A stretch of DNA of 64,000 nt, taken from positions 1,302,001-1,366,000 of the forward strand of contig JADEYG010000009.1 of NCBI GenBank assembly GCA_016906335.1, given 5' to 3'. Shown here in pieces: positions 1-64,000 of this stretch. The notes under the pieces are model-generated. The model worked only from the letters and a program-made list of their open reading frames with translations, ran no database searches and was not told the origin of the DNA. Positions within the stretch are counted from its first letter, which is position 1; each line of letters starts with the position of its first letter. This DNA is from Novakomyces olei (taxonomy: Eukaryota). A program made the position numbers and the translations under genes.

Positions 1-1073
1 AAAGTCCAGATCGTATTTGCCATCCTTGTAAAACTCAGAGGAGGCAGCGTCGAGGGCAATGTGCACTTTGCCCTTGTAGCCAGCCTTCTCGATAGCGTCA
101 CGGATCAGGTCCAGAGCCTCACGAGGCGTCTCCACATCCGGAGCAACACCGCCTTCGTCTCCTACATTGCCGGCGCTAGTGCCATACTTTTTCTTGGCAA
201 GAGATCGGAGAGTGGCGTACGTCTCTGCGCCCCAGCGCATTGCCTCAGAGAAAGAGGGAGCGGCAACGGGCATAATCATAAACTCCTGAAAGGCGAGTCG
301 GCCACCGGCATGAGTCCCGCCATTGAGGACATTGAAGCTCGGCAGTGGGAGAACATAGGGTTTTTTCACTCCGTAGAGCTGGGCAATGTAGGCGTACAGG
401 GGGAGACCTTTCTCCGCCGCCGCTGCCCGGGCCACACACATGGACACACCGAGAATGGCGTTGGCACCGAGTTTGGCCTTGTTGTCTGTGCCATCGAGCG
501 CGTTGAGAAACTCGTCAATCTTGGCCTGCTCAGTGACGGGAATGCCTTCTTTAATCAGCGCTGGAGCAATGATGTCATTGACATTGGCCACGGCTTTAGT
601 CACGCCTTTGCCGCCCCATTTAGAGTCCTTGTCACGCAGCTCTACCGCCTCCCATTGGCCCGTGCTTGCGCCAGAGGGCACTGCTGAGCGGTGCAGACCC
701 GTCTCTGTGATCAAGTCGACCTCGACCGTCGGATTGCCGCTACTTGTTAGACGAATGAAACATTTAAAGTGCAACTCGGACAGACAGTAAAATATACTAG
801 ACTGAAACTGTAATTGTAATGTTATTGTATTGTTATTGTATTGTAATTGAATTGTAATTGAATTGTAATTGAATTGTAATTGCAATTGTCACTGTCATTG
901 TCATTGTTACTGTCATTGTCACTGTCACTGTCACTATAACTGTGACTGAAACTGTGACTGAAACTAGTGACAAATGCAACTCCAATTGGCTGATCAAACG
1001 GTCTTTTTTCAAACTGACTATCTACTTACCGAGAGTCGTAAATGGTTCGAGCGTGGATCTTTTGAATTGCCAT
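1..1073 (-). CDS. ENO1: Enolase, 5' part; runs off the left edge. Exon 1 1073-1030, intron 1029-740, exon 2 739 to <1
   Basis: Spliced translation [42 protein letters not shown] is the canonical enolase N-terminus; GTAAGT donor, CTAAC branch, TAG acceptor. Confidence 0.97.
800..972. repeat. Low-complexity short tandem repeats inside enolase intron 1 (TGTAAT/GAATTGTAATT, then TGTCAC/TGTCAT, then ACTGTG/ACTGAA)
   Basis: Directly visible periodic sequence. Confidence 0.8.
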
Positions 1074-1349
1074 CGTGCAAAGTGAGAAAGGTTTGTGTTG
1101 AATGGTAATTTTATTTTTCCTTTTTTCCCGCGCTGAAATGCGTGTGAGAATAGTTCCGTAACGTTCGTCATGCAGTAGCGTTACTTGAAATAGCGACAGC
1201 GCGGAAAAAGGGAGCGTGCGCCGAGTGTGGCGTGTTTGCTGAACGGTTATTTTCAAGTAATTTAGCCGCAGTTTTTGGTATTACTGTATTCCGAGCATCG
1301 TACGTGCACAGATAATAGTCGTACTGTACTTTGTTGCTACAGCGATAGT

Positions 1350-1634
1350 TTAATACTTGGTGATACTTTGGTGATACTTCAGTTATACTTTAGTATACAA
1401 TAGTTATACTTTAGTTGTACTTGGTGATACTTGACACTTTGGTGATACCATCATACTTTGGTGATACCTTCATACTTTGGTGATACCTTCGTACTTTGGT
1501 GATACCTTCATACTTTGGTGATACTTGATGCTTTGGTGATACATGACACTATAGTGATACTCTGGTGATTCTTCAGTTATACTTTAGTATACGTTGGTTA
1601 TACTTTGGCGATACTTTGGCGATACCTTGGTGCC
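1350..1634. repeat. Degenerate minisatellite with core TACTTTGGTGA and a 19-nt unit TACTTTGGTGATACCTTCA
   Basis: Near-perfect 19-mers at about 1454, 1473, 1492 and 1511, flanked by degenerate 11-mer variants. Confidence 0.85.
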
Positions 1635-2388
1635 ACTTCTAGGAACGGCCTTTCCTCATTGAGCTTTCTTTCATCAATCTCAACAAGTTTGATTAAATCG
1701 CAGATGCCAATACGAGTCTAAGCACAGAGACAGGATCGATTTTGCGCTTGCAAGACGAATTAAATCTAGTTACCAAAAGGTAGCTAAAATATCAAGTCAA
1801 AGGCAAACATTGGGTCATTTAGCTGCACGCGGCCGTCCGTTTAATAAAAGGGTACTTTATAATAATTTGTAGCACGCTTTTAGTTTCGTATTGTACAAGG
1901 TGTGCCTGACGGCACATGTAATGCTAAACAGTCTGATAGACATTTTAAACAAGTAACGTTAGTGTCTCGCCGTAACGTACTAGTCAGGGTTTTCTGTGAC
2001 GCAACACGCTTGTCGGTTTAAAGTTGTACGGGCATTACGTCTCAGCGGCAGTTTGGCGACTGTGACGAACTTTGGCTGGACAACAAGAATAATTGCTGTT
2101 GATTTCAAGAGACGTTCAACGTCACTGTTTTGAACAGGTGTGCCGGCGACTACACTTGTCTTACTCCGGGCATTGATTGCTTTGATTTGAGTGTGATCTT
2201 TGATTGGGTTCATTACCATTTTTTCCCATTTTTTTCCCATTTTTTCCGCAGTCGGGCTCTTTTGCCGGTCTACTGAGCACTTTGAACGTATTATCCAGTG
2301 ACAACTACACGCAAAAGTTTGGTGGACTCAGCGCTTGGAATTTGAAGCCTGCGACTAGTACTTTATCCCATTACAACAGCAGCTTGTA

Positions 2389-3558
2389 ATGGCCGACTCA
2401 CGCGAAGCAGCGCTAGAGGCGTACAAGCGAGCATTGCTTAGCCATCGCGAATGGGACGCTAAGCTTAAAGATTTGCGACTTGGTATACGCGGACTTGATA
2501 AAAAGTACGATAAAACAGAGGACGATATCAAGGCACTTCAATCGGTGGGCCAAATTATTGGAGAAGTATTGAAACAGCTCGACGAAGAGCGGTATATTGT
2601 TAAAGCAAGTTCTGGCCCGCGTTACGTAGTAGGCGTAAGGACTAATATCCGCCGTGAATTGTTAAAGCCGACAGTGCGTGTTTCCCTGGATATGACTACT
2701 CTTACCATTATGCGTGTACTACCGCGGGAAGTTGATCCTCTCGTGTGGAACATGAGCACGGAAAATGCGGGGAATGTCAGTTTTGCCGGTGTCGGGGGGC
2801 TTCAGGATCAGATCCGGGAGCTGCGTGAGGTTATTGAGCTGCCCCTTAAAAACCCTGGGCTCTTTTTGCGAATAGGCATCAAGCCCCCTAAGGGAGTTTT
2901 ATTGTATGGACCTCCCGGTACTGGTAAAACTCTTTTGGCCAAAGCAGTGGCGTCTTCGCTCGATACGAACTTTCTCAAAGTCGTTTCCTCTGCTATTGTT
3001 GACAAGTATATCGGTGAGAGTGCTCGAATTATTCGAGAAATGTTTAGCTATGCAAAGGAGCACGAGCCCTGTATTATTTTTATGGACGAGGTTGATGCTA
3101 TCGGCGGTCGACGGTTCAGTGAGGGTACCAGCGCAGACCGCGAAATCCAGCGTACCCTTATGGAGCTATTGACACAAATGGATGGGTTTGATACACTTGG
3201 ACAGACCAAGATTATAATGGCCACCAACCGGCCGGATACACTGGATCCGGCTCTGCTTCGGCCGGGTCGACTTGACCGGAAAATCGAGATACCCTTGCCG
3301 AACGAGATCGCGAGGCTTGAAATTCTCAAGATTCACTTGGCACCTGTTTCTACGCAAGGCGAAATCGACTATGAGGCGCTTGTTAAGCTCAGTGAGGACT
3401 TTAATGGATCAGATTTGCGCAATATTGTAACAGAGGCTGGCATGTTTGCAATTCGGGAAGAACGTGACTACATTGTGCAAGAAGATTTAATGAAGGCGGC
3501 TCGCAAGCTGACTGACCTCAAGAAATTAGAGGGCAAGCTTGATTACCAAAAATTATAA
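2389..3558 (+). CDS. RPT4: 26S proteasome regulatory AAA-ATPase subunit Rpt4 (PSMC6), intronless
   Basis: Walker A GPPGTGKT, Walker [30 protein letters not shown] and C-terminal [11 protein letters not shown] typical of Rpt4. Confidence 0.96.
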
Positions 3559-4683
3559 TAATATGCAGTCTAAGGATATAGAGCAGCATACATAATACTG
3601 AACCTGAAACTAAATCTAAACTCAAGTATAGACTGTGGAAAATAAATTAGAATATGATACGCTCTACTATTTGATTTGAAATATGCTCTCATAAACAATC
3701 AAAAGCATCCGTGTCTAGTGCCAGAACAATGGCGGCAAAAGCTTTGACTCGTGATTGATTGTTTAAAACATGTTTTTATTGGAAGCTGACAGATCGTATA
3801 ATTCATAAACCTATTATTCATATACCCACACTATACATACGCGTTCATACAGAAAGTTTGTCGGACTGCCTTTGAGAATAAATCCATATTGAATATACTC
3901 TCACCCAAGGGCGCGGCCGCTTATTCAAGACCTTCGCCGTACGACCCGTGCTCATCCCCACGCGTGCGCGGGTCCAACGGGGGCTTTTTATGGCGGGCTT
4001 TGAAGGATGAGACGCACTTTGAAAGTGCTCTCTCCTTTGCGTTGTTCAAGGAAAAAATTGTTGTCAGTATCGGCAATATATACTGTCGCTAAGATTACTT
4101 GAGCCTTTGTTAAAGTAGATCAGGTGGTGGAGAAATGAAGTGGAATTATTGTTGCGTGTGCCCAAAATTTTAACGCTAATTGTTTTAATAATTTTAATTT
4201 TTGTAATTTATTCTATTATCAAATAAATATATTAATTATTTAAAATAGAATAAAAGATATATTTCAGCCGTTTTCACACGTATTGCCAATATTATGAATA
4301 TACTGTATCGTTAAACTAGAACTGGAGCGCATTAAAATATCTCTTTAATATACAGCAAATATTAATCTACTACTGTTTGACGTTTTATTAATCAGTTTCG
4401 CTCGGCTCATACTAATATACGCTAATTTGTATGATTGTGGTAATACGCACAAACCAAAACGAGGGAAAAGAAAAGGAAAAGAAAATACAATACAATACAA
4501 TATAAAAAACTAGTTTGAAATAAGTGAATTTGAAACAGATTGAGATAGATTTAATTTGAAATAAATAAAATAAAAAGGCGAGATAAGAAAATTAACAATT
4601 TTCGACAGGGCTATCCACAAAAGGCTATCAACTATTGGACAGCAACGCGACGTCAATTGCCCAATCGTCACCTTCATCTTACT

Positions 4684-6706
4684 ATGCCGACTGCACTGCT
4701 ATCAGTGTACGACAAGACAGGTCTTCTTGACTTGGTCAAAGCGCTTAATGATGCGAAATTCGCTCTCGTTGCGTCTGGCGGCACTGCGAAAATGATTCGC
4801 ACTGCTGGGTTCCCCGTACGCGATGTCAGCGAAGTGACAGGCTCTCCGGAAATCCTGGGAGGCCGTGTGAAGACATTGCATCCCACCATTCACGGAGGCA
4901 TTCTGGCACAAGAACTCGAGCGGGATACTCAAGATCTGGCGGCACTCGGAATCGGCAAGATTGATGTTGTAGTGTGCAATTTGTACCCGTTCAAGGAGAC
5001 TTTGCTCAAGCCCAGTGTCACTATTGACGGAGCAATTGAAGAGATCGATATCGGTGGAGTCACCCTACTTCGGGCGGCAGCCAAAAACCATAAACGCGTG
5101 CTCGTACTTTCTGAGCCAGATCAGTACTTTGAGTTTAGCGAGTCACTTAAACGCGGGGAAAATGCTCTGACTGCAGAGTACCGCAATAAATGTGCTCTAG
5201 CAGCCTTTTCCCAGACTGCAGATTACGATGAGGCTATCAGTGACTACTTCCGCAAACAATACGCTGGCAATGGAGACCAGCAGATCGCTCTGCGGTACGG
5301 TATTAACCCTCATCAGGCTCCTGCTCAAGCGTTTGTTCGCCATGGAAAGTTGCCTTTTACTGTTCGCAATGGAGCGCCTGGCTATGTCAACCTTTTGGAC
5401 GCTTTGAACGCTTATCCTTTGGTCAAGGAAATCTCTGCTGCTACTGGATTACCGGCTGCCACTTCGTTCAAACACGTCTCTCCTGCCGGAGCTGCGGTGG
5501 GGGACGAGGAGCCTTTAAGCGCTACCGACAAACGTATTTACGGTGTGGAAGCAGAAAAGGCTGACGTCGTTGGACTGGCCAAGGCCTACGCCTTGGCCCG
5601 AGGAGCCGACCGTATGTCTTCTTTTGGGGATTTTATTGCTCTTTCCGAGCAAGTCGACGAGACAACTGCCCGTATCATTGGCCGTGAAGTCAGCGATGGT
5701 GTAATTGCACCGGGGTTTTCTGAGGCGGCATTCAATATCCTGCGAGCAAAGAAGGGTGGAAAGTATCTGATTCTAGAGGTGAGTTGGGATTAATTAATTA
5801 AGAATTTTTTTTTATTAAGAATTCTGTTTTTTTTTATTTTCTTGTTTATTTATTATTTATCGCTAATTATCAGGTCGACCCTTCATATAAGCCTCCGGTC
5901 ATTGAAACACGACAAGTTTTTGGCGTTACGTTACAACAAAAGCGCAATGATGCCCGTATCGACCGCTCGTCGTTTACCCGTATTGTCAGCAAAAACATAG
6001 ATTTGCCAGAGAAGGCTATTACTGATCTTATTTTGGCGACTACTACTCTCAAATATACTCAGAGCAATTCTGTTTGCTACGTCAAAGACGGAATGGTTAT
6101 CGGAACCGGGGCTGGACAGCAATCTCGTATCCATTGTGCACGACTAGCCGGCGACAAAGCTGATAATTGGTATGGAACTACATTTGAAATAATAAATGCA
6201 TTACATAAATTAAAAATAAATATATTAAAAAGATTAAAAAGAGCAAAAATATTAAAAAATTAAAAAAGAAAAAAAATAATTCAAACATTTATCAAGTTTA
6301 TAAAGCAATTGCTAATTACAGGTGGTTGCGGCATCATCCCAAAGTGCTAGACTTTCATTTCCGCAAGGACGTAAAGCGCCCAGACAAAGCTAATGCCATC
6401 GACCTCTATGTAACGAACCAGATCGGTTCTCAGCGCGAGGCTTGGGAAAAGAACTTTGAGGAAGGTCACGTACCTATCGAGCTGACTGCTTCTGAGCGAG
6501 AAGAATGGATGAGCAAACTCAGTGGAGTCACTTGTGCAAGTGATGCGTTTTTCCCTTTCCCAGACAACGTTTACCGACTCGCAGAGTCAGGTGTGACTTA
6601 TGTATCGGCTCCAGGTGGAAGCGTGGCTGATAAATCTGTACACGAAGCGGCTGACAAGTTCAATATGGTGTACTGCGAAACGACTACCAGATTGTTTCAC
6701 CATTAG
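4684..6706 (+). CDS. ADE16: Bifunctional AICAR transformylase/IMP cyclohydrolase (PurH/ATIC); exons 4684-5778, 5874-6169, 6322-6706
   Basis: [53 protein letters not shown] and RLFHH motifs; splice sites join in frame. Confidence 0.97.
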
Positions 6707-6972
6707 TTTACCGCGAGTTTTTTATAATAGATGCCATAGGGATAAAAAAAAATGTATGGATTTAAATCGAATATGACAGTAGGATAATAAAGAGCATGGA
6801 GATGGGAATGAACGTAGAGAACTGGCTGGAATCAAATGTTTTAGATGCGTATATTTTGATAATGTTGGTATTGCCCTCATATTATGTAGACTAGGCAACC
6901 ATACGACGCCATAAGCTTGCAAAAAGTGGGATCAATTAGGCGCGCTGATTTTCTTTCAGTACTGACTGTGCA

Positions 6973-7703
6973 TCAGACTTGTTCCTCGTAGGACGCCTCC
7001 ACCGGAATGTCCCACAGGCAGCAGTGGAGACCGATTATAACTGCACTAGCGCCAACAATCCAGACAATTACAGCAAACGGACTGGCGAGAAAAAGCATTG
7101 GCACAGAAACGCAAATGATTCCTTTCCAAATAAAGACGGTCAGTAAACCAAGCATCATTGAGGGCTTTCCCCTTACCCGTGTAGATTTGGTTTGTAGTAA
7201 CAACAAGCGAGCCAATATGCAAATCGTTCCCACCAAGACGCGAAACAATGAAAAACCCTAACCCTGCAAACAGCTGATTGTGTTAGACGCTGCTCCGACC
7301 GTATTCTTGCGACTTACTCCTACTAGCAAAAGGTAAAAGTTTGTTAAAACTGCATAAGTGCTAATTATTGCAGCAATAACGCTGTAATTCGTACGAAATC
7401 GCCGCAAATTGAACACGGCTCGTGCTTGGAGCTCTCCCATATTTGTTGTCGGGTGTACACGGCGCACATCGAGGAATTCTGTACATTGTTAGAGCTATTG
7501 TAAAGAATGACGAGAGAGAAAAGGAAAGGCGAATACCTGTTAGCGGTCTTGCATTGGCGAGCCGTTCATTCTGCAGAGTAGAAACGACAATTGGTAAGAC
7601 AATTTCCACAAATCAATTCAAAACATACGCGTACACGTGCCAAGTCAGAAAACTGTGAGCGCGACGCGTCGGCAAAGCTTTTGAGCTGCACAGGAAGTTG
7701 CAT
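6973..7703 (-). CDS. YIP3: PRA1/Yip3 family prenylated Rab acceptor, 5 exons including a 34-nt exon (7570-7537)
   Basis: Spliced protein contains NERLANARPLTEFLDVRRV...ARAVFNLRRFRTNY...YAVLTN and FLASPFAVIVWIVGASAVIIGLH, typical of PRA1. Confidence 0.85.
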
Positions 7704-8207
7704 CGTCGTGCGAGTATTGTGTGCACAGCTAATAAATATTCAATGAATGAATATCGTCAATCTCACACTTCTATCTCTGGTTTACTATAAGAATTACATT
7801 GCACAGTTTATATACGAGCAGATTTTTGTACAGTCATAATTGTACAATATTATTTATTATTCGAGTTATTTTACTCGATAAACGTGCATCTTATTTATTT
7901 ATTATTAGCTTTTTTATACAAACGCAACCATCACTTAAGGGCTACCCTAGAAAAGTCCTTTAGCGAAGCACCTTGTTTGAGCTGCACCGAGATACGATAG
8001 AGTCAGGCTGATATAAACTCTTTCTTCAAACCAAATTCTCAATCTATAGTACGCTCTAGAATATGCACCGACTGCGCATACGTGATGCTTGTGCCTGTCA
8101 GTCCCGCACATTGGTTTTACATATCAACAAGGTTCACAAAAATCGCGCATTTCACCCGTTTGTACAAACCAAATTCCCGCTTGCTGCGCTATTTTAAGTT
8201 TGTCATT

Positions 8208-8765
8208 TCAGCCTAACTGTTCCAAGTAATCAAGCCGGTCAAGAACGGCCTTCTTGCTGCTTTCGCTCATTTCTCCGGCGAGAAAGACTTCGTCCAGGAT
8301 GGTGTAGACTTTGTAGAAATTGAAGACGATATCGAGTTCGCAAACGTTGCCGAAAAAAGTGTCCAGAATTTCTACAAAAAAATGAATGGCTTCGAGGTAG
8401 GCAAGATCGTTATCGTCCAAGTCCACACAAATGCAAAAAAAGAGCCCCGCGTACCGGCGATACACGATTTTGGCGTCACGAAACTGCAGATAATCGCGTT
8501 AAAGATGAATGCTAATACTTTTGGTTTACCTCTACAAAATTGGACTGATGCTTCTGGTCCCGCGGGGAAATGAGTCTGTGGATCTCTCCCTTGACCCGAA
8601 CTTTTTCGGCATCCTACTGCGTCAGTAAGCGTTACCTACTTGTGCACCTGGCTCACATCAAAGGGCAGATACCATTTTGAAAGCCGCGTTTTGCCCTGGC
8701 GATTCTGGTTATTAGCTTGCTAGTAAGAAATCCAAACGAACCTGTATAAGTATAAAGTGGATCAT
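8208..8765 (-). CDS. APS2: AP-2 clathrin adaptor small (sigma) subunit, 4 exons
   Basis: [20 protein letters not shown]...[27 protein letters not shown]...[17 protein letters not shown]. Confidence 0.93.
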
Positions 8766-9220
8766 GGCATCGTGGTACTTTGCGTACTGTCTGTATTCGC
8801 CGCACAATACATAAAAGGTTAAAGGTGCAGTTTAATTTATTTATTTATCTATGTTGAGAAATTGACTCTATATAACTTGTTTTTAATTCTTTACATGGAT
8901 AATTCTGGCTTAACATTGAATTCTCCAAATTCTATCTCTGTCTCTACTAGATCTATTATTGAATAAATTATATGTCTTCCTATTCGCGCCTCTGAGCCTT
9001 TTGGGGGCCTTTATCATTCTTTTCTACAATCAGATAGTTAATATCCACCATTCGAACTTCAAAATAAGTTCAATAATTCAACATTTAATTTATTTATTTA
9101 TTTATTTATTTGTTAATTTGTTTAATTTATTTATCAATTTATTTATTTATTGTCGTATTTATTTATATATTCTTCTAGTTTATTTATAACTACGAGTTGG
9201 ATAGTAAGGAAGACTCCGCC

Positions 9221-10313
9221 ATGGTTGTGATACGCGTGGCCGCAAAGGGCAAAACGATCAAAGGCCTCCCCGATCGGGTCGAGGCCGACTTGGAGCAGCC
9301 AATTGGCACACTCAGATTGAAGCTGTCCAAGTTGACCGGCAAAAGCCCAGCCCGTCTTCGCCTCAGTACAGCTGATGGAAGTGTTCTCGCAGACAAAGCA
9401 AACCTTTCTGTGATCGGCTTCTCACCTGAATCGACGCTATGGGTAAAAGACTTGGGGCCGCAAATTGGCTGGCGAACAGTTTTCATTATCGAATATGCTG
9501 GGCCTCTCTTTGTGCATCCTTTATTTTATGCTTTTAAGCCGCTGCAGCAATTGGTTTACGGTAAAACAGTACAGCATTCTACTGTTCAAACGTAAGTTTA
9601 ATCCTTTTTTTGAGGCCTTTAAACTTATCGTCTAGGGTTGCTCTCGTTCTAATACTGCTACACTTTGCTAAACGCGAATATGAAAGCGTTTATGTGCATC
9701 AATTTTCTTCAGACACAATGCCTTTTTTCAATGTGTTTAAGAATTCATTTCATTATCATGTCATTTCTGGTGTAAACCTGGCTTTTTGGGTGTTTGGGCC
9801 TTGGGCAGGCGCGGGAACAGCAAGAGGCTCACTGTCTCTGCCGGCAATAGTTTCTCTTGTGCTTTTATGGGGTTTTGCAGAACTCAGCAATTTCCAAACC
9901 CATCTAACCGTTGCACGTCTTCGACCGAAGGGTAGTCGTGAGCGCCGAATTCCTCGTGGATACGGATTTGATTTGGTTTCTTTCCCAAATTACTTTTTCG
10001 AATCCCTTGCATGGCTTGCGTTTGCCCTGCTTACGCGTTCGTTTGCCGGTACGTGCTTGCCCGTTAATTCACATATTCACTTTTTCATATACGTTTTTGT
10101 TTAAAATTTCCAGTATCTCATTCATTTTTATTTATTGCCGGATTTCTTTCTGTCGCTAAATCGTGTACTAACCAGAAAATCGTAGCCTGGTTTTTCTTGG
10201 CCATTAGCACAGGACAAATGTGGGTGTGGGCTGTGAAAAAGCATAAACGATACCGCCGTGAATTCAAAGATTATCCCCGATCCCGAAAGGTGATGTTTCC
10301 TTTTATTGCATAG
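9221..10313 (+). CDS. TSC13: Very-long-chain enoyl-CoA reductase (Tsc13/TECR), 3 exons
   Basis: N-terminal ubiquitin-like region, KDLGPQIGWRTVFIIEYAGP, HFAKREYE, VSFPNYFFE, and a last exon WAVKKHKRYRREFKDYPRSRKVMFPFIA. Confidence 0.93.
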
Positions 10314-10957
10314 AAAGTCTGCAATTGGGCAGTATCGTTCTGCGATTCTGGATTCTAAGCACTATCGGGGTCGATCAACAAATCTGTGCAGTCACTAGCT
10401 TCAGAGAAAAGGTCTTAAAGTCATAAAATATATACGTATTGTATCTATCGACAAGAATGAACCTAATAAAATAAAACAAAATAAATGTATAGATCGGTGA
10501 AAAAGGCATGTATGTTTTAAAAAGCCAAATTGTGAAATACACTGTGCTCTTGCTTCATATCAATAACTAAATATTATATACGCCGTGTTTGACAGCAAAA
10601 GTGGATAGCGTCGCGGAGTATGGTATCGCTCATTACCTGTACGATAGACATGGCGGCCATTTCAAGGATGTAATAGTAAAGCATTCAGCACATAAAGTAT
10701 TTATTTTTTGGAAACACGACTGAGAAGCAGTTATCATCGTAATTATTATGTTGCTACAATTATTTTTACAATTATATATACAATTATTTATACAATTGTT
10801 AATTATTATTTAATTGGAGTTCGTATTTAAAATATTAATTTGTGTGGACAGCAATATATACGTTTATATAATAAAATTTAGATTAGTTTATATCGTATAA
10901 ATGTCCACTGATAAAAAGCCAGTAATAAAACAAGAGCACAGCAAAAAAATCTTGCAG

Positions 10958-12440
10958 ATGCCGCCACGAATGCTTATTGTGGAAGGCTCTTTCGCCGAAC
11001 AGGCGGAAGAGCTTTTACGCTTTTACGAAACCTTAGACGGCGACACAGCTTTTGTGACAGACGTTTTGGAATTGGCAGCACAAGATCAATCGGACGAAGC
11101 ACTGCGCCGAATTGTTAGCCATGCAGCTACCTTGCAGAAAGCTTCTGACAAGGGTATCTAATCCCTTTTCTTATATTTGACTCGCTGACTAACTGCAAGA
11201 CTTTGAGCCGGCCTGGAACTTTCTCATTGGACTCGTTATTGAAAGCGACTTGTCCCTGGAGCTCGTACCTTTGCTGCTTACAGTACTGCAAAACAACCTG
11301 CCAGAGTCGCCTAATGGCGTTGGCTCAACGCTCGTTGTGCTTTCTGCTCTTTTCAATTTGATCGATGTGGCTTCGCCGTTACGGTTCGCTGTTCTCAAAA
11401 CGATCGTCGATGTTGCATTAACTCATAACCGTTTTGATCTGCTGGCACCTCACCTTGAACACGTGCCGGAATGGATGTCTGATGCTAACGTGCCCGTTGC
11501 TGACACTACTCCGCTTTACCTTAAAATTTCACACGCTTATGAACGGCGAAACCAGGAGTATGCCTTATTTTATTTGTTTATTTTTTGCATTTTTTTTTTT
11601 TAATTTTGTTTAATTTAATTTTGTTTTATTTTATTTTATTTAATTTCAATAAGCGTTCTGTACTCTTCGATTCTCTCATCCCGACCCATTCAAACGGTTC
11701 AACGTTTTTTTAATTTTAATTTGTTTTCGTCTATGTATTTATACGCACAGACACTAACTTGCAGCCTCACATTTTTCTTCCTGAACGAAGCTGTCAATGC
11801 AGCTGCGGCAAACGGCTCTTCTGAATCAGAGCTGACTGATACTGCTGTTAAAGTTGTACTTCTTTTACTGCGCAGCACCGACGTGTACAAGTTTGACCCG
11901 ATTCTTGGAGGAAAGGCCGTCCAACGCCTACGTGAATTGAACCACCCCGCTTACCAATTACTGCAAATATTTCTCCGTGGAGGCGAACCCGAGTTCTCTG
12001 CCTTTGCTCAGAGCAATACTGAATGGCTGCGGGAACAGGAACTGTCGCAAGAGCAATTGGCTCATAAAATCAGATTACTCTCTTTTGCATCTTTTGCTGC
12101 TTCTGTGCAGGAACGCCGGCTTTCATATCAGCAAATTCAAGACGCGTTCTCTATACCAGAGACTGAGGTTGAAGCTCTTATAATTGACGTTATACACGCT
12201 GGTCTGGTTGAGGGCAAAATGTCACAGCTGACAAAGACGTTTCTCATCCACCGCTCTTCTTACCGTGTCTTTGAAAAACAGCACTGGGAAATTTTGTCGA
12301 CTCGGCTGTCAGAGTGGAAGACTTCTCTTGAAGGTGTTCTCTCTGTAGTCGCTGCTAACCAACAGCAGTTAGAATCCCAGAAACAGCCTCAACAGCAACC
12401 CGCCTCGTCCCAGTCGGCCGCGCCTGCTGTGAATCTGTAA
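10958..12440 (+). CDS. EIF3M: Translation initiation factor eIF3 subunit M (PCI domain), 3 exons; an upstream in-frame ATG at 10901 is also possible
   Basis: LIVEGSFAEQAEEL N-terminus and PCI motif KIRLLSFAS...VEALIIDVIHAGLVEGKMSQ...RVFEKQHW. Confidence 0.88.
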
Positions 12441-12897
12441 TTCAATGGCCCCCATATCATCTACAAGCAGCCTCACACGCCAAGGAATAGATGGAAAATA
12501 GCAGGGAAAGTATGAACGAGAAAAGTTAATTTGGATAGAAAGTTTGGCTAAAATTCGGACAACTGTAAAGGGAGATTAATGGAAAACAGTTTTGTGAGAT
12601 TGTTGTAAAAGTAAATGGATTTTGATACTGTAATTTTCTATTTTTTAATTGTGTTTTGTCGTTATGCTTGATTTCAACGGCATTATTGTCCATGATACAC
12701 AGCAAGTGTCCGGTTCATGATTTTGCGAGCCTCTGTATACAATTTTATTAAGTGCCGAGCATGATTAGTAGCCAATGTCATATTTTGTTTAATAATTATA
12801 ATATAATTATTATATTTTATTAATATTTTACTAATATTTTACTGATATTCGGTTCATATTTGATTCAGATTATTTATAAATGTCATATACCCCTGCC

Positions 12898-15800
12898 CTA
12901 ACCAGTGCGCCTGCCAATCGCCAAATTCAAGCAAGTTGCAATAACGTAAAAACAAATAAGAGCCAGTCCCATTTTCCGATCGTACCAGTACCGATTAAGC
13001 GGCACCGCAATAAGCAGCAACAGCAGAACTAAAATCAAACTAATCGCGCTAATAACAAGAGTGCTGGTAATACGAAACGAAATCCCATCAGCCGGAGGCA
13101 ACGCTTCTCTCTTGCGAGGGCTTCCAAACAAAGCACTTACGCCTACGCCGATAAGAATATTCAACATTGGCCCTCCAAAAACGCCTCCAATAGCCATTTG
13201 TGAAAGACCCATTCGAGCAATTGCCGTATCTGCCACCCAATCAGCTACACTATTACCCGCAGCAAACACAGTAAGCCCCAGGACTGCATCGCTGACTCGA
13301 GTAATTGCTCCGACTGCGTGCAAGGCAGCAACAACCTCATTGGCTACGAGAGCAATCCAGCCAATAGAAACAGCGAATCCGAGAAAGCAAAAGATTATAC
13401 GCCGGGATGGGGGAGCAGCTACCGACGATGAATACCACGTACGGAGGAATAAAATAGCGGAAAACATAATGGCAGCAGCGTAGGCCGCGACATATGCCCT
13501 ATCGATTCCGGCCAAGAGGAGCGTAGTGACTATCGGGGACAAGAGGCAGTGAATATAAACAAGACTATTATTACAGGGCCCTTCGACTGTTTCGCCCTGA
13601 ATCGGCACTGAACTCAGACTCGGCGAAGAGCCAAAATTCTGGCCGGAGGCTGCTTCGCAAGGCTGATCTGCTTCATCTTGATGACGACGATAATGATTCT
13701 GATGGCTGTGGTGGTCTGTAGGGTATCCGCTTGTAGGTGAGTCAGTACGAAGCTCACCACCCGTGTCCACTACGGGCAGAGTCAAACGTAAAACAAGCAC
13801 GGCGGGTACGGAAACGATGCTCAGGCCAGCTTGAAGTGCCGATTTTTGGCGGAAATTTACCAGGGTCGGGAACAGCATGTAAATTAGGTTTTTCATCTGA
13901 GCCGTAAACCCTAACCCTAACCCTAGTTCTCCGTAATCGCCAGTGGAATTGCTTGTTGCGTGGTACGGGCCCCCGCCAAACGTACCGTTATCGAGAAAAT
14001 CTGTATTGATTTTAAGCACTGGGTTATTGCTGTTTAACTTGGCTGGCGTAGACGTTGATTGCGGTGAAGAACAGGAGCTCTGCTGCTCCTCTTCTCTTTG
14101 CAATGACCTTGTAGAAAAAAGCAAAGAGTCTCGGCGGCTCGCATTCGTGCTCTGAACAGGCTCTTTTCCAGATTCTGCTGATTCAGAATCCACATTACCA
14201 GTTCCTGGACCTCTATCGCGATTCTGGCCCTTTTTATCTGCATCGCTCTCTGCGAAAGGAGTAAGGGCATCGTCAACCGACATGGGCCTATTGAACGGTG
14301 GTGAAGAATACTGTTCCTGTCCTCGTTGCTGAGCGGGAAAAGCACTCTGTGATCTTTTTCTCCCCTTTACGACTCGTTCCGTCTCAAAGTCGGAACTCGA
14401 CCGCTCAATCCGCGTCGGCCGAGCTAAAGGCGAAGTGCACCTGACTAGTTTTGTACCGCTGATCTCACCATCTGCCCTGTACTCAGTCGGAGTCAAATGC
14501 CCTGAAGGCGACCGGTGTCGATGAGAGTGATGGTGAGAGAGATGATGATGACGAGATTGAAGACGCTGCAAATCTTGTTCGTTCTGCGAAAGATTTTGTA
14601 TGTCGTGCTCAGAGTTTGCGCGTCCTCGTGAAAAGAAAACAATATCTTTGTATTTTGGATTAGAAGGCCGTCGATTGGAAGGAGCGGCAGCGGCAAAAGA
14701 TGTATTAGTATCCTCCTCATTCAATGGACTCGCCGGCAGTAGTGGCGAAACTGTGGAGGACCGTGTTGTGTTGGTGTATAATCGACCCATTAAATCTCGA
14801 AAAGTGACAGAGTCTTCTTTGAAGCTCTTAATAAGGCTCTGAAACTCTAAAGCCCCTAGCAGTGAAGGTCTTATTCGGCCCTGTTCGAACGTCGCTGCAC
14901 TCGGTCTCATTACACTCATATTACGTTCCACATTAGCAAACTCCCATTGCAAAACAGGGTTTTGCTCTTCTGCCAAGGACACGTCAGGGTTTCCTTGATC
15001 ATTATTGTTAAACCAGCGAGATTCGTTAGAACCCGCTTCTTGTTCTTGTTCTTGTTCTTGTCCCTGTTCCTGTTCTTGTCCCTGTTCCTGTTCCTGAATT
15101 TGTCTTTGTTCTTGTTCTTGTTCTTCTCGACCTTCCTGTTCTCCGTGTCCTTCTTGTTGTCCTTGTCCTTGATCTTGGTCGTTATCACGGTATCCGGCTT
15201 CAAGATCGTCTGCGCTACACACAGATTCCGATACTGGAGCAGATGAGGGCAAAGAGGTCTGCATTGGATCTTGCTGTTGCTGCTTGAAAAAAGCATGACG
15301 TACACGTTGGCGCAGACCGTAAAGGCTCATTTTCCGTCTGTACAAGTGAGAGATGAATACAACGTAGCCCACGTAGCACGCATAATAGACAATCATACAA
15401 AAGCCCTGGACAAGACTCAAATTCCCATCAGCGAACCCAAATACAGTCAGGCACACTGCACCTAGAAAGAAGGTACAGTCTCGCAAAAAGAGCCGCCGTG
15501 GGATCTGAAACGGCCGCACTAGAGCCATACTGCCGCCCACGACAGCGATGATGAACAGGGCAGAGCCTAAGAGTTCGCCCAGAGCCATTGGAGCAGCCCC
15601 GGCTCGTACAGCAGCTATAGTTGAAAATACGTCTGGGCTCCCGTTTCCAAAGGCAAGCAGCGTTACCCCTGTAACCGACTGAGACAGATTCAGGTATGCG
15701 GCCATTGTAGAAAGGTTTGGGCAAAAGAAATCGCTTGCGGCTATTCCCACCATACCAAAGAGCCACATCGTCCAGAGGACAATAAGCAGGAATCCAAAAA

Positions 15801-16119
15801 CCTTTGCGTGGCTAAAAGTGCAATAGTAGAGCTCGAGGTACGGGACGACGCCTACTCGCTCACAATTACGGCTCACAAACTCGCATCTTTTGCTCGGAGG
15901 CAGTAATGCAACATCCCGGCACTGAGATATGTTAGTAATTATTTAACTTTTATTCTTGATCTCGCTGCTCTGGACTTTGCATCTCTTTCTTTCCAGGGTT
16001 TTCTTTACCTCCAAACGCGAGCCTTGCGTGGGCTCGTTCTCAGCGGCCACTGCTGTCGCCGCCACCACCGCCGCTGCAAACAGCAACAAGAGCAACGTGG
16101 CTCTGTTTGCAAACGTCAT
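12898..16119 (-). CDS. Cation/Ca2+ exchanger (CCX/NCLX-like); exon 1 16119-16009 (signal peptide), exon 2 15921-12898
   Basis: Alpha-1 repeat GVTLLAFGNGSPDVFST and alpha-2 repeat GLTVFAAGNSVAD...GGPMLN, with a long disordered central loop. Confidence 0.92.
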
Positions 16120-16569
16120 CGAACACGGCTTATAGCTCAATCCTACGTGGCCTCGTGAACCTGTAAAGATTTTGGCTGTATACGCTAAAGCAAAGATGGT
16201 AGTCTGCGGCCTTTGATAGTACTCATGGCCAATTTCATAGCACTGCAATCGTCATTTCCAGACTGCAATCGTATCGGCACCGCCAAGCAGGTATCTATCT
16301 ATCTTATCGTCATGTTGTTAGGGTTTTCAGGCGTATACTGTATATTCACATGATTTGTCTTGTATCGCTAAATCTGGATTAGCCTAATAATGTGTGCATA
16401 CAAAAATGCAGGCAAAGGGAAGGTGGTACCATAAATATGTAGAATATTGTACATATTTATTTATTCGTTTATTTATTCGTTTATTCATTTTTTTTATTCG
16501 TTTATTTATTTATTATTATCTATTTATCTAATCTTGAAACATTTTATGCGTCATTCACCTCCCTCGCCA

Positions 16570-18423
16570 TCACGCCTTTGCAACTTGCTCAATCTTGTTG
16601 GCAATAGCAAGTGTTTTATTGTCACTATACCCAGGCCCGACTATCTGCACAGCAACTTTGGCAAACTCCCACTTTGCCGGATCGTAATTGTCCCAATTGT
16701 ACTTGTCGTACTCGTTGCGCGGCTCGTACGCTGGTTTGGTATCGACATCCACGTCCACCTGTGTAACCGGCAAAACGACTGAAGGATAGTCCAAAAGATT
16801 CCATTGGCTCGTATAACCCCACCACCTCGAAGTACGCAACAGCTGCGAGGCACCAGCATTGACGGGGCACAGTAGCACGTCGATATTCGCCTTGTTCCAG
16901 TGTTCCAAGTACGACTGGCGGTAGGCCATTATATCCAGTATGATGGACGTGTACTCGTCCATACTGAGTTTACGTACATACTTATTTTCAAGGATAAACT
17001 TGCTCAGCTCCATTAATTTCTCCCCGCCGGCTTCACCAAATTTCAGTACTCTTTCCCCACCGTCGGGGAAATAGACACTGGCCGCCAGCTGCCAGCAGTG
17101 TAAATGCTGCCAAGGCTCAAACTCTACTATTTCGAATTGAGGGTCCTTTGATAGCTTTTCAATTACCGTATCAATCCCCCGTTCAATGGGCGGGTGGGGT
17201 CGGACTACTCCATCATCCTTCATTACTCCCACCCTGATTTTATGGGGCAGTGGCAGTTTGTCAATTGGTGTCCAGTTTATAGGAATAAGCTCTGGTTCTT
17301 GCTTGGGGCCATTGTAGTCTGCCATTGCCTGTAAAAACATTTCAAGTGCCTTTATCGAGCTGGCCATAGGACCAGCAGTCGGCGCAATGCCCTGTTGAAA
17401 GTAATGGCCGGCGTCTAATCCGGCCAAAGGCACTTGTCTCGTAGAGGGTCTCATCCCATAAATGCCATTGAAAGCACTGGGCGCTCTAATTGAGCCCCCA
17501 ATATCAGTTCCGATGCCCATAACGGAGCCACGAAAGCCGATAAGCGCTCCTTCACCGCCACTACTGCCGCCCGAAGTAAGATTTTTGTTAAAGGCGCAGA
17601 CAGTTGTTCCATAGATGGAGTTTTCACACTCAAGGTGCATAAGAAACTGCGGCTCAGTTGTCCTGACAAAGGGGATAGCTCCAGCATTGCTTAAAGCCGT
17701 AACTACTCCAGCGTCTTTTGTCTCTGGTTTCTTGGCGAGCCAGGAAACGTAAGATGCAGACAAGACTTTTCCCTTAATTGCAGCCAGTTCTTTTACGCTT
17801 ACGGGAAGACCATAGAGCGGGAGCGATGAAGGATCAGGATGATGTTCAAGTTCTTTGGCTCGGTCCAGAGCCTGGTCGAACATGGCTTCTGTTATACAGT
17901 TTGTACCTGCCTGTGCCAGATAAGCTCGACGGCAAAATGCTCTCATTACTGCGACCGGGGACAAATCCTTTCGCTGCATCGCGGGGACCAGGTCCTCCGG
18001 GTCCATTGAAGTGATTGCAAGCTCATCTTTGGTTAGGTACTTTTCTGCCAGTACTGACGGGTTGAGCCCGGGGTCAGCTATCACGGGAAAAGTGTCCCCT
18101 ATCGATTTGAGGGACGCGTCTCTCAGCTACTCCGTTAGACTGAACGTACAGAAAAGTCGACGAGACGAGGTGTAATAAAAAACAAAAGAAAAGTCCAATT
18201 CAGTAGCGAGGAAGCAAGAGAGAACGATAATTGAAGGGAGATAAACTGTGCATTCGAATTGAATAGGAGACCTTGACCCGTTTGAGTTTGAGAGGGATAT
18301 GCAAAATACTCGTTAAAGTGTTGAATCGTGGAGAAGAGTCTGTATTCAAACTATAGAGGAAACCATTGCGGATTGGCACCTTTGGATTCTTACCTCGAGC
18401 GCCTGCGTGACAAGGTCGGCCAT
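16570..18423 (-). CDS. Amidase-signature family enzyme (acetamidase/general amidase); 30-nt exon 1 (18423-18394), exon 2 18126-16570
   Basis: Catalytic Lys in PLYGLPVSVKE, signature GGSSGGEGAL...GTDIGGSIRAPS; MADLVTQALE|LRDASLK joins in frame. Confidence 0.92.
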
Positions 18424-18573
18424 ATTTGTCGTTCAATCGGCTCAGACTAGTCAGCTGCTCAATTCCTGCTCAATTCGGCGCAGAGTGCAATTGCGAGACT
18501 TCAATCAAGACAGCCAAGAAAAAGACAGAGCTTTACGCGTGTTTGAAAGCGAGTTTGAAGCGCAAAGTCGAGT

Positions 18574-18673
18574 GATAAAGTACTATTATTATATAATTCG
18601 GCAATAAAACATTGCCGTTGGATATACTAATTCCCGATAACGAGATAAGGCGGTGCAGTGCGAAATACGATAA
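18574..18673. promoter_or_regulatory. Cluster of four GATAA sites upstream of the amidase (putative nitrogen-regulatory GATA factor sites)
   Basis: GATAA at 18574, 18636, 18644 and 18669, 150-250 bp upstream of the ATG. Confidence 0.4.
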
Positions 18674-19671
18674 AGGTAATACTATCCTCCTACGCAATAA
18701 ATCATTTCTCCAGCCTGGAGTTTAGCACAGGGTTTTCCGAGTATGGAAGATTAGCTGCGTCCTAATATTTTACTTGTTTTCCAATTCACACGTTGTTTAA
18801 AGTTTATCAGTGTGGAGTCACACTGTACCAGCTTGCTTTGTCGCATTACCCTCCTGTCAAAGGCACTGAAGGTGCCTTTTGCCAATACATACCATTTAGG
18901 TTAGAAAAGGTTCAATTTCGCAGAATTTGCGACTAGTGATTTTTGTGCCTTCAGCTTTACAGTACAATAAATTAATAATCTTCTCCCGCCAAGCTGGCTG
19001 CTGGACCAGGCCAAATTAGAGTCCACGTCCATCAAGCCCACGTATGGATTGCATCGCAATTACAATGAGTTTAGACTTGCATATATTTCGCAAACTTTAC
19101 AATTGCATTCAGATTGCGTACTAGACATGGACGGGAAAGAATTTTTGATGTATACAGTATCTGGATGTGGTAAACGCGTTTGGCAAATGGCACGTTGAGG
19201 CTTTGCATTAGACTTGTCAGGTTCAACGACTGCAATCGTGTGATGTCAAAAGCAAGAGCATACTGGTAAAAAAGCTCTTGAAGCTCGCAGGCTCTGATTC
19301 AGATCGGGTCTATTTTGTTTGTCTGAAAAATGGCGCTCATAAGCCACATGTATTAGTTGTGTATTCTCTCACAAACAGCTCAGGACTCCAAACGTGGTTC
19401 GGCTCCATCACTGACTACGGGCAAAGATATAAAGTGGGCAGCTGGCTGTTTTCACTCATTTGTCCAAATGTCAAAAGACGGAGCGGGAGAGCAAGTAATA
19501 GAGCAAGTACAAGTAATAAAGAAAGCAAAACAAAGGCCGCACAAGTAATCAGTCAATTTATTCCGAGTAGGGTTTTCTCAGTATCGTATCAGGGTTTTCT
19601 TGGACGCGTAGAGGGAAAGTAAACAAGGCGACAGGCACGAATTCATTTCGAAATCACAGTTGCTATTCCGA

Positions 19672-22159
19672 ATGGATCAAGGCCGTCGGCGGCGCTCTGG
19701 CGCCAAAATCGCGGTAAACGATGACGCGCGAGAAAAAGAGTCTCTGCATAGACGCAAAGCGCTGAATAACAGCAGCAGTGATGCGGCAGTTGCGCGGACA
19801 CCTGTTCGCTCGACGCGATCGCGCGATTCATTCGGCATCGCAAACAACAGCAGTCCCGCCGATAGCAGTATAGCCGCTCTTCCAAAAGTCCCTGTTTTAG
19901 CAAACTTTGAGGAATGGATCAAAATGGCGACAGACAACAAGATCAATGCCGCAAACTCTTGGAATTTTGCTCTTATCGACTACTTTCATGAAATGTCCCT
20001 TCTCAAGGAGGGCAATGGTATAAACTTCCAGAAAGCCAGCTGTACCCTGGACGGCTGTGTCAAAATCTATACTTCCCGTGTCGACTCAGTAATCACGGAA
20101 ACGGGCAAGCTTCTCTCTGGCCTGGCGACAAATCCAGCTGCAAATTCTGAGGGAAAAGATTCCGAGAGTGATGGTGGGGCAAGCGATGACGATGAAGGCA
20201 ACGATGAATCTCGTGCCAAGCGTCGGCCACGCAAAACTGCAGCAGCAGCGTCTACACTGGCCAAAGATTTCGCTTCGCTCCAGGCAAAGACTTATGACCT
20301 TGAATTTGCCATCGATCCGCTGTTCAAGAAAATGTCGGCTGATTTTGATGAAGGAGGGGCTAAAGGCTTACTCATGAACCATCTTGATGTAGACAGCCAA
20401 GGCCGTATCATCTTTGACTCTATGGGCACCGACGAATCGTCAATGGAAGCAAATGGTGTGGAAAAACATACGTTTGCGACTGTGCCGATCAGTGACTTGG
20501 CGAACAAGTACTTTACGCAGTTCAAAGACGGCGGAGAGGAAGACGAGCTTGCGACTCTAGACGTTTGTCCTTCATTGAAGACTTTTGAGCTGGGGTCACC
20601 TACATCTGCTTACAATTTCGATCTCCTAAAGGAGTTTGGCATGGAAGGAGAAGGTGAGGGGAATACTGATGCTGCGCCCGCCGATTTTTTCAACGACGAT
20701 GGGTTCGGCAATGTGGGCGATAGTGCTGCCCTGGACGACGGGACGGATGCAGGTTCTTTGTTTTATAATGGCGCAGACGAGACGGCTTTCGATCCATTGA
20801 AGATGCTTGATGGAGCTGGATTGGGCGTAGCTTTTGCTGATAGTGAAGAAGCAGACAAGGACAATATTTTCACGTTCTTTGACCAAGCTCTTCGGAAAAA
20901 CTGGGCCGGTCCACAGCATTGGAAAATCCAAAACCTGGTCAAGAGTACGTTTGCTTTATTTATCTTTAAATTGATTTTATATTTTTTTATTATTATTTAT
21001 GTATTATTAAATAATCTTGCATTTGCTTATCTGATAATAGAAACCGTGAATGAGAATACCGCGACAAACAATATGGATGCAGCAGCTAAACGGCGGCGTG
21101 CAAAAGAGCAGCTTACGATCGACTTTATGCATTCAACAGACGAGCCTGACATTGAAGCACTGTTTGCTCCTGGCGGGTCAACAACAATGCTTCCAAAAAG
21201 CCACCGTAAAACACGGGCACAGAATTTACTTCCTGATGATATGCATTTCAACAGCAAGCAGCTTCTTCAGCTCTTTTTAAGGCCGGACGCGAGTGTAAGG
21301 AGCTTACGTAGAGCAAAGGGATCGAACACTATTCGCGGCGATGTGGCGGTGGAAGACGCTCATGGCCCTAATGAATTGGAACAACGTGACCCGGTAATGG
21401 ACGAGAATTATTGGGCAGAGCAAACTCAACTTCCTCCGGGTAAGTTTATTATAGAAATAAAAATAGAATCGAAAAAGAGTGAAAGAAGAATTGAAAACGA
21501 AAAAGGCGCAGAGGTTTAAAAAAGAGGGCAAATAACAGTCTTTGTGGAATGGCCAGTTTTTATCCTAAATAGTAGTGCTAACAAGGTCTGTAGAAGCCCC
21601 CGGCTATGATGCTAGTTTCTTCCAGGCTGGAGAACAGCCGACGAATGTGCCCTTGGCTGACGAGGACGAGGACGAGTTTGAAGATGCTCGTGAAACTCAG
21701 GATGATATGGCGAAGGGAGACACGACAAAGTTTGGAGCGCAGTTAGTAGTTGGGGCAGCATCAGCAAGACCAGACTATGTAAAGTACTCTCGGACGGCGA
21801 AGAAGGTGGACGTACGAAAGCTGAAGGATAATTTATGGCGACGGCTCGATATCAACGTGGTGGCAAAAGACGGCAAAAACGAATCTGCATCCGCTGAAGC
21901 CAACGGCTCAAATGAAAGCAATATAGACGCTAATGGATCACAAGCCGAATCGGACCCAGACCCCGTCAGATTTAGTCAGGTTGTGGGTAATTTGCATGAT
22001 TTGTATCCTCAAAAGCAACTCAAAGATATTTCGACATCGTTTTGTTTTATTTGTCTCCTTCATTTGGCGAACGAAAAGGGATTAGATATTCAAGGCACGA
22101 ATACAATGGACGACTTGCTGGTTCGCAAAGACTGGAATGCCGAGGTAATTGATGCATAA
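19672..22159 (+). CDS. BRN1: Condensin kleisin subunit (Brn1/Cnd2/barren); introns 20945-21040 and 21440-21593
   Basis: FEEWIKMATDNKINAANSWNFALIDYF, NFQKASCTLDGCVKIYTSRVD, DPLFKKMSADFDEGGAKGLL, WAGPQHW, AKKVDVRKLK, CFICLLHLANEKGL. Confidence 0.96.
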
Positions 22160-22500
22160 TCGCATAGTGTACATAATAAAATGCATCATTTCAATCGCTT
22201 TGTTTTGTATATTAAACAAATTTAGCTATATATTTTCATCAGTTTATTTTGTTCTAGTTTCTATTTCAGCGTTTTCACAAAGAGTATTTCTTTTAAATAA
22301 TAAGCCTTAAATTGGGTGAAATACCAAGCGATCCATAAGCTCCATACCTGCCCTTCCACGGCAAAAGTATTGCGCTAACAAAAGCCGCAAGTCATACATA
22401 TAGGCTATAGAATGTTTGTATTCTTACTACAGGTCAGACGTTTTCTGGTACAACATGATTTAATTACGGATAAGGGTATAAATCGTAAGCCATGCTGCTA

Positions 22501-23058
22501 TCAGTGCGACTGCTGATCGAGTAGATCGAGGTATCTGTCGGCGGAGAAACCGCCCGGAAGAGACCGAGGCGATTCAATAGTCTTGGGCACAAATAGAGAA
22601 AGCTGGTTTTGTAAGTGAATTGCCACTCAACAATAACTCGAGGCAAACAAAAATGAATCAAAATAAATCAAAATAAATCAAAAAACCGGTGGTTCAAAGA
22701 ATGGAACCGGACGATGTTTGAAGGCAAAAGACATGAAGAGTAGGCGCAGCGCACATTTAAACGCAAATCGAGGAATCAGATGTGTCTCAAGACACGGATC
22801 AAGCGAAAAGAAAAAGTAGCAGGACGCGAGGACTCGAGAGGGAAATGAATACTTCAAAAAATGAATACTTACGGCTGTATTTTTCAAGTCCGGAACCACG
22901 TATGTGTGTACTTTTCCATAGTCAATAAGAAACCGGTTTCGCCGCGACCAGCGGCCGAGGATTCCCACGCCGGTTCCGCGGTAATACTGACGGCCCTGCT
23001 TCCGCGTCATTGGCAGGCGCGAAGCGCCCTGCACGAAATTAGTGGCTCTGAAGGCCAT
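22501..23058 (-). CDS. MRPL27: Mitochondrial large ribosomal subunit protein mL41 (YmL27); exons 23058-22873, 22602-22501
   Basis: RLPMTRKQGRQYYRGTGVGILG...FLIDYGKVHTYVVPDL matches the mL41 family; exon 2 LSLFVPKTIESP continues in frame. Confidence 0.85.
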
Positions 23059-23318
23059 TTTAATTCTTTTTTGAGTCGAGATTCTATGAAATAAAATAAA
23101 TGTATTATAGAGTACGTACGTACGAAGCGAGCTTATTGTATCAATTATATCATATTATACCACAAAATAATACTAATCAAAAGTTTGAATATAGCGGTAG
23201 TTTTACTGGTATGGTATTAACTGTAAATATTTTACAGTATTGGCTCTTGAAATTAAATCAAATAAATACATAGAGCCGCCAATCGTTGAATCTCTGTCAA
23301 CGCAGAGTTCAGGGTGCC

Positions 23319-23765
23319 ATGAACGCGCCAGAGCGGTTTGAACTGTATCTTGTACCGGAAGGCGTTAAAAAGTATGAATCATTTTATTGCGCAGCGTTTA
23401 ACGTCCAGGATCGCATACGAGGCGGATAAGAAACTTCCAAATGCTGTTATTATAAAGATAGAAAAAGAAGATCATACTTTGGGCAACATGCTACGCGGGT
23501 AAGCCTGTCTCCAATGCTTGCTGCTCACTTTTAAAGGCAGCTACTGAAAAACAAAAACGTTATTTTCGCCGCCTATCGTGTGGAGCATCCTCTTGAACAT
23601 TCGTTTATTCTAAGGGTGCAGACGATCGATGCCGTAGACCCTAAAGACGCGGTAATGGACGCCGCTCGGGAGCTCATTGTCCAGCTTGACTTACTAAGAG
23701 CGAATTTTGAGCAGGAATGGGAACTGAAAAAGATATCTGCTGAGGGAGCAGAGAACGAGTTTTAG
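23319..23765 (+). CDS. RPB11: RNA polymerase II subunit Rpb11, 3 exons
   Basis: MNAPERFELYL, KEDHTLGNMLR, FAAYRVEHPL. Confidence 0.96.
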
Positions 23766-24616
23766 ATTATCCTCTCTACACGATCCTCTCTACACGACAC
23801 TACTAAAGATCTGTCCCTTATGCCCTCGCAACATGAAAACATTTCTCATTCTAGGCAATGGGTAGCAGGTCTCGGTACTTGCATCAGTCTATGATTCCCT
23901 AAAGTCGGCAATGACCGATCCCCACTATGGCTCTTGGCCATGGAGCACTTCACTTTGCTACAGATATCAGGCTTCTGTATCTTTTTAGTGTTGTAATAAT
24001 TGCAAATGCTATTGCTTTATCTATTCAATTTTACTCAAGTCTTTGACTTTAAAGATTTTTAATGATGTACGTCTGTTGGAATGTCAAACGAAACCACAGA
24101 CGCGTGCTGTAATTGGTGAAATAATGTTAGGTTATAACGCTCAAATATGTACACACACCGCATATTGCCAACGCAATAAAACGATTCCAAACGTCGCTCT
24201 GAATGGCCATCTGTCTTGTGCTCAATATTGTTTTACATTTCAAAGGCACTGCCTCAATCTTTTTGTATCTAGTCGATTCAACTAAGCGTCTTTTACACTT
24301 GTAGAACGGCGCTAATTAGCTAATTATTTATATAATTATATTTATATAATTATATTTAATTAATTATATTTATATAATTATATTTAATTAATTATATTTA
24401 ATTATTAATGTTCATTTATTTATTTAATTATTTTTATTTTTATTTTTATTTTTATTTATTAACATTTAATTAATTAATTATTTATTTAATTATAATATAT
24501 GAATCGCTATTCAAAACGCGCTAGTTGGAGAGTACCACGATCTACGTATATTAAAACTATAATGTACTAGGCGAGAGTACGTATCCGTCCCAGATCGGTA
24601 CGGCAATTGCACTCCA

Positions 24617-26641
24617 ATGAGGCGGCTGCTTTCAGCGCTCTGTGCGCTGTACTTTTGTTGCCAAACAAAAGCAGCAAAGTCCTTCCGTAAACGAGGCTCA
24701 ACGGAGAACGAGCTGATGCTTGTCCACTTGAACGATGTCCATTCGCACTTGGACGAGTTCAATCGATGGGGCACCGACTGTGGCGAGGAAGCAGGGAACG
24801 AGTGTTATGGCGGCTATGCCCGCATCAAGAGCGCAATTGACGCAGTAAGGGCAGAGTACCCTGAGGCTCTCTTACTTGATGGTATCCTTCCCTATGGCTC
24901 GAGAGTCGTCCTGTAGACAGATGCACGGCTCTTAACCCCAACTAACCCTATCATCAGCCATTAAACACTGTACTAACGGCATTTAGCGGGCGACGAGTTC
25001 CAGGGAACGCTATTCTACAATTTTTACAAGGGCGAAAAAATAGCGGAAATTTTGCAGGAGCTTAGAGTCGATGCACTAACGCTGGGAAACCACGAATTTG
25101 ACGATGGACCGGAACTGCTCGCGTCTTTCCTCCACTCTCTGCCGCTCCCTATCGTCTGTGCAAATATAAACTCTTCCGTCACTCGGCTTATGGACGCAGT
25201 TCAACCTTACCACATTTTCACGGATCGTAAACTCGCGATTATCGGGCTAATTACACCCACTACGGGCTCGATCTCCAGTTCCGGTCCGAACGTCACATTT
25301 ACCGACCCCGTCGCGGCAATTCAGCCTGTCATTGACGAAATCAGGGGCAAAGGCATCGACCGTATTATCGCTCTGACGCATATCGGATACGCCGAGGATA
25401 TCGAGCTGGTGCGCAAGACACAGGGCCTTTCTCTCGTAGTCGGAGGCCACTCACACACGCTCCTGGGCCGGGAGCCTTATGCTTCAGGGCCCTACCCGAC
25501 GCGTGTTCGGGACGCGAGTGGGAGACGGGTGCCGATCATTACAGATTACCGCTGGGGCGAGTATTTGGGAGCTGTGCGTGTATATTTCGGAAGCGACGGC
25601 CAGGTCGTCCATACAAAGGGCCAACCTCTGCATCTCCTGCAGAGTATGGCCAAGGACTCTGGTCTAGACCGTCGGATTAAAGAATGGCGAGTGCCCTTTG
25701 ACAATTTTGCCAAGGAGGTTATCGGGTTTGCTAAGGAGGCCTTTGACGAATCTGCCTGCCAGTTTGAAGAGTGTGAAATTGGTGATCTAGTAGCGACGGC
25801 CATGCTAGACTCTCGTGTTTCAAAGGGTGCTATAGTACACGGGGCTCTTATGAATGCCGGTGGTATTCGGGCCTCACTTAACCGCGGAAACATTACTCGT
25901 GGAGAGATTCTAACAGCTCTGCCTTTTGGGAGTGCTGTAGTCGATCTTACGTTTACTGGAGCCGAGCTCTGGCTTATCATTGAGGGGATTGTATCCTGGG
26001 AGAATCAGGAGACTGGCCATTCTACTACTTCCTTCTTGCAAGTAGCCGGAATGACTATTGTCTACGACGCCTCCCGAGAGCCGGGACAGAGGCTGCGAGA
26101 GCTTCACCTGCTAGATCATGACGTGGGTGAGGATGGGATCAGCAAGCAAAAGCCTGTTGTTCTTGACGAGACGTATACTATTGCTACTCTTGATTTTATG
26201 GCTCGTGGAGGAGATTATTGGTGGCCTGAGCGGTCCGACTTTGTGCGTAAGTTTGCTACTGTGTTTCTCATATGCACTTTTTGGCTTTTATTTTGCCAAC
26301 CATCTGCGGCCACGCTATTCAAAGTCCATTTCGTTTTGCCTGCCTTTTTTCCTTTTCGCCCTATTAGCTGGTTTCCAGAATACTAAAGTTTAGCATTGGA
26401 CCAAATCGATGATGCTGTTATGGAGTATATCGAGAAACATCAAGTTGTGTCGCCGCACAAAGACGGTCGAATCACTGAAGTATCGCATTCATTTGGAAAG
26501 AACAGGTGCTCTACAAACACTCTTATGCAATTATTATACTTCGTGCTGGAACCGCTTACGAGTCTCTTTGCACCTCTGCTTGGCGCTGGCGCCTCAGTGC
26601 GAATTGAGGTGGATGCATTCAGCACTTGTAAAGCTCATTAG
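24617..26641 (+). CDS. Secreted/ecto 5'-nucleotidase (calcineurin-like metallophosphoesterase plus 5'-nucleotidase C domain), 3 exons
   Basis: Signal-like N-terminus, HLNDVHSH, LLDAGDEFQGT (spliced), TLGNHEFDDG, ALTHIG, VVGGHSHT, NAGGIRA, LPFG; hydrophobic C-terminal tail. Confidence 0.92.
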
Positions 26642-26994
26642 GGTTGCATTATCATTTCCGATAGAGGAAAAGGCGGATTAGGGTTTATAGGGGCGTAATT
26701 GGTTAACTGTAATTAAGAGCAAGTTTTTTGGCTTTGGTTTGTTGTAGTATTTTATTCGGGTTGGATTAGTGTCACATTGTTACTTTGGCCAATTTATATC
26801 TGCTCCGTATTAATCTTGTGGCTTGAGGCACACATAACCCTGATTCAATAACCCTACTATATATAGCCCTAATAAAATAACCCTAACCCTAGCCAGATCA
26901 AATTTAATAAAATTGGGTCCATATTAACATATTATTATTGCACTCTTCATAAAACTAATGCCAATCCACAAATTTCCCCATAAAAGCTATCCCA

Positions 26995-28213
26995 ATGGTT
27001 GGCCCAGGCCACCAAGCTTTCGAGCACCAAGTCGCCGGCCATCCAGGCATTTTATATGACGGCGATGATACAGCTTTGCTCTTTAAGCCCTGTACGCAAA
27101 CAGAAATAGAGTTTTATCAAGGCGCTCAGTTTAATTCACGTTTAAGTCCGTTTGTTCCAGCTTTTCTGGGAACGCTGGAACTCGATAATCGGCAGGCGGC
27201 CGAGTTGCGTCGGCAGGAACAGCATATCCCGACTCCTCACGCACACAGCTTTACGACAGCGGCAGTTTTACAAAATTTAACAAACGGGTTTTTGCATCCG
27301 ACAGTCAGCGATATAAAGTTGGGGGCCCGTTTGTACGCGGACGATGCTTCGCCTGGGAAACGTGAGCGTATGCAGCAAAAGGCGATGGAAACTACCTCCG
27401 CCAAGCTCGGGTTGAGGATTACTGGAGTAAAGGTAAGGTGATAATTATTGGATCACGGATTTGATTTGATTTGATTTGATTTAATTTAATTTAATTTAAT
27501 TTAATTTGATTTAATTTGATTTAATTTGATTTGATTTGTTTTGTTTTGTTTATTTGGTGCAATTTAATGTTTCATCTTGATTTAATTTATTTTTAACTTG
27601 ATCATCTCAGCTCCTTCCTGGCGGAAAAAAGTCTAATTTTCAGGCATGGAACGGGCAGGACCGAGCTTACACTCTGTATTCACGCGATTGGGGTCGTCGG
27701 CTGACGGCCGCAACATTTCTCGATGGATTTATGGAGATGTTGCGGTACTGCAGCAATGATATGGCACGGGCTGTTTTATCCCGCATGCGAGAGCAAGTCG
27801 AAGCATTATATGACGCCGTGAGTCGCTTGCAGCTGCGAATGTACGGAGCTTCGCTTCTTGTCGTGATTGAAGGAGACGAAAAAACGTTTTGGCAAAAGTG
27901 TAATGCGGAACCAAAATCCTCTGTTTTCCCTTCGGAAACAGCTCGGTTTGGTGGAGACCAAGATGATGAAGACGAGGATGATGATGATGATGAAGAAATG
28001 TCTTTGGAAGTGCGGGAGCCCGTGATTGTCCGGCTTATAGATTTTGCACATTCAAAATGGGTATCAAAAGAGCTTGGTCCAGATAAAAATTTACTAGAAG
28101 CCTTAAAATCCATTATTGAGTTCATCAAGTGTGCCAAATTACGGTATAATGGCGACGAGGATGCTGCAACTTCTTTGTCAACCCTCGCCGAGACTGCTTC
28201 AGCGCCAAATTAA
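26995..28213 (+). CDS. Inositol polyphosphate kinase (Arg82/IPMK-like); intron 27433-27643
   Basis: QVAGH, PxxxDxKxG (PTVSDIKLG), TTSAKLGLRITG, ASLLVVIE and LIDFAHS motifs, with an acidic poly-D insert. Confidence 0.9.
27457..27552. repeat. Pentanucleotide (GATTT/AATTT/GTTTT)n tract in the IPK intron
   Basis: Visible periodic sequence. Confidence 0.8.
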
Positions 28214-28815
28214 GCTGGTTCACGTTTCGCTCAAGGTGACTGGATATGGTTTTATGTACATACTTGAATTGGCTGGCGTTTGCGTGATTATAATAGATTA
28301 ATGAAGCATTTTATATTTATTTAAAGATTAGATTAGAGATGGACTTTGTTCCAGTTTCAACAATGTATTTGTAGCCAACAGCTCGAGAGGACGAGTATGT
28401 TTTATTAAAGTGTAGTCGGCAAGTGCGCCAAATTTTAGATATTCTTTACAATTAGTTACACTGATTCGAATGAGATTTACACTTTAATTCGCCTAAACTA
28501 ACTTTACATTTATCTATATGCCCTTATATTATAGTGTGAGGATGTTTCATTCGTATTATGGACGCTCATATATTGAAGTATAGTAACAGCCACGCAAGAA
28601 TACAAATAAACGAATACAATTAACTCGTATGCAATTGAAATGCTGATAATAGTTGACGATCAAATTTAATATATTTATACTCTAAAATATTATGCAATTT
28701 TATTACAAAGAGCTCGCGTAGTCTACGCTGACGCCTTTTGCCATCATTAAATCCTTTTCCAGACCGTTTCCACTGCTGACGGCCTCTTTACTCTACGCAA
28801 ACACGAATATTCTTT

Positions 28816-30616
28816 TTATTTGCGCTGTACGGGTATCTCAAACACGACAACACGATTACGCGCCTTTGCATCATGTTTCCATCGACCCTGTCGTAACTCG
28901 TTCCCCACAGCTGCTACGATCAAAAGCTTTGGCTCACCACCTTCTTCGACATGGTAAACTGCCTGCAACGAATTTACAAAGCCCCCAACGTTCTCGAGCT
29001 GTCCAATCTGCCTGAATGATTTTAGAGTAGGATCAATTTTCCACACCCGCAATTTACCGTCCCACGAACCAGAAACAAAAAGATCCGCATAGGGCACAGT
29101 AGCAATACAAGTAATCCAATGTGCCAATGGTGCAGGAGACGTCTCCGGCTCCGTCTCCGCACTGTGCCGTTGCCGGGGCAACGCGTCCTCAAGTCCATGG
29201 GCCGTGTCAATTGCAAATACTGGTTTCTTTTTAAAAGCAGACCAAAGAGCAATGCGTCCATTGTCTGATCCAGTAACAAAATGGTTCTCGTCCACACAGG
29301 CCACCGCATCAATACTTCCTTCGGCATTATTATTCTCTTTTTCATTCTTGTTGCTGCTAGTGCCTCCACGGAAAACCAGCTGTGATTCCTCCACAATCTT
29401 CCAGACCCGTGCAGTCTTATCACGAGCGCCCACACTAATACACCGCTCATTCGCGAGAGCAGCAACACCAACAACCTCGTCTTGATGACCAAACAGTGTC
29501 TGTATGTACGCAAGGCCATCAAGGTTCCATTGCTTCACAGTTCGATCTGCAGAGGCACTATAAAGCTCATTTGTGCCCCGTCGGAAAGCGAGAAAGAGTA
29601 CAGGAGCTCGATGGTGGTTAAAGTAACGCTGTACTTGCAGTGTATCTGCTTTCCGAACTACTATACGCCGATCTGCTCCCGCCGTTACTACAAAATTGCC
29701 GTCGGGAGAAACAGCCAAGTGTAGAATAGCGGCAGTATGGCCCTTGGGACTACGACGAGCATAGCCTGCCCGGCGTGAGTGGGCCAAATCCCATTTTTGT
29801 AATAATCCGTCTTTTGATCCAGTGTATATAAAGGGATAATGAACAGCGGCACAAGTGATACAGCTTTTGTACCCGCCCAGTACCGTTGTCGTAGCCGCTT
29901 CAAGGTTCAGTCGGTCTGCGACAAGGTCGTACATTTTGCCCCGATGCTCGGCCTTTGAATTAGCAGCTGAACGATAGAATAGGCTTCGTATAACAAAAGA
30001 AAAAGACGAAAAAGATTACGTGGAACGGGTTTAAAAAAAGGCAAGTTAATAGGCATTAATTACGTGAGACAAATAGAGCCATTAGAGCAGTTGCAGAATT
30101 TTGTAAGACCAGGATACGACACCGGTAGTGATAGGGAAAAAGATGAAATAAAATCTAGTGCGCCGTCTCTCCAATTGCAAAGTTAAACAAAAAAACAAAA
30201 CCCAGATTTGTGTAATATTAGAGTAGACATACCACATCATCAACTAGTCGCTGAGCAATATTCTCACGATCAATCTCGGCCGCGTCCACATCGGCAGCTG
30301 CTACTGCTTCTTCAGACCGCAGACTGTTTATATAATCTTTAGCCAATCTTAATCGGCGCTCTGCGGCAGTTTCAGTATCGCTCTCCGCGCTGGAATAGCT
30401 TTCGGCACTTGAAAAACCGTCTGCCTCTTCGTCAGACGAAACCTCATCGTCATCGCTCTGCTTTTCATTATCCTTTCGATTTTGTCCTTTTCGCTCGTGC
30501 GGCTTCTGACGAGCACTATTTTTCTCTGACGAACGTTTAAGCGGTCGGCGCACATTTTTTTCCGCGGCACGCTTACGCTTGCGCGCTGCAGGGTCGCTGA
30601 GAAAGGGATCTGGCAT
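28816..30616 (-). CDS. RRP9: U3 snoRNP WD40 protein Rrp9 (U3-55K); intron 30232-29953
   Basis: MPDPFL N-terminus, ETAAERRLRLAKDY, YIQTLFGHQD, VGARDKTARVWKIVEESQLVF, ELRQGRW. Confidence 0.94.
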
Positions 30617-31027
30617 TGCAATTAGATGCGTTCTGCCTTCGTGACAGGCATGGTGTATAATTTTTTTTTATTTAATTTTTTTTTTTTGATTTTTTATATA
30701 ATTTTTTATTAATTTATAAATATATATTTTTTATAATTACCGTAACTCACTTTTTTGATATATTTACTGCACAATAGTTCAATTCTATATAAAGTGAGTG
30801 AGCCTTAAACTAATGTAATAATCTCTTCTATATAATTATTCTATTATATCACAAGTCGAGCTCAGCAGTATATTATAGCGATTCGCTTATTGAATTTAAT
30901 TGCACGTGAGTGCACGTACTCTAACCATAAAAACCCTAATAATACCCAGAAAACCCTAAACAGCTCTGGCAGTAGAATCTGTCTGGATGACGCACGAGCC
31001 AAAGAGTTCCCTGTGCCCTCTGTCGCG

Positions 31028-31722
31028 ATGGACACATTGTTTGGTATCACAGGCAAAGATTTCGTGAGTCAAGCGGCCATTATATACTGCGTCTAACACA
31101 GCCAGGTGATTACTGCTTCCAGCAAGGCGGCTATCCGTGGAATCACGGTGCTAAAAGGCGACGATGACAAGTCGCGACGACTTAATAAGCACACTATTCT
31201 TCTCTACTCTGGCGATTCCGGGGACAGTGTGAATTTCGCAGAATATGTGCAGGTGAGTGTTATTCGTCTTTTCGTTGTGATTTATCCGTCTATTCATTGT
31301 GGTTAGGGCGCCTGTGCTAATCTCTGCAGGCAAATTTGCAACTGTACGAGAAGCGTAATGATATTGAACTCGGCGGAGCGGCGGCCGCGTCCTTTGTTCG
31401 CCGCGAACTGGCGACCTCTTTACGGAGTCGTAAACCTTACCAGACCAATCTTATAGTAGCAAGCTTTGACGGGGAGCCGCAATTATATTGGATAGATTAT
31501 CTTGCTTCTGCTGCCCGGCTGCCTTACGCGGCACAAAACTATGGAGCATTTTATTGCCAATCTATTTTCGACAGGTACCACCGGCCCGATGTCTCGCTCT
31601 CAGAGGCATTGGATATTCTCCGCAAATGTTTTTCAGAGCTGCAATCACGTCTGCCAATAAATTTTGGCGGCTGGGACGTTAAAGTTGTCGACAAGGACGG
31701 CGTACGTGCCATCTCCGTATAA
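31028..31722 (+). CDS. PRE1: 20S proteasome beta-4 subunit, 3 exons
   Basis: MDTLFGITGKDF|VI, GDSVNFAEYVQ|ANLQLY, LRSRKPYQTNL, LYWIDYL, VKVVDKDG. Confidence 0.95.
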
Positions 31723-32092
31723 TAACTATAATATATTAGGCGTTCGCGCTGTCCGCTCATGTATAAGAATCTCATATCAATAGTTTATGGCAGGAAGCAC
31801 TATATTTGTACGTGAATTGTGGACTGGCGAAACTGATCGCCATTGCTCTATACTTTAATCTTTAAAATTCAAAACTGGTATTTATTCTAAGACTGTAAAA
31901 TATTCTACAAGACTACAAAAGACTCAATAAAGACGAGACGTAGAGAGTACAGATATAATAATAAAATTTAATTATCCATATCCATATCGATAAAAGTTAA
32001 ATGTATAATGGATGATTTTATTATTGCTGTAAAATTAATCTGATTTTTTTTGGGCTGTCGCACAGAGCCAAAGGGCTGTAATAACAGCGGCA

Positions 32093-34113
32093 ATGGCAAC
32101 ACTCGTGCCTCCATTAAACAAAAAGCAAAAACGAGATCAACAGAATGTTGAATCCAAAACTGTGCCTGACAAATTTCCTTCAGTCAGCGTTTCTTTCGTA
32201 TCGGCCGATGGCGAAGAGCAGTTTGCTCCAATGCTGATTCCGGGCAATTCGTCCTCAGCTCAATTAGAACAGCTTGTGAATCAGCTACGTGGCAATGTAA
32301 GTTACATGGGCGCTACGTTATCAGGTTTTTGGAGTCGTAAATAAAAGACTAATTTCAAAATGGAAGAGAAAAAGATTTGGCAATACAACAATTATTTTCG
32401 ATTAATGAGCATAAGGGCGGGATACGGCTGTTCTTTCCCGTATATATATATATAACTCAAAGCTAACGTGATAGAGCGATGACCCCGTTCCGCTGGCGTT
32501 TGCACTGGCACAAGACGGGGCGCCTGTAGAAATTACAGAGAATTTATTCTTGTCAGTCTATCAGCCAGGCATAAAGTCGCCAGAAGACCGTATACAGCTT
32601 ATTTTCACACCACAAGCAGTTTTCCGGGTGCGTCCAGTAAATCGGTGTAGTGCTAGTATCGCGGGACACGATGCCAGTATTATTGCTGCTCAATTTGCGC
32701 CTTTTGGAGGATCACGCTTGGCTACTGGAAGTGGAGACTTCACTGCACGTATCTGGGACACGGAGACACAGACTCCCATGTATACGCTCTCGGGCCATTC
32801 TGATTGGGTCAATGTTGCTTCTTGGTCTCCAGACGGAAAGATACTAGCTACCGGTAGCATGGACTGCTCTGTAAGTGGAGGATGTATATATTATTGTTTT
32901 CCAAAGGATATTTTATGTCTTTATTGTCTATCTTTTCCTTTATTCTCGCAACATGTTTTGTATGTTTACATTGTTATTGACTGTTAGATCCGGCTCTGGG
33001 ATACAAAAACAGGCAAACTTTTAGGCCAGCCGTTAAAACGGCACTCTAAGCCTATAATGTCGATATCCTGGGAACCGTATCACTTGTGCGAAAACGAAAC
33101 ACAACTGCGTCTAGCCTCGGGGGCTAAAGACGGTAGCATACGCACTTGGTTTGCTGGATCTCAGCGCCAGCAGCATTGCTTAAGTGCTCATTCAGGCCCT
33201 GTGACTTGCGTGAAATGGGGAGGCAAAGGCTGGATTTATTCGTCCTCGTATGATCGGACAATCCGGATATGGGACGCTAGTACTGTATGTGATTGCACAT
33301 TATTTATAATCACAGATTTTCTATAACATTTTTACAATTCCGTTTATATTTATGTTTGATTTTACTTTTCTTTTTTCCCTAAAATAATTTTTTTAAAACA
33401 ATTTTAAAATAATTTTTCAACGGGTCTTTAATATTTTTTCAAATTTCAGTTCTATATGTATATACCTTTTTCTTTTTATTTCGTCTAATAACTAGGCCCA
33501 ACTATTGCATACTCTTGCAAGCCATTCTGCACGAATCAACCATTTAGCTCTTTCAACGGACCAAGTATTAAGATCTGGCCCGTTTGATCATTATGGCCGA
33601 CGGGCGAAAAACACAGAAGCAGCCAGAGCACAGGCTCAGGAGCAATACGAAACAGCTCTTCGCCAGTGTGGAGGCGTTGAGCGGCTTGTTTCCGCTAGTG
33701 ACGATTTGCAGCTAATGCTCTGGCACCCAGAGCAAGGAACAAAGCCTGTTGCCAAAATGCATGGCCATCAAAAAGTAGTAAACCACGCGGCCTTCTCGCC
33801 CGATGGACGTACAATTGCTACAGCATCTTTTGATAATTCTGTTCGGCTGTGGAACAGCACAAATGGCCAATTTATTGCGACACTTCGGGGACACGTTGCC
33901 GCTGTTTACCAGTGTGCCTGGTCGAGTGATTCACGTTTGCTTGTTTCATGTTCACGTGATACGACGCTTAAAGTTTGGGATATCCGGCAAAGACGGTTGA
34001 AAACGGACTTGCCTGGCCATACAGACCAAGTTTTTGCTGTAGACTGGAGCACGGACGGGACCCGTGTTGCTAGTGGTGGAGCAGATAAAACGGTGAGGAT
34101 ATGGCAGCATTAA
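32093..34113 (+). CDS. RSA4: Ribosome assembly factor Rsa4/Notchless (NLE domain plus WD40), 4 exons
   Basis: MATLVPPLNKKQK, PQAVFRVRPVNRCSASIAGH, SWEPYH, GHQKVVNH, DLPGHTDQVFAVDWS. Confidence 0.95.
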
Positions 34114-34412
34114 ATTTAGATTAGCATTTTTAGACTAATGATTGTATAAATAATATGACAATAATAGACATATATTCTACAATGCCCATGACCCTGCTAC
34201 GCTAGTGGCAAGTCTATCAAAAAATCTTTTGTATTTATCAGGCGTCGGCGTTGTAACACAGCCAACTATTAAATAAAAGTACATGCGTATATATGATCCT
34301 GTGGTCCGCTTAACCATCAATCTTGGCAATTGTTTATGCAACAGCGTATTCCTTCTACCATTTTAACCAACCATTAGTTTCCAATACCCCCGTGTGTATA
34401 TACCCTACTTGC

Positions 34413-37336
34413 CTACATAATCGAGCAATCTTCTGGCCGGAATCCGTATATAACACGGTCCACGTCCCGTTTTACCCGCAGCCAGTCCGTCCGGCACTGT
34501 GCAAACTCGTAAACGTCCTCGGGCCGAAGTACACCAGCAAACCGGGCCACATCGCTCACTACTTGGCCAACGGCTTTGCCATCGCAACCATCAATAATAA
34601 AGATATTGCCTACTTCCTTTAGGGCTACAAAATAAGGCATAATCTCTGACTGACGAAGGGAGTCGATATAGTGGTGGTACAGGTTCATATCGCTAATAAA
34701 CACAATACCCCCGTCCAGAGTGACACGCTGCCTTTTTATATGCTTACACAGGACACTAAACAAACGAATGGCGACTTCCTGGTAGAACACATCCAACACG
34801 TTCTTATCCGTGTTTCCCACCAGCAGCTTCAGATGGTCGTCGAGGCACTTGACCACCAGTTTAGCCGCCACTGTAGGACCCAACTCGTCCGGTCGCCCGT
34901 TGCCCAGCAAAACTGCAGGCGGCCTGTAATCCTCTGGCAGCTGCTGAGTCAATAGTATATACTCAACCTGACCCATAAGCACATCGATGCCCTTATGCAG
35001 TCCTGCGGCAACGTACTCGTCAATCATTTGCTCAAACTTTTTCTTTTCTTTGACCACCGGGTTCAAGAAATCAGATTTATCAACAAGGCCCTCCATTTCC
35101 CGCGCGTAAAAGACGTCCACCATTTGCTGTATTAGATCACCGACACTCACCAGCTCGAGAAATACTACGAGCGGCTGAACTTTGGCAGCAGAAGCTTCAA
35201 CCGTTGAAGAGCTGGATACCCTCTGGCTTCTTTGCTGGAGCATTTCCCGCTCCTGCCGAGGATTGTACGCAGACAAGTGTAGCAGCGCCTGGTTGAATCC
35301 TACTTTTACATGCTTGTCACCGAGATACTGCAAAAGCGTAACAAACATTGTCTGGCAGGCAGCAGTAGCGTCCTGGCCAAGTTGGCCATTGAGCGATGTA
35401 AAGGACCGGACTTGCCCCATACACGTGCGGCAATTATGGATCAACTGGAGCGCGACTTCCAGGCTGAAAAGCGAACGAATGCCCTCCAGACGATGGGCCA
35501 TAATTGCAGCCTGCGCCGCCAGCTCTGTTGTAGGCAGATCGCTCTCTGTTGAGCTCTTGCCCTGCTGTACTATTGTGGGCGAAGAATCATTTGCTGTGTT
35601 GGCTGAAGGCGGCGGCGACGAGGAAGACGATTGATGGAAGGCTTTCGGTATCGCTGTCACCGGCATGAGAATCATTTTCTGGAATGAAGCAAGAAAATTG
35701 CCTTTCGAGACGTCTCTGCTCACATTGCTCAGCAGAAGAGATTCTGTGGTTTCCGACTCGGTTTTCAGCTGGATTTTTAGTTTAAGGGTAAATTGAATAA
35801 AGAAATAATATTATATGTATATATACATGACAAAAGAGGAAAAGCAATAAAATATTATACAAACCTTTTCGGTGTAAGCATCAACCTCTGCTCTGCATTT
35901 TTCTGATAATGTTTCTGTTTCTTCCCGCAAAAACAAGGCGAGTTCGTGTTCAAATCCAGGCTGAAAAGCGGATATAATTTCTGTCTTGTCGACGGCTTCT
36001 ATAATTATTTTATTTTGAACGAGCCGATCAGTCAATTGTAAGCAAAGATCGAACGAGCCGGAAACGGCCTTCATGTATAACTGAGTTTCATCATTGGGGA
36101 TGCTTTCAAGAAGCATCGTAATGTATTTTGAAAATCCTTCACGAAGTAGTAACAGAACAAGACCCCGTAAAGGCTTAAATTCCACGGGGAAAGCGGTGCT
36201 TGCAACTTTTGCCTGCTTGTCCAGGGTATCGGCGATAGCGGAAAGAAGGCTCAGCATAGGCTCGAAATGAATTTCGGTCTCATTGTTCCTGACATTAGAA
36301 TATGGGACTGGAGAAAATTGCGGAGTGTAAACGATTCAGCAAGGTCCTGGTAGAGTGAATGAAAAATAAATAAAAATATATAGTAGACATAGCAAAGTTT
36401 CGTTAATGATCAGGCTAAAAAAATATAGCTTTGTAGCAAATACGAAAATAATAGCTCATCAAAAAAGCTTTTCACTTACGTCAAACAGTCACGCGGGTCC
36501 CTAAACTGCATACACTGCGTCAAGAAAAATGTTTTATATGCTTCAAAAGCGGCACGTCCACCATTTAGAAGTATCAGTACATTAGAGAACCTTCTTATCC
36601 CGTCTGCCCGATCAGGCAGGGCAAAACATTGGCCCAATTCTTGCAGACAATGCCCCTCAAACTCTTCCGTTATTTCTATACGTCGTTTTTCCCGCTCTCT
36701 CCAGAGTGGAATCAGCAAAGGGCCTAGACGCGAAAACTTTGCAAACTCGTTCAATACACGAGCCTTTTCTTCCGGTTCACTAAATCGAACAAATAGCAGA
36801 GAGTTGGAATTCATGTCGGTCAGGTTCCTAAATGCCGGCCAAAGCGCACACCAGATTTGAGCAAACTGTAATTTCGCTCGCCGGCCATAAGCTCCCTGCA
36901 AACGAAGTGCAGTCAACAGCCTGGGCTTATCGTGCTCACTGTTAAAGCGCAATAGATCAATACAATGGCACTGCTCCAGAGCCTTAGAAATATGCTGCTC
37001 TTCCACGTACTCGATACTTTTTTTCTCGGTCAATAAATCCTCTTTTCTGTTTCTGACTTGAAGGCTTCTCCGTCTTGCACTACGCAGACGCCTTTCATTT
37101 TCTCGCGCTTGTGTCACGTCCCAGACACCAATTCTTTGAAGAGGCTCAATCCATACTTCGTCACGATCAGCCAAGTCACGAAACCGTTGGCACGTCTGTG
37201 CAAACCGGCCACGTGCTTTTACGGGCAGCAGGTAAAGCACTTCAATGAAGAACGAGTCGGGTAGTGCAGAACAAAGATTCCCTGACCGAAGGGTTCTGTC
37301 AGCCGGATCTGCTGCCATAATGTTGGCATATCTCAT
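34413..37336 (-). CDS. RCY1: F-box protein with Sec10-like C-terminal domain (Rcy1/Pof6 recyclin), 3 exons
   Basis: N-terminal F-box (LPDSFFIEVLYLLPV...FAQTCQRFRDL); KGNFLASFQKMILMPV, GIRSLFSLEVAL, VAAGLHKGIDVL; CaaX end CSIM. Confidence 0.9.
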
Positions 37337-37431
37337 AAAATTGTTGGCCCTGCTTTATCCATCGTCTCATACAGAGCCTTACTGGGGGTTTTGCTGAATT
37401 GCTCAATGACCTTGCTGGATGCTTGGTTCGC

Positions 37432-37682
<251 letters not shown>

Positions 37683-37733
37683 ATTAATAATCCCAATTTA
37701 CAGGCCGCGGCTTCTTCAATAGCAGCACCGATA

Positions 37734-38348
37734 ATGTAAGAAAAGCGGCTCAGATCTGGTCGAAAATGGGCTCACCGTCTCAAAAATCGGCACTTGAACA
37801 AAGCTAATCATAAAGGAGCGGAAACATTAGCAGTAAAGCCTCGCAATCTGTGGCTGGGCGCTTCTTCGCATGGGCGCGTTCTCCCGATGCTATTCGCTAC
37901 GTATGCAGCACACACTTTTGGGGGCCAGTTTCGAATTTTGGAATCCCGCTTGCTGCTATCGCCGATCTTAAAAAGGATCCTAAATACATTTCTGGACCGA
38001 TGACATTTGGTGCGCCGTATTGCGATAAATTTGCTTTGCATATTACATTTGCTTTGCACCTTACTAACGGTTCAGCTCTCATTGGATACTCTGCTACATT
38101 CATGCGCTATGCTATGGTACAAAAGTGCTTTTGGTTTAAACGTATACTAATTATAGGCTGTTACACCCAAAAATTATCTGCTGTTGGGCTGCCATGTCAT
38201 TAATTTTGGCGCCCAGGTGACACAGGCCGCCCGCTTTACCAATTACCGGTGAGTCTGTCCTTTAGGCACACAATCTTATCGGCCTTTTATCAACTCTGAC
38301 TAATTATGTAGCATGGCCAGTAAGCCGGCTACGGCTCAGACGGCATAA
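37734..38348 (+). CDS. MPC1: Mitochondrial pyruvate carrier 1, 5 exons; start codon split AT|G by intron 37736-37815
   Basis: STHFWGPVSNFGIPLAAIADLKKDP, ISGPMT, YSATFMRYAM|AVTPKNYLLLGCH. Confidence 0.92.
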
Positions 38349-38823
38349 TTTGATTTGTCTATATGTGCTTTTTAACGTTGTCAACATGTGTGTGTGTTTG
38401 TGTATCATGTGGGGAAGGTTTGTCACATTAATACATAGACTTTTTATGAGTGTGACTATTGTTTGCTGCGGGCGGCCAGTAACATCAGTGTTATGATAAT
38501 CTATTGTATGTACGCAGTATCTTTTGCCTGTTTAACCGTTTTCGCAATGCAGCAATTCGGCTCTGAAGTAGTCTATATTCCCTGACATGTCTGTTTCGTT
38601 CCAATACATTTCAATAGCACGATTGTTCTTGCTTGAACTCGAGCGATTTTCTAGCCTTTGAAGGTATAGATTTTGTAGATTTAATGGGTTTGGTAAACTT
38701 TGTAAATTTTGTGCATCTAGATTCATTAGGACCTATGCTAATATTTTCATGCATTATGCTAATCAGTGTACTTTTTCCATAAGGACGGCAATCTCTACAA
38801 CAAAACTTTCGCCTCAATACCCA

Positions 38824-39735
38824 CTACTCCCCCCTTACCCAGCGGAAACATTGAGCCGAATGGAATTCGGGTACGCTTTGAGGATTTCCCTCCCTCACCT
38901 CGTTATACACAGCTTGCAATTCTTCATCTGTCTCTGGCGCATTCAACAGTATCTGACGTGAAACTTGTAGGGCAGTTCCGTCGCTGTCACCAGTTGGGAG
39001 GCAAGTCAAAACGGCCATACGTCCTAAATCCGTGGCTGATGCGAGTCCACTAGACTCTGCAGCTCCTGTTGAAGGTGGCCCACCATGTGTGGCTATAGCA
39101 GCAGCCATATGCGTAGCTGAAACCACACGTTTTACGCGAAGGTTTTCTCCAAGCAGACCAATCGCGTTTCCAATCTCGTCCTCAATTGTTCGGACCGAGT
39201 CGGGATCACGTCCATCCATATACACCATTTGCAATGCTCGTGCAGGCTCAATTACGCTTATTTCCGGCTTAGTAGACGATAATTTAGATACATTAAATGC
39301 CACAGTGAGGACAAGTCGACGTGCCAGTTCTTGAAAGACTGGGCTGTTTGCGACAAAGTCAGTTTCGCAGGCAAGTTCCAGCATGGCAACCGCTCGAGCG
39401 TGCCTTATAGATTCAAAGACACGAGAAAGGTAGGGGTTGGAATCGCCTGCCTCCTGGCTCGGCATAGAGATACAAGAGATCCAGCCCTCACGCGTCTCGC
39501 GGTCCTTGACTTTTTCCCGTATCTTATCCGCTCGCTTTGCCATTTCTGAGCGCAGCATCGACATTGCTGAAACGTACGTCTTGTCCGACAGATCTACCGC
39601 AGTTTTGGCCACGTGTAACGGGACATTGGTCTCTGCACGAAGCCGTTTAATAAGCTCGATCGGTTTGATTGGTGCGCTTGACATTGACCTCCTCGTGCCC
39701 GCCGCGAAGGGCCATAATGCTCTTTGCAGAATCAT
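38824..39735 (-). CDS. TSF1: Mitochondrial elongation factor Ts, intronless
   Basis: Presequence-like N-terminus, IELIKRLRAET (UBA-like), ELACETDFVA, LLGENLRVKR. Confidence 0.9.
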   Translation of the reverse strand: MILQRALWPFAAGTRRSMSSAPIKPIELIKRLRAETNVPLHVAKTAVDLSDKTYVSAMSMLRSEMAKRADKIREKVKDRETREGWISCISMPSQEAGDSNPYLSRVFESIRHARAVAMLELACETDFVANSPVFQELARRLVLTVAFNVSKLSSTKPEISVIEPARALQMVYMDGRDPDSVRTIEDEIGNAIGLLGENLRVKRVVSATHMAAAIATHGGPPSTGAAESSGLASATDLGRMAVLTCLPTGDSDGTALQVSRQILLNAPETDEELQAVYNEVREGNPQSVPEFHSAQCFRWVRGE

Positions 39736-39826
39736 GTCGGCCGTATTGATTTTGACTAATTAATTATTTTAATTATAATTTCTAAATTACTATTTTATAT
39801 GGGCGACTCGACTACATCGTAGATGA

Positions 39827-40070
<244 letters not shown>

Positions 40071-40098
40071 ATCATCGACCATCGATGCTCTTTGCCTG

Positions 40099-41608
40099 AT
40101 GGAATCGCAAGCGGGACCGCAGCAAAGGCACAGGGCTGGAGCTTCTGTTGCCTTACACAATACCGTCAATTCTGATGGTCAAGACGGAAATTATGATAAA
40201 ATTGACGATGACAGCAACGAGACAGAGGACGAGGAAAAACATGCACATCAAGGAAGAGTTTACCAGAATTCTGTGACTTCTAGCGCTCTGTCGCTGGCTA
40301 ATCTGGCGTATCTCCCGCTTCCACAAAACGTGTTGGGACGATTGACTTCAAGCCTTGGAGACGAGGATCCAGTGACTCCTGATCCTTACCGAAGAGCAGA
40401 TGTGCCTGCGAGACAAAGGGCTGCCTCTCACCGTCACAAGGCACGCTCACAGACTTCTCTGCCAGTGCAAATTGTGGGTTTACCCATCGTCAATTTCCTT
40501 GTCCGTGGCCTGCTTTTGTTTGGTCTTGGAAATCTTATTGCATTGTATGTTTGCTACTCTTTTGCCTCTTTATGTATTGTGGTTTTATGCTTTATCCAGT
40601 CTGGGTCGGTCCAACCATTTTTTTTCCCTCCAATCGAACCGTCCCTAGCCTGAGGCCGTTTGTCTTTTTTATGCGAGCTTGGTGATACAGTTTTTAAACA
40701 AGGGGGCTTATTGCTGTCTATTTTGCTGTTTGAACTATTGGCGTTTTGGTTTAAACTTGTTCCTATTCCTCATACCTCTCTTGCAAAACGGAGAATCAGA
40801 ACCCGTTCTTCCCGCTGTCGAGGACAAGCTCAGTCCGTCTCGTTTAATTTCTCAAGCTGCTTGCGTAATGTACTAATTCCAGGTTGCTATTGCAAATGCA
40901 GCTACAGCATCATTTGTACATACCGAAACTGCATCTAATTTCATCGTATGGCGTTGCAGGGCCAACTCTTTCTGGCATATTCCTAGCCAACGTGGGTCTT
41001 CTCTTCCCACTGGCTGACCAACTACTACGGCGAGACAAAGAAGAAAACGATAGTGACCAAGCACAGTACGAGGACGCTTTCAAACGACAAGATCTTCCAG
41101 GATCTAGCCGCCAAAGAGCTTCTTCTTCAGACGACAAACAGACTTCTCGAGCGGGTCGTGAAATTGGATCGCGAGATGATTCACATGTGCCTAGCGACGA
41201 ACAAAGTCCGTTTGTTGATGTCGTTCGCTATATTGCTGGGTTTTTCGGAATCGTATATGCTTTTGGGGTACGCTTTACAGTTCGTTTCTGAAGATTTGTC
41301 CGATTGTGCTTGATAAAGATTTATATGGCACGTTGTTTCTTGCGTTTCTGATTCTGCTTCTCAATTTAGAAGGCTCGAACTTTTTCATTTGTTTGAATTG
41401 ATCTAACTCAATAGCACGTCAAGTGGTCCAATAATCTTCAGGTGACTACAAATCTTTGCCTCGTGTCACTAGGTGCATGGTTTATGTACGACCAGACTCC
41501 ACAGGGCTTTTCAATTTCGGTTATCGTGGCTGTTGTCGGTACCTTATTTTATATCTTCATACTGGAACAGACCAAGGTGTAAGTATTCTCTAGAATTTTT
41601 AATTCCAC

Positions 41609-41679
<71 letters not shown>

Positions 41680-41854
41680 TTCACTCATTTATTCATTCAT
41701 TCATAATACATTATTCTGACTCTTTAGGGATGCTTGGCATATTTTGAATGAATTGAACGGTGCACACAGCTGGATGGGCTGTCTTTTATTCACTGCTAGT
41801 GTTGTTTTTGGAAATGTGGGCCGCCGTCTGTATGCAGTTCTCAACCAGCGATAA
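40099..41854 (+). CDS. INSIG-family ER membrane protein (Ins1/Nsg1-like); exons 40099-40544, 40883-41267, 41415-41578, 41728-41854
   Basis: RGLLLFGLG, VVRYIAGFFGIVYAFG|HVKWSNNLQ...WFMYDQTPQGF and terminal WMGCLLFTASVVFGNVGRRL resemble the INSIG domain; all splice sites join in frame. Confidence 0.82.
41608..41703. repeat. (TTTA)n/(TTCA)n microsatellite in INSIG intron 3
   Basis: Directly visible. Confidence 0.9.
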
Positions 41855-42048
41855 ATATATAGCGGAGCTCCAAAATACTCGTATATTCATATAAAATTAT
41901 GGGTCCTACAAGTGTAATGCAAAAGATAGTTCATTTCTATGAATCTGTAATGGCTATACACATATGAAAATAAAGACAGCGAATAATGCGCATCCGGCCA
42001 TCACCGATGTTCTCAGCAGGCGGGTAACTAAAAATTCGAGATAACAAA

Positions 42049-42951
42049 CTACTCGAGCTCGTCCACCGACTTTTTGAGTCGCTCAAGCATAAAAGTCTCA
42101 TAGTTACCATAAACTTTCAGTTTCTCCTTGCTTGCATCCGGAACCCGTTTGAATTCTTCGTCAAGCTCGAACCATTCTGAATTGTTGCAGACATCGTCAG
42201 CAAAGATAGCCCAAAACTCAGCCCATGAATTAGCCCAAACGACATGTTCCTCTTCGTCCCGTCCAGACGTAATGACCTGACCTTCTCGTCCCTTTGGCCC
42301 CGGCACGAAATCCAGGCTGATACTGTTCCCGCATCCATCGGCCGTAAGGGGAATCCATTTAGGATGAGCGTAAAAAGACCCAACAGCATCCGCTGGAAAA
42401 GATGTAAACTCCATCTCGCAATCGTATCCGCACTTTGAACCAGCTCCAAGAGACTCAAGAACCTCCGTCCAGCATGTGTGCTCGTCTTTTATGTGTTCCG
42501 TATCCAGTAACGAATGAGTGCTCAAGAAATCGTCCCCACTCCTATCCTGGCCATTGTGCACGGACAAGTACTCGCGTACATCCTGAGGCAGCTTGACACC
42601 CACTTTGCTCTCTACCTCGTCCAGCTCTTGCTCAGTAGCACCCGGGTTTAAAGAGAAATACGCCAAATCAATCTTCTTACTGTACTTGTCCTTGATCCGC
42701 TGCCACGAGTCCGCAACCGCTGGCGGATCTGGCCAGCTTCGTAGGGGATTGCGTTCAACGAAAAATAAACCCCAGCCTGGGTTCCGAGGAAGTTTTGCGC
42801 GCAGCTCTTTTTGTGCCGAAGACTTGGCCCCTCTTTCGGTTTTGTTTGCAGTAGATCCCTCATCCGATCCCAGAGGATTGCTGCTGCTTGGTGAATCGTT
42901 GTTAGAGTCACTCAACGACTGTCCCTCGGCCTGGCTTGCTTTGCCAGACAT
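42049..42951 (-). CDS. SMI1/KNR4 (SUKH) family protein, copy 1, 300 aa, intronless
   Basis: VADSWQRI, LNPGATEQELDEVESKVGVKLPQDVREYLSVHNGQ, YAHPKWIPLTADGCGN.ISLDFVPGPKG..GQVITSGRD, ANSWAEF resemble the Knr4/Smi1 core. Confidence 0.9.
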   Translation of the reverse strand: MSGKASQAEGQSLSDSNNDSPSSSNPLGSDEGSTANKTERGAKSSAQKELRAKLPRNPGWGLFFVERNPLRSWPDPPAVADSWQRIKDKYSKKIDLAYFSLNPGATEQELDEVESKVGVKLPQDVREYLSVHNGQDRSGDDFLSTHSLLDTEHIKDEHTCWTEVLESLGAGSKCGYDCEMEFTSFPADAVGSFYAHPKWIPLTADGCGNSISLDFVPGPKGREGQVITSGRDEEEHVVWANSWAEFWAIFADDVCNNSEWFELDEEFKRVPDASKEKLKVYGNYETFMLERLKKSVDELE

Positions 42952-43121
42952 TTTGGTAAAATGGCTCGTCTATATGATTAAACTGACCAATCCTCACCTT
43001 GAAGGGTCTATGACAAACACGCCATACTGTACAGCCAATTTATACAGCGGCTTGCTGCCTCGTTTTTCTCATACCGCCCACGCTCCTTGTACATGACGAG
43101 CATGATGCCATGCCATTTTCT

Positions 43122-43285
<164 letters not shown>

Positions 43286-43526
43286 GTTATCTCCAAGATA
43301 ACTTTTTCCCTTGTTTCCTAAATAGGTAAAGAGGACGCCTTGCCCACGTTAACAAGAAGAAGTCCTTTAAACAAAGAAAGTACCTTGTTCTTGGATTAAC
43401 TATAAATACAAGGCCACGTCCCATAGGTTCCGTAGAATTGTTAAATTGTTTTACTGAAAATCTACAGCTTCTAAACTATCTTTAGATTCATAGCAGAAAG
43501 CGCGATTGTTACAATCAACCACTAAC

Positions 43527-43737
<211 letters not shown>

Positions 43738-43974
43738 AAATCATCGATCATCGATGCTATATAGCGGAGCTCCGAAATACTCGTGTATTCATATAAAATT
43801 AGGGGTCCTGTTTGTTTCCCCGTATTTGCGCCATACAAGTGTAATGCAAAAGATAGTTCATTTCTATGAATCTGTAATGGCTATACACATATGAAATAAA
43901 GACAGCGAATAATGCGCATCCGGCCATCACCGATATTTTCAGAAGGCAGGTAATTAACTACTCGAGGAAACAAA

Positions 43975-44877
43975 CTACTCGAGCTCGCCCACCGACTTTT
44001 TGAGTCGCTCAAGCATAAAAGTCTCATATTCATCATAAACTTTTAGTTTCTCCTTGCTTGCATCCGGAACCCGTTCAGAATGTTCGTCAAGCTCGAACCA
44101 TTCTGAATTGTTGCAGACATCGTCAGCAAAGATAGCCCAAAACTCAGCCCATGAATTAGCCCAAACGGCATGTTCCTCTAAGTCCCGTCCAGACGTAATG
44201 ACCTGACCTTCTCGTCCCTTTGGCCCCGGCACGAAATCCAGGCTGATATTGTTCCCGCATCCATCGGCCGTAAGGGGAATCCATTTAGGATGAGCGTAAA
44301 AAGACCCAACAGCATCCGCTGGAAAAGATGTAAACTCCATCTCGCAATCGTATCCGCACTTTGAACCAGCTCCAAGAGACTCAAGAACCTCCGTCCAGCA
44401 TGTGTGCTCGTCTTTTATGTGTTCCGTATCCAGTAACGAATGAGTGCTCAAGAAATCGTCCCCACTCCTATCCTGGCCATTGTGCACGGACAAGTACTCG
44501 CGTACATCCTGAGGCAGCTTGACACCCACTTTGCTCTCTACCTCGTCCAGCTCTTGCTCAGTAGCACCCGGGTTTAAAGAGAAATACGCCAAATCAATCT
44601 TCTTACTGTACTTGTCCTTGATCCGCTGCCACGAGTCCGCAACCGCTGGCGGATCTGGCCAGCTTCGTAGGGGATTGCGTTCAACGAAAAATAAACGCCA
44701 GCCTGGGTTCCGAGGAAGTTTTGCGCGCAGCTCTTTTTGTGCCGAAGACTTGGCCCCTCTTTCGGTTTTGTTTGCAGTAGATCCCTCATCCGATCCCAGA
44801 GGATTGCTGCTGCTTGGTGAATCGTTGTTAGAGTCACTCAACGACTGTCCCTCGGCCTGGCTTGCTTTGCCAGACAT
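43975..44877 (-). CDS. SMI1/KNR4 (SUKH) family protein, copy 2 (chimera of copies 1 and 3)
   Basis: Same motifs as copy 1; intact 300-aa ORF. Confidence 0.9.
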   Translation of the reverse strand: MSGKASQAEGQSLSDSNNDSPSSSNPLGSDEGSTANKTERGAKSSAQKELRAKLPRNPGWRLFFVERNPLRSWPDPPAVADSWQRIKDKYSKKIDLAYFSLNPGATEQELDEVESKVGVKLPQDVREYLSVHNGQDRSGDDFLSTHSLLDTEHIKDEHTCWTEVLESLGAGSKCGYDCEMEFTSFPADAVGSFYAHPKWIPLTADGCGNNISLDFVPGPKGREGQVITSGRDLEEHAVWANSWAEFWAIFADDVCNNSEWFELDEHSERVPDASKEKLKVYDEYETFMLERLKKSVGELE

Positions 44878-45047
44878 TTTGGTAAAATGGCTCGTCTATA
44901 TGATTAAACTGACCAATCCTCACCTTGAAGGGTCTATGACAAACACGCCATACTGTACAGCCAATTTATACAGCGGCTTGCTGCCTCGTTTTTCTCATAC
45001 CGCCCACGCTCCTTGTACATGACGAGCATGATGCCATGCCATTTTCT

Positions 45048-45058
45048 CATATTATTGC

Positions 45059-45139
<81 letters not shown>
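45048..45139. repeat. (TAT)n microsatellite upstream of KNR4-like copy 2
   Basis: Directly visible; shorter than the equivalent tract in unit 1. Confidence 0.95.
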
Positions 45140-45380
45140 GTTATCTCCAAGATAACTTTTTCCCTTGTTTCCTAAATAGGTAAAGAGGACGCCTTGCCCA
45201 CGTTAACAAGAAGAAGTCCTTTAAACAAAGAAAGTACCTTGTTCTTGGATTAACTATAAATACAAGGCCACGTCCCATAGGTTCCGTAGAATTGTTAAAT
45301 TGTTTTACTGAAAATCTACAGCTTCTAAACTATCTTTAGATTCATAGCAGAAAGCGCGATTGTTACAATCAACCACTAAC

Positions 45381-45583
<203 letters not shown>

Positions 45584-45820
45584 AAATCATCGATCATCGA
45601 TGCTATATAGCGGAGCTCCGAAATACTCGTGTATTCATATAAAATTAGGGGTCCTGTTTGTTTCCCCGTATTTGCGCCATACAAGTGTAATGCAAAAGAT
45701 AGTTCATTTCTATGAATCTGTAATGGCTATACACATATGAAATAAAGACAGCGAATAATGCGCATCCGGCCATCACCGATATTTTCAGAAGGCAGGTAAT
45801 TAACTACTCGAGGAAACAAA

Positions 45821-46723
45821 CTACTCGAGCTCGCCCACCGACTTTTTGAGTCGCTCAAGCATAAAAGTCTCATATTCATCATAAACTTTTAGTTTCTCCT
45901 TGCTTGCATCCGGAACCCGTTCAGAATGTTCGTCAAGCTCGAACCATTCTGAATTGTTGCAGACATCGTCAGCAAAGATAGCCCAAAACTCAGCCCATGA
46001 ATTAGCCCAAACGGCATGTTCCTCTAAGTCCCGTCCCGACGTAATGACCTGACCTTCTCGTCCCTTTGGCCCCGGCACGAAATCCAGGCTGATATTGTTC
46101 CCGCAATAATCGGCCGTAAGGGGAATCCATTTAGGATGAGCGTAAAAAGACCCAACAGCATCCGCTGGAAAAGATGTAAACTCCATCTCGCAATCGTATC
46201 CGCACTTTGAACCAGCTCCAAAATCCCCAAGTGTCTCCATCCAGAGTGTGTGCTGGTCTTCTATGCCTTTTGTATCCAGTATCAAATAAGTGCTCAAGAA
46301 ATCGTCCCCACTCCTATCCTGGCCATTGTGCACGGACAAGTACTCGCGTACATCCTGAGGCAGCTTGACACCCACTTTGCTCTCTACCTCGTCCAGCTCT
46401 TGCTCAGTAGCACCCGGGTTTAAAGAGAAATACGCCAAATCAATCTTCTCACTGTACTTGTCCTTGATCCGCTGCCACGAGTCCGCAACCGCTGGCGGAT
46501 CTGGCCAGCTTCGTAGGGGATTGCGTTCAACGAAAAATAAACCCCAGCCTGGGCTCAGAGGAAGTTTTGCGCGCAGCTCTTTTTGTGCCGAAGACTTGGC
46601 CCCTCTTTCGGTTTTGTTTGCAGTAGATCCCTCATCCGATCCCAGAGGATTGCTGCTGCTTGGTGAATCGTTGTTAGAGTCACTCAACGACTGTCCCTCG
46701 GCCTGGCTTGCTTTGCCAGACAT
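45821..46723 (-). CDS. SMI1/KNR4 (SUKH) family protein, copy 3
   Basis: Same motifs as copy 1; intact 300-aa ORF with a divergent central patch. Confidence 0.9.
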   Translation of the reverse strand: MSGKASQAEGQSLSDSNNDSPSSSNPLGSDEGSTANKTERGAKSSAQKELRAKLPLSPGWGLFFVERNPLRSWPDPPAVADSWQRIKDKYSEKIDLAYFSLNPGATEQELDEVESKVGVKLPQDVREYLSVHNGQDRSGDDFLSTYLILDTKGIEDQHTLWMETLGDFGAGSKCGYDCEMEFTSFPADAVGSFYAHPKWIPLTADYCGNNISLDFVPGPKGREGQVITSGRDLEEHAVWANSWAEFWAIFADDVCNNSEWFELDEHSERVPDASKEKLKVYDEYETFMLERLKKSVGELE

Positions 46724-46888
46724 TTTGGTAAAATGGCTCGTCTATATGATTAAACTGACCAATCCTCACCTTGAAGGGTCTATGACAAACACGCCATACT
46801 GTACAGCCAATTTATACAGCGGCTTGCTGCCTTGTTTTTCTCATACCGCCCACGCTCCTTGTACCATGGATGCCATGTCATTTTCTCA

Positions 46889-47286
<398 letters not shown>

Positions 47287-47640
47287 CATTCAAAAGTCCA
47301 TGTCCACGTGTGTGGGGAGAGAAGAGTAATTTCACACTATAGTACCTTGTGTTATTAACAATATACGTTTATTCTAAACATTACGTCTATTTTATACACT
47401 TTTTTTATATTTTAAACGATTATTCACTGCAATTCGACAATTTCTTCCTGTCCCGTTCCTTTGCGTCATCGCGCGACGCGTATTTCACAAGACAAGAAAT
47501 AAACGCCAAAATATAGATGGCGATTACGTTTATTTAAAAAATGTTTTACGTTTACAATTATTTTATTTTTAAAACTTTCGCGTAGATCGTTACTAGTAGG
47601 TAATAGTATAGGCTTTGTGTTGATCCAAACTCTAAATACT

Positions 47641-47736
47641 ACTATATAAATAACACTATATAAATAACACTATATAAATAACACTATATAAATAACACTA
47701 TATAAATACCACTATATAAATAACACTATATAAATA
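47641..47736 (+). repeat. Seven tandem copies of the 14-mer ACTATATAAATAAC, each containing a TATA box
   Basis: Units start at 47641, 47655, 47669, 47683, 47697, 47711 and 47725. Confidence 0.93.
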
Positions 47737-47790
47737 TTGGCAATAAAAACGAGTGCCACGAGACAATCACGCCACAGGTCAACAGTCAAA

Positions 47791-48547
47791 ATGCGCGTCG
47801 GATCAGCGTTGGGAAAAGTATGGATAGCGATTACGCTGCTCGCACTGGGCCAAATGGCCGCAGCTGCAGAAATTGGCTCAAAGGTGTTTTTCGACATTGA
47901 GCAAGGAGGAGTACCCTTGGGCCGGATCGTCTTTGGATTGTATGATAAAATCGTGCCGCGTACTGCGGAAAACTTTCGTGCTCTCGCAGCTGGCTCTCAT
48001 GGTTTTGGGTACGAAGGCTCGGCGTTCCATCGCGTCATTAAGGACTTTATGATTCAGGGCGGAGGTAATGGATAAGTATTGAAACGACGAGCTAATTCCT
48101 ATCCAGACTTTACCAAGGGAGATGGCACTGGCGGAAAGTCAAGTACGTGTACAATTGTGTCTTATTGCTAACGTCAGTCTTTGGCGAAAGGTTCCCCGAT
48201 GAGAACTTTAAACTCAAGCATGACCGCCCTGGACTGCTGTCTATGGCAAACGCGGGTCGCGATACTAATGGCTCTCAGTTTTTCATCACTACCGTGAAAA
48301 CTCCGTGGCTCGATGGGAAACATGTAGTGTTTGGTGAAGGTATTGTTTTGTTCAAGTATCCTTGTGATGGTAAATTAACTCTTTTGGATTAGTCATTGAA
48401 GGGTTCGACATCGTTGGTAGGATCGAGCATACAAATGTCGACGCCAATAGTCGTCCATTGGAGCGTGTTGTTATCGCCAAGAGTGGCGTTATCGTTGAAG
48501 ATACCATAAATCCCGGCAGCACAGCGGACACAAAGGATGAATTGTGA
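47791..48547 (+). CDS. CPR5: ER cyclophilin B (peptidyl-prolyl isomerase), 4 exons, ending KDEL
   Basis: Signal peptide, [57 protein letters not shown]-terminal KDEL. Confidence 0.93.
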
Positions 48548-48853
48548 CTAGACCCGGGACTGAAGGCGTACATGCGGCACTTTAAAGCTTAGCCGTACTG
48601 TGTGGAAGCGGAGCATTCTCTCCGCCGCCAAAGTTGGAAATGGCCGCTTTGAAAAGCGGCCATTTTGAATCTATTGGAAACTTATTAGAATGCTCTGGAA
48701 TCAAATCAAAATTAATCCACACAATTGTCTCCTTTGAAGCTTTTGCTCGTAGCTCAAAGGCCCGTCTCGTAGATATGTATTTTTATTTCATTGTGCCGTA
48801 GGGCTTTTCATAGAATCCCCAAAATTAAAATAGTCTTAATCCATTATTACTAT

Positions 48854-50016
48854 CTACTGTCCTTTCTGATCCTGCCCTGGCCGCGTTGAAGGCTCGAAGG
48901 CGCCATACGGAACCTGCACTGAACCGATTGCCTTGCCGGCAATAAGGATTGCCGGGATAATGATAGGTAGAAATACTACGTAAGCCATCCAGATCCCTGG
49001 AGAAAAGTACTGGTAGCGGGTGAAAAGTCCAGTTTGTGGTAGGCTCGATGGCGTCTCTTCCTGGCGGGCACCAAACATACGGCGCCGTTCAAGGGTCTTT
49101 TCATCTGTGCCGCGAAACACAGTTTGCTCCTCACTCTCATGGAACAACGGCTCCGACGCAATGGCGACAAAGTACCGTGTGGGTGCATGAAAAGAAGATA
49201 GAATAGAGTGAATAAATATATCTGAAGGTTAGAACAGCAAAACAATGATACATGAAAACGACGAGCAGAGCAAATAACAAATTAGCAAACTCTTTGAGCA
49301 TAATCGGAAAGCGATAGATTGCTCAAGTGTCAAGAATGTCACTGGCTTACCACTGAACTGCAGAGCCGATTCCTTTGAATCACCGGCAGGAACTGCAGGC
49401 AAGTCAATAACAATGACTTGCCGGGTACGCTTGTCATAAGTTGGATGCTTTCCGTCTGTTGGATAAGTATTGATTAATAATTAATTTATTTGAATAAATA
49501 AATAAATAAATAATTCAATTAATTAATTAATTAAAATCCATTTCTTACGTTGTGCATCGATATGGAAGAGTTCACATTGGCACTTGGCCCGAATCCGCTC
49601 TGCCAGACTCTCCAGATCAACCTTCCCGTATCCATACGGGACTGCAACATGCTGCCGCGACTGTTCAATGTACTCTCTCAGCATCGGCATCGCATCCTGC
49701 GCGGCTAAATCGCTCGCGTGCAGTCCCGGAAGATTTACCAGCAAATACACTTCGTACGAGCAGTCTGCAAGAGTTTCGACAAGGGAAGAAAAGACGTTTG
49801 AGGATAAAGACGCCGGTTCGTCCTGTGGCACAAGATGATGATATGAGGCAGTACTAAATCGGTTAATCAAGACGTCGGGCATTGACTCAGAAAGACGAAT
49901 AAAAAGCCGTACCTTGCATGAGAGGAGAATAATACAAACGGCGTCGTATCTGCAAAGGCACAGACGCGGCCGATTATGGAAAATGCCCATAAAAGGACGT
50001 ACACAGACGGCCGCAT
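48854..50016 (-). CDS. Big1/Voa1 (Ac45-like) type I ER membrane protein, 4 exons
   Basis: Signal peptide MRPSVYVLLWAFSIIGRVCA followed by FADTTPFVLFSS; C-terminal GLFTRYQYFSPGIWM-TM-QVPYGAFE resembles the Ac45/Voa1/Big1 membrane segment. Confidence 0.7.
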
Positions 50017-50424
50017 GCTGGGTCAGTAGTTTTAGATGATGTGCAATAGTATATTAGCGTAATTTAATAAATATTACCGTAGTATTATGCCGTAAATATT
50101 ATTGTTATATATTATCACAAATATATTATCGTTGTATATTATCGTTGTATAAGGCGGCTCAAGGCATAGTAATTACTTGACAAGATTGGTAATTGACATT
50201 TATATACAATTTATTTCAATTTTTATACGCAGAAGACTCGAGCAGTAAAATATCAAGCGATTCGTGAATACTATCGTGCGCTTATAATAATAATTAAATT
50301 CCATATACAATTATCGCCATATACATAATCAGCAAACATTAATATACAGAATTTAATTAGCAAAATAAAAAATTTGTGCTTTTTATAATAAACGGCATCA
50401 GGCAAAGCAGTGGGCCGTGTTCAG

Positions 50425-50470
50425 GTGAGTGTATACCTGCGGGAAAAGGGCAACGAAACTAACCGGCCAG
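50425..50470 (+). other. Probable 5'-UTR intron of the eIF2-gamma gene
   Basis: CAG|GTGAGT donor, CTAAC branch at 50459, CAG acceptor; 46 nt long and about 100 bp upstream of the ATG. Confidence 0.55.
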
Positions 50471-50572
50471 AAAACTTTGTAGTATAAAGTCTTTTGCACT
50501 TGTTTCTGCAGTCAATTTTACACGCGTTCACTTTGCTCAACTTTTCCCGACACATTACGTCCTCGCACACAG

Positions 50573-52202
50573 ATGGTCGACCTGACCGGCGAACAGCCCG
50601 ACTTTATTCCCGCCGAGGAGCTGCATCCTGTAAGTGATATGCCCCACCTCTAAATACGGCTCTCTATTTTCATTCAATATTCAATGGGCTTTTTTTGCTG
50701 TGTTTTGATTGAGAGTGTACAACGTTTGGCACATTTGAAGTGCTTTAAAGATCTCGAGTCTAATCTGCAATACTAACTGTCTCTTTAGCTGCATCCCGAT
50801 GTTATTAAAAAGTACGCTGGTGCATTTGTATGGAAATTAACATGGACAGGCAGGCCACAATTAACATTGGCACTATTGGCCACGTAGCACACGGCAAATC
50901 TACCGTAGTAAAGGCCATTTCTGGTGTGCTGACTGTTCGTTTCAAGAACGAGCTTGAGCGCAATATTACGATCAAGCTGGGATACGCCAATGCAAAGGTA
51001 CGTAAAACATTTAAGCCTCTTTTCGTGTCCCCCTTTAGTGTCCTGCTTACATCCAGATTTTCGTTGTAGAAGATCCAAACTGCCCTCGCCCTTTGCGCTA
51101 CCGCAGTCTGCCCTCTTCGGCTGCAGAACACCCTGACAGCAATGTCGAAGGCTACGGTGGCAAAATGAAGCTTGTCCGTCACGTTTCCTTTGTCGACTGT
51201 CCCGGGCACGACATTCTCATGGCGACTATGCTTAACGGTGCAGCAGTTATGGATGCCGCACTTCTCCTGATTGCCGGCAATGAGCCTTGTCCTCAACCGC
51301 AAACGAGTGAGCATTTAGCAGCTATTGAGATTATGAAGCTGAAGCACATTATTATCCTGCAAAACAAGGTTGATTTGATCCGTGAACAGCAAGCAGAAGA
51401 GCATTACCAAAGCATTTTGAAGTTTATCAAGGGCACAGTGGCGGATAATGCACCTATTGTCCCTATTTCTGCTCAGCTCAAGTACAACATCGATGCTGTT
51501 CTGGAGTACATTGTTAAAAAGATCCCTATTCCTGTTCGTGACTTTAGTGCACCCCCACGGCTCATCGTTATTCGTTCTTTTGATGTAAACAAGCCTGGGT
51601 CAGAGATTGATGAGCTAAAAGGCGGTGTTGCGGGCGGCAGTTTGCTTACAGGTGTCCTTCATTTAGGCGATGAAATCGAAATTCGCCCGGGCATTGTTAC
51701 AAAGGACAATGAAGGCAAAATTAGATGCCAGCCAATTTACTCACAAATCATTTCTCTTTTCGCAGAGCACAACAGCCTTAAATTTGCTGTTCCTGGAGGC
51801 CTTATTGGGGTCGGTACCCGTATTGATCCCACCTTGTGCCGTGCAGATCGTCTAGTTGGCCACGTTTTGGGTACAAGGGGCAATTTACCTGCAATTTTTA
51901 CGGAACTCGAGATCAACTACTTTTTACTCCGGCGCTTGCTGGGTGTAAAGACAATGGACAAGAAGCAAACAAAAGTCAGTAAACTGGCCAAGAATGAAGT
52001 GCTCATGGTAAATATCGGCAGCACTTCTACCGGAGGAAAGATCTTATCTGTTCGTGCTGATCTTGCCAAAGTTCAACTTACTCACCCTGCCTGCACCTCA
52101 GTGGGAGAGAAAGTTGCTCTCAGCCGGCGCATCGACAAACACTGGCGTCTGATTGGCTGGGCTCAAGTCATTGCTGGCACGACCCTGGATCCTGTGGCAT
52201 AG
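50573..52202 (+). CDS. GCD11: Translation initiation factor eIF2 gamma, 4 coding exons
   Basis: [65 protein letters not shown]. Confidence 0.97.
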
Positions 52203-52497
52203 TGGAGTTGTGAAATGATTACTAAAGTATAAAATTAGCCGGAATAAAATACCGTTTAAGAATTGTTGTGCCACGAGTTTACATGTGTTTTCAAAAGCTT
52301 TTACTCTCTTTTGCCAGCATTAGTATGTAATTACACAGATCAGATCACCGAAATCGTCTGTTTACGCAGTGACTAAAAAGAACAATGTTTGACAAAGTCG
52401 TGCGTGGTGGATGCAATGCTAGTAAGTTTATTACCCAATTACGCCTGTATTACGCCTGTATTTAACCCTAATCCCAATATCTATATATACCCTAACC

Positions 52498-54207
52498 CTA
52501 ATCAATAACTTCTAAAGCTGAGAAAGCGTTGATTGATCGCAGCGGTTGAGGTCGGGCCTCTCGACGCGGGACAAACTTCTTTTTCCCCCGTTTATCCTCG
52601 CTCTCAGTAGAAACGATGCGGTCGTTTTCAACCCGGCACAGTTCGCACTGTTCGGCGAGCTGTAAATTTGCCACGTGAGCCTGTAGAGGCATCCGCAGCT
52701 CATTCAGTGTATTCTCCAGTGCAGATGCTGGACCAGGCAGGACGTCTAACATTACCCACGCATTCTCATGAGCATCCCAGTGCGAAGAGAGCTCCAGACC
52801 TTCAAGCGCTGGAGTCTGCCGGACAAGGTTTGCCAGCTCAATGTCCAGTCGGCTCTGCATTAGCCCGACACGAACACTACGTAGGATAAACGCATTATAC
52901 TTGAGCCGATTGGCAGAGGACTGTTGGGGGAGAAGCTCTCCTGAACCAGTCTTGCGGCCATTGAGAAGCACACCGGCAAGACGTGCCTGGTAAGCCTTGT
53001 CGAGACTTGATTTTGGTAAAATGAGCGTCTTTGTTTTGTAGACACTCACGCATCTAAAGGGCTCTGGGTCCACTGATTCGCTCCCGAGTCCAAAGGATTC
53101 TGCCAATAAATGAGCAAACCGCCGATAATAAGGCTTCATGGGCCGCATTACCATCGCCCTTCGATCGCTCTCTGCAAAATTGAGAAACTGCTGTTCGATT
53201 CCACGGCAGATATCCCGTGAGTCTTTGCCTGAGCCAAACATTTCCATAATTTCGTCGCCAAAACATTGGCTAGACGGAGGGAGGCCGGTAGTACTAGTAC
53301 TAGTATTAGTACCAGTATTAGTATTAGTATTAGTACTAGTATTAGTACTAGTACTAGCAGCAGCAGTACTAGTACTAGCTTTACTAGTCCCACTAGTATC
53401 GTTATTCGTATTACCAGTATTACCATTACCAGTACAAGTATTGTCAGTATTACCAGCTGGCCGGCCGGCCAGGATGCTAAAAGCCTCGTTTAGCCGAGTC
53501 CTCCTTTGCTCGGCAGCGCAAACGGAATTGCACTCTACTTTACCCTTACTTGCCTCTACTTGGGCACAGGGAACTCGTGCTCTGAGAGTTCCACAGGCAC
53601 AGCAAGGCACCTCCACTATAACCCTGCAGCAATTTTGGTCTGTTTCACAGGTAAAAGGAGCGTGGCAAGGCAGCTGGCACGAGTGCCCACAGCCTTTACG
53701 CACTTTCCCACAGACTTGGCGGCAATCACGTCCGTCATTTCCCTCTACTCGGCAATCGCCAGAGTGGCAAAGTCTCTGGCAGGTATGGAATCCGCAGGAC
53801 AAGGCCCTTCCACAGCGCTGGCCACAGGAAACGCTTTCCCTCGGCCTCCAGCAGCCGATATTGCTGACCCGCTGCCGTCCACAGGCACACAGTTTCTCTG
53901 CCAGGTGTGGACATGGAGGGCACGATTCCGTGGACGGATGGCACTTGTGTGGCACAGGCTCGTGTCCACAATTCGAGGCCGTTTGGCAGGGGAAAGGGCA
54001 GTCTGGAACAGCGTTTGATCCACAGGGAATTGGTGGCATTATACTCGTGCGGCCACAGGCACAGGTCACTTCTTCAAAAGACGCATGCACACAAGTGCCA
54101 CACTGACCCCTGTGGCAAAGCCTGTCGCAATAATGGTTTCCACACTGTAACAAACGGCCACAAGGTCGTGTACATATATGCTCAGACTCGTAGTCGGCAA
54201 GGGTTTC

Positions 54208-54251
<44 letters not shown>

Positions 54252-56895
54252 GATTATTATTATTATTATTATTATTATCATTATTATTATTATAATAATT
54301 ATTATAATTATTATTCCTTTTTCCTTTTCTTGTCTGGGCAATCCTTTGCCTGCCTTTAACGAACCCGGAACAGCACCGCTGCCGGCACTGGTGCCGTCCA
54401 CAGTGCATCAGTGTCCCACACGACCGATTGCAAAGCAGAGTGCTGTCTTGCTCACTTGAGCAGACAACTGCTTCGAACAAATTGGCTCCACACTGGCACG
54501 AGCAGGTCACACGTTCCTCGCAAGGCCCACAGGGCCCCGTATGGCATTTCCGGCGGCACAAGTGTCCGCACTTTGGGAGCAGTCGCCCACACTCGCTGTC
54601 GCAAGTGCCAATGGCGTCAGTGCAGGACTGCCTCTGCGCTATTTTGTGCATTTCCACTCGGCCACAGGGGCATTTAGTGATTCGGCTTGGGTCTAATGGA
54701 CAAACTGCCAGTCCGAGTTGCGTGTGAGGATGGCACCGTTGCCTGCAGCGGTGCTGGCCACAGGCAAAGGGGCGGTCACACGTGGTATAACAGTCCCAGT
54801 AGCCGGTAAATTGTATTGCACTAGTATCAGTACTAGTACTAGTAGTATTTGTATTAAGATTAGTACTAGTATAAGTACTGATAATAGTACTAGTGTCAGT
54901 CCTAGTGTCAGTCCTAGTGTCAGTACTAGTATCAGTACTAGTATCAGTACTAGGATTAGTACTAGGATTAGTACTAGGATTAGAACTAGTGTCAGTACAA
55001 GTGTCAGTCCTAGTGTCAGTCATAGTGTCAGTACTAGTATTAATACTAGTGTCAGTACTAGAACTAGCATCAGTAATAGTATCAGTAATAGTATCAGTAC
55101 TAATACCAGTACTAGGATTAGTACTAGTATTAGTACTAGTATTGATACTATTGTCAGTACTAGTATCAGTACTAGCACTGGTTGAGCAAGTGCCAGTTGA
55201 ATCAGCCTGGCGGATTGCCATTTTGTCGTTTGTCTCCATTTGCACGTCATTCTCACAGACTTGCTCTACGCCTTTACTAAACCCTGCATAATCATCCAGT
55301 AGGCTGGCCATAGTATCCTCCTTGCGAGGCTCATTGCAGACTGCAATTCCACAAACCTCCTCACGGCCAAACACGTCCAGGCTTTGTTGGGGAGCAGTTT
55401 GCTCGTAGCAGGCCATATCCCTTGTTTTCCGTCCGCAGTAGCATTTTACAGGCTCAGCTACCCTGCACACTCCGCAAGAGCCGCTATGGCAAACTCGGGG
55501 GCACTTGTGCCGTCCACAGGGCATCTTGTCCGCACAAACTGTCCCACAGGAAAAAGAGCCAAAAGAGCCAGGGCCGGATCCTTCTTCCCTACTGTACACA
55601 GTCTCCGTACAGGGTTTTTGAGCGCTGCTCCGGCCGCAGTGGCAGAACTGTACGGGGGACAGTTCCGTACAGGGCGGGCAGGGGCCCGCATGGCACTCTG
55701 CGGGACACGGGTGTGGGCAGCCAGCGGGTCTGCTCTTTCCGCAAATGCCTCCACAGGAATGAGGCAGGCCGAAATGACGTGAGCGATGTGGAGCAGCAGC
55801 CTCCTGCGTTTGTACAGGGTTTTCTACTCTCCCACACCAGCAGGTATAAGCCTGGGGCAGTACAGTGTTTGCGTCCTTGCACCCTGGGCATTTCCACTCA
55901 CCGAATCCATCTGCCTCGTGATCACGAAGCTTAGCACTGCTGTTTCCAGTGCTGCGCAAAGCCCAGTTGGATATACATTTCAGATGGAAGACAGCGAAGC
56001 AGCACCGGCAGCTCCATATTCTATGCTTTCTTCGAACTGGCTCACAGCAAATCATACACTCGTAAACACCAGTCGCAATCTCGTGCATGATCCGAGTACT
56101 CAGATCAGTACTGTGATTAGTACTGTTATTAGTACTGTTATTAGTACTGTGATTAGTACTGTGATCAGTACTGTAATCAGTACTCTGATCAGTACTCTGC
56201 TCTGCCGTCAAACCTGCCTTAAAGGTTCTGCTGCTGGTGAGCGTAGAGGCAGTAGGCTTGTCCCAGTGCCGTCGACGACGATTGCTCCGGACTTGCTGGT
56301 GCGTCAATTCCTGTATATTTAATGCGCCAGTGGGTTCGGTTTGAGCGTCTCTTGGTCGCGGCTCGTCTTTTGTTTGTACAATTTTAGTTGCTCCTTCCTT
56401 TTGTCCTCTTTTCTTTTGTCCTCTTTTCTTTTGTCCTCCTTCTTTTGATCCTCCCTGCTTCTCTCCTCTCCCTACTTGTCCTCTGTCCATTTGTTCTCTG
56501 TCCATTTGTTGTCCTTCTATTTGCTGTCCTTCCATTTGCTGTCCTTCCATTTGCTGCCCTTCTATTTGCTGCCCTTCTATTTGTTCTTTTATTCGTGCTC
56601 CATCTACTCTTGCTGCGCCTATACTATTCGCAACCCCACAATTTCGCGACCTGTTTTCTTTGGCTTTTGCGTGTATCGTCGCTGCACTGCCGTCCCCTGG
56701 TTCAGCGTTTGACAGCGGCCTCGTTGGCGACGAATCAGTTAAAGGCCGATCGCTGTTTTCGCCTGAATTTGTCTCTCTATCGGCCGCAGAATTTCTGGCT
56801 GTCTGTCGCCGACGCGGCCGACGCGGACGGCTGTTGTGCACAGGTCTCGCCCGCTCAGCGGGAGCAGCCAAAGACACTGCTTCTCCATGGCTCAT
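52498..56895 (-). CDS. FAP1: NF-X1/Shuttle craft/Fap1 protein (RING-like finger, multiple NF-X1 zinc fingers, R3H domain) with repeat-derived insertions
   Basis: YECMICCE...IWSCRCCFAVFHLKCISNWA...WKCPGC, repeated CGxHxCxxxCHxGxC, R3H-like PMKPYYRRFAHLLAESFGLGSESVDPEPFR. Confidence 0.92.
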
Positions 56896-57727
56896 ACCGA
56901 AGGACTCTAGTCGAGTCTGGATAAGGCGAATCTGGATAATTTTTAGTTTCTTTTACAGTTGTATAGCAATAGATAACGCAAAGTTGCGTATATATATACT
57001 AAATACCCTCGAATTATGTCATGGTTGAACGTGTAGAGGGTTAGGGTTTATAAGTACAGTGCGGTGCCTATGATCGGCGTTTGCCTCTCTAAATCGTGTC
57101 GATGATAAATTGATATTAGACTGGTCTGTTGTGGATAAGCTTACTATCAAAAAGACAGAGTTACTCGCAGTGCCGCTAAATTTTGGCCGCACGAGCACTG
57201 ATAATTTTACATTATTGTTACAGTCACATTATCGTTTACAATAACATTATCACTTACAATATGTCTATAACCCACAAAAGCCTACAACTGACAATAAACT
57301 ACGACAAATATGCCACCAACATATAACAAACCAAAATAGACTCGTGAAAAATAGATTCGTGAATTAAAGTGCCAATCAAACTGTCGAAGACCGTAAAAGC
57401 CGAGAGTCTGAGACTCGCGTAGATTTGATGGGAAACGACCGAGTTGGCTGTCGAATATCGATTGTACTCTGCCAGCTGGACACGTTGTCTCCACGCCCAT
57501 ATATATTTTATCTGAACGACGAGAAGATCACGTGACCCAAATTATAATTATAATTCAGGGTTTTCTAGTTGCTACAGCGACAGTGACTGTACAAGTAAAC
57601 AATAAACAAATATACAAATATTTACGCGATAACAGATCCATTTATTTCGCGACAATAAAGAGGCCGCCAGCGTAAACGCCGTGCAACAAAAGACCCGATA
57701 GTAATAGGCATTGCCAAACCAAGGCAG

Positions 57728-60700
57728 ATGCCTGTCAACACCAATGCCACGGCTGGATCGGCTCGCTCTGTGCCGAGACCGTCCAGCCGAACATCAGGCA
57801 CAGCCTCAGCGCGAGCGCCTTTGGCTCGATCTTCTTCGCGACAAGGAACCAGTGTTGCAAGGCCACCTTCTCGCCAATCCTCGGCCACTCATACAGTCCG
57901 CAGTGCAGGCAACAGCACTAGTCAAAGCGCCACCGCTTCCAGCGGCCATCGTGCAGCTGCTGCCAAAGCTACAGCGAGCCAAAGCTCAGCGTCAGGATCA
58001 GCTGGTGCTGGAGGCAATGACGCTGAGGGTGCAATCGATCGGGAGACAAACATCAGTGTCGTCGTCCGCTGCCGAGGCCGAAATGACCGCGAAGTCAAGG
58101 AGAACGCTGGCGTGCTTGTCCACACGAGCGGGCCAAGAGGCCGCGAAGTCACAGTGCAGACAAGCCCGCTTTCCGTTCTGTCAAACAAGACTTATTCGTT
58201 TGACCGTGTATTCGGCCCAGAAGCCGATCAATCACTCGTTTTTGATGATGTTGCAGGGCCTGTTTTGAGCGAGGTACCTCTTGATTTTATTCTGTTTTAT
58301 TTTATGTTTATTTTATTATTCTATTATTCTATTATTCTATTATTTTATTATTTTTATAATTTTGTATTTTTGATGCCTGCTTTTACTATTTTCTTGTTAT
58401 GCTCCATGCTAATGTCAGGTCATCTCTGGGTTCAACTGTACAATATTCGCGTACGGTCAAACAGGGACGGGCAAGACGTATACTATGAGTGGCGATATAG
58501 CAGGTACTATGAGCACTATCGTCGACCAGGCAGGTATAATACCACGCACGCTTCATCGGCTCTTTCAGAAGCTGGAGGCGGAGAGCACAGAGTTCAGTGT
58601 CAAGGTCTCTTACATTGAGCTTTACAACGAGGAACTACGCGACTTGCTGGCGTACGAGGAGGACAAAAAACTTAAAATATATGATGATCATTCACGTAAA
58701 GGCGGGGTTATTATAAACGACATGGAAGAAACACTAATCAACAATGCTCAAGAGGGGCTCAAACTGCTGCAAACAGGAAGTTACAAACGGCAAGTGGCAG
58801 CAACAAAGTGCAATGATCTCTCTTCCCGGTCTCACTCTGTTTTCACGATTACCGTCCATGTGAAGGAGCAAACAGACGGGGAAGATATGCTGCGTATAGG
58901 CAAACTCAACCTTGTAGATCTCGCTGGATCAGAAAACATTGGCCGCTCAGGGGCAGAGAACAAACGTGCTAGGGAGGCAGGAATGATTAACCAGTCATTG
59001 CTAACACTGGGCAGGGTTATAAACAATTTAGTGGACCACAGTGCTCATATTCCCTACCGGGAATCAAAACTAACAAGGCTCCTGCAGGACTCGTTGGGCG
59101 GCAGAACTAAAACGTGTATAATTGCCACTATTAGCCCCTCCAAAGTCAACCTCGAGGAGACAATAAGCACTCTGGAATACGCAGCCAGAGCCAAAAATAT
59201 CCGCAATAAGCCGCAGTGCAACCAATTAATGACCAAAAAGACGTTGATAAAAGAATTTGTTATCGAGATTGAGCGACTCAAAGCCGATTTAGCCTCTACA
59301 AGGGCAAAAACCGGTGTCTTTATGACGCAGGAGAGCTACAAGGAGCTGACAGAGGGGAATGAGAGCAATAAATTGCTGGCAGAAGAGCAGGCGAGAAAGA
59401 TTGAGATGGTAGAGTCCTCTTTGCGTACTACTCGAGAGCAATTGGAGGCAGATTCGCAGCAGTTGCGCGATTTGAAACGCGTAAATGAGCGTACGGAAGC
59501 GCAATTGGTTGAGACGTCTGCGCAACTAGTTCAAACGCAAAAAGCTTTAGAGTCAACTGAAGCTCAGCTACACTCTGAAGCACAGGCGCGGCAGGTTTAC
59601 GAGACAAACGCTGCTACTCTGCAATCTGCCCTGACAGATTTGTCTGTGAATTATGAAGCGGCAGTACAGGACGTGTACGCTTTGCAGTCAAAGCTGGAGA
59701 GAAAAGGCAAAATTGAGGCCTCAACAGCGCAAATGTTTACTCATTTCAAGGCAGAAATGGCACAGTGTATCGGCCAAGTGCTGGCGAATGTCCGTGGCTA
59801 TGGCGACGCTTCTACTGCTGGTGCACGAGACCTTTGCCGGACAGTAGAGGCCCTTAGTGCCACTAAAACCGGCCATATCCAGAGTGTAGAAGCCACCTTG
59901 AAATCCGGATTGCAAGAGATTGAAAAGGCATGTCTGCATCACTTTAGCAGCCTTGAGAAGAGCAAAGGGGACGCGAGCAGTTTTATTTCCAGTCTGCAGT
60001 CTCTGCTCGAGTCGACCGGCCAACAGCTGCAAGGCCAAGTGCAAGAAATGGCCAAATCTACAGGCGAATCTGCCCAGCAAATTGCTGTTGCTGCTGGCCA
60101 GCTGCAACAGCAGACGCACAATGCCTACAGCGAGATTGGCCTTAATGTTCGACAGCTGTTTGAGGACACAAAGAGGCACATGGACGTGCAAGCAGCGGAT
60201 ATGGAACGGCTGAGGGACGCTCTTGTTGCGGGTACAAGCACAGCTGCCTCGGGAATAATTGCCTCTGCGAATGCAATGGACTCTGCCCTGCAAGACCATT
60301 CAAGGGCAGTTGAGCAGTCTACTGCGGAAATGATTGAGCAGATTGGAGCTATTGTTCAAGAGCAAATGCAGCAGCAACTGACCCGTGTGGCCAGTACTAT
60401 TGTGGCCAGTACTAGAGCTAAAACGGAGGCAGTTTGCCAGGATATTGGAAGGGTGGAGGAGAGATTTGTAGCCGGAACCGCCAACTGGTCTGGCCGGCAG
60501 CTAGCTTACTTGCGCAGAATGCAGACATTGAAGGGCGAGTTTAAGGAGCATATTGTAACTGCCGCTCAGCAGTCGGACAAGCAGGCAGTCCAGCTTCAGG
60601 CAAGTGCCGGAGCAGTTGAAGACTCGGCCGAAAAGTCGGCTAAAGAGCAGACTGCCCTTGTCCAGGGGAGAGTTGCTGCTTTGGCTCAGCTTGTTGCAAC

Positions 60701-61421
60701 GGCAGACGAAGCTCAAAAGGCAAACTACAGTGCAGATTTGGCCTCGGGCCAATCTGCACTGGCACTGAGCAAGACTGTGAATGCCAATGCCCTTGGAGGC
60801 CTCAGTGTTTGTGCTCAAGCAGCCGATGAAGGTATCGTCCGGATACTGGACGAAGCAGCTGGCCAGTCTGGCCGGGGCCAGGAGTTTTGTGAACGGGTGG
60901 CAAAGCAGCTGGTTTCGGCTGCTCATAGGGTAGAGGAGACAAAGGCTGAGGCCGATACGGTTACCGGGGCAACGCCGAGGAGAAGGACGTTTGCTGCAGT
61001 GCCAGAGTGCCGATTGCTATCCTGTCAAAGTGCAGTTGCTAATGGCCACAAAGCAGCAAGCCAGGAATCGCCAAGGACAGCAGCGCCTGAGCCGAGTTTA
61101 GACAGCCCTTTGAGGGAAGTAAGTGTGAATATTAGGCCACTGTCCTCGTTACCAAACTGCCATGAATTTGGGAACGACAGAGATGGCAGTGCTAGGATGA
61201 GCGATAGAGCAGCAGGAGAAACTGCCGATGGCGAAGACGATGAGCACGATGACGGAGTCGTGGGTGCAGCACAGTTTGTTGTCAACCCAAACAGAAGGAA
61301 GGCTGCTGCTTCGTCTATTCCTCTGTCTAAACGGACAGAGTCTATGGGTAAACTGCGAACTGGAACGGCCGCAGTTGGCCAGGAGAATGGGCCCATGCCG
61401 ATGCACCGGCGGTCGGGATAG
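57728..61421 (+). CDS. Kinesin-5 (BimC/Cut7/Kip1 family); intron 58274-58418
   Basis: NISVVVRCRGR, P-loop YGQTGTGKT, SSRSH, LVDLAGSENIGRSGA, HIPYRESKLTRLLQDSLGG, BimC box TGATPRRR. Confidence 0.96.
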
Positions 61422-61520
61422 GTTGTTTTATATATATATAATTTCGGTTCTGATTCACGACGTTTTTTTAAAAGTTTGCATGATTTGTGCCCGTAAATTG
61501 TGTAAATGCTCATTGACTGT

Positions 61521-61764
<244 letters not shown>

Positions 61765-61832
61765 ATAATTATAACCATATTCTTCAATTATCATCTGTTG
61801 ATCCCACTGCATTACTATAAACATGTTTTATA

Positions 61833-63120
61833 CTAAAGCCTGCTGACAAGCCGATGCTTGACTAAAAAGTCGGCGATTGCCTCAAAGTATCCTGGCTTTA
61901 TTACAGAATCGTTATGCATTCCGCCTTTAACAATGTAAAAGTCTTTACGGTCCAAAGGCACAGGACAGGTGGCAAAGAGCCTCTGCATTTGTACAGGGGG
62001 CACAATCTCGTCCAGTTCTCCTGACAAAAACAAGAAAGGCGGGCGCTTAAGGTTTCGAATAGCACGCTGGAATGTATTAGACTTTTATACAAAATATAGT
62101 AATTGCTTACCTCGCTCTCCCATTTCTCGTGGCACAGCACTGTAAAAGGACGTGCGAGTGGGAGCACGCTTGAATTAGTAAATGGGACATGATTCAATAA
62201 AGCCCTTTTCATTTTGACCTCTTTTCTCTAAACATTTTTGTTTTGACTTTTAATATAGAGTCTGCTTTCTGATTCTGATTCATTTCTTCACTTACACAGG
62301 TATCATATTCGCCATTGACGTAAACGTATTCTCTAGAATAATGCCAGCAACCTTGTCGGGATTGCGGGCAGCAAGAGCAATAGCAAGAGCGCCTCCAATA
62401 CTACTGCCATAAAGCACAATACGCGTATGGTCCACGTCTGACCGGGACCACAGATGGTCTAGGGCTGTCTGCGCATCATTGACGAGCCCTTTCTCTGAAG
62501 GCACTCCCGTGCTTTTGCCATACCTGATGTGAGCAACATGTCCATGGCTGATTTTATTTTATTTTATAAAAGTATTTTATGTCGGATTCAATTTCGCTCT
62601 TGACTTTTCGTCTATTTTTATCTAGTTTTGATTTTCCATTTTCGCTTTATTTGCGTCATACCCCCGATAGGACAAGAGAAACACGTTTGCTCCGATTGGA
62701 TAGCTGTTTAGCGTACGTGCAATAGGCAGTCTGTGACCGATATTGCCCCCGTTCCCATGTAAAAGCAGAATAGTCGGCGCGTCACGACGCGTAGATGAGC
62801 CTATAAAATAGCACGGAAGCCTCTCATGGTCGGGTGTGGTCAATGTAACCAATTCGTACCGCAAGCCGAAAGCGTCTGAATACCATAAGAATTTGGAATC
62901 ACGCCAGCAAGGACCCTACCTGGCGTATCGACCTGGGTTCGTGATCCAGCGGGAAAGTTTGCAGGGTAGATAAGGCTCGCTTGAAAAGTGTACAGTAGCC
63001 CGACAGTGAGCGACAGAGCTTTGTGTATTAACAAAAAGATGCTTATTTGTACATTTAAGTTTATTCATGAGCCAACTTACCTGCGGCCGATCCAACTGCT
63101 AGCTTGTAAACAACGGACAT
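61833..63120 (-). CDS. BEM46: Bem46/ABHD13 alpha/beta hydrolase, multi-exon
   Basis: YTFQASLIYP, HGNGGNIGHRLP, SYRGY|GKSTGVPSEKG, YGSSIGGA, ILENTFTS, FLSGELDEIVP, GMHND. Confidence 0.92.
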
Positions 63121-63241
63121 TCTGGATTACAAATCGCTGTTTGCCGATTAAACAGTTTTGCATGTGCCCAAGGGTAAAGTCGTCCCCGTATTATGTGCCG
63201 CCGTCATGTCATCAAAGCGGAGTCGACGAGGAGTCCAGCGA

Positions 63242-63640
<399 letters not shown>

Positions 63641-64000
63641 TACCGTTCTACTGCTGCGCCCGCCCGCTACGACGGCCAGATCGCTCACAAAACAAGGCCA
63701 AGCGCGGGTCGTAAAGCCCTGCAGCAAAGTGTGCGCGCTGATCTGATTTGCAAAAAGCAGTCAGTTACGTTTTTAGCGCTTTGCAATTCCAATTTCGACA
63801 GCTCTACGAACCAATTACATTCGACGGCAATGTGGACACTCTCTTGTTTGGACGCTTAGCGTGGCCAGTCCGCTGCCGCCGCTATAGTCTGCATTGCTGC
63901 TGGACTGTTTGCCTTTTACACAGTGGCGATTGCAAGAGAATTGTTTATTTAATTGGAAAAGCACAGTGTTCCGCTTGGGCCATGAGTTTCCCTCCTCCGT

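Follow-up and report, generated by a model that had tools for sequence, protein, structure and literature searches.

Does a short, almost purely amino-acid-changing patch within otherwise near-identical tandem genes point to positive selection on a ligand-binding surface, as would be expected in an arms race? This was the original prediction for the locus, which harbours three tandem Knr4/Smi1-like genes (c1, c2 and c3) within the analysed window, a stretch of 64 kb. All three genes lie on the minus strand, encode 300 amino acids each and have intact ORFs (3/3). The window holds at least three Knr4-like copies, with a unit spacing of 1926 and 1846 bp (Table 1), and the lengths of the (TAT)n microsatellites differ between the two spacers. 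The c1 gene combines what we call the c1-type patch (beginning HSLLDTEH) with the private C-terminal variants S210, E233, V237, EFK266-268, GN282-283 and D297. The only private change of c2 is G61R. Outside the patch, changes restricted to c3 are R56L, N57S, K92E, G206Y and a synonymous change at S229.

Table 1. Features of the Knr4-like array, with positions counted along the 64-kb window
Feature	Position	Strand	Description
c1	42049-42951	-	SMI1/KNR4 (SUKH-1) paralog, downstream-most in gene orientation; Pfam PF09346 E=1.5e-19, aa 104-246
c2	43975-44877	-	Hybrid copy; Pfam E=3.7e-18
c3	45821-46723	-	Upstream-most copy with divergent patch; Pfam E=1.6e-16
Patch in c3, codons 146-168	46222-46288	-	19 nt differences from c1/c2 over 67 bp
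Patch in c1 (c1-type)	42450-42516	-	Identical to c2 patch
Patch in c2 (c1-type)	44376-44442	-	Identical to c1 patch
Codon 206 of c3	46106-46108	-	GGA>TAT (G>Y), three bases changed between identical flanks
Second divergent island, unit 1 only	42009-42156	-	Start of 3′ UTR and codons 266-300
Interval of the switch from c1-type to c3-type in c2	44249-44376	-	From codon 206 or patch end to codon 210
c1/c2 spacer	43124-43738	.	Two long (TAT)n microsatellites, 43124-43285 and 43528-43738
c2/c3 spacer	45050-45584	.	(TAT)n microsatellites, 45050-45139 and 45382-45584
(TTA)133 microsatellite	46891-47286	.	Upstream of c3, array edge

The anatomy of the patch was described correctly. For codons 146-168, c1 and c2 share HSLLDTEHIKDEHTCWTEVLESL, whereas c3 has YLILDTKGIEDQHTLWMETLGDF. 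The codon comparison reproduced exactly the earlier count, in which 13 of the 23 residues are changed and a single codon (T151, ACG/ACA) differs only synonymously. Over the whole gene, c1 and c3 differ in 26 nonsynonymous and 3 synonymous codons (40 nt), where the original count was about 26 and about three, and the patch differences all fall within 46220-46290 as stated there. The clustering is extreme, as 19 of the 27 coding differences between c2 and c3 lie in a single 67-bp interval, which was matched by none of 100,000 random placements (p<=1e-5). These two copies differ at 27 of 903 coding positions vs 1 of 486 flanking ones (Fisher p=1.6e-4). The synonymous divergence of the patch (2/14 sites) is also far above that of the flanks, by about 80x (p=0.002), which indicates an older or imported tract rather than a rapid run of selected point mutations after a recent duplication. 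Nine of the ten unchanged patch residues keep the identical codon.

The comparison of whole repeat units revealed a mosaic. Most of the unit differs by no more than 0.7 %, with islands reaching 10-28 %. Among the 51 sites distinguishing units 1 and 3, unit 2 agrees with unit 1 at the first 26 and with unit 3 at 24 of the remaining 25, the exception being codon 229. Codons 1-206 of c2, patch included, are c1-type, and everything from codon 210 onward, together with the 3′ flank, is c3-type. By this pattern of sites, c2 is a recent unequal-crossover hybrid, 5′ like c1 and 3′ like c3, and therefore the window holds only two independent lineages, not three. Unit 1 carries a second island with 10 substitutions in the first 40 nt of the 3′ UTR (25 % in an ungapped alignment) and another 10 in 105 nt of coding sequence (codons 266-300), next to 101 nt of 3′ flank in which no substitution occurs. 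As this noncoding stretch is as dense as the patch, dense clusters at this locus need no selection at the protein level.

Regarding selection, the situation was less clear. By NG86 counting, the patch has 14 synonymous sites with Sd 2.0 and 55 nonsynonymous sites with Nd 17.0, which gives an omega of 2.5 (binomial p=0.23); gene-wide omega was 1.7-1.8 (binomial p 0.21-0.34). When 19 random mutations with the same transition/transversion mix were placed in the patch, they produced 11.5 amino acid changes on average; 13 or more arose with P=0.26, and at most 1 synonymous codon with P=0.20. In a cluster-preserving shift simulation of the whole gene (c1-c3), Sd was as low as observed with P=0.15, and there were 3 or fewer synonymous codons with P=0.32. 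We discarded an apparent synonymous deficit from a simulation with uniform placement (P=0.0046) because that simulation ignores clustering, and the cluster-preserving version gives P=0.15-0.32. The only nominally significant result among the within-gene tests concerns third codon positions, which are depleted both in the patch, with 2 of 19 differences (one-sided p=0.024), and over the whole gene, with 8 of 41 (p=0.039). Moreover, the differences often form tight multi-nucleotide clusters (GGA>TAT, GAA>TTA, 5 nt within codons 266-268), which inflate nonsynonymous counts whatever the selection. The nonsynonymous divergence of the patch (17/55) exceeds the total noncoding divergence between units 1 and 3 (11/283, p=2e-8) and that of the 142-nt 3′ flank (10/142, p=4e-5) and is not raised in comparison to the 3′ UTR island (10/40, p=0.65).

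The nonsynonymous impression of the patch does not exceed what unselected mutation yields, and positive selection is not proven by these data. What stands of the predicted positive selection is that the point estimates of omega lie above 1 and strong purifying selection is therefore excluded; the claim fails in that dN/dS is not significantly above 1 in any within-gene test (p 0.15-0.34 for NG86 and the simulations). We also searched for relatives that could be used for dN/dS. A word-index search resulted in a single match among 1021 candidates, unusable at 36 % identity. An exhaustive search of representative sequences recovered 2335 matches at E<=1e-3, the top-scoring one at 40 % identity, and none of the best 150 of these 2335 was above 48 %, so the matches listed include no close relatives for codon models. 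A scan of metagenome contigs with c3 gave 270 pattern matches and 0 confirmed relatives.

Contigs from three independent public sequencing runs (X1, X2 and X3) served as the comparison set. An X1 contig (record 4) carries the c3-type patch with 0 differences, and an X2 contig (record 10) the c1-type patch, all 19 differences included. X1 and X2 also contain a third patch type, on a 127-nt contig that departs from c3 at 11 positions; the 6 changes decoded in its codons 145-157 are all nonsynonymous (T145L, Y146H, D156Y, Q157Y). Several codons have more than two states, namely E, Q or Y at codon 157 across patch types, G, R or E at codon 61 across copies and EFK, HFK or HSE at codons 266-268, also across copies. 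The types are also combined differently in these runs, as the c3-type patch occurs together with c1-type codons 56/57 and 206, and X2 record 9 joins the c1-type GN282-283 to the c3-type HSE266-268. At codon 206, where c3 has TAT, all contigs of the three runs covering 46106-46108 read the c1-type letters. X1 and X2 further contain a more diverged fourth copy, which over 147 nt of the N-terminal region shows 10 differences and a 3-nt insertion. The unitig depth in X1 is about 1050 for type-specific vs about 4100 for shared contigs, which would fit about 4 copies, depth being a hint only and not a copy number.

All three proteins belong to the SMI1/KNR4 (SUKH-1) family. They scored 71.2 (c1), 66.8 (c2) and 61.5 (c3) bits with the Pfam profile SMI1_KNR4 (PF09346; cutoff 25.4), and c3 matched the yeast Knr4 core 8aj2_A with E=2e-20 in phmmer. 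A profile search also matched 8aj2_A (E=1.6e-65). The AlphaFold model (pLDDT 87.5, pTM 0.87) shows the SUKH order of a two-stranded unit, helix H3, a four-stranded meander and a C-terminal helix. Foldseek aligned it to Knr4 core structures with TM 0.78-0.86 (E 1e-17) and more weakly to Syd (3ffv) and YobK (2prv). At several positions conserved in the family, c1, c2 and c3 alike have another residue (G141D, G145T, W158H and F229S).

When mapped onto the model, the patch falls on strand beta2 and helix H3 (model residues 77-99; DSSP E78-79, H82-99), a block with pLDDT 90-98. Parts of Zhang et al. 2011 (PMC3113570) place the partner-binding cleft of SUKH proteins between helix H3 and the sheet fissure, and by analogy with those other proteins H3 may line a binding site here as well. 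Patch positions that are hydrophobic in at least 85 % of 73 homologs are changed in 1 of 6 cases (L>I), compared with 12 of the 17 remaining positions (Fisher p=0.05). Across the domain, the changed positions are the family-variable ones, with a mean entropy of 3.02 vs 2.23 bits (p=0.004). Judging from helical periodicity and from family hydrophobicity and conservation, the changed residues are probably solvent-exposed and the buried side of H3 is probably kept. The proposed ligand-binding surface is supported in part, by the position on beta2 and H3 of a confident Knr4-like model and by the retained conserved hydrophobic residues; the exposure itself we infer.

For the arms race we found no local sign. 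A Pfam scan of 40 ORFs (E<=1e-5) identified only housekeeping families in the 64-kb window (enolase, proteasome ATPase, condensin, Sec10, EF-Ts, INSIG, cyclophilin, eIF2-gamma, kinesin and others), and 11 ORFs had no match. The same scan revealed no toxin, effector, binding partner or conflict-type neighbour, and no secretion system, recombinase or mobile element, so this part of the original prediction lacks a partner gene in the window.

We consider the patch to be a specificity surface that is kept diverse between the copies against homogenising gene conversion, with a probability of roughly one half. Under this explanation, unequal crossing-over and gene conversion would keep an array of short-form SUKH-1 protein-binding proteins near-uniform, the middle copy being a fresh crossover hybrid of the outer two, and a few islands of old divergence would persist in the homogenised background. 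The largest island would recode strand beta2 and the solvent-facing side of the cleft-lining H3 and leave the buried side unchanged. Each copy would bind a different partner, or a different variant of one, through the patch, and conversion events erasing the difference would be removed by diversifying or balancing selection.

A serious competitor, to which we give somewhat lower credence, is a neutral conversion mosaic, in which a short imported or left-over tract sits on a weakly constrained surface of a redundant, recently amplified gene. Tracts would be exchanged among array members and diverged paralogs, with omega about 1 at exposed sites and purifying selection only on the buried face. 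Much of the above agrees with it: a nonsynonymous to synonymous split indistinguishable from unselected mutation, a similarly dense noncoding island, the roughly 80-fold synonymous divergence expected of an old or foreign tract, and changed positions that are merely those variable in the family. The structure of c2 indicates that recombination between copies is recent and ongoing, the other runs hold other combinations of the patch, codon 56/57, 206, 266-268 and 282-283 types, the diverged fourth copy is a possible donor, and the Pfam score falls from 71.2 bits to 61.5 bits in c3. However, a donor with 57 % amino acid divergence under ordinary constraint should have nearly saturated synonymous sites, and 9/10 of the unchanged residues keep their codon. 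Third positions are depleted, single codons show at least three states across copies, and both full patch haplotypes are intact in other runs. Nonsynonymous divergence in the patch is also about three times that of codons 266-300 (about 9 of about 82 sites, an estimate), and the two regions are equally variable in the family.

It is unlikely that error-prone repair or template switching created the patch and the smaller clusters in a single event or a few, as multi-nucleotide mutations. Such events would account for the concentration of 13 of the 21 c1-c3 differences outside the patch in clusters of at most 7 nt (codons 56/57, 206, 233, 266-268 and 282-283), for the GGA>TAT change of c3, which has identical flanks and occurs in no contig of X1, X2 or X3, and for the wealth of transversions (12 transitions and 7 transversions in the patch, 24 and 16 in the gene). 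For the EFK/HSE cluster, an alignment with one 1-nt deletion and one 1-nt insertion is also possible, as in X1 contigs. A random burst of 19 changes, however, would not be expected to spare both the conserved core (p~0.05) and the third positions (p=0.024). The intermediate HFK haplotype at 266-268 argues for stepwise change and against a single mutational event, as does the third patch type, which shares most c3-type letters and adds further changes. No base-specific bias was visible in the list of codons. We rejected RIP, which makes only C:G to T:A transitions, as 16 of the 40 c1-c3 differences and 7 of the 19 in the patch are transversions; mutagenesis by a diversity-generating retroelement, which is adenine-specific, was rejected on the same reading of the codon list. 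An assembly or collapse artefact is highly improbable. Tandem repeats with long flanking microsatellites are hard to assemble, but both patch types and the unit-1 3′ UTR type occur in contigs of independent runs, and none of the three ORFs is disrupted.

The closest known relatives of the array proteins are yeast Knr4/Smi1, a cell-wall-integrity hub (PDB 5J1B, 8AJ2), and its counterparts FgKnr4 and ZtKnr4, which share the Pfam family and the fold. Identity to the best relatives is about 40 % (among the best 150 of 2335 matches). As in yeast Knr4, a Ser-rich low-complexity N-terminal extension precedes the core. Unlike Knr4, the array proteins end at residue 300, soon after the core, and have no long C-terminal tail. 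The large loop that follows H3 in yeast (residues 189-217), where it is an insertion relative to the profile, is short in them, and the loop-deleted construct 8aj2 is among the best structural matches. The array proteins therefore do not have the architecture of canonical fungal Knr4 orthologues, with its long disordered C-terminal region and large post-H3 loop. According to passages of PMC11717356, F. graminearum has a 1:1 orthologue and Z. tritici just one, so the single-copy Knr4 portrayed there contrasts with the tandemly amplified, mosaic genes in the window.

Bacterial SUKH proteins offer another comparison. Parts of PMC3113570 describe SUKH immunity proteins of polymorphic toxin/T6SS systems in tandem arrays of diverging paralogs, and parts of PMC12247911 report nonsynonymous SNPs clustered at the predicted effector interface in SUKH orphan-immunity arrays (rAID). 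The superfamily, the tandem paralogs and the clustered nonsynonymous variation, as given in these portions (PMC3113570, PMC12247911), are common to the fungal array, which differs in being eukaryotic, in having no toxin linkage in 64 kb and in copies that are >90 % identical and not deeply diverged. Among the papers listed by a literature search, none was relevant to a solved interface between a SUKH immunity protein and its toxin. We know of no toxin-neutralising activity of the array proteins. By analogy, the array might be a eukaryotic counterpart of the bacterial immunity arrays, i.e. a tandem recombining repertoire with H3 diversified per copy for different partners (e.g. killer toxins, effectors injected by bacteria or non-self versions of a fungal protein), in which gene conversion would homogenise the scaffold and shuffle the specificity patches among copies and strains; we regard this as a rather doubtful extension. 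A similar pattern is seen in het-c allorecognition of Neurospora, where a short hypervariable specificity region with mostly nonsynonymous differences lies inside an otherwise conserved gene, as expected where balancing selection acts on a site and recombination erodes the divergence around it. In that case the variants are alleles at one locus in an unrelated protein family, whereas here they are tandem paralogs, and to our knowledge no incompatibility phenotype is associated with the array genes.

The locus also calls for caution: 26 nonsynonymous against 3 synonymous codons, striking as this looks, does not demonstrate positive selection if the differences come in clusters, often of several nucleotides, and belong to a recombination mosaic. 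In the portions of PMC11717356 that concern it, Knr4/Smi1 is regarded as conserved and single-copy, a hub in the signalling of the fungal cell wall and a possible antifungal target. An amplified and reshuffled Knr4-like array whose copies differ mainly on the cleft-lining helix would offer natural specificity variants, and these could reveal what the SUKH cleft binds in eukaryotes.

The three tandem Knr4/Smi1-like paralogs of Novakomyces olei, c1, c2 and c3 (c3 upstream-most and c1 downstream-most in gene orientation), read differently at codons 146-168, with HSLLDTEHIKDEHTCWTEVLESL in c1 and c2 (c1-type) and YLILDTKGIEDQHTLWMETLGDF in c3 (c3-type). The original prediction had counted 13 replacements and one synonymous codon change in this patch, which is exact to the codon (19 nucleotide differences in 67 bp), and its whole-gene count for c1 and c3 was confirmed (nonsynonymous differences at 26 codons, synonymous at 3, 40 nt in all). 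The clustering of differences exceeds chance: 19 of the 27 coding differences between c2 and c3 fall inside one 67-bp window (p≤1e-5, 100,000 placements), and this pair differs at 27 of 903 coding positions versus 1 of 486 flank positions (p=1.6e-4).

The nonsynonymous excess does not exceed chance. Nonsynonymous sites make up about 78 % of all sites, and multiply-hit codons are nearly always nonsynonymous. The Nei-Gojobori omega was 2.5 in the patch (2 differences at 14 synonymous sites, 17 at 55 nonsynonymous sites, p=0.23) and 1.7-1.8 gene-wide (p 0.21-0.34). When the patch was mutated at random under its own ts/tv mix, 26 % of trials reached 13 or more replacements, and a cluster-preserving simulation for c1-c3 gave P=0.15 for Sd and P=0.32 for synonymous codons. 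The apparent significance of a uniform-placement simulation (P=0.0046) was rejected as invalid because it ignores clustering. The only nominally significant signal of this kind was third-position depletion, 2/19 in the patch (p=0.024) and 8/41 gene-wide (p=0.039). As dN/dS is not significantly above 1, the nonsynonymous to synonymous split does not by itself establish the positive selection that the original prediction suggested. RIP was also rejected, as 16 of the 40 c1-c3 changes are transversions; no base-specific bias was seen among these changes.

The locus resembles a gene-dense arm of a fungal chromosome. A Pfam scan of 40 ORFs in the window identified enolase, proteasome ATPase, AICAR transformylase, eIF3m, condensin subunit 2, Sec10, mitochondrial pyruvate carrier, EF-Ts, INSIG, cyclophilin, eIF2-gamma, NFX1-type zinc finger and kinesin families, and 11 of the 40 had no match at E≤1e-5. 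The ORF directly upstream of the Sec10-like ORFs carries an F-box-like domain (PF12937, E=3.8e-6) and is either a gene in its own right or an N-terminal exon belonging to the Sec10-like gene. The array is bounded by an INSIG-like gene and a cyclophilin gene, its copies are spaced 1926 bp (c1-c2) and 1846 bp (c2-c3) apart, and tblastn found no fourth copy within the window. The spacers are mostly long (TAT)n/(TTA)n microsatellites of unequal lengths. Such (ATT)n/(TAT)n/(TTA)n tracts, of unusual length and purity (30 to 133 units), border neighbouring genes as well as each unit of the array, and may promote misalignment and unequal exchange.

Features of the array and its surroundings, with substitutions between repeat units 1 and 3 (the units holding c1 and c3 with their flanks)
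Feature	Position	Strand	Substitutions	Divergence	Remark
c1	42049-42951	-			intact 300-aa ORF
c2	43975-44877	-			intact 300-aa ORF
c3	45821-46723	-			intact 300-aa ORF
F-box-like ORF	36479-37354	-			
Trinucleotide microsatellites	37448-37636, 39829-40069, 43124-43285, 43528-43738, 45050-45139, 45382-45584, 46891-47286				lengths vary between units
5′ flank			1/141	0.7 %	
Codons 1-145			3/435	0.7 %	
Patch	46222-46288 (c3)		19/67	28 %	
Codons 169-205			0	0 %	set to 0, the lone substitution counted in the segment belonging to codon 206
Codons 206-265			7/179	3.9 %	
Codons 266-300			10/105	9.5 %	
First 40 nt of 3′ UTR	42009-42048 (c1) vs 43935-43974 and 45781-45820		10/40	25 %	
Next 101 nt of 3′ flank			0/101	0 %	

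Alignment of units 1 and 3 shows 51 differing sites. Read in gene direction, unit 2 has the unit 1 base at the leading 26 of these and the unit 3 base at 24 of the other 25; its 5′ flank shows no difference from unit 1, nor its 3′ flank from unit 3. The copy c2 is a clean hybrid, as expected from one recent unequal crossover of the c3-c1 pair in a two-copy array. Its switch from c1-type to c3-type lies within 44249-44376, from the patch or codon 206 to codon 210, and its single private change is G61R. The array thus holds only two lineages, both of them mosaics.

How far units 1 and 3 have diverged varies strongly along their length (Table). Directly after the stop codon, the start of the 3′ UTR aligns ungapped and without indels and is as densely substituted as the coding patch, so that such density is not confined to coding sequence. 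Synonymous sites in the patch have diverged about 80-fold more than the flanks (p=0.002). Given this raised synonymous divergence and the noncoding island, the patch is an older or imported tract in a recently homogenised unit; it did not arise as fresh point mutations selected in a young duplicate. Nor does it fit the conversion tract with ordinary synonymous divergence named in the original prediction, because nine of the ten unchanged patch residues keep an identical codon. Codon 206 of c3 (46106-46108) reads TAT for GGA, a three-base change (G>Y) with identity on both sides, and is either a multi-nucleotide mutation or a micro-conversion. Several homologs carry aromatics at this position, W in 10 of 73 and Y or F in at least three.

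Contigs of independent public sequencing runs (X1, X2 and partly X3) were aligned to unit 3 (45740-46860), and the tallies cover the listed differences only, with 32 more existing. The c3-type patch is unchanged in X1 (record 4), and the c1-type with all 19 differences is present in X2 (record 10). Both X1 and X2 contain a third patch type on a 127-nt contig (46223-46349) with 11 differences from c3, seven of them decoded as T145L (2 nt), Y146H, D156Y, Q157Y (2 nt) and a synonymous change at Q135. A diverged N-terminal variant in X1/X2 has 10 differences and a 3-nt insertion (after 46615) in 147 nt, including K43N, K48E, G61E and F63L as well as synonymous changes at three codons (50, 55 and 64). 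Across copies, among the listed differences, codon 157 is E, Q or Y, codon 61 is G, R or E, and codons 266-268 are EFK, HFK or HSE. The c3-only letters at codons 56/57 occur in no covering contig, and the TAT at codon 206 in none from X1, X2 or X3. Record 9 of X2 combines c1-type GN282-283 with c3-type HSE266-268; the small clusters therefore reassort between copies and strains. Outside the window there is at least one additional copy or allele, more diverged than the three, with the third patch, the N-terminal insertion variant and HFK at 266-268 (X1 and X2).

The proteins match Pfam SMI1_KNR4 (PF09346, SUKH-1) at residues 104-246 (E=1.5e-19 for c1, 3.7e-18 for c2 and 1.6e-16 for c3), and c3 directly matches the yeast Knr4 core, whose structure is solved (E=2e-20). 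The AlphaFold model of c1 residues 70-300, based on an alignment of 73 library homologs and c3 (pLDDT 87.5, pTM 0.87), reaches TM 0.78-0.86 when aligned to Knr4 core structures; its resemblance to FBXO3, Syd and YobK is weaker. Unlike yeast Knr4, with its long C-terminal tail and large loop after H3, c1-c3 are short forms without either. No close relatives were found in the libraries searched, where the top-scoring of 2335 matches had only 40 % identity; a word-index homolog search gave a single match (36 % identity) and a metagenome scan gave none. All three copies carry G141D, G145T, W158H and F229S against strongly conserved family residues (kept in 61, 55, 55 and 64 of 73 homologs, respectively), which sets them apart as a diverged branch of this family.

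In the model the patch corresponds to residues 77-99, with a strand (E78-79) and a helix (H82-99) in a block of pLDDT 90-98, and by its topology the helix is H3 of the SUKH fold. H3 and the sheet fissure are described as forming a cleft that accommodates partner proteins (Zhang et al. 2011, PMC3113570). In the 73-homolog alignment the strongly hydrophobic patch positions are 148, 149, 151, 154, 158 and 161, where the sole change is L148I (1/6), versus 12 of 17 other patch positions changed (p=0.05). Domain-wide, the changed positions are those variable in the family (entropy 3.02 vs 2.23 bits, p=0.004). From the hydrophobicity pattern and helical spacing, the changed patch residues are probably surface-exposed.

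For canonical Knr4, 1:1 orthology is reported in F. graminearum and only one orthologue in Z. tritici (PMC11717356), and according to Zhang et al. (2011, PMC3113570) the ancient eukaryotic SUKH lineages PGs2 and FBXO3 lack lineage-specific expansions, unlike bacteria. A keyword search of one library, which is not proof of absence in print, found no paper describing tandem amplification or positive selection of fungal Knr4-like genes.

The main rival to selection on the patch, a neutral mosaic of conversion tracts on surface residues under weak constraint, is a serious if tentative explanation: the nonsynonymous to synonymous tests are non-significant, an equally dense island lies in the 3′ UTR, and reshuffling is visible. 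A purely mutational origin of the patch is improbable, as intermediates exist and both core residues and third positions were spared, and an assembly artefact is excluded for practical purposes by the two patch types in public-run contigs. The arms race invoked in the original prediction found nothing specific in its support, with no toxin or conflict-type neighbour among the 40 ORFs scanned in the window.

We favour, with a probability of about 0.5, the reading that the H3 island is kept as a selected specificity surface, because replacements fall on the surface and the core is retained, the omega point estimates are above 1, nonsynonymous sites have diverged about three times as far in the patch as in the other old coding island, individual codons exist in three states across copies, and distinct patch types are intact in other runs. 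Bacterial SUKH orphan-immunity arrays, which are described as varying likewise, with nonsynonymous variation clustered at the interface (PMC12247911), also argue for this specificity surface. The tandem array would be homogenised by unequal crossing-over and gene conversion, leaving islands of deep divergence, and the H3 island would persist because it sets binding specificity and its diversity is selected.
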